NCBI GenBank assembly: GCA_002773795.1
Contig: PFAD01000008.1
Coordinates: forward strand, 206,481 to 270,480
From: Chlamydiae bacterium CG10_big_fil_rev_8_21_14_0_10_42_34
Lineage (GTDB): Bacteria > Chlamydiota > Chlamydiia > Chlamydiales > SM23-39
Length of the DNA: 64,000 nt
Direction of reading: 5' to 3'
Shown here in pieces: positions 1 to 64,000 of the stretch. A model generated the notes under the pieces. That model worked only from the letters and a program-made list of their open reading frames with translations. It did not search any database and was not told the origin of the DNA. Each line of letters starts with the position of its first letter. Position 1 is the first letter of the stretch. The position numbers and the translations under genes were made by a program.

Positions 1-8276: not shown

Positions 8277-9257
8277 GTGAGTCAGGAGCTTCCGTTTGAT
8301 CCATTTTCGTTTATAGAGGGTCCTCATAAACAGACAATCCTTGGGGCATTTTGTAGTTTTGTCTCAGAGCCTCTTTCAGTACAGAAGTTTATCCTTCTCC
8401 CAGATGGAGATAGGCTGTCTCTTGAGATCACAACGCCTGAGGGTTGGAAATCTACAGATCCTACGGTTGTTATGGTCCATGGTCTTTGTGGTTCTCATAA
8501 ATCTCCCTATCTTGTTCGGTTTGCAAAGCGCTTGGAGTCGATGGGGATTCGAGCTGTTCGATGTAACTTGAGAAACTGTGGATCTGGCTTTGGACATGCG
8601 AAGCATATGTACCATTGCGGGCGTAGTGAGGATATTTTCGAGTGTATAAAAGTGTTAAAAAAAGAGACCCCTGAATCTCCTTTTGTTCTGGCTGGATTTT
8701 CTTTGGGGGGAAATATAGTTCTCAAGCTGGCTGGGGAGCTGGGGTCTTCGGGGTCAGCGTTTTTGGCCGGTGTTATCTCTGTGAGTCCACCTGTTGAGCT
8801 GTACTCAAGTGTAGTCATGTTAGGTAAAGAGGAAAACTCTCTCTATGAGAACTACTTTTATAAACTCCTTCGCGAAGACGTTCACTACCGGCATAATAAA
8901 TATAAAGACTTGCCACGAATAAGACTTCCCAAGGGACTCAAGCTATATGAGTTTGATCAAATTTACACGGCACCAATAAGTGGGTTTAAAAGTGCGTTTG
9001 ATTACTATGATAAGTGTAGCGCCGCAAATGTTGTGGAAGATATTGGTGTGCCTTGTCATATCCTTCTCTCTGAAGATGATCCAATTATCTCCTCCTCTTC
9101 TTTAGACAAATTTTCTCTGCCCTCATATGTAACTGTGTTTAAGACAAAAAAAGGGGGGCATTTGGGCTATTTGGGAAAGTCTGAGGATGGCAAGGGGTAT
9201 TACTGGCTCGACTCAAAGTTAACCGATTGGGTCAAAGGCTTTGTTGGATTGTCTTAA
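8277..9257 (+). CDS. Alpha/beta-fold hydrolase (YheT/ABHD-like)
   Basis: GTG start preceded by AAGGGGTGA. It has VMVHGLCGS, the nucleophile elbow GFSLGGN, and C-terminal SEDDPI...GGHLGY. Confidence 0.7.
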   Translation: MSQELPFDPFSFIEGPHKQTILGAFCSFVSEPLSVQKFILLPDGDRLSLEITTPEGWKSTDPTVVMVHGLCGSHKSPYLVRFAKRLESMGIRAVRCNLRNCGSGFGHAKHMYHCGRSEDIFECIKVLKKETPESPFVLAGFSLGGNIVLKLAGELGSSGSAFLAGVISVSPPVELYSSVVMLGKEENSLYENYFYKLLREDVHYRHNKYKDLPRIRLPKGLKLYEFDQIYTAPISGFKSAFDYYDKCSAANVVEDIGVPCHILLSEDDPIISSSSLDKFSLPSYVTVFKTKKGGHLGYLGKSEDGKGYYWLDSKLTDWVKGFVGLS

Positions 9258-10745
9258 ATTGTTTGAGCTTAGTTCAGAAGGCAATGTTTTCTTTTCGAAC
9301 TCTTTATTGAGCTGTCTGACAGATAAGATCCAGAAGAGGACTGTGCATCCGATAAATGGGAGCAGGAAATGGGTGATAGAAAGGACAGAGCCTGTTCCAA
9401 CAACTTGGATGAGAACAATTTGGATCCAGGCGGCGCCCGATTTTCCAAGTCTTGATCCCACAACATCAATAGCCGCTTTTCCCTTTACTTTAGATTCGTG
9501 ATCCAGCGGGATATAGGACATCTCTTTGGTCGCGTCAAAAAATGCATATTTCATCACTTTTGTTGTAATATTTTGAAACGCCCCAAAGAGGACGATTAGC
9601 AGAAGGGGTGAGGTCCCAAGCAAACTTTGGTTCATAAACAAGAGTAAAAAGACGAGGCTTGTGGCTCCAATTACAATTGGGGGCAGTTGTGCACAAAAGT
9701 GCCAGCCAAGGCGACGAATAAGTATTCCACTAAAGAAAAGTGTGATGATGAAGGAGCAAACGCCAACAGATGAGCTCACTGTGGCCATAAAACCTTGATA
9801 GGCTCCAGTTTCTGGGTAGGCGAGCTTGAGGTTGGCCTTCCAAGTCACTTCTGTCAGGTTGACGGTTAGCCCATATGCGACCACCATGACTGCAATGTAC
9901 CTTAAGTAAGGGGAGCGGACGATAAATTTTAAGCTTTCTAAAAGGGAGAGCTTAGTCTTTTGATTAATAGGTTGTTGATTTTGTTCAGGTTGGTAGAGCC
10001 TTTCGTCTTTCAAGACGCGATGGGTGACATAGAAGTGTAGCGCCATGATCATTACTCCAAAAAAGAGGACGCAGTAGACGAGTCCTTGGAGGGCAAAACC
10101 AAATTCTTCTGCGAGATATTTTCCGGTAAAGTAGCAAACAAGAGGGCCTGTGAACATTTGCGCCAGATCGCCACCGGCAATAAAGAGGTTGTAGCTTCTT
10201 TTTGCCTCGTTGAAATTACAGATATGATTGACAAATCCCCAGAAGAGTAAAAAAATGACTATGCTTCCCCAAAGTTCTGCCGTCACGAAGAAAAGGGACT
10301 GAATCCAGTTGCGGTAGATGGCGACCCAGTGGGCATTTTCCTGTCCTATTTTGCTCAAGAGCCAGTCGGCCGATTCATGAGGGGATAGGGCGTCTAAGTT
10401 TGGGTAGAGGACAAATCCATACAGGAACACAAACGACATGAAGAAGAGGATGATTCCATAAAATAAACTTGAGCGACTGAAGGTATTCGCAAGTTTTGAG
10501 TAAAGAAGGGTGGCCCCGAGGGCTATGGGGAGAACGACCCAGCCTTTAAGAACGGGAATTACTTCAGCACCAGATCCTTTAGCTGTAACAACAAAGGCAT
10601 CCTTCATGGTGGTCAAAACACCATAGGTGAAGGAAATAAAAAATTTCATGAAAAGAAGAGGGAGGATCTTTTTGAGTTCGTACGCGTTAATTGGCCAGAG
10701 GCGCTGTCGCCATCTAGTCAGTGGAGATATATCTCCAGATGCCAT
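9219..10745 (-). CDS. ntt: NTT/Tlc family nucleotide (ATP/ADP) translocase
   Basis: The N-terminal LWPINAYELKKILPLLFMKFFISFTYGVLTTMKDAFVVTAKGSGAEVIP closely matches chlamydial/rickettsial Npt/Tlc carriers. It has about 12 TM segments. Confidence 0.9.
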   Translation of the reverse strand: MASGDISPLTRWRQRLWPINAYELKKILPLLFMKFFISFTYGVLTTMKDAFVVTAKGSGAEVIPVLKGWVVLPIALGATLLYSKLANTFSRSSLFYGIILFFMSFVFLYGFVLYPNLDALSPHESADWLLSKIGQENAHWVAIYRNWIQSLFFVTAELWGSIVIFLLFWGFVNHICNFNEAKRSYNLFIAGGDLAQMFTGPLVCYFTGKYLAEEFGFALQGLVYCVLFFGVMIMALHFYVTHRVLKDERLYQPEQNQQPINQKTKLSLLESLKFIVRSPYLRYIAVMVVAYGLTVNLTEVTWKANLKLAYPETGAYQGFMATVSSSVGVCSFIITLFFSGILIRRLGWHFCAQLPPIVIGATSLVFLLLFMNQSLLGTSPLLLIVLFGAFQNITTKVMKYAFFDATKEMSYIPLDHESKVKGKAAIDVVGSRLGKSGAAWIQIVLIQVVGTGSVLSITHFLLPFIGCTVLFWILSVRQLNKEFEKKTLPSELSSNNLRQSNKAFDPIG

Positions 10746-10868
10746 CTAAAAAGTCCAAGAGCTAATTCTCTAGAACTTATAACCGATAAGCCATATAAAT
10801 GTCACCGGCAAAGATATTAAAAAAATGTTTTTGCTATTCTTTGCCCGATCCACGTAAAGGGGAGCAAT

Positions 10869-11924
10869 TTAAGTTTGTAAAAGGGATTCTTTCTGAATTG
10901 TTTTAAGAATCCTTTTCCATTCGCGCCAGTCCTCTTTGAGACTTTTTTTCAAAGTGCGAATTTGCGCTCGATCAAGCATTGCCTGCAATTGGATAAGTTT
11001 TTGAGATAAGTTTTCAGCAATTTCAGATACTTTTTTGGAGTAGAACGGGTCTCTTAGGTGCTGAATGAGTTCCTCTTTGTGCTGAAGGATGAGCGCTCGG
11101 GTGATTCGGTAATTATTGACCCTTTTTAAATCATGCGCAAGGCCAAGCTTGTTCAGTGTCCAGATGAGCCACTTTGCTGGGTCGAAGTGGTACCAGCGGA
11201 TTCCATTGCGGTAATCGTAGGCAAATGTGTGGTGATAGTTATGATATCCTTCGCCGTAAGTTAAAAGGGAAATTAAGTAGTTATCAACAGCTGTGTGTTC
11301 TTTGCTGTAATTTTGAGAGCCCCAATAGTGGGCAAGAGAGTTGATGCACCATGTTGTGTGGTGGAGGAGAAAAAGACGAACCCACCATGCAAACATAAAT
11401 GCACCGAGATAGTCTTTGAAAAACGAGCCTACTGCAACAAACGATAATACGTTTGCGCCGATCATGCACCAAACGTAATATTTGTGCTGAAAAGCGACCA
11501 TTTTGTTTTTTGAAAGATCTGAAACGATTTTTGGATCGATGGGGGTTGTTCTGAAAAACATCCAAAGGATATGTGCGTGCCACATCCCTTTTTTCACAGT
11601 GTAGGGATCTTTATCTGTGTCCACAAAAGCGTGATGGAGACGGTGATCATTTGCCCAACGTAGAGCGCTTCCTTGTGTTGCCACACTCCCAAAAAAAAGT
11701 AAAATGGCCTCAATGATTGGGTGGGTCTTGTAGCAAGTATGCGAGTAGAGTCTATGATAGCCTGTTGTAATAGCCATCCCTGAAACAAAAACCAGGAGAA
11801 GAGATGTAAGAACCAATCCAAGCGATGGAGTGTAGTTCATCAAATAAATGGGTAAGGCTATTGCTAAAAAGAGGTGATATCCTGAGATGTAGAGGAATAC
11901 GGGCCAACAAACTTTTTTACTCAT
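10869..11924 (-). CDS. Membrane acyl-CoA/acyl-lipid delta-9 fatty acid desaturase
   Basis: Three His boxes are present: HRLYSH, HRLHH and HNYHH. The N-terminus is hydrophobic and the C-terminal extension looks coiled-coil-like. Confidence 0.85.
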   Translation of the reverse strand: MSKKVCWPVFLYISGYHLFLAIALPIYLMNYTPSLGLVLTSLLLVFVSGMAITTGYHRLYSHTCYKTHPIIEAILLFFGSVATQGSALRWANDHRLHHAFVDTDKDPYTVKKGMWHAHILWMFFRTTPIDPKIVSDLSKNKMVAFQHKYYVWCMIGANVLSFVAVGSFFKDYLGAFMFAWWVRLFLLHHTTWCINSLAHYWGSQNYSKEHTAVDNYLISLLTYGEGYHNYHHTFAYDYRNGIRWYHFDPAKWLIWTLNKLGLAHDLKRVNNYRITRALILQHKEELIQHLRDPFYSKKVSEIAENLSQKLIQLQAMLDRAQIRTLKKSLKEDWREWKRILKTIQKESLLQT

Positions 11925-11939
11925 AGTGTACCATCGTAG

Positions 11940-12302
11940 TTAGTTTTGAAGTAAAAGGGTGATAGAATGAACGCTATATCTAAGCCCTTTGGGGGGAGGG
12001 CCGTCGTTGAAAACATGTCCCAAATGAGAGTCGCACTTTCTGCAAAGGACTTCATATCGCTTAAAGGGAAGGTTGTTGTCTTCAAGGTAGTATACACTTT
12101 TCGGGTTTATTGGCTTTCGAAAACTCGGCCATCCGGAACCTGAGTCATATTTGTCTTCAGAGAGAAATAGCTCGTTTTTACATTGAGCACAAAGATATGT
12201 TCCATGCGACGTTTCATAGAGATAGGCGCCGCTAAAAGCTCTTTCGGTCTGATTCTGCTGCGCTGTGCTGAGGGATAAAAGAATCATCAACAAAAATACC
12301 AT
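11940..12302 (-). CDS. msrB: MsrB-fold (SelR) protein with signal peptide, catalytic Cys replaced by Ser
   Basis: The zinc CxxC pairs (CAQC, CRKC), GWPSF and HLGHVFNDGP are conserved. DSGCGWPSF reads DSGSGWPSF (TCC) and RYC(I/V)NS reads RYSVHS (AGC). Confidence 0.75.
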   Translation of the reverse strand: MVFLLMILLSLSTAQQNQTERAFSGAYLYETSHGTYLCAQCKNELFLSEDKYDSGSGWPSFRKPINPKSVYYLEDNNLPFKRYEVLCRKCDSHLGHVFNDGPPPKGLRYSVHSITLLLQN

Positions 12303-12331
12303 AATTTCTATATAGTAGGGTGAGGTGATTT

Positions 12332-12667
12332 ATGGAAGAGATGATTGAAGCTCGTGTGCCCGCAGAACTTGTTTGGGATGCATGGGAGAAAAAGTTAGAA
12401 AAAGGTCTCGATAAGAAGCTACGATACCAGGTTTTAGAAGTTAAAAAAGGGGAGAGCTTTTCTATTTTGTGGAAGACCCTTTTTGTGAAAATGATTTTTA
12501 TTCACAGCGTAAAGCCCACTGAAAAAGGTTCTCAAATTCACTACAAAGTACAAATTAAGGGGCTTTTTTCGCTCCCGGTTCGCTGGTTACTCGGCGCTAA
12601 AATCAAAAAGAATCTAAGCTTTGTTCTCAAATCCATTGTGCGTGAGCTCGAGAGTAAAAGAGTTTAG
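12332..12667 (+). CDS. Small hypothetical protein, possibly SRPBCC/START-like
   Basis: 111-aa unopposed ORF. The size and alternating pattern suggest the fold, but the motif support is weak. Confidence 0.35.
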   Translation: MEEMIEARVPAELVWDAWEKKLEKGLDKKLRYQVLEVKKGESFSILWKTLFVKMIFIHSVKPTEKGSQIHYKVQIKGLFSLPVRWLLGAKIKKNLSFVLKSIVRELESKRV

Positions 12668-13938
12668 AATCTTAGCGAGTAGTAGATTCTAGCTGTAGGT
12701 GATTTCCTAAGCGCATATCCTGGCAAAAATCCGCTAGATTTATATCCCAGTTCTGCTTCGAACCCAGATTTGTTTTGGTAGGCGATCACAATTGATCCCG
12801 CGCCGCCAAATCTCATGTCGTGTTGCTGACTGTAGGAGTAAAGGGGGTTATTCTTGTCTGGTTTTGCATCAAAGTCAATTTGTGAAAAGGGGATTGAGGT
12901 GGGAGTTAATAGAAGTTTTGGTTGTCTCCACGCATCAAATCGAAGTCCGATAAACCATTTTTTCAGAGACCAAAGTTTGGGCGCATAGAGGCCTAAACCT
13001 GCATATTTATTTTGCGAGTGATGCCCCCCTTTTAGATAGAAATAGATAGGCTTATGACCTTTCAATAAATAGTTTTCGATGAAATATTCGGGCCCAAAAG
13101 GGGTGAGTCCTAAACGAACAGTGGGTAGATATCCAAAGTCGTAAATAGGAATCATAGGGATGTGGGTCTCTTTTCCGCAGACGACATATCGAAACCAAGC
13201 ATAAACCGAGTAGTAGGTGAAGGGATCTGCTAAATTAATCCATGAGAGGGCTTTCAGCTTTGATTTGCTTAAGAAGTGATTGGTGTAAGTTTGGTTTAGT
13301 GATTTAATATACATATGAATGTCATGACCATCCAGTTCTTCATCGTTTGTGTCTAAAGTGCCAATGTAGAGATTTAGGTCGTGTTGGGAGAGGAGATAAA
13401 GGGCTGTTGTGCGAGGGTCGATCCAATTTGACTCGAGCCATTTGAATTTTGTAAGCTGCGCTAAAATTGCGGTGGACTCAACACCTGCCGATGAGATGGT
13501 GTTTTCTTCTGTTGTAGTTAGACGCTCGCCAATATGATATCCGGTGGCGCCGCCTCCAGAGCCGTAAGGAGGGGGAACTTCAATGCTATAGCCATCAACT
13601 TTAGCCCGTCCTCGATGGATGTCTCGGATTCGGTATCCATGGCCAAAAACTTCGTGCTGCGCAACTGTTGCGAGATAGTTTAGAGGTAGCCACCCCAAAA
13701 AAAGCTCATTGATTCTCCAAAAGCGAGCGCTAGGGGATAATGAGTAACAAATCTCACCCTTAGCAATATAATAACCCTCAGCTCTTTCGACAGCGCGGTT
13801 TAAAAAAAGGAGATTTTCTCCTCCGGCATAGGGAGAAAAATGGATGTCCCAGCCTGCGTGGTAGGTTGCTTTGTGAAATTGCTGCACTGGACATGTAGCA
13901 ATGAGAACTGCCGGGAGAAAAAGTAGGTGGCGAAACAT
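12664..13938 (-). CDS. Exported protein with HExxH motif and beta-barrel-like C-terminus
   Basis: Signal peptide MFRHLLFLPAVLIATC and an HEVFGH metallopeptidase-like motif. The C-terminal half is rich in aromatic/alternating residues and ends ...RIYYSLRF (terminal Phe). Confidence 0.5.
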   Translation of the reverse strand: MFRHLLFLPAVLIATCPVQQFHKATYHAGWDIHFSPYAGGENLLFLNRAVERAEGYYIAKGEICYSLSPSARFWRINELFLGWLPLNYLATVAQHEVFGHGYRIRDIHRGRAKVDGYSIEVPPPYGSGGGATGYHIGERLTTTEENTISSAGVESTAILAQLTKFKWLESNWIDPRTTALYLLSQHDLNLYIGTLDTNDEELDGHDIHMYIKSLNQTYTNHFLSKSKLKALSWINLADPFTYYSVYAWFRYVVCGKETHIPMIPIYDFGYLPTVRLGLTPFGPEYFIENYLLKGHKPIYFYLKGGHHSQNKYAGLGLYAPKLWSLKKWFIGLRFDAWRQPKLLLTPTSIPFSQIDFDAKPDKNNPLYSYSQQHDMRFGGAGSIVIAYQNKSGFEAELGYKSSGFLPGYALRKSPTARIYYSLRF

Positions 13939-13939
13939 T

Positions 13940-14140
13940 TTATACGGCTTTTACATGAATTGCTTCAGGGCCTTTTCTTCCCATCGACTCTTCATATTCA
14001 ACCCGCTGTCCATCTGATAGGTCGTTGTTAGGCGTCTCAACGTTTAAAACTTGCACGTAAAGATCCCTTCCCCCTTCATCAGGCATGATGAAGCCAAACC
14101 CTTTGTCTTTATTGTACCACTTAACTGTACCTTTTGGCAT
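13940..14140 (-). CDS. cspA: Cold-shock protein (CspA family)
   Basis: It contains GTVKWYNKDKGFGFI (RNP1). I start it at MPKG because GGAGG lies 5 nt upstream of that ATG. Confidence 0.85.
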   Translation of the reverse strand: MPKGTVKWYNKDKGFGFIMPDEGGRDLYVQVLNVETPNNDLSDGQRVEYEESMGRKGPEAIHVKAV

Positions 14141-14186
14141 AGATACCTCCATGACTGCAATCTAGCAAGGCAGTAGGAAGTTGTCA

Positions 14187-15473
14187 CTAAAATTCAAAAT
14201 CGTCCGTCGTCAAGATGCCTGTCTCTTTTTCGCTTCGAGCTACGAGTACTGCGCAGCAACTGTCGCTAAACACGTTAACCGTTGTGCGGCACATGTCTAG
14301 GAGTCTGTCGACGGCGATAAAAAGGCCGATGCCTTCTGCTGGCAAGCCGATGACTTTGAGGATAATGATGATGGCAACAAGGCTTGCTGATGGAATTCCA
14401 GCGACTCCAACTGATGTGATTAGAGCCATAAAGACAATGATAAATTGGGTGCTAAAAGAGAGGTCAATTCCGTAGGCTTGTGCAATATACATGGCAGCTA
14501 CACATTCATAAAGTGCAGAGCCTGACATATTGATTGAAGTGCCAAGGGGGATCACTAAGCTACAAATTTTATTAGAAACACCAGCCCGTTTTTCGACGCA
14601 ATCAATGGTGATTGGTAGCGTTGCCGAAGAAGAGCTTGTTGAAAAAGCGGTTACTAACGCGGGCGCCATCGCTTTAAAGTGGCGAATTGGGCTCACTCGG
14701 GCGATGAATTTTAACAAAAACGACATCGCACCAAGCATAAAAGTAGCAAGCGCTAAAAGCACAGTGATTGTAAATAGGGCGACTGCCGCAAGCGAGCTTA
14801 CCCCGGTTGTCATAAAGACTTTTGTCACTAAGCAAAAGACACCGAGGGGTAATACTTTCATAATCACGTGGGTGACTTGAATCATCGTTTGAAATACCCC
14901 TTGAAAAAAGTCTTGCAGAGCTTTTGCGGGGCCATCTTCAATTTTTGAAATTGAGTATCCAAAAAGGAGACTAAAGAAAATAAGTCCAAGCATTTCACCA
15001 TGAGAAAAGGCTGCAAGTACATTCGACGGGACAATTGAAATGAGTACATTGACTAAAGTAGAGCCTTCCTTATGCCCGATGCTCTCTTTAAGGGCGGTAA
15101 GCTCCTGTAGTTCTGTTCCCGATGAAGGGGGGCTAATGTGCGATGCTCCAGGATTGATGACATTGACGAAGAATAGTCCGATCAAAATAGCAACGAGACT
15201 TGTCGAGAAGTAAAATGCGAACATTTTACCGCCTAAACGGCCAAATCCACCCTCTTTGCCGATGCGTGCAATTCCTGTGATAATTGACGAAGAGACAAGG
15301 GGGACGACAACGAGCGTTAAGGCGTTTAAAAAAATAGTTCCTAGGACATCAAAGGTTGCATAAAGGCTAATGCCGAAAACAGTGGCATCTTTACCTATCC
15401 ATGTCCCAAATATCACTGCTAAAATAATTGCAATAAATACAGGCCAAGGGCGTTTGTGCTTTTTCTTATGCAT
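14187..15473 (-). CDS. Dicarboxylate/amino acid:cation symporter (DAACS, GltP/GltT-like)
   Basis: Family motifs are present: SSSATLPIT, GTSINMSGSALY and DRLLDMCRTTVNVFSD. Confidence 0.85.
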   Translation of the reverse strand: MHKKKHKRPWPVFIAIILAVIFGTWIGKDATVFGISLYATFDVLGTIFLNALTLVVVPLVSSSIITGIARIGKEGGFGRLGGKMFAFYFSTSLVAILIGLFFVNVINPGASHISPPSSGTELQELTALKESIGHKEGSTLVNVLISIVPSNVLAAFSHGEMLGLIFFSLLFGYSISKIEDGPAKALQDFFQGVFQTMIQVTHVIMKVLPLGVFCLVTKVFMTTGVSSLAAVALFTITVLLALATFMLGAMSFLLKFIARVSPIRHFKAMAPALVTAFSTSSSSATLPITIDCVEKRAGVSNKICSLVIPLGTSINMSGSALYECVAAMYIAQAYGIDLSFSTQFIIVFMALITSVGVAGIPSASLVAIIIILKVIGLPAEGIGLFIAVDRLLDMCRTTVNVFSDSCCAVLVARSEKETGILTTDDFEF

Positions 15474-15492
15474 ATTTTGACTCCAAATAGAT

Positions 15493-15933
15493 TCATTCTA
15501 TCGGATTTGTTTGATCTAGGAAAGTAAATTTTGTACCGCGGTCAATTCCATGTTTCTCGAACCAGCCTAATGGAACTTCTAACGCGTAAAGGGCAGGAGC
15601 GGTGCTTCTGTACCTAATTAGAGTTTTCCCAATGGGTAGCTCCATGTCTAAAACGTTAATGCAAGTTTTGTTTGCATCGAAAAAAGCGATTGAAAGGGGA
15701 ATGAGGGTGTTTTTCATCCAAAAAACAAGACGTTGTTCTTTTTCATAAATAAAGAGCATACCGTGGCCATCGGCAAGATACTCTCTTCCCATAAGCCCTT
15801 CTGCCCTCGTTTCATGGGTTTTGGCTATTTCTACCGTAAGAATTTCGTTTCCAACTTGAATTTGTGTTGCAAATGCAAAAGAAAAAGCCAGAAAAAAAAT
15901 GGATCTATACATATGATGCGCATCATATGACAA
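15493..15933 (-). CDS. DUF192 family protein (exported)
   Basis: N-terminal hydrophobic segment. GLMGRE...GMLFIY...FWMKNTLIPLSIAFFD...YALEVPLGW matches the DUF192/COG1430 pattern. Confidence 0.6.
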   Translation of the reverse strand: MSYDAHHMYRSIFFLAFSFAFATQIQVGNEILTVEIAKTHETRAEGLMGREYLADGHGMLFIYEKEQRLVFWMKNTLIPLSIAFFDANKTCINVLDMELPIGKTLIRYRSTAPALYALEVPLGWFEKHGIDRGTKFTFLDQTNPIE

Positions 15934-16904
15934 AACTATTTTTTTGGGGAGTTCTGCTTTGTTTATTTTCCCTTTTTGCAGACAAGGCTAACTTTTCGCC
16001 AAGTTTAGAGTTGCCAAGCGAGATTCAGATTCAAACCCCTTGGTTAACAGGCCCCCTATTTGCCCCGTCTGGAACAACGATCCCAGCAGGTCACTACAAC
16101 ATTGAGCCTTACGTTTTTGCCCTTGCAAATACAGCTAACTATGACTCGAACTGGGGAACAAAGGATATGCAAACCTTTTGGGGTAATTACACGCAAACTT
16201 CGATTCAGGTGGGGTTAAATAAATGGCTTGATTGCCAGATCAATCCGACCATTTATTATAACGTTACAAAGGGTGCGGCTCAGTGGGCAATTGGCGATAT
16301 GCCTGTTGGATTTGACATCCAGCTTTACCGAAGTGGTGTGAAGCTTACCGATTGGATTCACTCCGTCAAGCTCATCTTATTGGAAACAATCCCAATTGGT
16401 AATTACCAAAAGCTTAACCCAAACAAACTTAAGACAGATGTTGGCGGCGCCGGGTCATGGCAAACAGCGATTGGTCTTGCTTGGGGGAACCTTTGGTATA
16501 TTGGAAACAAACATTTCTACACGGCTCGCTTTACTTGCCAATATACTCTTCCTTCTCCGGTGAGTGTGAAGGGGGTAAATGCTTATGGCGGGGGGGCTCA
16601 AACTAAAGGTACAGTTTACCCAGCTCAAAAATTCCAGGTAGACATTGGGATGGAATTCACCCTCACCCAAAACTGGGTCCTTGCGATGGATCTCATCGGT
16701 GCATGGTTTGGGGAAACTCGCTTTAAAGGGGAGACCTTTGTCTCAAACACTGCGCCACCGGGCGCGCAATTTAGCATAGCTCCTGCAATTGAGTACAATT
16801 GGAATGAGAATGTAGGAATTGTCTTTGGGCCTTGGTTTACCATATCAGGGCGCAATGCCCTCCAGTTCCGAAGTGGTGTAATTGCGTTTAACTATTATAA
16901 ATAA
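15927..16904 (+). CDS. Putative outer membrane beta-barrel protein
   Basis: I start it at the internal ATG (MTKLFFWGVLLCLFSLFA signal peptide), which avoids overlapping the divergent gene. It is Gly/aromatic-rich with alternating strands. Confidence 0.5.
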   Translation: MTKLFFWGVLLCLFSLFADKANFSPSLELPSEIQIQTPWLTGPLFAPSGTTIPAGHYNIEPYVFALANTANYDSNWGTKDMQTFWGNYTQTSIQVGLNKWLDCQINPTIYYNVTKGAAQWAIGDMPVGFDIQLYRSGVKLTDWIHSVKLILLETIPIGNYQKLNPNKLKTDVGGAGSWQTAIGLAWGNLWYIGNKHFYTARFTCQYTLPSPVSVKGVNAYGGGAQTKGTVYPAQKFQVDIGMEFTLTQNWVLAMDLIGAWFGETRFKGETFVSNTAPPGAQFSIAPAIEYNWNENVGIVFGPWFTISGRNALQFRSGVIAFNYYK

Positions 16905-16974
16905 TAATTTTACTACCGTTCTTGTTTAAGGTTGATTGTGTTATAATTTCCGTAAATTAAACTGAGGTTTATTT

Positions 16975-17805
16975 ATGGGTAATATAAGCACTATTTTAGC
17001 TGCACTCTTATGTGCCGCAGCGCCAATAGGATCGGTTGAGATGGTTGATTCAAAAAAATCAATGTCGCAAGCGGATGAGCAATCAGGCAAGCAAGTGGTA
17101 TCATTGGTGCGCAAAGCGTATCAAAATGGAGATTATAACCAATTTTTTAAAGAGATGGATGGGGCATTTTCCCACGCTGATCTCGATGGATTTATCCAGA
17201 TGCGAGCGCAAGATATTCCCTTAGAATTTCAGTTAAAGTGGGAACAAAGATTTACCGATTTGCAAGAGCTGAAAAATAAGGATCTACTAGATGCATTATC
17301 TAGTAAAGACCGTTCTGTTTTTGCAGAAAAAGTGAGATCAATCGCATCAAATATTTCGACCCCGGAACAGCAAAAGGCAATTTCGAAGCTCAATTCTTTC
17401 ATCACAATGGCGCCAAACACTGGTGCAAACGAAGATGAAAATACGTTGATCAAGATTGATTTGGAGTATGAGTATAAGCTTTACCAATCACAGTTTCCGA
17501 CAAGCGATACTTCAACGCAGCAGCGCCATTATCAGCAAATTGCATTGCGGATGCAAAAGATGGATAAAATGCTTGAGGCATCAAAATCATTTAAAGATCA
17601 GTTTTTGAAAAGGGCGGTTCTCCTTGCGTCAAAGAATCTCGATAGCAGATTAGCTCGCAATTTAGATGGGGCAGATCTCAATGCTTTGGTAAAGGGGAAG
17701 GTAAAGCCGACTACTGAACTAGAGGAAAAGGTCTACTCGATTATCTCTTCGTATCAGGGGCAGTTTAACGATCTTATGAAAAATTTAAACAGTGTCTACC
17801 GATAA
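16975..17805 (+). CDS. Secreted hypothetical protein
   Basis: 276 aa with N-terminal signal-like MGNISTILAALLCAAAPIGS. The rest is helical and charged. A terminator hairpin follows. Confidence 0.5.
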   Translation: MGNISTILAALLCAAAPIGSVEMVDSKKSMSQADEQSGKQVVSLVRKAYQNGDYNQFFKEMDGAFSHADLDGFIQMRAQDIPLEFQLKWEQRFTDLQELKNKDLLDALSSKDRSVFAEKVRSIASNISTPEQQKAISKLNSFITMAPNTGANEDENTLIKIDLEYEYKLYQSQFPTSDTSTQQRHYQQIALRMQKMDKMLEASKSFKDQFLKRAVLLASKNLDSRLARNLDGADLNALVKGKVKPTTELEEKVYSIISSYQGQFNDLMKNLNSVYR

Positions 17806-17819
17806 AAGATAGGTTTATA

Positions 17820-17847
17820 GACGCTACGTTTGGGTAGCGTCTTATTT
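17820..17847 (+). terminator. Rho-independent terminator
   Basis: GACGCTAC-GTTTGG-GTAGCGTC hairpin followed by TTATTT, 15 nt after the stop at 17805. Confidence 0.6.
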
Positions 17848-17856
17848 AAGATGTCT

Positions 17857-18300
17857 TTATGAGTGCATCTCTTGTTTTGCTGGTGTATTCCTTAGGAATT
17901 CAAGCGGACTTACTGGACTACGGCTTTCTGCCAAAGCTGCACTTCTAATGTTAGAAATTTGTGAAGGACGGACTTGCAGCAATCTTTTTGTATCTTGTCT
18001 TTGAGCGTAGCATTCATAGAATGGGTAGGTTCCACACGTAATCGCAGTTAGCCCAATTGTGCTAATAAGTGCTATTGCGCGAGAGCTATTGTTAAGACAG
18101 CACATTTTGCACGCGCTTTGTTTCTCTTTTTGATATTCCATGATCCCGCTAGATCCACATAGATACTTCATTAAGCATTCACTGGCTTTTAGTTTTATTA
18201 TTTTAAAAGGTGATTTTGTGTGCTTAATTTTCTCATTAACTTTGTCTGAGAAATCTTGTGTTCTTGAATCTCGAAGCCTTGCGGCTGGTACTATAATCAT
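17857..18300 (-). CDS. Hypothetical protein (start uncertain)
   Basis: 147-aa ORF with one hydrophobic stretch (AIALISTIGLTAITCGTYPF) and a Cys cluster (ACKMCC). The flanks are AT-rich. Confidence 0.3.
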   Translation of the reverse strand: MIIVPAARLRDSRTQDFSDKVNEKIKHTKSPFKIIKLKASECLMKYLCGSSGIMEYQKEKQSACKMCCLNNSSRAIALISTIGLTAITCGTYPFYECYAQRQDTKRLLQVRPSQISNIRSAALAESRSPVSPLEFLRNTPAKQEMHS

Positions 18301-18437
18301 ATTATATTATCCCCGAATTAGTTATAATTAATATTATATCAAATTAATTATTAAATTAACAGCAATAATTAGGGTAATAGAGTATGTTGTATGAAAGTAT
18401 GTAAATCTTAGTTGTTATTGGGATAAGGAGGGAATAT

Positions 18438-18519
18438 TGCCCAGAATAGGACTCGAACCTACACGCCTTGCGGCACCAGAACCTAAATCTGGCATGTCTA
18501 CCAATTTCACCATCTGGGC
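18438..18519 (-). tRNA. tRNA-Leu (anticodon TAG)
   Basis: I folded the cloverleaf by hand: acceptor GCCCAGA/TCTGGGC, anticodon stem CCAGA/TCTGG with loop TTTAGGT, long variable arm, T-loop TTCGAGT. No CCA is encoded. Confidence 0.85.
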
Positions 18520-18699
18520 AAAAAGAAGAGTTTATGCTGCCGGCCCCTTTAATTCAATCACTTATCTTAAAATCCCTTCGACCCACAGTTTTCCTCTTTA
18601 ATAACGGGATGATCTGAAATGCGTGGGTATTTGAATTTATGTATATTAATTTCGTGATTTGTTATAATATTTATAATTAAACTATTAAATGGATTATAT

Positions 18700-19548
18700 A
18701 TGTCTACTTGTGGCTGTTTATCACGTTTGGGGTATCGTTTAGGGTTTTCTGATTACAAAGGGCGCTCAGATTTATACCCCCAGGTTGAGCTTAAAGCGTG
18801 TGAACTTGAGTCTTCTAAAGATAAAATAGATCAAAAGATCTGTGATTATATAGATGAAAAGGACTTTCTGAAATTCAAAAGAGAAAGCCTTTCTCAGCTT
18901 ATGCACCTAAAAGTTCCTGATACTGTTAAGACAGAAAAGCTAAAAATGATACAGGCGCTAGAAGAAAAAGATGTGAATGTGTTAAGCGATTGCCTTGTGT
19001 CACGAGGCCATCTCAGCTTTTTTTTCGATGTAGTTACATGGCCTGTCCGCATTCCTTCACGTCTTATTTTAAAAGCTTGCGGCTACTCACCTATGGTTAA
19101 AAAAACTGCAGTAAATTTGAAGATTCAAGAGGAGATCTCTTTCCTTGAGGCAGTAAACAGAGAAATGAATCGTAGAATTTTGAAGTTGGATCGTTCGGGG
19201 ATTGAATCTGTGTTAGATGGACTTAAATTAGCTCTTATCTCTCCAGATTTAGAGAAAAACCCGTACGTTCAAAAGTATGTTATTGGAAAAGGAAAAGATT
19301 TTGATGCAGCGCCTAAAGCAGAAAAAGTTGAAGAAAAAAAGGATGGGGGATTTGAAAGTCAGATTATCCAGCAACTTCTTGGACAAATTTGCCCTAACGG
19401 CATTGATAATGCAATTTCATCTGCATTCGCAACCAAAGAACCCAGAATTGTCCTCTTTCATCATTTGACCCAACAGCTATCTGCTGAGCAAAAACAGCAA
19501 GTGCATCAAGCGATGGGAGAAGATTTGGTTAGTAAGCTCTTTTGTTGA
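18700..19548 (+). CDS. Hypothetical protein
   Basis: 282-aa unopposed ORF. The N-terminus is MSTCGCLSRL and the C-terminus is ...SKLFC. I recognise no domain. Confidence 0.5.
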   Translation: MSTCGCLSRLGYRLGFSDYKGRSDLYPQVELKACELESSKDKIDQKICDYIDEKDFLKFKRESLSQLMHLKVPDTVKTEKLKMIQALEEKDVNVLSDCLVSRGHLSFFFDVVTWPVRIPSRLILKACGYSPMVKKTAVNLKIQEEISFLEAVNREMNRRILKLDRSGIESVLDGLKLALISPDLEKNPYVQKYVIGKGKDFDAAPKAEKVEEKKDGGFESQIIQQLLGQICPNGIDNAISSAFATKEPRIVLFHHLTQQLSAEQKQQVHQAMGEDLVSKLFC

Positions 19549-19550
19549 TG

Positions 19551-20012
19551 TTATTTATCAACGGCGTCGTAGACGGGTCTCGCAGTAAAGCCCACTTCAC
19601 GGATCGCAAAAATGACTTGTGCAATCGGTTCCCAGGGCGCTTTTCTATCAATATGTAAGAGAACTTCAGTTTTTGTTTTATCTTGAGGCAAAACCCCCAT
19701 TTGATACTGGCGTGCGAGCTCTTCTTGAATCGCTTCTATAGTTTGCATTGGGTATTCTTGAAATTCTGTAAGCCACTTAAATGACCCATTTTCTGCAATG
19801 CTTAGACTGATTTGCTCAATCTCTTTTGCCCTGAGCGATGCAGCCCCTTTTTCAGGTTTTAATTCCACGAGCTCCACTTCGGTGTCGTATAGAGCGGCTC
19901 TCGAGATGGCAAGGGTTGCAAAAAGGGCCAACATGAGGAACAAAAAGTCGATCATGGGGGCAAAGTTGAAGTTTTGAGAAGGCTTTAGCTCGTCGTGGGG
20001 GATCAGCTCCAT
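19551..20012 (-). CDS. tolR: ExbD/TolR family biopolymer transport protein
   Basis: Single N-terminal TM with NFAPMIDFLFLMLALFA. It lies 3 nt downstream of tolQ. Confidence 0.8.
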   Translation of the reverse strand: MELIPHDELKPSQNFNFAPMIDFLFLMLALFATLAISRAALYDTEVELVELKPEKGAASLRAKEIEQISLSIAENGSFKWLTEFQEYPMQTIEAIQEELARQYQMGVLPQDKTKTEVLLHIDRKAPWEPIAQVIFAIREVGFTARPVYDAVDK

Positions 20013-20015
20013 GGA

Positions 20016-20648
20016 TTACTTCCTTATGAGGGCGCTTAAGTTGAGCGCTTCATTTTCAACAAGGCTTAAGGTGCGCACGACTCGGTACTTTAATGTAGCG
20101 TGAAAAATCATCGCTAAGATCGCAACAATGAGTCCCATTACAGTGGTTCCAACGGCAATTCCCAACCCATCAAAAAGAGAGTTGATACTTTCAATGGAGC
20201 GGTTCACGTCGTAAAAGGCATAAAACATCCCGATTACTGTTCCAAGGAGACCTAGCATAGGGGCGATGATGACGATATCGTTGAGGAGCGAAAGGCGCTG
20301 CCAAAATGAGGTAGAGGCCCTTTTGCCTTCGGATTTCATCGAATCAATCATGATTTGAGGGCCGAATGCGCGGGTTGTGAGTCCCATTTTTACTAGAGTT
20401 GAGAGGAGATTTTCTTTTGTAGCGCAGAGAAGGTGGGCTTTTTCGTACTGCTCTTGTTGCAAGAGGTCTCGAAGTTCGCTGCGAAAATTTTCCGGCATAA
20501 TGTCTTTCGTTCGGAAGGTGAGTAGGCTATAAATCCAAATGCCCATTGAGGCAATCGACATCAGAGCGAGCAAAACGTAGATCACGGGCGCTGAGCTAAA
20601 CACAGATTTTAAATCAATCAGCTGTTGGGCAGCTAGTACATCAAACAT
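20016..20648 (-). CDS. tolQ: MotA/TolQ/ExbB proton channel protein
   Basis: Three TM segments. The conserved APMLGLLGTVIGMFYAF...GIAVGTTVMGLIVAI region is present. Confidence 0.85.
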   Translation of the reverse strand: MFDVLAAQQLIDLKSVFSSAPVIYVLLALMSIASMGIWIYSLLTFRTKDIMPENFRSELRDLLQQEQYEKAHLLCATKENLLSTLVKMGLTTRAFGPQIMIDSMKSEGKRASTSFWQRLSLLNDIVIIAPMLGLLGTVIGMFYAFYDVNRSIESINSLFDGLGIAVGTTVMGLIVAILAMIFHATLKYRVVRTLSLVENEALNLSALIRK

Positions 20649-20723
20649 CGAAACCTCCTAAAAATAACGAATCTAACAATTCGGGGTGGAATTAGGCAAG
20701 AAAATCCACTATAATCTAGCCTT

Positions 20724-21365
20724 GTGAAAACAGCAAAAGATTTAAAAATTCCTTTTACCTGGGAACAAAGGCGTCCCATTTTCATGGATCGGTTTTTCTA
20801 TATTCCGAGCCATTACGATTATAAGCAAGAGACAATCCCTTTTTTTCAAAAAACGCAGCCGATCATCATCGAATATTGTAGTGGCAATGGTCAGTGGATC
20901 GGGGATAGAGCTTTGCAAAATCCAGAGATCAACTGGATCGCTGTCGATAAAAGATTTGAAAGAGCCCGAAAAGTTTGGCTTAAAACCTATCGAGAAAACA
21001 TACCCAATTTGACTGTCGTCTGTGGCGAGGCAAGCACATTTACAAAGTTTTATGCTCCGCAAGCTGAAGAGATTTATGTTAACTTTCCCGATCCATGGCC
21101 TAAGCTCCGTCATGCAAAAAACCGTCTGATTCAAGTCGAATTTCTCAACGACCTTCTTAAGATTTTAAAGCCTCATGGACGGGCTACTTGCGTGACTGAT
21201 GATGCAACGTACGCGACGCAAATGATGGAAGAATTTAGTAAATGCCCCGAATGGAAAAAACTTTTTCATCTCAACCAATGGCCAGATTATGGCAAATCTT
21301 TTTTTAACGACCTTTGGGAAAAAAGGGGAAGAACCTTTCACTACCTATCTTTTGAGAAAATATGA
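20724..21365 (+). CDS. trmB: tRNA (guanine46-N7)-methyltransferase
   Basis: IIEYCSGNGQW, WIAVDKRFERARK and VNFPDPWPKLRHAKNRL match TrmB. The start codon is GTG. Confidence 0.85.
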   Translation: MKTAKDLKIPFTWEQRRPIFMDRFFYIPSHYDYKQETIPFFQKTQPIIIEYCSGNGQWIGDRALQNPEINWIAVDKRFERARKVWLKTYRENIPNLTVVCGEASTFTKFYAPQAEEIYVNFPDPWPKLRHAKNRLIQVEFLNDLLKILKPHGRATCVTDDATYATQMMEEFSKCPEWKKLFHLNQWPDYGKSFFNDLWEKRGRTFHYLSFEKI

Positions 21366-22153
21366 AATTATCTGCTAAACCACACGACGATCTAAATTGG
21401 CAAATTGAGGGAAATCCAGAAGTTTTTGAATTCGATTTGGGACTCAATGACCCTTACTTTCCTTTAGAGGACGAATTATATTTTCAGTCCATTTGTGCAG
21501 GTTTAACCCATTTTACAAATGAAATCTGGCCCCGTTTTCCTGAGTCGAAGGCGATTCTTTATCGCGGCAAGGGAGATTTTAGTTCTTTTTTTAGTTGGTC
21601 AGAAAGACAATTGGCCAATTATCAGGTCTGGAAAGAAGATCGTCCTCAAGGTTCGGAGGATCATCTTAAGCGCCTTTTTTGTGCAGAAAGCTTTGTCACA
21701 TACTTCCAAATGCTTGCCCATAGGCTCCCCGATGAGCTCCCATTGAGTATCATTGTGGACCCAAATCAAACAGGCACGCTTGCCCAGACGCTTCACCTAT
21801 TTTCTCCTGAAAGATTTGAGCATTTTACTCTCGATACAGGCTTGAAGTTTGAATCTACAGTTGGGGTCTGCTTTCCAGCAGATTCTGAGTGTAGCTCTGA
21901 TGTGATTGAAAAAATAGATAGGTTATTGAGCTCTCTTCCCTCATTTAGGCCCGTATACGAACCGCTTCTCACAGAGCAATGGGAGGGTCTTGACGATCTG
22001 ATTGTGATCCCAGAGGCAGTAACTGCTCAAGGCAAAAGAAAGTTGATGGGGTTTGTCGCTGCGGGTGGAAATGTGATTGAGTTGGATGATTTTGAAATTC
22101 GGGGCAGAGGGATTCGAACCCCCGACCTACTGGTCCCAAACCAGCCGCGCTAG
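21362..22153 (+). CDS. Hypothetical protein
   Basis: 263 aa. Its start overlaps the trmB stop (ATGA). The last 55 nt or so run antisense through tRNA-Pro. Confidence 0.5.
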   Translation: MKLSAKPHDDLNWQIEGNPEVFEFDLGLNDPYFPLEDELYFQSICAGLTHFTNEIWPRFPESKAILYRGKGDFSSFFSWSERQLANYQVWKEDRPQGSEDHLKRLFCAESFVTYFQMLAHRLPDELPLSIIVDPNQTGTLAQTLHLFSPERFEHFTLDTGLKFESTVGVCFPADSECSSDVIEKIDRLLSSLPSFRPVYEPLLTEQWEGLDDLIVIPEAVTAQGKRKLMGFVAAGGNVIELDDFEIRGRGIRTPDLLVPNQPR

Positions 22154-22173
22154 CCAAGCTGCGCTATGCCCCG
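22099..22173 (-). tRNA. tRNA-Pro (anticodon TGG)
   Basis: Hand-folded: acceptor CGGGGCA/TGCCCCG, D-stem GCGC/GCGC, anticodon stem GCTGG/CCAGT with loop TTTGGGA, T-loop TTCGAAT. Confidence 0.85.
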
Positions 22174-22259
22174 TTAAATAAGTGCATTAAGCTTAACAAA
22201 ATCGAATATTACTTGTCATCTGTAATTTTTTTTGCAATGCTGTGCTCAAGGAGTCCATC

Positions 22260-23816
22260 ATGAGCTTTACCAAGTCCCCCTCGTTTCAAGTCTTACGTCA
22301 CCTAGCAAAACACCCCTTTGATTTAACTACAGGGCTTACCCCAGAAAGAATCTCAAAGATGACTGTTGATGCAGTTGGCTTTAAGCTCCTTTATGGAGCA
22401 GAGAGGGTAACTGATGAGGTGATGGACGCGCTCATTGGACTTGCTCGCGAGGCGAACGTACTAGAAAAAATGGCAGCCATGCAAAGTGGCGAGATGATCA
22501 ACCAAATAGAAGGATACGAAAGCGAGCACAGATCTGTTTTGCATACTGCAATGAGGGATCAGTTTGATAAGCGCCAGAGCAGCAAAACAGCAAGTGAAGC
22601 TGCTGAATGGGCTGCAAAAGAACTTCAAAAGCTTGAGAATTTTTTAGCGAAAACAGAGGGGCGCTTTACCGATTTAGTGCAAATTGGAATTGGGGGATCA
22701 GATTTAGGTCCAAGAGCTCTTGCAATCGCGCTTCAGGCGTACCATCTTCCGAATCATCGCGTTCACTTTATCTCTAATGTGGATCCAGATGATGCTAATG
22801 CAGTGCTTGCTAATCTTGATCTCAAAAAGACGTTAGTTGTCGTGGTTTCAAAGTCGGGCAATACTTTAGAGACGCTCACAAACGAAGAGTTTGTACGCGC
22901 CCGTATGGTTAAAATTGGGCTGAACCCAAAGGATCATTTTGTCGCTGTTACCGGGGCAAAAAGTCCGATGGACAACCCTTCTCGTTATCTTGCTTCGTTT
23001 TACATTTGGGACTTTGTTGGAGGCAGATATTCTGCAACTTCCATGGTGGGAGCTGTTATGCTCGGCTTTGCTTTAGGCTTTAATGGGTTTAAAGAGATTT
23101 TGCGTGGAGCTCACGATATGGACGTGCATGCGTTAAGCGCAAAGCCAACCGAGAATTTACCCCTTCTTTCGGCATTGCTTGGTATTTGGAATCGAAACTT
23201 TCTCAATTTGCCAACAGTTGCAATCATCCCTTATTCACAGGCTCTTTTACGTTTTCCGGCCCATTTACAGCAGCTGGATATGGAATCGAATGGAAAAAGG
23301 ATTGATAAACTAGGCCATGTTGCCGATTTTTCGACGGGCCCAATCATTTGGGGCGAGCCGGGGACCAATGGGCAGCACTCTTTTTATCAGTTGATCCATC
23401 AAGGGACAAATGTTGTTCCTCTAGAGTTCATTGGTTTTCATAAGAGCCAATACCAGCGTGATCTGAAAATTGAGCTCACAACTTCTCAAGAAAAACTCCT
23501 TTCGAATCTTTTTGCCCAATCGATTGCTCTAGCAGTGGGACAAAAAAGTGACAATCCGAATAAATTTTTCCCAGGAAATAGGCCTAATCGAATTTTACTT
23601 GGTGATCAACTCACTCCATATACCTTAGGGGCACTGCTCTCTTATTATGAAAATAAGGTAGCGTTCCAAGGGTTTGTTTGGAATATCAATTCGTTTGATC
23701 AAGAAGGGGTTCAGCTTGGTAAGAAACTTGCTACCAAGATGCTCTCTTTGTTCGCTGGAAAAAAAGAGTCTTTCCCTCTTGGAGAAGCTTACTTTAAATT
23801 TTTACGAAATGATTGA
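22260..23816 (+). CDS. pgi: Glucose-6-phosphate isomerase
   Basis: Family motifs IGIGGSDLGP, VSKSGNTLET and GQHSFYQLIHQG are present. I start it at MSFTKSP because AAGGAG lies 6 nt upstream of that ATG. Confidence 0.9.
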   Translation: MSFTKSPSFQVLRHLAKHPFDLTTGLTPERISKMTVDAVGFKLLYGAERVTDEVMDALIGLAREANVLEKMAAMQSGEMINQIEGYESEHRSVLHTAMRDQFDKRQSSKTASEAAEWAAKELQKLENFLAKTEGRFTDLVQIGIGGSDLGPRALAIALQAYHLPNHRVHFISNVDPDDANAVLANLDLKKTLVVVVSKSGNTLETLTNEEFVRARMVKIGLNPKDHFVAVTGAKSPMDNPSRYLASFYIWDFVGGRYSATSMVGAVMLGFALGFNGFKEILRGAHDMDVHALSAKPTENLPLLSALLGIWNRNFLNLPTVAIIPYSQALLRFPAHLQQLDMESNGKRIDKLGHVADFSTGPIIWGEPGTNGQHSFYQLIHQGTNVVPLEFIGFHKSQYQRDLKIELTTSQEKLLSNLFAQSIALAVGQKSDNPNKFFPGNRPNRILLGDQLTPYTLGALLSYYENKVAFQGFVWNINSFDQEGVQLGKKLATKMLSLFAGKKESFPLGEAYFKFLRND

Positions 23817-24881
23817 TCCATTTTGGATTTGAATATGGCGCCCTTCATTTAAAAAAATGTGGGGCGTAGTGATAAAAACTTGTCCCAATTCATCGAGCGA
23901 ACTACGCAAGAGTTTTTGTCTCGATTCATCTAAATGTAGGCCTAGATCATCAATCCCCATCAAAGCTGGCCCTGTAATTCGTTTGCAAAGCCTTTGCCAC
24001 TCTGCCATGCGCAATGCTGCGATAGCCGTTTTTTTCTGTCCTTCACTTGCAAAAAGGCGTGCTGGTTTTCCATCGATTAAAAGAGACAGATCATCGCGAT
24101 GAGGTCCTATAAGGGTCAGGCCTAGCTCCATTTCTCTTACTCTCGATTTTTGTAATTGCTTTAAGTACTCTTTTCCTTGGGAGATGTGAAAGTTCAGCTC
24201 ATGGCTTTCTTTATCTCCTGAGAGTTTTTTGCTCTGTATAAGCAAAGGCTTTTGGAGCTCATCGACCATTTCCCTGCGCGATTTTGTAATGTATTCGGCG
24301 GAATGGGCCATCTCATTTTCCCAGCAATCGAGACTCTCACTTGCTTTCGCTCGAAGAAGGCAATTGCGCTGCTTCATAGCGCGCCAAAATCTAGTTAGAT
24401 GATGCACATAAAGGGGATCACTTTGTACGAGGTGCATATTTAAGAATCTGCGCCTTTCAGTTGGGGATCCTGAAATCAGCTCGATGTCATAGGGGGTGTA
24501 TAAGACGGCAGGAAGAAGTCCTAAAAGGGGATGAAAGGTTGAATAATGATTCGCATCGAGTTGGAGTTTTCTATTTTGCCCATCGAAAGAAATCTTTACG
24601 ATCTGTGTAACGCCATCTTTGACAATTTCAGCTTCTAGAAAAAAGAAACTTTCTCCAGATCTGATGATTTCATTCAAGCGCTGCGTTCGGAAAGATCTTC
24701 CTGTTGCAATGAGGTAGATAGCTTCTAAGATATTTGTCTTTCCCTGGGCATTATCACCATAAAAGACATTGAGATTGGGACTTAAATGAACTTCCGCATC
24801 TTGGTAGTTGCGGAAGTTCTTTAAATAAACAGATTTAAGATACACTGGTTTCAGCTTCTTTGCGTGGGGCCGGAGCGTCAT
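23802..24881 (-). CDS. recF: DNA replication and repair protein RecF
   Basis: It has LKNFRNY, the Walker A GDNAQGKTNILEA, and the signature SEGQKKT. The start is uncertain: an in-frame GTG (VYLKSVYLKNF) would cut the overlap with dnaN from 47 nt to about 11 nt. Confidence 0.85.
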   Translation of the reverse strand: MTLRPHAKKLKPVYLKSVYLKNFRNYQDAEVHLSPNLNVFYGDNAQGKTNILEAIYLIATGRSFRTQRLNEIIRSGESFFFLEAEIVKDGVTQIVKISFDGQNRKLQLDANHYSTFHPLLGLLPAVLYTPYDIELISGSPTERRRFLNMHLVQSDPLYVHHLTRFWRAMKQRNCLLRAKASESLDCWENEMAHSAEYITKSRREMVDELQKPLLIQSKKLSGDKESHELNFHISQGKEYLKQLQKSRVREMELGLTLIGPHRDDLSLLIDGKPARLFASEGQKKTAIAALRMAEWQRLCKRITGPALMGIDDLGLHLDESRQKLLRSSLDELGQVFITTPHIFLNEGRHIQIQNGSIIS

Positions 24882-25974
24882 TTAAGCGCATCGGCATGAT
24901 CACAAAAAGAGCTTGAGTCGAATCGGTGATCAGACCCGGATTGTGAGGATCATTGAGCCCAAAACGGACCGTTTCGTCCTTGCTGTGTCTTAAAATATCT
25001 AAGAAAAAGTAAGGGTTAAAGGCGATTTCTAAAGTAGGTCCTGCATAGTCAACTGGCATACTCACTCTTCCCTCACCAATATCACTGCTCATTGCCGCAA
25101 GGTGCAATTGTCCTGTTTCAAAGCTAAATCGAACTGAGCTGCTTGTCTCCGAGGTAAATAGGGAGATCTGCTTCAATAAAGACATCAATTCTTCTCTGTG
25201 GATCGAAAAGTTTTGGTTCAACTTTGCAGGAATGACCCTTTCGACATCCGGGTATTGCCCTGAAAGGAGCTTCGTGATGAGTGTAAGATGTCCACTTTCC
25301 AATGAAATTTTATCATGGGCCAATGTTAAGTGAACTTCTGCATCGCTATCATCTAACATTTTGATCATCTCTTCGACAGCTTTAAGAGGGATAACATAGG
25401 TTCCTGTAACGGACGGATCGATTGCGACATTTGCAAAAGACTTTGCGAGTCTTTTCCCATCGGTTCCAATAAAGGTTGCTTTTTGATTTGCAATTTGGAC
25501 CTGAACGCCATTGAGCATATAGCGACTGTCCTCTCTTGCTGCAGAAAATGCAGTTTTAGAAAACATCTCTTTTAGATCTGAGCTAGTCAGAGTGATTTCA
25601 GGGGACCCCGCCAAATCGGGGAGAGTAGGAAACTCTGCCTTATTCATTCCATTGATCTTGAAGACCGAAGTTCCTGTCGTAATTTCTGCTGTTTCGCTAG
25701 TTTGTGCACTGATTTTAACTTGTGGAGAGGTGAGCTCGCGAACAAGTTGAAAAAATCTTCTCGCAGGCAGTGCAATTGAGCCTTCTTCAACAACTTTTGC
25801 TTCAACGTAGCAGCGCATGCTGACAGTTAAATCTGTCGCACTGACAATGAGTTGATCGTCGATGGCTTCAATGAGTACATTGGAAAGAATCGGTATGGCA
25901 GGTTTTGCAGCTACGATACTTTGAATTTTCCCAATCAGGTTGACTAGATCAATTTTAGAAATGACCGCTTTCAT
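24835..25974 (-). CDS. dnaN: DNA polymerase III beta sliding clamp
   Basis: MKAVISKIDLVNLIGKIQSIV...PILSNVLIEA is a typical DnaN N-terminus. GAGGA lies 8 nt upstream of this ATG. Confidence 0.9.
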   Translation of the reverse strand: MKAVISKIDLVNLIGKIQSIVAAKPAIPILSNVLIEAIDDQLIVSATDLTVSMRCYVEAKVVEEGSIALPARRFFQLVRELTSPQVKISAQTSETAEITTGTSVFKINGMNKAEFPTLPDLAGSPEITLTSSDLKEMFSKTAFSAAREDSRYMLNGVQVQIANQKATFIGTDGKRLAKSFANVAIDPSVTGTYVIPLKAVEEMIKMLDDSDAEVHLTLAHDKISLESGHLTLITKLLSGQYPDVERVIPAKLNQNFSIHREELMSLLKQISLFTSETSSSVRFSFETGQLHLAAMSSDIGEGRVSMPVDYAGPTLEIAFNPYFFLDILRHSKDETVRFGLNDPHNPGLITDSTQALFVIMPMRLNDAPAPRKEAETSVS

Positions 25975-26286
25975 ATGATAAATCCTCACGTAAAGTGCAA
26001 AAATAAACCATTGTGACTCAGTCTGTCAACGTTGATTTTTTCCATCTCAAATTTCTCTGCGAAAAGCTCTTATTAACCGGACATGGAAAGGGGATTTTGA
26101 GCTGTCAGTTCTTTCTTAGCGCAATCCATCGCAACTCTCGAAGTTTGCTGAATTTCAGTAGGGAAATCTTCTGGCTGGGGTTTTTATGGAGTGCTTCGTG
26201 ATGGTCATTGATTGTCAACGGTTTATATTAATTATGTATTAATATTAAAATTTTCAGTATAATTTATGTAATTAACGGAGATTACT

Positions 26287-27048
26287 GTGTATAATATCCC
26301 ATTATCTTACGTTCCTTCCTTTGCATATGAGGCGGTTTGTGGCCTTTTTTGCTGTAGAAAGCGAAATGGCAAGGAACTAGATGAGCAAGATGCAACAGTT
26401 TCATCCGCCGAGAAGGTTGCAAAAGCTTCGCTTGCAGAGCCTCAAAATGCACCCTCAGCCCAGCCTATTTGCCCTAAAGTTACTTTGTGTCCGGTTCCGC
26501 CTAAACTTACAGTTACAGATTATCCCGATAAGATACAGCCTAAACTCATTTTGAAAGACTTTCAGCCATTGAATATTTGGGAAGTAGATACAAATGGTAA
26601 GCAGTGGCCTAAGGGTGGTGCGAAATTTTTGGTCGACACCTCTACAGGGAGAAAGTATCTCAAAGAAGACACGAGTTTGATTCGGAAAAAATGTGCTGCT
26701 CTTGTTTTAGGAACGCTGGTTATTCAATCTGTGACTGCAATCTTAAACATCGCCACCCGTGTTTTTGCAATTGTAAAACTTTTGTGCTTTTGGCAAGGGG
26801 AGCTCACCTTTAAAGCTAGACTTCTTGAAACGAGGGATCATTTCTTGAAAATAATCGCAACGCCGTTTGCTTTGATAGGAATGCTGTTTGCTTCAATGTA
26901 TGGCGTGATTCGCCCTTATGATGGAAGAAAGCTTTATGCAAGCATGGAAAGGTTGGCCTACGACAGGGCTGTTTTAGCGCCTTGTTTCCAGCCAAACCCA
27001 ACGCATCATCTTTTGGGTGGGAAAATCGATGGGCAAAATGTTTGGTAA
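26287..27048 (+). CDS. Hypothetical membrane protein, orphan family member 1 (paralog of 59953..60456)
   Basis: GTG start. It shares blocks with the second copy: WEVD, (V/I)D.STG.(K/R)YL, IR(K/R)K, two hydrophobic segments, DGRKL and APCF.P....HLLGG. Confidence 0.5.
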   Translation: MYNIPLSYVPSFAYEAVCGLFCCRKRNGKELDEQDATVSSAEKVAKASLAEPQNAPSAQPICPKVTLCPVPPKLTVTDYPDKIQPKLILKDFQPLNIWEVDTNGKQWPKGGAKFLVDTSTGRKYLKEDTSLIRKKCAALVLGTLVIQSVTAILNIATRVFAIVKLLCFWQGELTFKARLLETRDHFLKIIATPFALIGMLFASMYGVIRPYDGRKLYASMERLAYDRAVLAPCFQPNPTHHLLGGKIDGQNVW

Positions 27049-27071
27049 AGGTTGATTTACCCGCTTTTCCC

Positions 27072-27578
27072 TTAAGGACAAGAAAATAGGCTGCAATCAA
27101 AAAGGGCGTTCACAAAGTTGCCAAATGCAACAAGGGCAACAAGAGCGAGCGCAAATTTTTCTACGCCACCCCATTGGATCTGCTCTTTTTTGTTTTCAGT
27201 TAGGCCATACATAATGAGTAAAACTGCACATGCAAATACAGAGCAGCCAAAGACGATATAGGACCAGACATAAAGCTCAAGACCCAAAATAGGGTGGCCA
27301 AATGGAGCAAATTGAGGGCAAATATGCATGCCAATTTGTCGAAGGGAAACGACTCTTCCAACCGTTGCTGCCAGAATCGCAAGGCCGTAATGCTCTACTC
27401 GAATGCCAAAACGAAGATTCATAAGGATCGCAATGCTTACCCCAGTCATCCCTAGTCTTTGCATGAAACAGAGAATGCAAGGCTCTTCATGAGAAAATAT
27501 TTGGTAGGCATACCCACCGATTAAGACTAAAGATAAAACGTAAATAAAGATGAGATTGAGCTGCTTTTGAAGTTTCAT
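27072..27578 (-). CDS. dsbB: Disulfide bond formation protein DsbB/BdbC-like
   Basis: Four TM segments, CxxC (CILC) after TM1, and a second Cys-containing loop (HICPQF). Confidence 0.7.
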   Translation of the reverse strand: MKLQKQLNLIFIYVLSLVLIGGYAYQIFSHEEPCILCFMQRLGMTGVSIAILMNLRFGIRVEHYGLAILAATVGRVVSLRQIGMHICPQFAPFGHPILGLELYVWSYIVFGCSVFACAVLLIMYGLTENKKEQIQWGGVEKFALALVALVAFGNFVNALFDCSLFSCP

Positions 27579-27857
27579 TTTTTATATCCTAAAGATGTCG
27601 GTTGTGTGTTGCAGGAACATGAGAGAAGAGAGTATCAGGTTGATGATAATGAAAAGAAATGCGGAAGATTTGTTTTTTTTGAAAATCAAAAAAATACAGT
27701 ACAAGTAAATTGCAAAGAGAAGAGCCATAAAAATCCTTTTTGTTCATCAAAGAGTTTTTTTTATTATTCGTCAAGGGCTCTTTTACTCCATTATTTAGCA
27801 CCTCTTATCCCGTTAAAGGGCTGGTTCTGCAATAGGGCTTAAAGCTGCCTCTGGTTT

Positions 27858-28988
27858 TTGGTTTCTAAACAAGGTATTCGTCCAGGAGATAAGCCAGAAA
27901 TCGTTCTGAGTGATTCTGATGTAGATGATAATTTGCAAGCCAACTTACATCAAAGAAATGTTGACGAAGCGGTATATTCTGAAGTGCCCCCCTTAGCCCC
28001 TCCTTTTTATGTTGACGAAGCGGTATATTCTGAAGTGCCCCCACTAGCGCCTGTTTTAGAAAGAGTGGAAAAGCCTAAAGAGGTGAGCCAAATTGCAAGG
28101 TTGCTCCGTGGTTTACACTCATCCGTTCTGGATATGAAGGCTGGTAAAGATAATAAAATTGTTGTCGATCAAATATCAGAAGTGGCCAAACAGCTAAAAC
28201 GCGCAAATTGTGATGTTAGCGAGTATAGAGATTTTTTTGGACTCGTACACACTTGCTATCATCATTTAAATTTAGATGAAATCGATCGAGATCTAACTCA
28301 AACTGAGCTTCGTTTAATAAGGCTTTTAAATGTTTTATGTGCCCGCTTGTTTTATAATAAAACGGGCAATCCCGAACTTTCTTTGGCGATAGCTTATTAT
28401 AATAAAGAGACGCGAGGGGATGTTTCAATTCTTAACTATTATCTCGAAAGCCCTGATTTTACAAAGAAGGGCCGGCCATTTAGTGGATGGATTGTGGAGA
28501 AAGCATGTTCATTTCTTTATCAGTACGATCGGAAGCGCACCCTCGAGGACTTTGTTAAATTTATTGGGCCCAAAAGGATGCTAGAGGCAAAGGGGAATTC
28601 AGGGAAAACTTTTCTGATGGAAGTTCTAAGCACAGAGTACATAAATAAAAAAATATGCACTGAAATTTTAGATGTTTTTCCAGGAGGTTTCAGCGACTCA
28701 ATGAAAAACTTGGGGCCCATATACCCTGACAAGAATATGAATGAGGCGTGGAATCGACAAGATGATTCGGGCAATACAGCATTGCTATTGCTTTTAAAAA
28801 ATAAGAAAATCAACAATGAGAGATCTTTAGGTTTTTTGCAAAACCTTGTTTTTTATTTCGCTGCGAATGGGGCTGATCTGGCAGTTAAAAATCACTCTGG
28901 CGAGATGCCTGAAGACTATTTTTGTATGGGGCCTAATGGCTTGAAAGTGCTAAAAGTGATCTATGAGAAAGTGAAGGGTAAGTTGTAA
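27858..28988 (+). CDS. Ankyrin-repeat protein with N-terminal tandem Tyr/Pro-motif repeat (putative effector)
   Basis: TTG start, uncertain. VDEAVYSEVPPLAP occurs twice. The C-terminal ankyrin-like repeats are GKTFLMEVL, GNTALLLLLKN and ANGADLAVKNHSGEMP. Confidence 0.55.
   Translation: MVSKQGIRPGDKPEIVLSDSDVDDNLQANLHQRNVDEAVYSEVPPLAPPFYVDEAVYSEVPPLAPVLERVEKPKEVSQIARLLRGLHSSVLDMKAGKDNKIVVDQISEVAKQLKRANCDVSEYRDFFGLVHTCYHHLNLDEIDRDLTQTELRLIRLLNVLCARLFYNKTGNPELSLAIAYYNKETRGDVSILNYYLESPDFTKKGRPFSGWIVEKACSFLYQYDRKRTLEDFVKFIGPKRMLEAKGNSGKTFLMEVLSTEYINKKICTEILDVFPGGFSDSMKNLGPIYPDKNMNEAWNRQDDSGNTALLLLLKNKKINNERSLGFLQNLVFYFAANGADLAVKNHSGEMPEDYFCMGPNGLKVLKVIYEKVKGKL
27960..28061 (+). repeat. 51-bp tandem duplication (2 units) inside the CDS
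   Basis: GTTGACGAAGCGGTATATTCTGAAGTGCCCCC is identical at 27960 and 28011. The unit tails have diverged (CTTAGCCCCTCC versus ACTAGCGCCTGT). Confidence 0.9.
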
Positions 28989-29002
28989 GAAAGGATCTTT
29001 CA

Positions 29003-29464
29003 CTATTCATCAAGAGCTCTTTGGATCGATCTTTTATCGTCTTTTTCTTTGAGGGCAGCTCTTTTATCGTAGGCTTTTTTCCCCTTAGCTGTCGCGATGC
29101 GCACCTTCGCGATCCCTTTTTTGTTGAGGTAGATCGAAAGGGGAATCACAGCGAGCCCTTTTTCATGAACGAGCCTCTTTAGTTTTTCAATTTCTCGCTT
29201 ATGCATCAGAAGCTTTTTAGGGCGCCTTTCTTCATGATTGAATACGCCACCATGAGAGTAGGGGGCAATACTACAGTTGAGGAGGGTGAGATCTTTCCCT
29301 CTCACATCGACGTAGGCGTCTTGGAGGGAGCCCCCGTGGTTGCGAAGAGACTTAATTTCGCTCCCAAGCAAAATAATTCCCGCTTCGAATGTGTCGAGTA
29401 TCTCATAGTCGTAGGTGGCTCTACGGTTTGAAACAAGTTCTGATTTAGGGGCGTCTTTGCTCAT
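29003..29464 (-). CDS. smpB: SsrA-binding protein
   Basis: NRRATYDYEILDTFEAGIILLGSEIKSLR and the basic C-terminal tail are canonical SmpB. Confidence 0.9.
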   Translation of the reverse strand: MSKDAPKSELVSNRRATYDYEILDTFEAGIILLGSEIKSLRNHGGSLQDAYVDVRGKDLTLLNCSIAPYSHGGVFNHEERRPKKLLMHKREIEKLKRLVHEKGLAVIPLSIYLNKKGIAKVRIATAKGKKAYDKRAALKEKDDKRSIQRALDE

Positions 29465-29473
29465 GGCTCTAGT

Positions 29474-30124
29474 TTATCTTCTAGGCTTAAAAAAGCCGAG
29501 AAGAAAGAGAACAATGATAGTTGCCCAAAAAATGAGAGGTGACAGAGAAGCGCCTAAGGCTCCAATTCCCAATTTGACCCCAATGAGTCCGACCATAAGG
29601 TACGAGCTTTTCTCTAGATTGGGGAAGCGGTCTATAAGTGAACTAAATAGATCTGCAGCGTAGCGCATCCCAAACACACCGATCATACCCCCTGCATAGA
29701 CAATCCAGAGCTTAGATCTTAACTCATCGATAAAGGCAAGGCCGGCTACGATCGAGTCGACGGCGAAGGCAATATCGAAAAGTTCTATAAGGAGGACTGT
29801 TTTCCAAAAGGAGATAGTTTGAGGGGGCTTGGTCGACTTTCCTTTTTGAATAAAGTAGCGAGCGGATAAGTAAAGGAGGTAGGCGGCTCCTAAGAGTTGG
29901 ATCCAGGGGTAATCAAAGAGATAGGAGAGGAGAAAAAGGGCTGCAGCCCGAAAAAAAAAGGCAGAGGCCACACCAATATAGAGTGCTTTGCGCCTTATGG
30001 GAGCCGGAAGCGCGCTACTTATAACTCCAAGTACGACGGCGTTGTCAGCGGATAGGAGCATTTCCAAAAACGTGAGGGTGACAACCTTTGGTAAATCGGA
30101 GAGGGCAAATGTTTGGTCAAGCAT
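29474..30124 (-). CDS. TerC family integral membrane protein
   Basis: It has the LSADNAVVLG motif, the repeated AVDSI motif, and multiple TM segments. Confidence 0.8.
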   Translation of the reverse strand: MLDQTFALSDLPKVVTLTFLEMLLSADNAVVLGVISSALPAPIRRKALYIGVASAFFFRAAALFLLSYLFDYPWIQLLGAAYLLYLSARYFIQKGKSTKPPQTISFWKTVLLIELFDIAFAVDSIVAGLAFIDELRSKLWIVYAGGMIGVFGMRYAADLFSSLIDRFPNLEKSSYLMVGLIGVKLGIGALGASLSPLIFWATIIVLFLLGFFKPRR

Positions 30125-30182
30125 TGAGCCAAATTTAGTGAAAAGGGGAAAATATGCAAAGCCTTATTTAGAGCGCTCGAAA

Positions 30183-31502
30183 TTAGTCGTTGAAGAAGAA
30201 TTTGCCGAAATGGGTCATCGCAAAGCACTCTCTGCCGTTGCATGTGCCTGTTGCCACCATGCCCATCTCGTAGAGCCACTCAAAAATCGTCGCTTTTAAA
30301 ATGGCAATCTCTTCATCTCCATAGACCGGGAGTGAATATGCCCAGTGTTTGCCCACTCGTTTTAGCATGACGACAGAGTTTTCATTCAGAGGAACAAGGA
30401 CTCCCTTCAAGAACTCATCAAAGTAGACCCATTCCCCGTGAAGAACGCGTTTGATCGACTTTTCAGCCTCGCGCACATAGCGCTCGCCAACAGGCAGACT
30501 TAAGATGTGGTTGTGGGGATGACGGTATAGGTGCAAAGCTCTATTTTCTAAAGAAAGATCAAGCCACGCATCACCCGCATCCAATGTCTTTAGTTTTCCA
30601 TCGGAATACTCGGCGAGCTTAACTAGGCAAAGCTTTTGAACTTCGGGAGAATTTTCTACTTGAAGTGCCTTTTTTTTCGCCTTGAGCAATAGGTCACTCA
30701 TCTTTTCGAGAAAGGCAAAATCAGTCTCGCTGCGGCGTTGGATGGCATCTGTTGATGGGATACACGGCGTCTGGGTATCTCGGTAGAATTGGAGATATTC
30801 TTTCCACTCATGAAAGGGACTGACGTACTCTAGCCAATGATCATCCTCTTTTTCATAGCAAAGGCAGCAAACAAAGTTAAATTCTAAAATGAGGAGAATC
30901 TCTTCAAAATCAACTCGTTTTAAGTTGTATTTGGAGATCAAATCGGTAGAGGAGATCTTAAAATCAGGCGCGGATAAGACATCATTCATGATGTCGTTGA
31001 GGATCGGTTCTCCAAAGTTTAGCTCCATAAGGTAGCGCTGAAAGATGTGAGGGGTGAGTAGGTATCTTTCTACAATGGACTCGAAGATGTTGTTCGACGT
31101 GCGCGGAATGGAGTACCAAGTGGGGAGAAGGTGGATCGGTACTTTTTTCAAGAGTCCTTGAACAAACTCCATGTCAGGCTTAAATTGTGGGTCGAAACGG
31201 TGGATTTGGAATTCGAAGTATTTCCGTTTTTCTTTGTCTACGCAGATAGTGTCACCTTGAACAGAAACAAGACCTGTCGAGGAGAGCTTGTTGAGAGATT
31301 TTGTTAATTCGTGCTCTTCACAGCTAAGGGCGCGGAGTAATTTTTTCTGAGAGATTTTTAAGGGGCTGTAGAGGATCTCTTCGAGTACTTCGATGTCGAT
31401 GGTGGAAAAATCGGACATCATCATCCGGTTTTCGATATCTTGCTGACAGTTGTAGTCGGCAAGGTTCACTTTATTTTTTCGTGCGGGACTTAGCTCTAAC
31501 AT
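30183..31502 (-). CDS. Hypothetical protein (439 aa)
   Basis: Long unopposed ORF downstream of rarA in the same orientation. I recognise no motif. Confidence 0.5.
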   Translation of the reverse strand: MLELSPARKNKVNLADYNCQQDIENRMMMSDFSTIDIEVLEEILYSPLKISQKKLLRALSCEEHELTKSLNKLSSTGLVSVQGDTICVDKEKRKYFEFQIHRFDPQFKPDMEFVQGLLKKVPIHLLPTWYSIPRTSNNIFESIVERYLLTPHIFQRYLMELNFGEPILNDIMNDVLSAPDFKISSTDLISKYNLKRVDFEEILLILEFNFVCCLCYEKEDDHWLEYVSPFHEWKEYLQFYRDTQTPCIPSTDAIQRRSETDFAFLEKMSDLLLKAKKKALQVENSPEVQKLCLVKLAEYSDGKLKTLDAGDAWLDLSLENRALHLYRHPHNHILSLPVGERYVREAEKSIKRVLHGEWVYFDEFLKGVLVPLNENSVVMLKRVGKHWAYSLPVYGDEEIAILKATIFEWLYEMGMVATGTCNGRECFAMTHFGKFFFND

Positions 31503-31574
31503 TTATATCTCATTAAGACGAGGATAAATATAGACCACCTAGATACATTGGTGCAAGAAATACCAATGGGATTT

Positions 31575-32804
31575 TTACGAATCGCTTTTCTGGTCCTTGA
31601 TGTGGAGCCTGAGCTTGGCGAAATAAGCGTGTCTTTTCTTCATTTCCCTCTCAAAGCCCCTTTCAACAGGGCGATAGAAATTTTGCCTGCCGATTTCGTC
31701 GGGGAAGTATTCCTGGCCTGAAAATCCATGGGGGGTGTCGGGATCGTATTCATATTTTTTTGAATAACCCATATCTTCCATGAGCTTGGTTGGGGCATTC
31801 ATAATATGTTTCGGTGGGTCGAGGTGCCCCGATTCTTCTGCAATTTTTCTCGCTTCTCGGTATGCGAGGTACCCAGCATTGCTCTTTGGGGCAAGAGATA
31901 GATAGAGGATTACTTGGGCAAGGGCTAATTCACCTTCAGGAGACCCGAGCATATTATATGCGTTCCATCCGTTCATGGCGTGGTGCAAAGCCTCTGGATC
32001 CGCTAAGCCAATGTCCTCAGTTGCGATGCGAATCAGTCTTCTACCTATATATAGGGGGTCTTCTCCCCCCTCAATCATCCGGGCAAACCAGTATAAAGCC
32101 GCATCGGGGTCTGAGCCACGGATCGATTTGTGCAAAGCAGAGGTGAGGTTGAAGTGGCTGTCATGGTTTCGGTCGTATAGAGCTGGCTTTTTTTGAGAGG
32201 GGAGACCCTCTTGGATGTTCTCAATCATGTTCAACAGGTGTCTTGCATCACCTTGCGCATGTTGAATGAGCCTTTTCCGCTCATCTTGGCTTAAATTTAG
32301 GGGTTCTTCTGATGCTTCAAAGCGCTGAATAATCTGTTCTAAGGATGCGGGCTCAAGCGGTTCGAGTTTCAGCACGCGAAGTCTAGAGAGCAATGCATTG
32401 TTAATCACAAATGAGGGGTTTTCTGTTGTCGCTCCAACTAAGATCAATGTGCCGTCTTCCAGAAAGGGGAGAAACACATCTTGTTGCGCTCGATTGAATC
32501 TGTGGATCTCATCTACAAATAGGATCGTTTGCCTGTGGAAAAGGGGATTTTCTTGTCCCTCTTTTAAAATCTTTTTAAGCTCTGTTGTCGTATTGAAAAC
32601 AGCGCTTAATTGGACAAATGGAAGCTTGAAACTTTGGGCGTATGCACGTGCAATTGTTGTCTTGCCACATCCCGGCGGACCGAAGAGTAAAAGTGAAAGT
32701 GGATGACCATTTTTAACGATCTGTTTAACGAAATGAATGTGATTTTGTTGTCCTGAAATTTCAGATAACTTTTTGGGTCGTAATTTTTCAGAAAGTGGCG
32801 TCAT
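31575..32804 (-). CDS. rarA: Replication-associated recombination protein A (AAA+ ATPase)
   Basis: Walker A GPPGCGKTT, Walker B LFVDEIHRFN, and the MgsA C-terminal domain (HKSIRGSDPDAALYW). Confidence 0.9.
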   Translation of the reverse strand: MTPLSEKLRPKKLSEISGQQNHIHFVKQIVKNGHPLSLLLFGPPGCGKTTIARAYAQSFKLPFVQLSAVFNTTTELKKILKEGQENPLFHRQTILFVDEIHRFNRAQQDVFLPFLEDGTLILVGATTENPSFVINNALLSRLRVLKLEPLEPASLEQIIQRFEASEEPLNLSQDERKRLIQHAQGDARHLLNMIENIQEGLPSQKKPALYDRNHDSHFNLTSALHKSIRGSDPDAALYWFARMIEGGEDPLYIGRRLIRIATEDIGLADPEALHHAMNGWNAYNMLGSPEGELALAQVILYLSLAPKSNAGYLAYREARKIAEESGHLDPPKHIMNAPTKLMEDMGYSKKYEYDPDTPHGFSGQEYFPDEIGRQNFYRPVERGFEREMKKRHAYFAKLRLHIKDQKSDS

Positions 32805-33066
32805 TTTTGTAACAATATCTGAAAAAAATGTTTTTTACATCCAATTTTCTATTCTGTTGAATCTTAGTTGGTTGCAACTTAAATAACTTCGTAAGTGACT
32901 GGCTATTAAAATGATGTGTCTAAAGTGTGATTTTTTGCGCATTTTAGGGATATTTTTAAATATTTTCAACTTTTTTTTTGTTCGCAAAAATGCCCTCAGA
33001 ATGCATTCTGGAATAGATTTTAATTATATGAACATTATCAAAAGTAAAGATAAAGGTATAAGTAGT

Positions 33067-33095
33067 TTGTAATAATAAATAAAAAATTATATACT
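33067..33095 (+). promoter_or_regulatory. Candidate sigma-70/66-type promoter for the hctB-like gene
   Basis: TTGTAA, a 17-nt spacer, then TATACT. It would give a leader of about 100 nt. This is a pattern match only, in an AT-rich region. Confidence 0.35.
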
Positions 33096-33120
33096 AAAAC
33101 TTGTAAGACTAATGTAGAGT

Positions 33121-33157
33121 GCGGGGTTTCCCGCCGAAGGTAAGAAGGTGTCTTACC
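33121..33157 (+). promoter_or_regulatory. Two stem-loops in the predicted 5' leader of the hctB-like gene
   Basis: GCGGG-GTTT-CCCGC (33121..33134) and GGTAAGA-AGGTG-TCTTACC (33139..33157), upstream of the SD AAGGAGG (33187..33193). Confidence 0.3.
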
Positions 33158-33201
33158 GGAAAAATAAGCTCTCAAGGCTTACACTTAAGGAGGAAATTAT
33201 T

Positions 33202-33414
33202 ATGGTAAAACGCAGAAAAAGAGCGGCTAAAAAAACTGCCCGCAAAACAAAAGCTCGCAAAACACGCAAAGTGAAAGCGCGCAAAACTAAGTCTCGCAAG
33301 ACTAAAGCTAGAAAATCTGTGAAAAGAAAAGCTGTGAAAAGAAAATCTAAAGCGCGCAAAACACGTCGCCGCCGCAGATCTCCAGCAGTAGCTGCTATCA
33401 TGGCTCAAGAGTAA
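33202..33414 (+). CDS. hctB: Lys/Arg/Ala-rich histone H1-like protein (Hc2/HctB-like)
   Basis: 70 aa, MVKRRKRAAKKTARKTKARKTRKVKARKTKSRKTKARK..., built of ARKTK-type repeats as in chlamydial Hc2. It has a strong SD and a strong terminator. Confidence 0.6.
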   Translation: MVKRRKRAAKKTARKTKARKTRKVKARKTKSRKTKARKSVKRKAVKRKSKARKTRRRRRSPAVAAIMAQE

Positions 33415-33442
33415 TCTTAACAGATTAACTTTGTATGTTTTA

Positions 33443-33480
33443 GATCGAGCTTGGCCTCAAGGCCAGCTCGATTTTTTTTT
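33443..33480 (+). terminator. Rho-independent terminator
   Basis: A 12-bp stem (one bulge), ATCGAGCTTGGCC-TCAA-GGCCAGCTCGAT, followed by T9. The T-run overlaps the stop codon of the convergent nitroreductase gene. Confidence 0.75.
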
Positions 33481-34066
33481 ATCTGAAGCTTCCTTCAAAT
33501 GCAATTTCATCCACTTTTTTTCGTCCAGATGGGACTTCCCTTTCTTGTAGATCCGGGGGGAGATTTTCTTTAGGGGCTTTTTTCCCTACAGCAAACATAG
33601 CAAGCACTTCGAAATCATCAGGAATCTGAAGGATCTCTTTTGCTTTTTGGTAATCAAACCCTTGCATTCCATGGACAACGAGGCCGCGACTGGTTCCTTC
33701 GAGAGCTAGATTTTGCCAAGCAGATCCCGCATCTAAGGCGTATGTAATTGAAGGTTTTTTGTTTTTTTCAAAGACTTTTCCAGAGACGATAACCCCTAAA
33801 AGGGCTGCATTGGCGCACCAGCTTTGATTGAACTCGATCAGGAGGTTAAAAAACTTATCCCAGTGAGGCGTTTCTCTTTTTGCGTAGACAAATCTCCAGG
33901 GTTGGTTGTTGTATGAAGAAGGGGCCCAACGAGCAGCTTCAAACAGAGAAAGAGTCTCTTCCTCTGAAATTTTCTCTCCCGTCATAGATCTCGGCGACCA
34001 TCTATTTAAAATGAGGGGGAGGATCGGATGGTCTGCTTTGCGATTTGTAGCTTCTGGGTTAGACAT
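33479..34066 (-). CDS. Nitroreductase family protein
   Basis: NRWSPRSM...LFEAARWAPSSYNNQPWRFVY is the nitroreductase signature. Confidence 0.8.
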   Translation of the reverse strand: MSNPEATNRKADHPILPLILNRWSPRSMTGEKISEEETLSLFEAARWAPSSYNNQPWRFVYAKRETPHWDKFFNLLIEFNQSWCANAALLGVIVSGKVFEKNKKPSITYALDAGSAWQNLALEGTSRGLVVHGMQGFDYQKAKEILQIPDDFEVLAMFAVGKKAPKENLPPDLQEREVPSGRKKVDEIAFEGSFR

Positions 34067-35522
34067 CGTCTTCTCCTATTTTCCACGAGGGGTCTTTAAA
34101 TTTGTAGATGAAGTAGGGGATAATCGACATAAGAAAAATTCCTATGATCAAAAACCCTTCATAAAAGTAGATGTTGCCGACTTGAAGTTGTCCGGGAGGA
34201 ACAAATCCTATGAGGATTGCAAACAGAGAACTTAACGCCCCCAAAGAGCCGACAAACCAGATCCCTGGCATATGATAGGGGATTCTGTAGGTTCTAACGA
34301 CATGTGGATGGCTGTAGCGTAGCTTGATTGCTGAGAGGAACATCAAAAAGTACATGATTAAGTAAAGCTGGGCTGACATTGCGCTTAATATCCAAAAAGC
34401 GCTGCTAGCAGAGGGCATCAGTAAGAAGACTAAAGATGAAATGCTAACAACGACCCCTTGAAAAAGGAGGAGGTTAATCGGCATCCCGTGCTTATTTAGC
34501 TTCTGAAAAATGGGGGGGAGATCTCCGTGTTTTGACGTTGCATGTAAAGCTCTAACAGGCCCAATAATCCAAGCGTTAAGTTCTCCAACAGCACCCATAA
34601 TTATCATTAAACCTAAAGGGACTAAGAGCCACTCGATGTGGAAATGCTTTAAAAACAGGCTAAATGCTTCCATGAGTCCGCCGATGAGACTGATTTGCTC
34701 TTTTGGGATCATGATTGCTATGGACAATGCTCCCGCTGCATATACGACTAAAGCAACAATTGCTGCAATTGTGATCGCCTTCGGAAATGTTTTTTGTGGA
34801 TCTTGGACCTCTCGCGCATGGACAGCGGATACTTCAAGTCCTCCGAAAGCTAAAAACAGCCCTGTTAAAAATACGAGGTTTTGGGGATCTTTCAAGGAGG
34901 GGATTAGGGCGTCAGGAGAATAGGCAATCGCTAGGGTCTCGCCACTTAGGGCCCAAATAAGTCCTAAAACAATGAGAAATATGCCAGGAATGATCGTTCC
35001 GCAAAATACGCCAAAGGCGCTAAACCAGCTCGATGTTTTCAATCCATAGTAGTTAAAGAATGTAAACCCCCAAAATCCCCCTAAAATACAACTGATTAAA
35101 AACCACTTATTTTCTGCGAGTTCTGGGTTGATTAGATAGGCTAAGGCAGTTGCTGAAAACGATAAAATAGCTGGAAACCAGGTTACGTTGTGGATCCACT
35201 GCATCCAAACGGCAAAAAATCCCCATCCAGGGCCGAAAGCTTCTTTAACCCAAATGTAGATCCCTCCAGTTCGATTCCATCCCGTGGCAAGCTCTGCAGA
35301 AACGAGCGCGGCAGGAAATAAAAAGACCACTGCGACAACTAAGTATAAAAAGGGGGAGCCGAACCCATATTCAGAGACGATGGGTAGGTTTCTAAGAGAT
35401 GTCATGACAGCAAGATTCAGCAACGCGAGTAGAGTAACACCGAGAAATCGTCTTTGTTCCATTGCTATATCCTGATCGTTCAATACTTTTGGCATAATAC
35501 AATTTTCAAAAAGGAGATGCAA
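34059..35522 (-). CDS. APC-superfamily amino acid permease/antiporter (paralog of 1171..2559)
   Basis: AELATGWNRTGGIYIWVKEAFGP, HGDLPPIF and KLNKHGMPIN are colinear with the first copy. The start is uncertain (possibly the internal MPKV). Confidence 0.8.
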   Translation of the reverse strand: MHLLFENCIMPKVLNDQDIAMEQRRFLGVTLLALLNLAVMTSLRNLPIVSEYGFGSPFLYLVVAVVFLFPAALVSAELATGWNRTGGIYIWVKEAFGPGWGFFAVWMQWIHNVTWFPAILSFSATALAYLINPELAENKWFLISCILGGFWGFTFFNYYGLKTSSWFSAFGVFCGTIIPGIFLIVLGLIWALSGETLAIAYSPDALIPSLKDPQNLVFLTGLFLAFGGLEVSAVHAREVQDPQKTFPKAITIAAIVALVVYAAGALSIAIMIPKEQISLIGGLMEAFSLFLKHFHIEWLLVPLGLMIIMGAVGELNAWIIGPVRALHATSKHGDLPPIFQKLNKHGMPINLLLFQGVVVSISSLVFLLMPSASSAFWILSAMSAQLYLIMYFLMFLSAIKLRYSHPHVVRTYRIPYHMPGIWFVGSLGALSSLFAILIGFVPPGQLQVGNIYFYEGFLIIGIFLMSIIPYFIYKFKDPSWKIGEDDV

Positions 35523-35638
35523 GGGGGAAGAAGTTGTCTTTGATGAACTTGTCTGTTTAGGCGTCGCTGATTAATTTTTTAGGTTCAGTGGATTAATAAT
35601 TCACTCTTAGATATAGACCATTTTAATATGGGGTGAAT

Positions 35639-46173: not shown

Positions 46174-46479
46174 ATGTTTAGAACGGCTTTTCTTCTATTT
46201 TTTTTAGCTGTTTTTGTTCCTGGCTCTAGCATGACGAAAACCTCGTCTGAGGAACCCATTCTTATCGAAGATGACTCTGCCAATTATGATGAAAATGGAG
46301 CTCCTTACTGGACAGGGCCTGGAATGTATTGGGGGATCCATATTAATAATGAAGATGAGTATTGGAGACACTACAACCAAAGGTATCCAAAACAAAATCA
46401 AGTGCAACCGATGCGTAGAGCCGGGGATGGCCGTCGGGGAGTACGCGGTGATGAAGGGGTTACTCGTGGCCGCCAATAA
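46174..46479 (+). CDS. Small secreted protein (aromatic/Gly/Arg-rich)
   Basis: Signal peptide MFRTAFLLFFLAVFVPGSS. It shares YWTGPGMYWG with the next gene (TWYGPGWYYG). The tail is Arg/Gly-rich. Confidence 0.45.
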   Translation: MFRTAFLLFFLAVFVPGSSMTKTSSEEPILIEDDSANYDENGAPYWTGPGMYWGIHINNEDEYWRHYNQRYPKQNQVQPMRRAGDGRRGVRGDEGVTRGRQ

Positions 46480-46497
46480 TACAAAAGGAGTTGAAGG

Positions 46498-46791
46498 ATG
46501 AAAAAGATTTTAGTGATGTTGTTCTTGCTTGCAGGAGTAAGCTCGCTCTCTGCGATGGTGCGAGCTGGCGTTGATATAGGCCCAGAAGCAGGCTATTACG
46601 ACGATGGATATTACTACAATACTTGGTATGGTCCAGGTTGGTACTACGGGAATTACTATTCAGATTATCCATCTTATTATGCTTGGCAGCGCCGCTATTA
46701 CAATGGTGCTCCCTATTACTGGCGCTATAGACACTATGATGGTGGTAGATATTATGGTCGCCACGAAAGACGCTATTATAGACGCCACTAA
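46498..46791 (+). CDS. Small secreted extremely Tyr-rich protein
   Basis: SD AAGGAG upstream and signal peptide MKKILVMLFLLAGVSSLSA. The mature part is Y/G/R/W-rich (23 Tyr in 97 aa by my count). Confidence 0.55.
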   Translation: MKKILVMLFLLAGVSSLSAMVRAGVDIGPEAGYYDDGYYYNTWYGPGWYYGNYYSDYPSYYAWQRRYYNGAPYYWRYRHYDGGRYYGRHERRYYRRH

Positions 46792-46882
46792 GAGATCTAT
46801 TAAAGTTAGGTTCTGCCCCCAATTTTGAATTTATACAGCAAGATAGGGGGTATGGCCGTTCTCAAATTGATATTAATTCGAC

Positions 46883-48607
46883 TTGGGGAGAGAATATACC
46901 TTGTGTAAAGGTGCATTTGTGTTCAGAGAATTCATTCCTAAGTCTTATCTTTATCTCAGATCTGGCTATACAGCCAGAATTTTTCGCAAAGATCTTATAG
47001 CTGGGCTTACGGTGGGAATTATTGCCCTGCCTCTTGCTATGGCCTTTGCGATTGCATCTGGAGTGCCTCCTGAGCGGGGTCTTTTTACAGCAATTATTGC
47101 AGGATTTTTGATTTCTGCGCTCGGTGGTAGTCGTATCCAAATTGGGGGGCCTACCGGTGCTTTTGTTGTCATTATCTATGACATCATACAGCGTAGTGGC
47201 TACGATGGTTTGGCGGTTTCTACACTTCTTGCTGCTGTTTTTTTGATCCTTTTTGGCTTGTTTCGGCTAGGTTCTTGGATTAAATACGTCCCATACCCAC
47301 TTGTAACAGGGTTCACAACAGCGATTGCGGTCATTATTTTCTCTACGCAAATCAAAGATTTTTTTGGTTTAAGTATGGGAGTGCCTCCAGCTAATTTTAT
47401 TGATAAATGGGTAGTTTATGCCTCCGTTTTTTCTACCATCCATTTTCCTACATTTTTTCTAGGCGCAGGAACTTTTGCTGTTATCCTTTTGGTTCGACGA
47501 TTCATACCAAAGCTGCCTTGGGCCATTGCTGCCATCGTCTTTGGAACCTTACTTGCTTATCTTCTGAATCTTCCTGTTGAAACAATTCAGACGAAATTTG
47601 GTCAAATTCCAAACGAACTGCCCGTCCCTTTATTTCCCTCATTTGATCTTCCCGATGTGAAGCTCTCTATGCTTTTTATGGATGCAATGACAATTGCTTT
47701 TTTAGCATCGATTGAATCTCTTTTATCTGCGGTTGTGGGTGATGGAATGATGGGGGGGCGTCATAAGGCGGATTGTGAACTTGTCGGTTTAGGGATTGCC
47801 AATTGCGCATCGATTCTTTTTGGAGGGATTCCGGCAACAGGCGCGATTGCTCGGACCGCTACAAACGTGAAGACAGGGGCTCAAACGCCGATGGCGGGCA
47901 TGATTCATGCGCTGACCTTATTTTTGATTATGTTATTTTTTGCCCCCTTAGTGAGTCAGATTCCTTTGACTTGTTTGGCAGCTATTTTGATCATGGTCTC
48001 ATGGAACATGTCGGAAGCTGGTCACTTTATCAGTCTTTTTAAAACATCGGTTGGGGATATCGCGATTTTGCTTACAGCGTTTCTTCTCACTATATTTGTC
48101 GATATTACTGTAGCGGTTACTCTTGGGATGATTTTAGCTTCATTTTCCTTTATGAAAAGGATGAGTCTATTATCAAAAACTGTCCGTCTTAATACTGTTT
48201 TTCGAGATTCTCAAGAGGAATTCCCCGAAAGAACAGATCCTGATGCAATCAGTAATAAAACGGTTCCTTTAGGTGTTGAGGTTTACGAAATTGAGGGGCC
48301 ATTCTTTTTTGGCGCGGCAGATATGCTCAAAGACATTTTAAACAACCTTGAAAGGCCCCCAAAAGTCTATATTCTCCGGATGCGCTACGTTCCATTTATC
48401 GATGCATCAGGGATGCATGCCTTAAATGAATTTTATCTAAATTGCGCTAAGGGCAATACAACTCTTATCCTTTCTGGTATCCAAGGCCAAACAAAAAAAG
48501 ATCTCGATCGCTATGGGATGAGTGAGTTAGTTGGAAAATCCTATATCTTTGCTCATATAGATGATGCATTGGCTAAGGCAAAAGAACTCGTAAGTGTGGA
48601 TGTTTAA
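46883..48607 (+). CDS. SulP family anion permease with C-terminal STAS domain
   Basis: It has DLIAGLTVGIIALPLAMAFAIASG, GGPTGAF, and a STAS tail (YILRMRYVPFIDASGMHAL). There is no in-frame ATG near the 5' end, so the start is TTG or GTG and uncertain. Confidence 0.85.
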   Translation: MGREYTLCKGAFVFREFIPKSYLYLRSGYTARIFRKDLIAGLTVGIIALPLAMAFAIASGVPPERGLFTAIIAGFLISALGGSRIQIGGPTGAFVVIIYDIIQRSGYDGLAVSTLLAAVFLILFGLFRLGSWIKYVPYPLVTGFTTAIAVIIFSTQIKDFFGLSMGVPPANFIDKWVVYASVFSTIHFPTFFLGAGTFAVILLVRRFIPKLPWAIAAIVFGTLLAYLLNLPVETIQTKFGQIPNELPVPLFPSFDLPDVKLSMLFMDAMTIAFLASIESLLSAVVGDGMMGGRHKADCELVGLGIANCASILFGGIPATGAIARTATNVKTGAQTPMAGMIHALTLFLIMLFFAPLVSQIPLTCLAAILIMVSWNMSEAGHFISLFKTSVGDIAILLTAFLLTIFVDITVAVTLGMILASFSFMKRMSLLSKTVRLNTVFRDSQEEFPERTDPDAISNKTVPLGVEVYEIEGPFFFGAADMLKDILNNLERPPKVYILRMRYVPFIDASGMHALNEFYLNCAKGNTTLILSGIQGQTKKDLDRYGMSELVGKSYIFAHIDDALAKAKELVSVDV

Positions 48608-48638
48608 AAATACCATTCACCTTTGTAGCCCGGACAAA

Positions 48639-48941
48639 CTATTGGGAAAGCTTACCTTTTTTTGCAGAAGTCGGTAAGGCGTTTTGAAATGCGTGATTCG
48701 TTTGCTGAAGCACTGTGCTTTGTTTTTCGGTTGTTGAAAATGCAGTGGCTGTGGAAAGTAAATAAAATCCAGAAAGACCTATAAACCATTTGCTAGCTAA
48801 CAAAATATCTCCATGCTCTGATGCTTCCTTCATTTTATTAGCCATATAGGCAGAGATCGATAGCGTTGGAGTCGTGATTAAAGTAAATGGGTGCTCTTTC
48901 ACTAGCTTTATTGCGTAATTAAGTGGATTGATTGTGCTCAT
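48639..48941 (-). CDS. Small hypothetical membrane protein
   Basis: I trimmed it to the ATG (MSTINPL...) that lies 1 nt after the adk stop (TAAAATG). It has one hydrophobic segment (WFIGLSGFYLLSTATAF). Confidence 0.4.
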   Translation of the reverse strand: MSTINPLNYAIKLVKEHPFTLITTPTLSISAYMANKMKEASEHGDILLASKWFIGLSGFYLLSTATAFSTTEKQSTVLQQTNHAFQNALPTSAKKGKLSQ

Positions 48942-48942
48942 T

Positions 48943-49704
48943 TTAGTCTCGTCTGGGTAGACCGTTGAAAAGGTCGGTAACATCTTTAAATATTTGTGTT
49001 TTTTCTTTGTCCGCTTTAAGGCGATACATGCAGCCCAAACGGTCGTAATACTCAATTAAAGGTTCGGTTTCTTTGTGATATGTTTGTAATCTTTTTTGTA
49101 CTGTTATTTCCTCTACATCGTCTTCTCTTTGATACAGTTTTCCTCCGCATTCATCACAGTTTCCGTTTTTAGGGCGATTATAGACCGTGTCATAAGTGTG
49201 CCCACATCCGTAACATGCGATTCGTCTCTTAATTCTTTCGACAACAGATGAATCAGGAAGGTCAAAGTAAAAAGCATAAATGCGAGTTTTAAGGGGTCCC
49301 TGTCCCTTCCTCAGCTCTTCTGCTTGAGCTAAATTTCTTGGAAATCCATCTAAAATAGCCCCTCTGTCGCAATCACTTTCTAATAGGCGATTGTTGAGAA
49401 TATCTAAAATAAGCTTTTCAGGGACAAGGATCCCCATTTCTAGATATTTTTTTACTTGTAAACCGTGCGGTGTTTGCTCATGCATATGCTTTCGAAGCAA
49501 ATCTCCTGTAGAGATGTGGGGCAATTTCGACATTTTGCTTAAGGGCCCTGCGTGCGTCCCTTTTCCAGATCCAGGTGGCCCTATCAGAGAAATACAAATT
49601 CTTTCGATTGCTGTTCGAGGATTCTCATATTTACGGTAAGTATGAGCGCCCATGAGAGTTTTCAGTGTGGATTTATATTTGGATAGAGTCGAAACGCATG
49701 CCAT
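48943..49704 (-). CDS. adk: Adenylate kinase (long form, zinc lid) with N-terminal extension
   Basis: P-loop GPPGSGKGTHA, ISTGDLLR, LDGFPRN, and lid CYGCGHTY...CDECGG. About 40 residues precede the P-loop strand, or about 22 from the internal Met. Confidence 0.85.
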   Translation of the reverse strand: MACVSTLSKYKSTLKTLMGAHTYRKYENPRTAIERICISLIGPPGSGKGTHAGPLSKMSKLPHISTGDLLRKHMHEQTPHGLQVKKYLEMGILVPEKLILDILNNRLLESDCDRGAILDGFPRNLAQAEELRKGQGPLKTRIYAFYFDLPDSSVVERIKRRIACYGCGHTYDTVYNRPKNGNCDECGGKLYQREDDVEEITVQKRLQTYHKETEPLIEYYDRLGCMYRLKADKEKTQIFKDVTDLFNGLPRRD

Positions 49705-49750
49705 TTGTCACCTCTAGTAAGTTCGATCTAGATAATAAGGCCAGCCTTAT

Positions 49751-50488
49751 TTACTGTGCTGGCGCCATTGGTATAGCTTCAATCACATCGTGAAATACTT
49801 GAGATTTGTCGTTTTGACTATCGATCTCGTGAAGTACTTCGGACTTTTTAGAGTAATATTCAATGAGAGGTTCAGTCTGTACTCGGTAGACTTCTAAACG
49901 TTTTTTAACAATCTCTTCACAGTCATCTGCCCTTTGATAGATTTGCCCATTGCAAAGATCGCAAACCATCTCTTTTTTTGGTGGATCAAATTTTTTGTGA
50001 TAGGGACGCCCACACTCTTTACACGCAATACGACCTGTAATCCTTTCGATAATTGTGGAATCAGGGAGGTTGAAATTAAGGGCTATGACTTTATTTGATT
50101 CGATCCGTTCATCAAGTGCTTTTGCCTGAGCGATGGTTCGAGGAAATCCATCTAAAATATATCCACCTTTACAGTCAGCCCTTGAGACGCGATCAAACAG
50201 CATGTCTAATACAAGCTCATCGGGGACAAGTTGACCCTTGTCGATAAATTCTTTGGCTTTAACGCCGAGTGGGGTTTGACCTCGAATGTGCTCTCGGAAA
50301 AGATCTCCCGTTGATATGTGGGGGAGATGTAGCTCTTGGCTTAATGGCCCTGCGTGTGTCCCTTTTCCTGAGCCGGGAGGGCCCATTAAAATGATGACAA
50401 GAGGTTTATTTTCTGAGCGATTCGTTGTAAACGTCTCGCCAGCAGATAGAGCGCTGAGCATAAAGACAAATCCAGTAAGCCATTTCAT
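49751..50488 (-). CDS. adk: Adenylate kinase paralog with predicted Sec signal peptide
   Basis: It has the same motifs (GPPGSGKGTHA, ISTGDLFR, LDGFPRT, lid CKECGRPY...CDLCNG), preceded by MKWLTGFVFMLSALSAGE. Confidence 0.85.
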   Translation of the reverse strand: MKWLTGFVFMLSALSAGETFTTNRSENKPLVIILMGPPGSGKGTHAGPLSQELHLPHISTGDLFREHIRGQTPLGVKAKEFIDKGQLVPDELVLDMLFDRVSRADCKGGYILDGFPRTIAQAKALDERIESNKVIALNFNLPDSTIIERITGRIACKECGRPYHKKFDPPKKEMVCDLCNGQIYQRADDCEEIVKKRLEVYRVQTEPLIEYYSKKSEVLHEIDSQNDKSQVFHDVIEAIPMAPAQ

Positions 50489-50542
50489 AGGAACAATGGG
50501 ATATAATAAGCGAGCCCGATAGAAAAATTCAAGGGTGTTTTT

Positions 50543-50977
50543 TTACGAAAAATTGATGTGGAATGTTTTTCCAGTCTTGATGGAATTGCTCACTGCACAA
50601 TCCTTGATAGCCCCATCGAGGAGTTTGCGAGCTTTTTCCTGATCTGAGGCTCCCGAAATATCTAGGAATATATCGGCTTGCGTCATTGCAAATCCACTTT
50701 GACCACTTAGTTTGTCTAAAGTGAGGTCCACTTTTCCTTTGATTTCCTGAAATCCGACATTGCCTTTTTCGCAATAGACCTTAAAGGTTGCAATCAGGCA
50801 GTTCAGAAGTGAAATTGCAAATAGATCTTCTGGAGAATAGCCGCCGCCAGGTCCCATAAATTCAGGGGGAATTGCTGAGGGAATAGGGGGGAGATCATGG
50901 CTGTTCGCGATCCACTGGCTACTTAAGCCTGGTTTCGCTTTTGCCTCAACTTCGAATTTCATTGGAAATTTGATCAT
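50543..50977 (-). CDS. OsmC/Ohr family peroxiredoxin-like protein
   Basis: PEDLFAISLLNCLIATF and AIKDCAVSNSI carry the two conserved Cys of the OsmC family. Confidence 0.8.
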   Translation of the reverse strand: MIKFPMKFEVEAKAKPGLSSQWIANSHDLPPIPSAIPPEFMGPGGGYSPEDLFAISLLNCLIATFKVYCEKGNVGFQEIKGKVDLTLDKLSGQSGFAMTQADIFLDISGASDQEKARKLLDGAIKDCAVSNSIKTGKTFHINFS

Positions 50978-51317
50978 ACTTACTGGGATAACATGTGAGG
51001 ACGTTTATCGTCACCAATTTTCTTGAAATATTGTCAAAAATCAAGTATAATTTTGATACCTATTTGGAGAGTATAATGCGTGATCTAGGACAACAAATCT
51101 TACTCGATCTTTCTAAAGGCTTAGGTTTTGGCCTTCTTTATAATCCCGTTATTGGTAAGGTTCCTAAAGAGCACTATCCTATTACTCTTCGAATGCGCCG
51201 CTGTCGCCGTTTTAGCGCGACCCCACCTAAGTAAATTGCTTATTGAGCTTTTTTGCCTACCTAAGCGATGAAAAAATGCTTGTATAAACTTGGCTGAAGT
51301 GCTAAACCCACTACTCT

Positions 51318-52280
51318 TTGTTGAATCAATTTAAGAGGTATGGCTTGACGCAAGCTCTTCCCTACTCTAAAACAAGTTCCCTAATTTTTGATGAGAGTTT
51401 AGAATTATCAATGGTTCGTTGGCTCGATCGCCTGAACGCTAAAAGGTTAAGCTGGGAGCAATTTTTGCAGAAAATTAAAGACCCTCTTTCTCTATCTCGA
51501 GTCGCAACAACGCAAAAAGGGAGCTCACTGCTCCATTTAGCGGTTTTAGACAATCGTCTCGATGTGATTCAAATATTGAAAAAAGATCCTAGTTTAAAGA
51601 TGAAACGCGATGCATATGGTTTGAGCCCTATTGAACTTGCTAAATTTTTGGATCGCAAGGAGGCTCTTAAACTTTTAGATCCTCTTGCTGAAGTAGCTAC
51701 GTTTCCGAATTTGCCTGAGCTGGAAAAATTTGAATACTTGACCCACCCCGTTTTTGAATCAAAAGAGGGCCTCGCCCAAGTTTTAGCGCTGACTGATAAA
51801 GCAAAAGAAGAAGACACAATCCCTGCTGAAAAAATATGGATGGGCGTTTACTTTGACAAAGAAATACGTGGAGGAAGCCATCCTCCAGTTTCGATTCAAC
51901 ATATTGATGAGGAAATAGGCTATGGCGTTTTCGCCGACAAAAAGATACCAGCCTGTGCGTTTGTTGGAGAGTACACAGGTGTTGTTCTTGCAAAAACCCC
52001 TCGTCAGCTAAAAGACAAGACAAACTGTCTCAGATATACGATGTGGGAAGGGAAAAAAAATTTTGCTATAGACGCAGAAGAAAAAGGGAATTTTACCCGC
52101 TTCATCAATCATAGTTCAAATCCAAACCTCTGTTTGCAATCTGTATATTTAGGTGGGATTCCCCGCATGATTTTTGTTGCCCTCAGAGAAATTCGTGCGG
52201 GCACTCAACTAAGCTTTGATTACGGCCCTCTTTACTGGAAAAACCTCCCAGCCCCTAAAGATCTGCTCGATGATTTTTAA
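51318..52280 (+). CDS. Ankyrin-repeat + SET-domain protein lysine methyltransferase
   Basis: The ankyrin part is GSSLLHLAVLDNRLDVIQIL...DAYGLSPIELA. The SET part is GYGVFA, GEYTG, RFINHSSNPN and GTQLSFDYG. The start is non-ATG and uncertain (TTG at 51318 or 51345). Confidence 0.8.
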   Translation: MLNQFKRYGLTQALPYSKTSSLIFDESLELSMVRWLDRLNAKRLSWEQFLQKIKDPLSLSRVATTQKGSSLLHLAVLDNRLDVIQILKKDPSLKMKRDAYGLSPIELAKFLDRKEALKLLDPLAEVATFPNLPELEKFEYLTHPVFESKEGLAQVLALTDKAKEEDTIPAEKIWMGVYFDKEIRGGSHPPVSIQHIDEEIGYGVFADKKIPACAFVGEYTGVVLAKTPRQLKDKTNCLRYTMWEGKKNFAIDAEEKGNFTRFINHSSNPNLCLQSVYLGGIPRMIFVALREIRAGTQLSFDYGPLYWKNLPAPKDLLDDF

Positions 52281-52869
52281 AAAAGATGAAGTTCAACTTT
52301 CTTTAGCCCAGTTTGAAAAATCAAGTGGCGCGAAATGGATTACGCAGCTTTCCTTCGAAAATCCCAAAATTTTAGGAGCCATAGAAAAAGAGGGGAGAAA
52401 ACTGTATAAAAAAGGGGAGATGACTCTTGAGCAAACGTGGTTTGGTAAATACTACGGAAAAGAGATCCGTTCCTCCTTTACCCCTTCGCTTGAAATCCGC
52501 TGGATAGATGAGACTTTAGGGTGGGGCGTTTTTGCTCTCGAAAACTTAAAAAAAATGCAGTTTGTCGCAGAGTATGTCGGAAATGTCCGAAAAAGACGAC
52601 GCCACGATATTAAAAATGCTTACTGCTTTGAGTATGTTCTTGTTCAAGGAATCGGCTCATCTTATACAATTGATGCACTCGATCAGGGGGGCGTCTCACG
52701 CTATATCAATCATAGTGAAAATCCCAATTTAAACTCAGCTTTGGCAACCATTGATGGGGTAAGTCACGTAATTTTATACGCGAAAGTACCGATTGCTAAA
52801 GGCGAGCAGCTTTGTTATGATTACGGCCCCGATTACTGGTCTAAGCGGACGGCCCCAAAACCTTTATGA
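52270..52869 (+). CDS. SET-domain protein lysine methyltransferase (tandem paralog)
   Basis: It has GWGVFA, AEYVGNV, RYINHSENPN and GEQLCYDYG. The ATG at 52270 overlaps the upstream SET gene by 11 nt. Confidence 0.8.
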   Translation: MIFKKDEVQLSLAQFEKSSGAKWITQLSFENPKILGAIEKEGRKLYKKGEMTLEQTWFGKYYGKEIRSSFTPSLEIRWIDETLGWGVFALENLKKMQFVAEYVGNVRKRRRHDIKNAYCFEYVLVQGIGSSYTIDALDQGGVSRYINHSENPNLNSALATIDGVSHVILYAKVPIAKGEQLCYDYGPDYWSKRTAPKPL

Positions 52870-53726
52870 AACTGTTTTTCTTTTTATTTTTGACCTGCGG
52901 ACTTTTTGCAACGGTAAACGAGCCTTTGCGCTGTGAGGTGTTTTCTGGATACCGCAATGACAGAATCCATTGGCATTTGCAGAATGCAGGGGATGGGGGA
53001 GCTCTTACCTATAGAGAACTTTATCGCGATATTCAGTACTGGGAAAATGGACTTACTCTTAAGGTAATTCATAGAGATCTTACGTTTTATATGCGCGGGT
53101 CTTATGGAACATTTGGCAGGGGGACCGTTTCTCAAAGATACCCAAATATCACATCGCGATTTCACTTCGATACAGAAGGTTGGACCGCCGATGCAGTTGG
53201 TTACTTTGGCTATGCGGTTAATCTAACTGCAGGGAGAACCTACAAAGTACTTCTCGTCCCCTTAGTGGGCTATTCCGCCTATTTTGAACAGCTCAGGAGA
53301 GGGGATTCAACACAAACGTTAGGATCTTTTTCAACATCTCTTCCAGGGACATTTCGCCTTGTTTGGAATGGTTTTTTAGTGGGAGCTGGTATCACAGTAG
53401 AGACAACGGGAAGGTTTGTTTTTAATGTGGGATATTCACATCACTTTATCCACAACCGTATCCATACTAAATTCAAAAATTCTACGGTTTTAATGGAGTC
53501 GGTCAAGACAAGTTCAGGGGGTAACGGGGGACAAACTGGCTGGGCTCAAATAGACTGGATTGCCGATCGGTTGTGGCGAATAGGGATAGGGAGTCAAATC
53601 CACTATTTTTCAACACGCGTTGTCGATGCGAAAATTGAGCAATCAAATGTTCCAAGTTTTTCAGAAAAACTTAAGCTCCGCTGGACCTCTGTTTCTGGCT
53701 GGGCGCAAATATCGAGGCAATTTTGA
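52866..53726 (+). CDS. Putative outer membrane beta-barrel protein
   Basis: Signal peptide MKLFFFLFLTCGLFA, alternating aromatic strands, and a terminal ...AQISRQF. It overlaps the upstream SET gene by ATGA. Confidence 0.5.
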   Translation: MKLFFFLFLTCGLFATVNEPLRCEVFSGYRNDRIHWHLQNAGDGGALTYRELYRDIQYWENGLTLKVIHRDLTFYMRGSYGTFGRGTVSQRYPNITSRFHFDTEGWTADAVGYFGYAVNLTAGRTYKVLLVPLVGYSAYFEQLRRGDSTQTLGSFSTSLPGTFRLVWNGFLVGAGITVETTGRFVFNVGYSHHFIHNRIHTKFKNSTVLMESVKTSSGGNGGQTGWAQIDWIADRLWRIGIGSQIHYFSTRVVDAKIEQSNVPSFSEKLKLRWTSVSGWAQISRQF

Positions 53727-53773
53727 ATAACCCCCATTCTTACCCAAGACCTCCCTCTAAAGAGCAGCTCATC

Positions 53774-54475
53774 ATGGGCTCTCATGCAATCGATGAACTG
53801 TTGCGCTTTGCTCCAGAAAAAATTGTGAAAGTTTACACAGTAGCTTCTAAGGACTCTCCCGTTCTGAAGCTCTGTGAAAAGGAAAAGATTCCAATCACCT
53901 TTGTGAAGATGGATCAACTCACTAAGATGGTCGATTCCGACTCTCATCAAGGGCTTGTAGCTCAGATAAAGCCTCGGAAATATCTCGATGTGAAAGAATT
54001 CCTAAAGCAAGCTGAAGAAAACTCCTTAGTCCTCATGCTCGATCAGATCTTCGATCCTCAAAACTTTGGCGCCTTAATCCGTAGTGCGGAGTGTTTTGGT
54101 GTCTCAGCTGTTGTATGGTCGAAAAACCGGGGAGCCGATTTAACCCCAGTTGCAGCAAAAACAAGCTGCGGAGCCAGTGAGCTCATCCCACTTATCCGGA
54201 TTTCTAATCTTGCTACGGCGGTTGATCAGTTTAAAGACGGCGGATTTGAGGTTGTGGCCTCTTTATTAGAGCCAACCTCTGAATCTGCCTTTGGATTTAG
54301 CTACTCTTCTAAAACGCTCCTGATAATGGGCTCGGAAGGGGAGGGGATTCAGCCTCTTTTGCAAAAAAAAGCCGATCGTTCGATCTATTTACCGATGAAG
54401 GGAAAGGTGGCTTCGTTAAATGTTGCTCAGGCCGCGTCAGCTTTGCTTGCGCTTTGGAGCTTTGGGCCAAGGTAA
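53774..54475 (+). CDS. rlmB: 23S rRNA 2'-O-ribose methyltransferase, SpoU/TrmH family (RlmB-like)
   Basis: N-terminal GSHAIDELL. The SpoU motifs LDQIFDPQNFGALIRSA, LIMGSEGEGI and SLNVAQAASALL are present. I prefer this ATG to the upstream TTG at 53723. Confidence 0.8.
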   Translation: MGSHAIDELLRFAPEKIVKVYTVASKDSPVLKLCEKEKIPITFVKMDQLTKMVDSDSHQGLVAQIKPRKYLDVKEFLKQAEENSLVLMLDQIFDPQNFGALIRSAECFGVSAVVWSKNRGADLTPVAAKTSCGASELIPLIRISNLATAVDQFKDGGFEVVASLLEPTSESAFGFSYSSKTLLIMGSEGEGIQPLLQKKADRSIYLPMKGKVASLNVAQAASALLALWSFGPR

Positions 54476-54745
54476 AGAAACGCTTGTTTGTCCATGGCTA
54501 GAGAGCCAAACAGCAACGTCGATCTCTAACGTTTTTGCTTTTGCAATTACCTCTTCAATTTCGTCCCAAGTCTCTGAAAGACTCGCCTCATCGAGCAACG
54601 TTAAGAGGCTGTTATAGTAGCTGCTTTCTAAATCGACCATCCCATCGTCGACGCAACGGGTCAAGTTGGTGAGGATCGCCTTAAGGTTGTCTATCGTATC
54701 ACTCTTAGCATCAAGAAATTCAAGAATACTAGGATCTTTCGCCAT
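54437..54745 (-). CDS. Small acidic hypothetical protein
   Basis: 102-aa ORF. Its 3' end overlaps the rlmB 3' end by 39 nt. I recognise no motif. Confidence 0.35.
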   Translation of the reverse strand: MAKDPSILEFLDAKSDTIDNLKAILTNLTRCVDDGMVDLESSYYNSLLTLLDEASLSETWDEIEEVIAKAKTLEIDVAVWLSSHGQTSVSLPWPKAPKRKQS

Positions 54746-54819
54746 AATACACGCTCTAGTTAATTTTGATTATATCCAATTTCGCATTTAAATACTAATT
54801 AACTAAGGCGTGTGATTAT

Positions 54820-56049
54820 TTACATAATTTGCTGAACAACTTCTGCGATTAATATAAGAATTGCAAAAGTCATTAGGACGATCAAGGTTATTTTACCGCC
54901 AGGAAGTTGGTCTTTTTCTCTTGGGTAGCGTTTGATGTACCTGCCGACCCAAGCGAGAAGCGGAGGCATAAGGCCGAATAGAAATGCGCAGCTGATTCCA
55001 CCAGCGTAGCCGAGAGCAACGAGGAAGATATTGGGCCAGACAATGGCAATCACCATCGGGATCCCAAATACGACGCAAGTGAGGATGAATCTATGAAGAC
55101 CATCTCGTTTCCACTTCAAGCCATCTCTCAAAAAGTCGAAGAAAGCGAGCGCTAGGGGGATAAAAGATGTTGTCAGAGCAAAGAAAGCAAAATACTTTCC
55201 AATGACAAACACTTGGGGGACTAACTCTTTCATAGGTCCAATCGCATTTTGGCCTTGCTTACTTGCTTCGATAAGGCCGCCAGCACCTTCTGCAGGAATG
55301 ATCCCTAAAATGGCCAATTCCCAAATGAGGTAGATCACAAGAGGGATCGAGGATCCGAGAAAGATTGCCAAGCGGACCTTTTTGGCATTTCTTTCCATAT
55401 AGGTCATCAAAGTCGGGATGATGACCTGATAGGTAAATGCAGTGAAAAGGATCGGTAGGGCAAGCCAGGCTTTGCCCCAGTTTGCATAGGATAAATTTGT
55501 AATTTCAATCTTGTCCACAGAGACAGCTAAAAATGCAAAATAGGTGATGACGACTCCGCTGATCAAAAACATGTTGAGCCGATCTACTGAATGGGCACCT
55601 AAATACACAACGGGAGCAAGCACGGATGAGTAGATGATAACAGCTGCCCAGTTGGGGAGATCCCAGCCCGTGATATCGAGGATGACAGAGCCGCCTCCAG
55701 CAGCATGGGCGATCATGACCGTTACGAATAAGAAAAGGTATACAACCCAAAAAACATTGCGGCCAAGAGGCCCTAAAATCCGCTCAGCCATTGAAATAAA
55801 GCTGCTGTCCTTGGGCATCCAGAGACACACTTCGACAAGTAAAAGCCCGGTGCAGAGCATAAATGCCCAGCAAATGAGGTAAATAATCGCGGACGGGACA
55901 AATCCTCCAGCGCCAGTTGCAACTGGTAATGCGAGCATCCCAACGCCAATTGTCGTTCCTGCAATGAGTAAGGTTCCTCCCACTACGTGGCCTAAAGAGT
56001 GGATGATTCTCATAGTATCTCCTTCATATTTGCTAGCCATAATACCCAT
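54820..56049 (-). CDS. tyrP: Aromatic amino acid permease (HAAAP family, TyrP/Mtr-like)
   Basis: GTTIGVGMLALPVATGAGGF is the family N-terminal motif. About 11 TM segments. Confidence 0.8.
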   Translation of the reverse strand: MGIMASKYEGDTMRIIHSLGHVVGGTLLIAGTTIGVGMLALPVATGAGGFVPSAIIYLICWAFMLCTGLLLVEVCLWMPKDSSFISMAERILGPLGRNVFWVVYLFLFVTVMIAHAAGGGSVILDITGWDLPNWAAVIIYSSVLAPVVYLGAHSVDRLNMFLISGVVITYFAFLAVSVDKIEITNLSYANWGKAWLALPILFTAFTYQVIIPTLMTYMERNAKKVRLAIFLGSSIPLVIYLIWELAILGIIPAEGAGGLIEASKQGQNAIGPMKELVPQVFVIGKYFAFFALTTSFIPLALAFFDFLRDGLKWKRDGLHRFILTCVVFGIPMVIAIVWPNIFLVALGYAGGISCAFLFGLMPPLLAWVGRYIKRYPREKDQLPGGKITLIVLMTFAILILIAEVVQQIM

Positions 56050-56103
56050 TTTTGAGGAAAATGAAAAACTTTAAATCTATTCTTGGACAATAGGAGTTTT
56101 TTT

Positions 56104-56976
56104 ATGGGCTTAAAAATCTTCCCGTTTCTCATCTGTTTTTCTCTGATTGCAACAGAGAAACTAGAGCTTCAAAGAGAAGATTCCTCAGAGCTCATCTGTT
56201 ACTGCGATCTCCCTTCAAAGGCTCCTTTTCCGATTACACTTATTTTGCCAGGATCTCAAAAAGAGACCTCGCTACGCACCCACAACTCTCTAAAAAATGA
56301 TCTTTTGAAAATCAATAGCTGCGTCCTTACCTTAGAAAAGCGGGGCGTGTCGGAAGGGAAAGTCGATGACAAAGAGTTCGTCGAGCATCTTTCCTTAACG
56401 GACCGGTTTGAAGATCATCTGCTCGTGCTCACGCAACTTGAAAACGGCCTAATTCCTGGCTGGAATGGAAAGATTTCTCTGTTAGGGCAGGGGGATGGGG
56501 GGAGAATTGGCGCAAAAATCGCAGCTACAAATACAAATATATCTGCCCTCATCCTGATCGCAGCTGGTGGTGGCTGGACTCCACTTCAAGAAGCGCTTTA
56601 TTCATTTCGCTCTGAGATGGTAGATCAAGGCTACTCACCCCAGTATATCCATGGATTTCTCGTAAAGGCGCGCCAAGAGTTCGCACAGGCCCAAGAGCTT
56701 CCCAAGGCGAAGCATATTGCATTTGGGTATAGTTATAAATACTGGGACTCACTCATAAATACGCATCTGATCGAAGATCTAGCTAAGCTAAAGTGCCCGA
56801 TCTATTCAGTCAATGGGATTAAAGATGACCGCGTGCCCATTGAAAGTGTCGATGAAATGGCAAAATACCTTAAAGACAAAGTGACATTTATCCGCAAAGA
56901 GAAGATGGGAAGAGAGATCATTCAAGATCACGAGATCTATGAAGAGGCAATCTCATGGCTGGAAAAGTCTCTGTAG
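56104..56976 (+). CDS. Exported alpha/beta-hydrolase-fold-like protein (nucleophile elbow not canonical)
   Basis: Signal peptide MGLKIFPFLICFSLIA. The layout is hydrolase-like (LILPGS..., LLGQGDGGRIG, NGIKDDRVP), but I cannot find a clean GxSxG. Confidence 0.4.
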   Translation: MGLKIFPFLICFSLIATEKLELQREDSSELICYCDLPSKAPFPITLILPGSQKETSLRTHNSLKNDLLKINSCVLTLEKRGVSEGKVDDKEFVEHLSLTDRFEDHLLVLTQLENGLIPGWNGKISLLGQGDGGRIGAKIAATNTNISALILIAAGGGWTPLQEALYSFRSEMVDQGYSPQYIHGFLVKARQEFAQAQELPKAKHIAFGYSYKYWDSLINTHLIEDLAKLKCPIYSVNGIKDDRVPIESVDEMAKYLKDKVTFIRKEKMGREIIQDHEIYEEAISWLEKSL

Positions 56977-57090
56977 GAAGAGGTCGGTTTAACATAACAT
57001 GTATTATCAGACGTTAAAAACGGGCCCCCTCGGCAAGGAGTGGGTGTCTAGAGCCGTAAAGAAAAGCTCGAGTTATTTAATAGCTGAGCT

Positions 57091-58329
57091 CTAAACTTTT
57101 TGCCTTTTGGCAGTTTTTGGGTTGGCTTGCATATCGAGTCTTCTAAGATACCTATCGGCTTCTTTATCATCTTGTGCGGCAGCAAGCTCTAAGTATCTTC
57201 TCCCCTCCTCAATATTTTTCTCTATACCCGTCCCTTCAACCAAGCAAATTCCAAGCGCACGCTGTGCTGGGGCATGCTCTTTGTCTGCGGCTAGTTTAAA
57301 AAGGTTTACGGCCTTTACGAGATTTCTTTCAACGCCTTCTCCCACTCCATAGAAGCTGCCTAAAGCAAACTGGTGGTAGGGAGATTCTTGAGCGGCTCCT
57401 GCTTCTGCCCAAAAAACAGCCCTTTTGGGATCTTTTTTTACTCCAATTCCACCAAGATAACATTCTATTAAGCAAGCTTGGGCAAGAAGAACCCCTTTTT
57501 CTGCTGATAATTCAAAAAGTCTTACAGCTTCTTTGAGGTCTTTTTTAAACCCTATTCCTTCTCGGTAACAAAATGCTAGCTGAGCCCGAGCCTCATCTTG
57601 AATAGCCTCTTCCTTTATTGCTCGTTCAAAAATTTCTGCTGCACCCTCGGGACCTTTTCCAAAGCCTTCTGCATAACAAATACCTAAGGGAATTAGAGCG
57701 TTGAGATTTCCTTGTGCTGCAGCATTTTCAAAAAATCTTACGGCTTTTTCACGGTCCACATCAGTTCCTTGAGCAGAAAAATAGCAATACCCCGTGCTAT
57801 GCTGAGCGTTCACATGCCCTTGTGCTGCAGCAAGCTCATAAAGCTCTAGCGCTTTTTTATAGTTCTGCTCCACTCCTTGGCCAGAGTAATAGCACTCACC
57901 CAACTGGTATTGAGCGTTTGGATCTCCCGCTAAACTATCTTTATACGCCCTCATAAAGTTTTGCGATTCAGGATTAAAATCTAGTTCGCAATGAAGAGAG
58001 AATGTTTTTTCTTTGAACTCATCTAAAGCAAGGCAGTATAGCTTTTCATGCGGCTCTCTTGTTAAGGGATTGACAATCCTCCCTTGAGTACAAATATAGG
58101 ATAAAAGCTCAGAAGCATTAAAAAAATGACAAAAGGTTTTTTCAGCAACATCGGAAACCATCATTGCAAGCAAATAAACAGGGGTCTTGCTAGCATCAAT
58201 AGCCGTTTGATAGGAATCAAGGGAAATAGACTCGTTTTCACTGGCGTCAAACGTTTCTGGCAAACCTCGCCCGTTCCCTAAAAAACTTAAATCAAGTCTG
58301 TATTTGCTGCTGTCTACTGGATTGCTCAT
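57091..58329 (-). CDS. Sel1-like (SLR/TPR) repeat protein
   Basis: There are at least 6 repeats of the A..LG.CY..G.GV..D..KAV..FE.AA.QG type. The N-terminal 120 aa or so are distinct. Confidence 0.8.
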   Translation of the reverse strand: MSNPVDSSKYRLDLSFLGNGRGLPETFDASENESISLDSYQTAIDASKTPVYLLAMMVSDVAEKTFCHFFNASELLSYICTQGRIVNPLTREPHEKLYCLALDEFKEKTFSLHCELDFNPESQNFMRAYKDSLAGDPNAQYQLGECYYSGQGVEQNYKKALELYELAAAQGHVNAQHSTGYCYFSAQGTDVDREKAVRFFENAAAQGNLNALIPLGICYAEGFGKGPEGAAEIFERAIKEEAIQDEARAQLAFCYREGIGFKKDLKEAVRLFELSAEKGVLLAQACLIECYLGGIGVKKDPKRAVFWAEAGAAQESPYHQFALGSFYGVGEGVERNLVKAVNLFKLAADKEHAPAQRALGICLVEGTGIEKNIEEGRRYLELAAAQDDKEADRYLRRLDMQANPKTAKRQKV

Positions 58330-58625
58330 TTATGCCTCATTATCAGAGGTATTATAAGGAAGTATACTATAATTTTCAACTAAACAATTAACTTTATATT
58401 GATATCGGCGCTTTAATAAATAAATATTTTTATCGGGATAAGTGTTTGCTAGTAATTCTAGCAGCCTGCTTTTTTGGTAGCAGATTGAACTTTTACCATC
58501 TGAAAGTTTTTAAAATCGGATGGAGCTCCAGCCGCATATTGCCCCCCCCCTTTTTTGAAAAACTTCTGTGAAAAATTGATGCCGATCGAATAGACTTTCA
58601 AATATTTTTTATTGGGAGGGATTAA

Positions 58626-58916
58626 ATGGCAGTCCGGCTTCAGTTTTCTTCGAACCATCTATGTGATATTAAATCGTGGCTTGAAAATGGGCATTGCGTC
58701 TCTCTTGAAAGCAATACAATCAAAAGACACTTCCATCAGGCAATCCCCGATGGTAAAACAGATCTGCAAGAGCGCTTAATTGTTCACCTGAACGTGGGAA
58801 GGCAGGTTGGGATCCTAAATGATGGCGAATGGGATCGGGTTATTAAAGATGCGGGTTTTGTGGAGTGTATAGCTTGCCCCAAGAACACGATACATTCCCG
58901 TAGGCTAAAGCTCTAG
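58626..58916 (+). CDS. Hypothetical protein (96 aa)
   Basis: Unopposed ORF between two minus-strand genes. No SD or motif is evident. Confidence 0.25.
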   Translation: MAVRLQFSSNHLCDIKSWLENGHCVSLESNTIKRHFHQAIPDGKTDLQERLIVHLNVGRQVGILNDGEWDRVIKDAGFVECIACPKNTIHSRRLKL

Positions 58917-58921
58917 TATCC

Positions 58922-59779
58922 TTAAATATCACTTTTTTCCTCTCGATCTTCATGAGAGTTAAACCCTGCCATATGGAAAATGATTGGAATTATATTTCTT
59001 TCAAACATGTCGCTATAAAAAAAGTGAGCGTTAAGATCTGAAGCTTCTTGAGATTCTGCATCTCCAATAAGGAAAAAAAAGGGGCTTTCCTTTATGGCTA
59101 ACTTGTATTGTTCTTCTAGTTCGCTTAATTTTTCATGTAAAAACCTTATCCTATCAACTTGGTTATTTACATGAATTGAATTGATGTATTCGCGCATTTG
59201 GTGAAAATGACGATCTCCCGCCTGGATGAGAATTTTGAACGTCTTTAGTGGATTAAATCGACGCTTGTAACTCCCCTTGATTGCGCACTCAATTGGACTG
59301 AGCCCTTGACTGAGGATAATTTGAGCTCCCTCATCCACTAAAGCCTCTAATACATCGCTATGGCCTTTCAGCGCAGCTAGATGAAGAGCGGTTTCATTCA
59401 CTCCGCGCCTTTGCGCATTGATATCTGCCCCTTTTTTAATGAGGTTGATTACCCCCTCAACGTTTCCAATTTTAGCAGCGATATGTAATGGTGTTCTCCC
59501 CTTTTCATCGCACTCGTTGATGTCATAGATACCTGTATTTAATACAAGGTCTAAGGTTTCTTTGCTTCTTAACCTTGCAACATCGTGCAAAAGGAAGGGG
59601 CGTCTGTCTTTTAATCCCTCAAGCCCCCTTGCTATTTGTGCCCTGATTACTAATCTCTTCCCAAACTCTAAAATGCGACTCGGTATTTTTTTTTCTGGGA
59701 TCGTAGGAAAAAGCTCAGTTGGCTGGCCGTAATTATCAGGTTCTTGGATAAAGGGATTGTTACTTGAAATTGCTGACAT
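58922..59779 (-). CDS. Ankyrin-repeat protein
   Basis: It contains GRTPLHIAAKIGNVEGVINLIKKGADINAQ and ETALHLAALKGHSDVLEALVDEGAQ, plus flanking degenerate repeats. Confidence 0.85.
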   Translation of the reverse strand: MSAISSNNPFIQEPDNYGQPTELFPTIPEKKIPSRILEFGKRLVIRAQIARGLEGLKDRRPFLLHDVARLRSKETLDLVLNTGIYDINECDEKGRTPLHIAAKIGNVEGVINLIKKGADINAQRRGVNETALHLAALKGHSDVLEALVDEGAQIILSQGLSPIECAIKGSYKRRFNPLKTFKILIQAGDRHFHQMREYINSIHVNNQVDRIRFLHEKLSELEEQYKLAIKESPFFFLIGDAESQEASDLNAHFFYSDMFERNIIPIIFHMAGFNSHEDREEKSDI

Positions 59780-59952
59780 ATTGTTTTTAATAATTAAGAT
59801 TATAGATATTATATCGCAAATAATGGAAATTATTCAACCTTGAATCAATATATCGTACTTACCTGACTATAAGCTTGTTAAAAGAAAAAATATTGGCGGG
59901 ATAGGCTCATAATAGATATGATCATGCCCCTTTTAAAAACAAAGGAGTTTTC

Positions 59953-60456
59953 ATGTCATCCTTACCAGCGATTTACTCAGGGCTATCATTAACAAATGAG
60001 TGGGAAGTGGATATTGATGGGGATAAGTTCTCAAACCAAGAGCCAATGTGGGTGATTGATCAATCCACCGGGGAAAGATACCTGAATGAATCGGATGCGA
60101 CAATACGGAGAAAAGGCGGCTTGCTTGCCATTTTTTGCTGTATCCCTAACCTAGGTACTTCTCTCATGTCAATGGGTGGTCGTTTTCTGGATCTTACCTG
60201 TATTCCTGATGAGTCTGCAAGAAATGAAAGTAAGGAGACTAAGATTGCGAAGATGATTTATGCGCCAATAACCTATCTTGGTATGCAGTTTGCCGCTTGT
60301 TACGCATGCTTAGGGAACCCCAAAGACGGAAGAAAGCTTTTTACTCAATTAGAGTCGATCCAATACGGCGATACAGACTCATTTGCCCCCTGCTTTAAGC
60401 CTCAAGCAAAAAAGCATCTGCTCGGAGGGAATCTTGAAATGCACAATAGCTACTAG
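59953..60456 (+). CDS. Hypothetical membrane protein, orphan family member 2 (paralog of 26287..27048)
   Basis: It shares these blocks with member 1: WEVD, IDQSTGERYL, IRRK, two hydrophobic segments, DGRKL and APCFKP....HLLGG. Confidence 0.5.
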   Translation: MSSLPAIYSGLSLTNEWEVDIDGDKFSNQEPMWVIDQSTGERYLNESDATIRRKGGLLAIFCCIPNLGTSLMSMGGRFLDLTCIPDESARNESKETKIAKMIYAPITYLGMQFAACYACLGNPKDGRKLFTQLESIQYGDTDSFAPCFKPQAKKHLLGGNLEMHNSY

Positions 60457-60530
60457 CTAACTGATATAGCGCTTGCGAAAATGAGTGAGCGCATGATAAC
60501 TTACCCGTTTTTTAAAGAAGGAAACTTATT

Positions 60531-61124
60531 ATGATTGCAGTGACCCCTACAGTTGTACCACACACTCAGCCCGCACAAGCTCCTATGGCACCGCAAGAAA
60601 AAAAAGTTATGAGCGCGGCTATGAAAGCATTAAAAGGGGTTTCGCAAGAAGCTCTTGCGTATCATTCTCGACAACATCTTTTAAAGGCCAATCGCCTTGA
60701 CGGCCTCCTAGAAATTATTCGCGAGGGCTGCGCTGAGAATGTTGAGCCAGATTGGGAAACTGATGAAGTAAAAAACAGCAAAGACCCTTCCCTCAAATTA
60801 CAGACTTTAATAATGGACTTTTACAATGAAAGAGCTCGGCTAAGGATGGCCATTAAAAATAATGATTTTGACTCTTCTGAACTCAAAGAGTATCTTCGAG
60901 ATCAAGGATACTCACTTGAAAAGCTTCAGGCTCAGTGTGAAGAGGATGGCAGGTCACTTGCCGATGCACTAGCCCAAAATTGTATACGTGATGGCGATAC
61001 AGAAGTTTGGAGCATGCTCCCAGATGATTTAGTGCAAGATTACAAAGTCAAACTTCAGACAGATTATAAAATAGAAAGAGCTTTTTCAGCGTTTTTGGCA
61101 GAGGCCGCTATTACCAAAAATTAA
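60531..61124 (+). CDS. Hypothetical protein (197 aa, acidic/helical)
   Basis: Unopposed ORF. I recognise no domain. Confidence 0.45.
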   Translation: MIAVTPTVVPHTQPAQAPMAPQEKKVMSAAMKALKGVSQEALAYHSRQHLLKANRLDGLLEIIREGCAENVEPDWETDEVKNSKDPSLKLQTLIMDFYNERARLRMAIKNNDFDSSELKEYLRDQGYSLEKLQAQCEEDGRSLADALAQNCIRDGDTEVWSMLPDDLVQDYKVKLQTDYKIERAFSAFLAEAAITKN

Positions 61125-62331
61125 AGTCTTGTTCTGAGGCGTCTTCTTGCATTCGATCAGCTTCGCGATTGTAGCCGTTGACGTACCCTTCTTTTTCGGC
61201 ACGCAATCGAATCTGGCGGTAGTATTTAGAAGTCGTTCCTACAAGAACAGAATTTTTAAATGTGAGGGGGGGCTTGTTTTGGTAAAACCAGATATCGTAG
61301 ATGTCTTCGTCAAGTCGGTAGGTCTCGTATCGATTGGGAGAGCCTGCGATATTGGTCACTTCCGTTTCAGTCATCCCAATTTGGACTTTATGCATTGATT
61401 GACGTTTTGCCAAAGGCTCCTGTGAGCTGATTTCTGATTCTGCTTGCATTTCAGTGGGTAAAATATCTGCAGTTTTTGCGCACGCTCTACATTTTAGTTT
61501 AAAATATCGATCTTCGCTCATGCCGATGAAGGCTTGATTTCGAAAAACAGCCGGAGTTTGGTGTTGAGGGATGATCGAAGTTGCCCCTGTTTTACTCGGG
61601 ATTGTATCAAAGTAGAAAATGTCGTAGATATCCCCATTGAATACAAACGAGTCGGTTTTTGTCGGCTTTCCATATAGGTGAACTGCTTGTTCCTCATTCA
61701 TTCCGTAAACTAGGTCTTTGGGTGTAGTTTGCGGTTTGCACGGGTTGCATGGCGCTTCAGTTGTGTGCGTCGGCACTTCTTTCGGTTCTGGAATTTCAAG
61801 CGGCGCTTTTTTTCTGACTTGTTTTTGAGGGCTATTGGGCCCTGCTGGAATTAAAGTTGATGGAGATTTAGTTTGCGTTTTGGGGTGTTGATTTGGCTCA
61901 GGACGAAGCGCTTTTTCAAATTCGATATCTTCTACTTCGTGAGTTTTGGGTTTTGGTGGTGGCGGGGTAATTTCAGCCACTTCATCAGCCTCCGCTTTCA
62001 TCGCATAGTAATACCAGTAGTAGCCCGTTCCAACAAGGACGCCATTTTTGAATGTAAGAGGCGTTAGATTTTGTGGGACCATCCGGGTTTGATCAAGTCC
62101 TGTTGCCCGAGTCACATAAAACCAGACGTCATAGATATCATCTTTAACCTGAAAGGACTCATAGCTATAGGGCTTATGCATAATCTGGAGCACTTCCCTT
62201 TCGCTCATCCCTTTGTTAATTTTTGCAATGTGATAAAGATTTGTGTCCGACATTGCTTGGTATTGCAAACCATTGCTAGTCATGCACCCTGCAACGCAGA
62301 TGCCAGATAAGATAAACAAATAGCTTTTCAT
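61111..62331 (-). CDS. Lipoprotein with three BamE/SmpA_OmlA-like repeats
   Basis: The lipobox is in MKSYLFILSGICVAGC. The module GM(S/N/T)E..V....G.P......(D)DIYD(V/I)(W/F)(F/Y)..........F(K/R)N..(L/F)(V/I)G occurs three times, separated by Pro/Lys-rich linkers. Confidence 0.6.
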   Translation of the reverse strand: MKSYLFILSGICVAGCMTSNGLQYQAMSDTNLYHIAKINKGMSEREVLQIMHKPYSYESFQVKDDIYDVWFYVTRATGLDQTRMVPQNLTPLTFKNGVLVGTGYYWYYYAMKAEADEVAEITPPPPKPKTHEVEDIEFEKALRPEPNQHPKTQTKSPSTLIPAGPNSPQKQVRKKAPLEIPEPKEVPTHTTEAPCNPCKPQTTPKDLVYGMNEEQAVHLYGKPTKTDSFVFNGDIYDIFYFDTIPSKTGATSIIPQHQTPAVFRNQAFIGMSEDRYFKLKCRACAKTADILPTEMQAESEISSQEPLAKRQSMHKVQIGMTETEVTNIAGSPNRYETYRLDEDIYDIWFYQNKPPLTFKNSVLVGTTSKYYRQIRLRAEKEGYVNGYNREADRMQEDASEQDFNFW

Positions 62332-62379
62332 AGATGTATCGCCCTTATTTTTGAGCAATACTGCAACTAGATATGGATG

Positions 62380-63222
62380 TCAAGAATTGTTGTTCTCATC
62401 ATCTTCTTCATCGCGCGAGAAGAGCTTTTTTCTCCTCTTCTTTTTCTTTGTAGAAGGGAGATTGCGAAGTGGTGGCGTAAATGGGGCTGCTGGTAGGGCC
62501 GTTTTTTCAAAGGAGACGACTTTCGGGTTAGGGACAGATTCGAGCAGGGAAGAAATAGGATTATCTTTTAAAAAGGGGTCCCCTTCTTCCAATACGTCCC
62601 TTAAAATAACCCCCTCCCCTCCCCTCTTTATGACCTGCTCTGACGAAAAGGCTTTTAGATCTTGCTGATAGGGCTTGCGGGGGACCTCATGAAAAGAGGT
62701 AAGTTTTTGTAAAAGCTCTTGGCGAGACGAACGCGGTAGAGGATGTCGGAAGCTTTGTATGGGCTCATTTTCCGATAAGTCTTCAACAGAGCCATTGATC
62801 GCCTCGACCATTTTTTTTAGCTCGGGCTGAATTGATTTCAACGTTTGTCGAATTGGCTCTTGCGCGGGCTCTTGAATCTGTTTCGATGTACAAAGCTTTC
62901 CAATTGCACCTCGGACCTGTCGCAGTAAAAGACTCGCCTGTTTGACAATAGGCTCAAGGGTAAGTGAGCCTTTTTTAGTCCTATCTCCAGCTTCATCACC
63001 CACCCAAGTAGTGACTTGCTCTTGTATAGTTTGCAGTCTGATTAAAAGCTCTTCTACACTTCTCTTTTGAAGTGAGACGTTTATTTCCGAACCATTCAAG
63101 GCAAACCGCTTGCTCAAAAAAAATGAATTGGGAATTTCATCTTTGATGAAAGGCTCCAAAGCCTCCACTAAACCGAGGAGGATTTCATTTGGCTCCGGTA
63201 AATCTACATAATTTGATTTCAT
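62380..63222 (-). CDS. Hypothetical protein with basic-then-acidic C-terminal tail
   Basis: 280-aa ORF. The C-terminus is PSTKKKKRRKKLFSRDEEDDENNNS. Confidence 0.45.
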   Translation of the reverse strand: MKSNYVDLPEPNEILLGLVEALEPFIKDEIPNSFFLSKRFALNGSEINVSLQKRSVEELLIRLQTIQEQVTTWVGDEAGDRTKKGSLTLEPIVKQASLLLRQVRGAIGKLCTSKQIQEPAQEPIRQTLKSIQPELKKMVEAINGSVEDLSENEPIQSFRHPLPRSSRQELLQKLTSFHEVPRKPYQQDLKAFSSEQVIKRGGEGVILRDVLEEGDPFLKDNPISSLLESVPNPKVVSFEKTALPAAPFTPPLRNLPSTKKKKRRKKLFSRDEEDDENNNS

Positions 63223-63303
63223 AACTTTTAAAAAAGGCCGTTGAGAACAGATTATTGGCGAAGGAAATTAAAAACAATCAAATTATGAATAGATAAACCT
63301 TCT

Positions 63304-63909
63304 CTAAAAAACGGGACCGTAAAGACGATTGAGGCTTTCCTCCGCTTTCAGGGCCAAACTGAGTTTTTCTTCTTTTGTGAAATTTGGACTCGTTTTGATT
63401 ACATGTAAAAATGTGAGAAACCGATTAAGTCGCTTCCTATTAGGATTAAAAAGGGCGTCCGTCAGAAACAAGCATAAGTTTAAAGGACTGACTATGCGCA
63501 TATCTGAATTTTCTACCACAAATTTAAAGTACTCTTCATTGTAATCTTCAGCTAAAGCGAGGTACACAAGGAGGGCCTTTCCGTCATACGTCACGTTTTT
63601 GAGCAGCGGAGCTTGCTCTTCTTTTAGTTCATCAGAAAGTTGAGATTTCTTCTTCCGAGAAACATATTCCTTGAGCAGGTCAATATCTCCTTTTTCTATC
63701 GACTCTTTTAAAAGATCATCCAATGTGCGAGGAAGGCTATCTTTTATCTCCTCAAGCATGATTTTGCTCTCTATGGGTAGAATCTCGATATTTTCCTTTT
63801 TTTCATTGTCTTCAAGCTTGACTTCTTTCTCTCGCAATTTTTTTAAGAATCCACAATAATATCGTTTGTCTTTATCTCCAAGTTGTGAACTCGATTGGAT
63901 CAGATCCAT
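63304..63909 (-). CDS. Hypothetical protein (201 aa, Lys/Glu-rich)
   Basis: Unopposed ORF. I recognise no domain. Confidence 0.45.
   Translation of the reverse strand: MDLIQSSSQLGDKDKRYYCGFLKKLREKEVKLEDNEKKENIEILPIESKIMLEEIKDSLPRTLDDLLKESIEKGDIDLLKEYVSRKKKSQLSDELKEEQAPLLKNVTYDGKALLVYLALAEDYNEEYFKFVVENSDMRIVSPLNLCLFLTDALFNPNRKRLNRFLTFLHVIKTSPNFTKEEKLSLALKAEESLNRLYGPVF

Positions 63910-64000: not shown

Follow-up and report, generated by a model that had tools for sequence, protein, structure and literature searches.

A tandemly duplicated tyrosine/proline motif in an orphan ankyrin-type protein of an environmental chlamydia: a candidate docking cassette

The DNA analysed here (a 64-kb stretch, called the window throughout) carries a 51-bp tandem duplication, in frame and in two copies (27960-28010 and 28011-28061, + strand), within the ORF at 27858-28988. 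Our preferred explanation, to which we give somewhat less than an even chance, sees here a duplicated cassette of linear motifs, carried by an ankyrin protein that may be directed at the host; its secretion, its docking on host proteins and its phosphorylation are what we infer beyond the repeat itself. The idea of a docking motif came from a sequence-only reading of the window and is a reasonable hypothesis, one whose preconditions are in place: translation of the repeat is very probable, the surrounding segment is probably disordered, the tail of the protein is ankyrin-like and the genome is chlamydial. Chlamydiae are an obligate intracellular lineage with type III secretion.

The 51-bp repeat and its translation

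The features at the 5' end of the orphan gene are the following:
27579..27857, no strand assigned: divergent intergenic region between dsbB (- strand) and the orphan gene (+ strand), no consensus promoter on the + strand
27858..28988, + strand: orphan ORF, 376 aa, TTG as first possible start, best of six frames from 27858 onward
27960..28010, + strand: repeat copy 1, 51 bp, 17 codons: VDEAVYSEVPPLAPPFY
28011..28061, + strand: repeat copy 2, 51 bp, 17 codons: VDEAVYSEVPPLAPVLE
27999..28010, + strand: PPFY (PPxY-type), in the tail of copy 1 only, at the junction with copy 2, found by regular expression and by direct reading

Direct reading of positions 27700-28400 showed that GTTGACGAAGCGGTATATTCTGAAGTGCCCCC begins each 51-nt unit, at 27960 and at 28011. 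The two copies are identical over the first 32 nt (34 nt if the preceding AT is counted), and every one of the 8 mismatches between the units falls within the last 19 nt. A repeat search returned 49 nt at 90% identity with a spacing of 51 nt; the 64-kb window contains two exact copies of the 32-mer, and none turned up in 100 shuffles, even with 3 mismatches permitted. Reading, repeat search and shuffles together bear out the direct repeat with an identical first part and diverged tails that had been noticed from the letters of the DNA. The 51-bp repeat was absent from the list produced by Tandem Repeats Finder on the window, probably because there are two copies only and the tail is diverged. 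Both copies encode VDEAVYSEVPPLAP. In the 376-aa ORF this motif spans residues 35-48 and 52-65, which confirms the claim of two motif copies near the N-terminus. The three-residue tails differ wholly (PFY in copy 1 vs VLE in copy 2), and the differences inside the 42-nt motif (ccc/cca, tta/cta and gcc/gcg) are synonymous in 3 of 3 cases. A scan of the window for paralogues or extra motif copies returned none.

We conclude that the repeat is very probably translated as part of the 376-aa product. The frame is open from 27843, after an in-frame stop at 27840-27842. A log-odds score for codon usage, for which 30 genes of the window were the training set, becomes positive precisely at 27858 and is the best of six frames throughout the ORF. 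Of the six frames, the ORF frame alone makes all three motif differences synonymous; with ~26% of random substitutions being synonymous, the chance of three is ~0.26^3 = 0.018. The sequence-only reading had itself raised the possibility that the true start lies downstream of the repeat, and synonymous changes, coding score and open frame all favour a translated repeat. The corresponding alternative has translation begin at ATG 28134 (M93), which is the sole in-frame ATG and lies 3' of the repeat, and makes the 51-bp repeat a regulatory or 5'-UTR element. It draws on this lack of any other in-frame ATG, on the lack of a recognisable ribosome-binding site at TTG 27858 and on a promoter scan of the upstream + strand that found no sigma-70 consensus. 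Most genes in the window are without a Shine-Dalgarno sequence anyway, and because its use is low in this genome, ribosome-binding sites cannot settle the start codon. An untranslated repeat is moreover at odds with a per-codon coding score that is equal on both sides of 28134 (0.143 before the ATG vs 0.141 after it), with a GC content of 0.65 at first codon positions in the N-terminal part of the ORF, with the 81-98 open codons upstream of the ATG (chance probability 0.002-0.007) and with the calling of the 376-aa product by independent gene callers in 3 of 3 recorded protein versions (NCBI/ENA, JGI/IMG and ENA). We consider this alternative very unlikely.

The duplication had also been taken to be recent. 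The identity of the first 34 nt agrees with that view; three synonymous changes already follow in the next 10 nt, and the pattern therefore fits, and suggests, an older duplication whose 5' part was later homogenised or constrained. The 90% cluster of the orphan protein has three members, two of which could be followed back to contigs: one from JGI that matches the window at 100% over 5476 nt, and one from ENA with one mismatch in 7566 nt (at 27894, changing codon 13 from Pro to Thr). The repeat is not an assembly artefact, because three separate assemblies of one strain (0-1 SNP over 5.5-7.6 kb) carry the identical two copies; among these three, no copy-number variation was seen.

Architecture and locus of the orphan protein

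The 376-aa, 43-kDa product can be divided into three parts:
27858..28073, + strand: N-terminal residues 1-72, acidic, net charge -8, 12.5% proline, no predicted secondary structure
28074..28592, + strand: central region, residues ~73-245, all-helical in a low-confidence model, no detectable relatives
28593..28985, + strand: degenerate ankyrin-repeat region, clearest unit at residues 299-350: DDSGNTALLLLL...AANGADLAVKNHSGE

A membrane segment and a signal peptide were sought in the protein and neither was found (maximum Kyte-Doolittle 19-residue mean 1.02). Residues 1-72 contain nine prolines and three tyrosines (Y40, Y51 and Y57), a composition that is borderline by the charge-hydropathy criterion. 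A single-sequence AlphaFold2 prediction, of low confidence throughout (pLDDT 41), left residues 1-63 without secondary structure and made the remainder all-helical. On this model, the N-terminal segment that holds the repeat is probably disordered.

The C-terminal ankyrin repeats proposed earlier stand as degenerate ones. The orphan protein had no Pfam match at threshold (Ank_4 reached 13.7 bits vs a cut-off of 22.7, E=0.085), a search of NCBIfam returned nothing, and the best match in a PDB sequence search, the MIB1 ankyrin domain, was sub-threshold (E=0.097). In an exhaustive phmmer search of 1.8e9 representatives, residues 299-350 matched 17 repeat units of the 2562-aa protein P0002 (E=3.6e-20) and also matched P0003 (E=3.5e-09); both are massive ankyrin-repeat proteins (Ank_2/Ank, E<1e-100) from the abalone Haliotis rufescens. 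The pairwise alignment displays the ankyrin signature N.QD..GNTAL...F..NGAD..KN..G, so that the region combines the G-x-T-A-L...N-G-A-D-x-x-x-K-N-x-x-G pattern with significant similarity to bona fide units; the ankyrin assignment in degenerate form follows from the exhaustive search and this alignment. A weaker unit, GNSGKTFLMEVL, begins at about residue 246.

As judged by sequence searches, the gene is a true orphan and lineage-specific. In a word-indexed search of about 5.8 billion (5.8e9) proteins the orphan protein matched itself only, and the exhaustive HMMER search of 1.8e9 representatives added generic ankyrin proteins only. No relative was found in a scan of metagenome contigs with six peptide patterns, nor by tblastn against 80 smpB-anchored loci. 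The neighbouring genes are recF, dnaN, dsbB, smpB, terC and mgsA. With SmpB as the anchor we collected 51 chlamydial loci from GTDB genomes, all of them environmental Chlamydiota MAGs; the best SmpB match (also from a Chlamydiota MAG) is 85% identical and the recF-dnaN-smpB synteny is present in the window. The source genome is chlamydial, that of an environmental Chlamydiota MAG. In most relatives smpB abuts dnaN-recF, and in the closest ones (L001, L003, L007 and L017) the order is smpB-dsbB-dnaN, with a smpB-dsbB gap of ~200 bp in L001 and L003. The order in the window is smpB-[orphan gene]-dsbB-[orf253]-dnaN, and the orphan gene is missing at the syntenic smpB-dsbB/dnaN junction in the 51 related genomes, including L001 and L003. 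A 188-aa ORF beside smpB in L004, in the same position and orientation, has no detectable relation to the orphan gene and was ruled out as a relative.

The main rival to the docking cassette, and a strong one, is functionless replication slippage, in which 51 bp were duplicated where a young orphan gene encodes a disordered and tolerant stretch and the resemblance to docking motifs is a coincidence, with no specific partner; we regard it as possible rather than probable. Disordered segments are known to tolerate duplication (PMC3593179). The orphan gene is below average in codon adaptation (0.14 per codon vs 0.225 for the genes of the window), there are two copies only, with no variation between assemblies of the one strain, and the definition of the motif is a post hoc one. 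In other chlamydiae the smpB-dnaN junction houses unrelated lineage-specific genes, and among the relatives it is a general dumping ground for such genes. What slippage does not readily explain is that the motif changed at synonymous sites only while the tails diverged completely, which argues for protein-level selection on the 14-residue motif. Slippage is also disfavoured by the placing of the 8 differences, none of which falls in the first 32 nt (p ~1e-4 if divergence were uniform).

Candidate readers of the duplicated motif

In the explanation that we favour, the 51-bp repeat is a tandem, in-frame duplication of 17 codons in an orphan gene that is strain-specific, and it lies in the part translated as the N-terminal segment. 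That segment is acidic, proline-rich and probably disordered, in a soluble protein that ends in degenerate ankyrin repeats. Such repeats are a eukaryote-type protein-binding scaffold. The protein would be host-directed, presumably secreted by the type III system; for delivery by a type III or type IV system, the chlamydial genome and the lack of a Sec signal and of a membrane segment are indirect pointers. Its ankyrin end would hold a host partner and its N-terminal cassette would offer two copies of a compound motif, E-A-V-Y-S-E-V and then P-P-L-A-P, with a further PPFY that arose in copy 1, in its tail. Modular domains of the host would use these motifs as docking sites, and the duplication would double the valency. 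Candidate readers would be SH2 domains once the tyrosine is phosphorylated, SH3 or WW domains that bind the prolines, and adaptor mu-subunits via YxxPhi, the phosphotyrosine route being the leading single candidate. So short a motif holds little information, and this one was defined post hoc from the orphan protein. The strict pattern E.[VIL]Y.[ED][VIL] was found in one other open frame only, in 360,000 residues of chlamydial open frames, a rarity that is uninformative because the pattern was taken from the orphan protein itself.

The phosphotyrosine route would make the protein an EPIYA-like effector: once delivered, it would be phosphorylated at Y40 and Y57 (EAVYSEV) by host tyrosine kinases, and these sites would then attract SH2 proteins of the host in the manner of CagA, Tarp, Tir and AnkA. 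This reading is plausible by analogy, and we hold its probability to be low. EPIYA-related motifs include ENIYE (Tarp), ESIYE and EDLYA (AnkA), EHIYD (Tir) and EPVYA (LspA), and they sit in disordered, tandemly duplicated segments (PMC3593179). According to a perspective of 2026, such motifs carry E at -3, I/L at -1 and A/E at +1 (PMC13457649). E-A-V-Y-S has the Glu at -3, and its Val at -1 is that of EPVYA in LspA; with Ala for Pro at -2 and Ser for Ala/Glu at +1, it departs from the pattern at two positions. The EPIYA-type design proposed from the sequence is thus retained as to Glu at -3, a beta-branched hydrophobic residue at -1 and tandem copies, and is lost as to -2 and +1. Like the EPIYA effectors (CagA, Tarp, Tir, BepD-F, AnkA and LspA1/2), the orphan protein has a short motif that centres on Tyr, carries Glu at -3 and, at -1, an aliphatic residue, and is set in an acidic, probably disordered and tandemly duplicated segment, and it belongs to an intracellular bacterium with a protein-injection system. 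Unlike them, it has two copies only, is without sequence homology to any member of the class or any other known phosphotyrosine effector, and has a likely host that is a protist, not an animal; the nine EPIYA-type effectors of a 2013 review were all (9/9) from animal pathogens (Hayashi et al. 2013; PMC3593179). In amoebozoan hosts the means to write phosphotyrosine and to read it are present, as tyrosine kinases and SH2 proteins exist in amoebae (PMC4053784). Tarp and TepP, Chlamydia type III effectors phosphorylated on tyrosine (PMC6717882), are precedents within the phylum, and the same genome encodes a conserved SH2 protein, from which it follows that phosphotyrosine biology matters to the organism. 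A further point against the EPIYA-like reading is that the motif fits phosphorylation-independent classes equally well.

AnkA of Anaplasma phagocytophilum also joins ankyrin repeats and tandem Tyr motifs in one protein; its ESIYE/EDLYA motifs lie in segments of 27 and 17 aa (PMC3593179), and the unit here, at 17 aa, is as long as the AnkA EPIYA-B segment. AnkA is a T4SS substrate of 160-190 kDa (vs 43 kDa for the orphan protein) and has ~11 ankyrin repeats in its N-terminal two-thirds and EPIYA segments at its C-terminal end, whereas the orphan protein has ~2-3 degenerate repeats and the reverse order. Of the likeness to AnkA that had been drawn, the combination of ankyrin repeats with tandem Tyr motifs survives; an orthologue of AnkA is ruled out by the reversed architecture and the lack of detectable homology.

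Tarp and TepP of Chlamydia trachomatis, from the same phylum, are type III effectors phosphorylated by Src/Abl kinases. Tarp shares with the orphan protein N-terminal tandem repeats that contain tyrosine and a proline-rich element nearby, and the number of its repeats varies between serovars. The Tarp repeats are different in length (~50 aa) and carry ENIYE, and Tarp has actin-binding domains and no ankyrin repeats. No Tarp-like match appeared in either protein search, in Pfam or in NCBIfam, and a Tarp orthologue was ruled out. The Tyr474 site of EPEC Tir has the heptapeptide EHIYDEV, of which EHIYD is the core given in the literature. The spacing E-x-[I/V]-Y-x-E-V is common to both (EAVYSEV here vs EHIYDEV) and 4 of 7 positions are alike, but Ser here takes the place of the Asp at +1, a residue of importance for binding by the Nck SH2 domain, and Tir is an intimin receptor inserted into the membrane. 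Amoeba-associated bacteria, Chlamydiae among them, are enriched in ankyrin repeats (PMC7542358). With the ankyrin proteins of such bacteria (Chlamydiae, Legionella and Amoebophilus) the orphan protein has in common the ankyrin scaffold, the intracellular way of life, the lineage-specific gene and best ankyrin matches that are eukaryotic (the giant ANK proteins of Haliotis); most of those proteins pass Pfam thresholds and occur in expanded families, whereas the orphan is a singleton with degenerate repeats. Taken together, the orphan protein may be a further candidate member of the known class of Tyr-motif effectors.

The cassette could also work without phosphorylation, with YSEV as a YxxPhi signal for adaptor mu-subunits, PPLAP as a PxxP ligand of SH3 domains and PPFY as a PPxY ligand of WW-domain (Nedd4-type) ubiquitin ligases; we take the three patterns to belong to these classes on general knowledge of linear motifs. 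We judge this reading rather unlikely. The patterns are literally present (YSEV at residues 40-43 and 57-60, PPLAP at 44-48 and 61-65, PPFY at 48-51), but all three are short and frequent, PPFY is a single copy, and the PxxP stretches are without the flanking basic residue of canonical SH3 ligands.

The neighbouring SH2 protein and the meaning of the cassette

The sequence-only reading had pointed to an SH2-like protein about 7 kb away, encoded at 35639-36496, and this assignment is confirmed by a fold match and invariant arginines. The ORF scores 18.6 bits with Pfam SH2, below the threshold of 21, and aligns with the N-terminal SH2 signature of HSH2D and SOCS4. Its family comprises at least 126 protein clusters from environmental chlamydiae with members of about 270-290 aa, some of which NCBI names 'SH2 domain-containing protein [Chlamydiota]'. 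W177, R183 and R201 are invariant in 34 family members, and an AF2 model built from the 34-sequence alignment reached a pLDDT of 84.6. A Foldseek search of the PDB with this model gave SH2 domains in 50 of the top 50 matches (SOCS2, p85, Csk, Vav2 and SHP2 among them) at a probability of 1.00; the TM score, taken on the target, reached 0.68. By the predicted structure, the ORF is a genuine SH2 fold, its domain at residues ~170-285, with both phosphotyrosine-binding arginines (alphaA and betaB 'FLVR') invariant. A keyword search pairing SH2 with Chlamydiota brought up no paper, and the bacterial SH2 paper makes no mention of chlamydiae (PMC6208348).

A real SH2 fold with intact phosphotyrosine-binding arginines invites the idea that the motif is a ligand of the bacterium's own SH2 protein, a link that had been suggested from proximity. 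We find this link unsupported and extremely improbable. The SH2 family is kept in more than 120 protein clusters of environmental chlamydiae, and the gene lies in the same place, 6-7 kb from smpB, in L001, L003, L002, L006, L017, L018 and other relatives, all of them without the orphan gene. The function of the SH2 family cannot depend on the orphan protein, since the family is conserved and its position is kept in genomes that lack the orphan; for the same reason the proximity is coincidental, a matter of ancestral synteny, and a partnership deduced from proximity was rejected.

That the cassette serves phosphotyrosine docking aimed at the tyrosine-kinase/SH2 circuitry of protists, beside the genome's own conserved SH2 'reader' family, is in our estimate distinctly unlikely. 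If true, it would extend EPIYA-type host mimicry beyond animal pathogens, seen at the two-copy stage of motif birth. The present value of the duplicated cassette, found in one orphan gene of one uncultured strain, is that of a well-defined and cheap-to-test candidate, not of a discovery. If it were a working docking motif, environmental chlamydiae would have in it their first candidate for a Tyr-motif effector, and it would capture an early motif expansion in which the core is kept through synonymous change and the spacers have already diverged, the course of evolution that has been proposed for CagA, Tarp and AnkA.

A conserved protein family with a predicted SH2 domain

Environmental Chlamydiota encode a conserved family of ∼280-aa proteins, to which one ORF of the window belongs.

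35639-36496, + strand: SH2-family gene (relatives at 2996-3835 of locus L001, 3182-4036 of locus L003, and others; both are SmpB-anchored loci of related environmental MAGs)

Structure prediction assigned an SH2 fold with confidence to the C-terminal domain, in which the pTyr-binding arginines are invariant; the N-terminal ∼165 residues are unassigned. Some members already carry the NCBI name "SH2 domain-containing protein". A keyword search of the literature found no paper linking SH2 and Chlamydiota, and chlamydiae are absent from the text of the bacterial SH2 paper (PMC6208348).

Other proteins in the window and in related loci

30183-31502, - strand: 439-aa protein adjoining terC/smpB
40429-43134, + strand: 901-aa protein in which ADP-forming acyl-CoA synthetase-like domains are fused to a C-terminal GNAT acetyltransferase

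In almost every chlamydial locus examined, the 439-aa protein is encoded beside terC/smpB; Pfam assigned it to no family, and weak winged-helix (Sta1/Lrs14-like) matches were found at its N-terminus. The domain architecture of the 901-aa fusion is that of Pat-type protein lysine acetyltransferases. Four ORFs in a row at 15864-19548 (346, 276, 147, and 282 aa) had no Pfam match and may be additional lineage-specific or chlamydia-specific proteins. A related chlamydial MAG (L004) has, at 18319-19785 on the - strand, a 488-aa ORF in which a ∼20-residue unit, TCAAPGAFMKSVAELAARE, occurs about five times in tandem; its product is a further protein with repeats and is unrelated to the orphan protein.

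The smpB-dnaN junction

The orphan gene lies at the smpB-dnaN junction, the content of which differs among chlamydiae; the junction behaves as a plasticity spot. Junction stretches with differing content:

L012, 10453-14184
L030, 10621-12984
L048, 10475-13129
L011, 744-2729
L035, 10516-10815

Depending on the genome, the cargo is a glycine-rich protein of 1243 aa, a protein of 787 aa whose N-terminus is signal-like, a set of hydrolase-like ORFs, small membrane proteins, or a short protein of the HTH type. An independent metagenome contig from ENA, of the same strain, departs from the window at a single nucleotide in 7566 nt; this difference, at 27894, is non-synonymous (Pro13 to Thr) and falls in the part of the orphan gene that encodes the N-terminal region.

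26287-27048, + strand: orf253, 253 aa, between dsbB and dnaN

Neither Pfam nor NCBIfam matched orf253, and tblastn found no match in any related locus; it is a second lineage-specific ORF. Its N-terminal part is proline-rich, and its hydrophobic blocks, a long one spanning residues ∼135-170 and a further one spanning ∼186-208, recall the bilobed hydrophobic domain seen in the inclusion-membrane proteins of chlamydiae.
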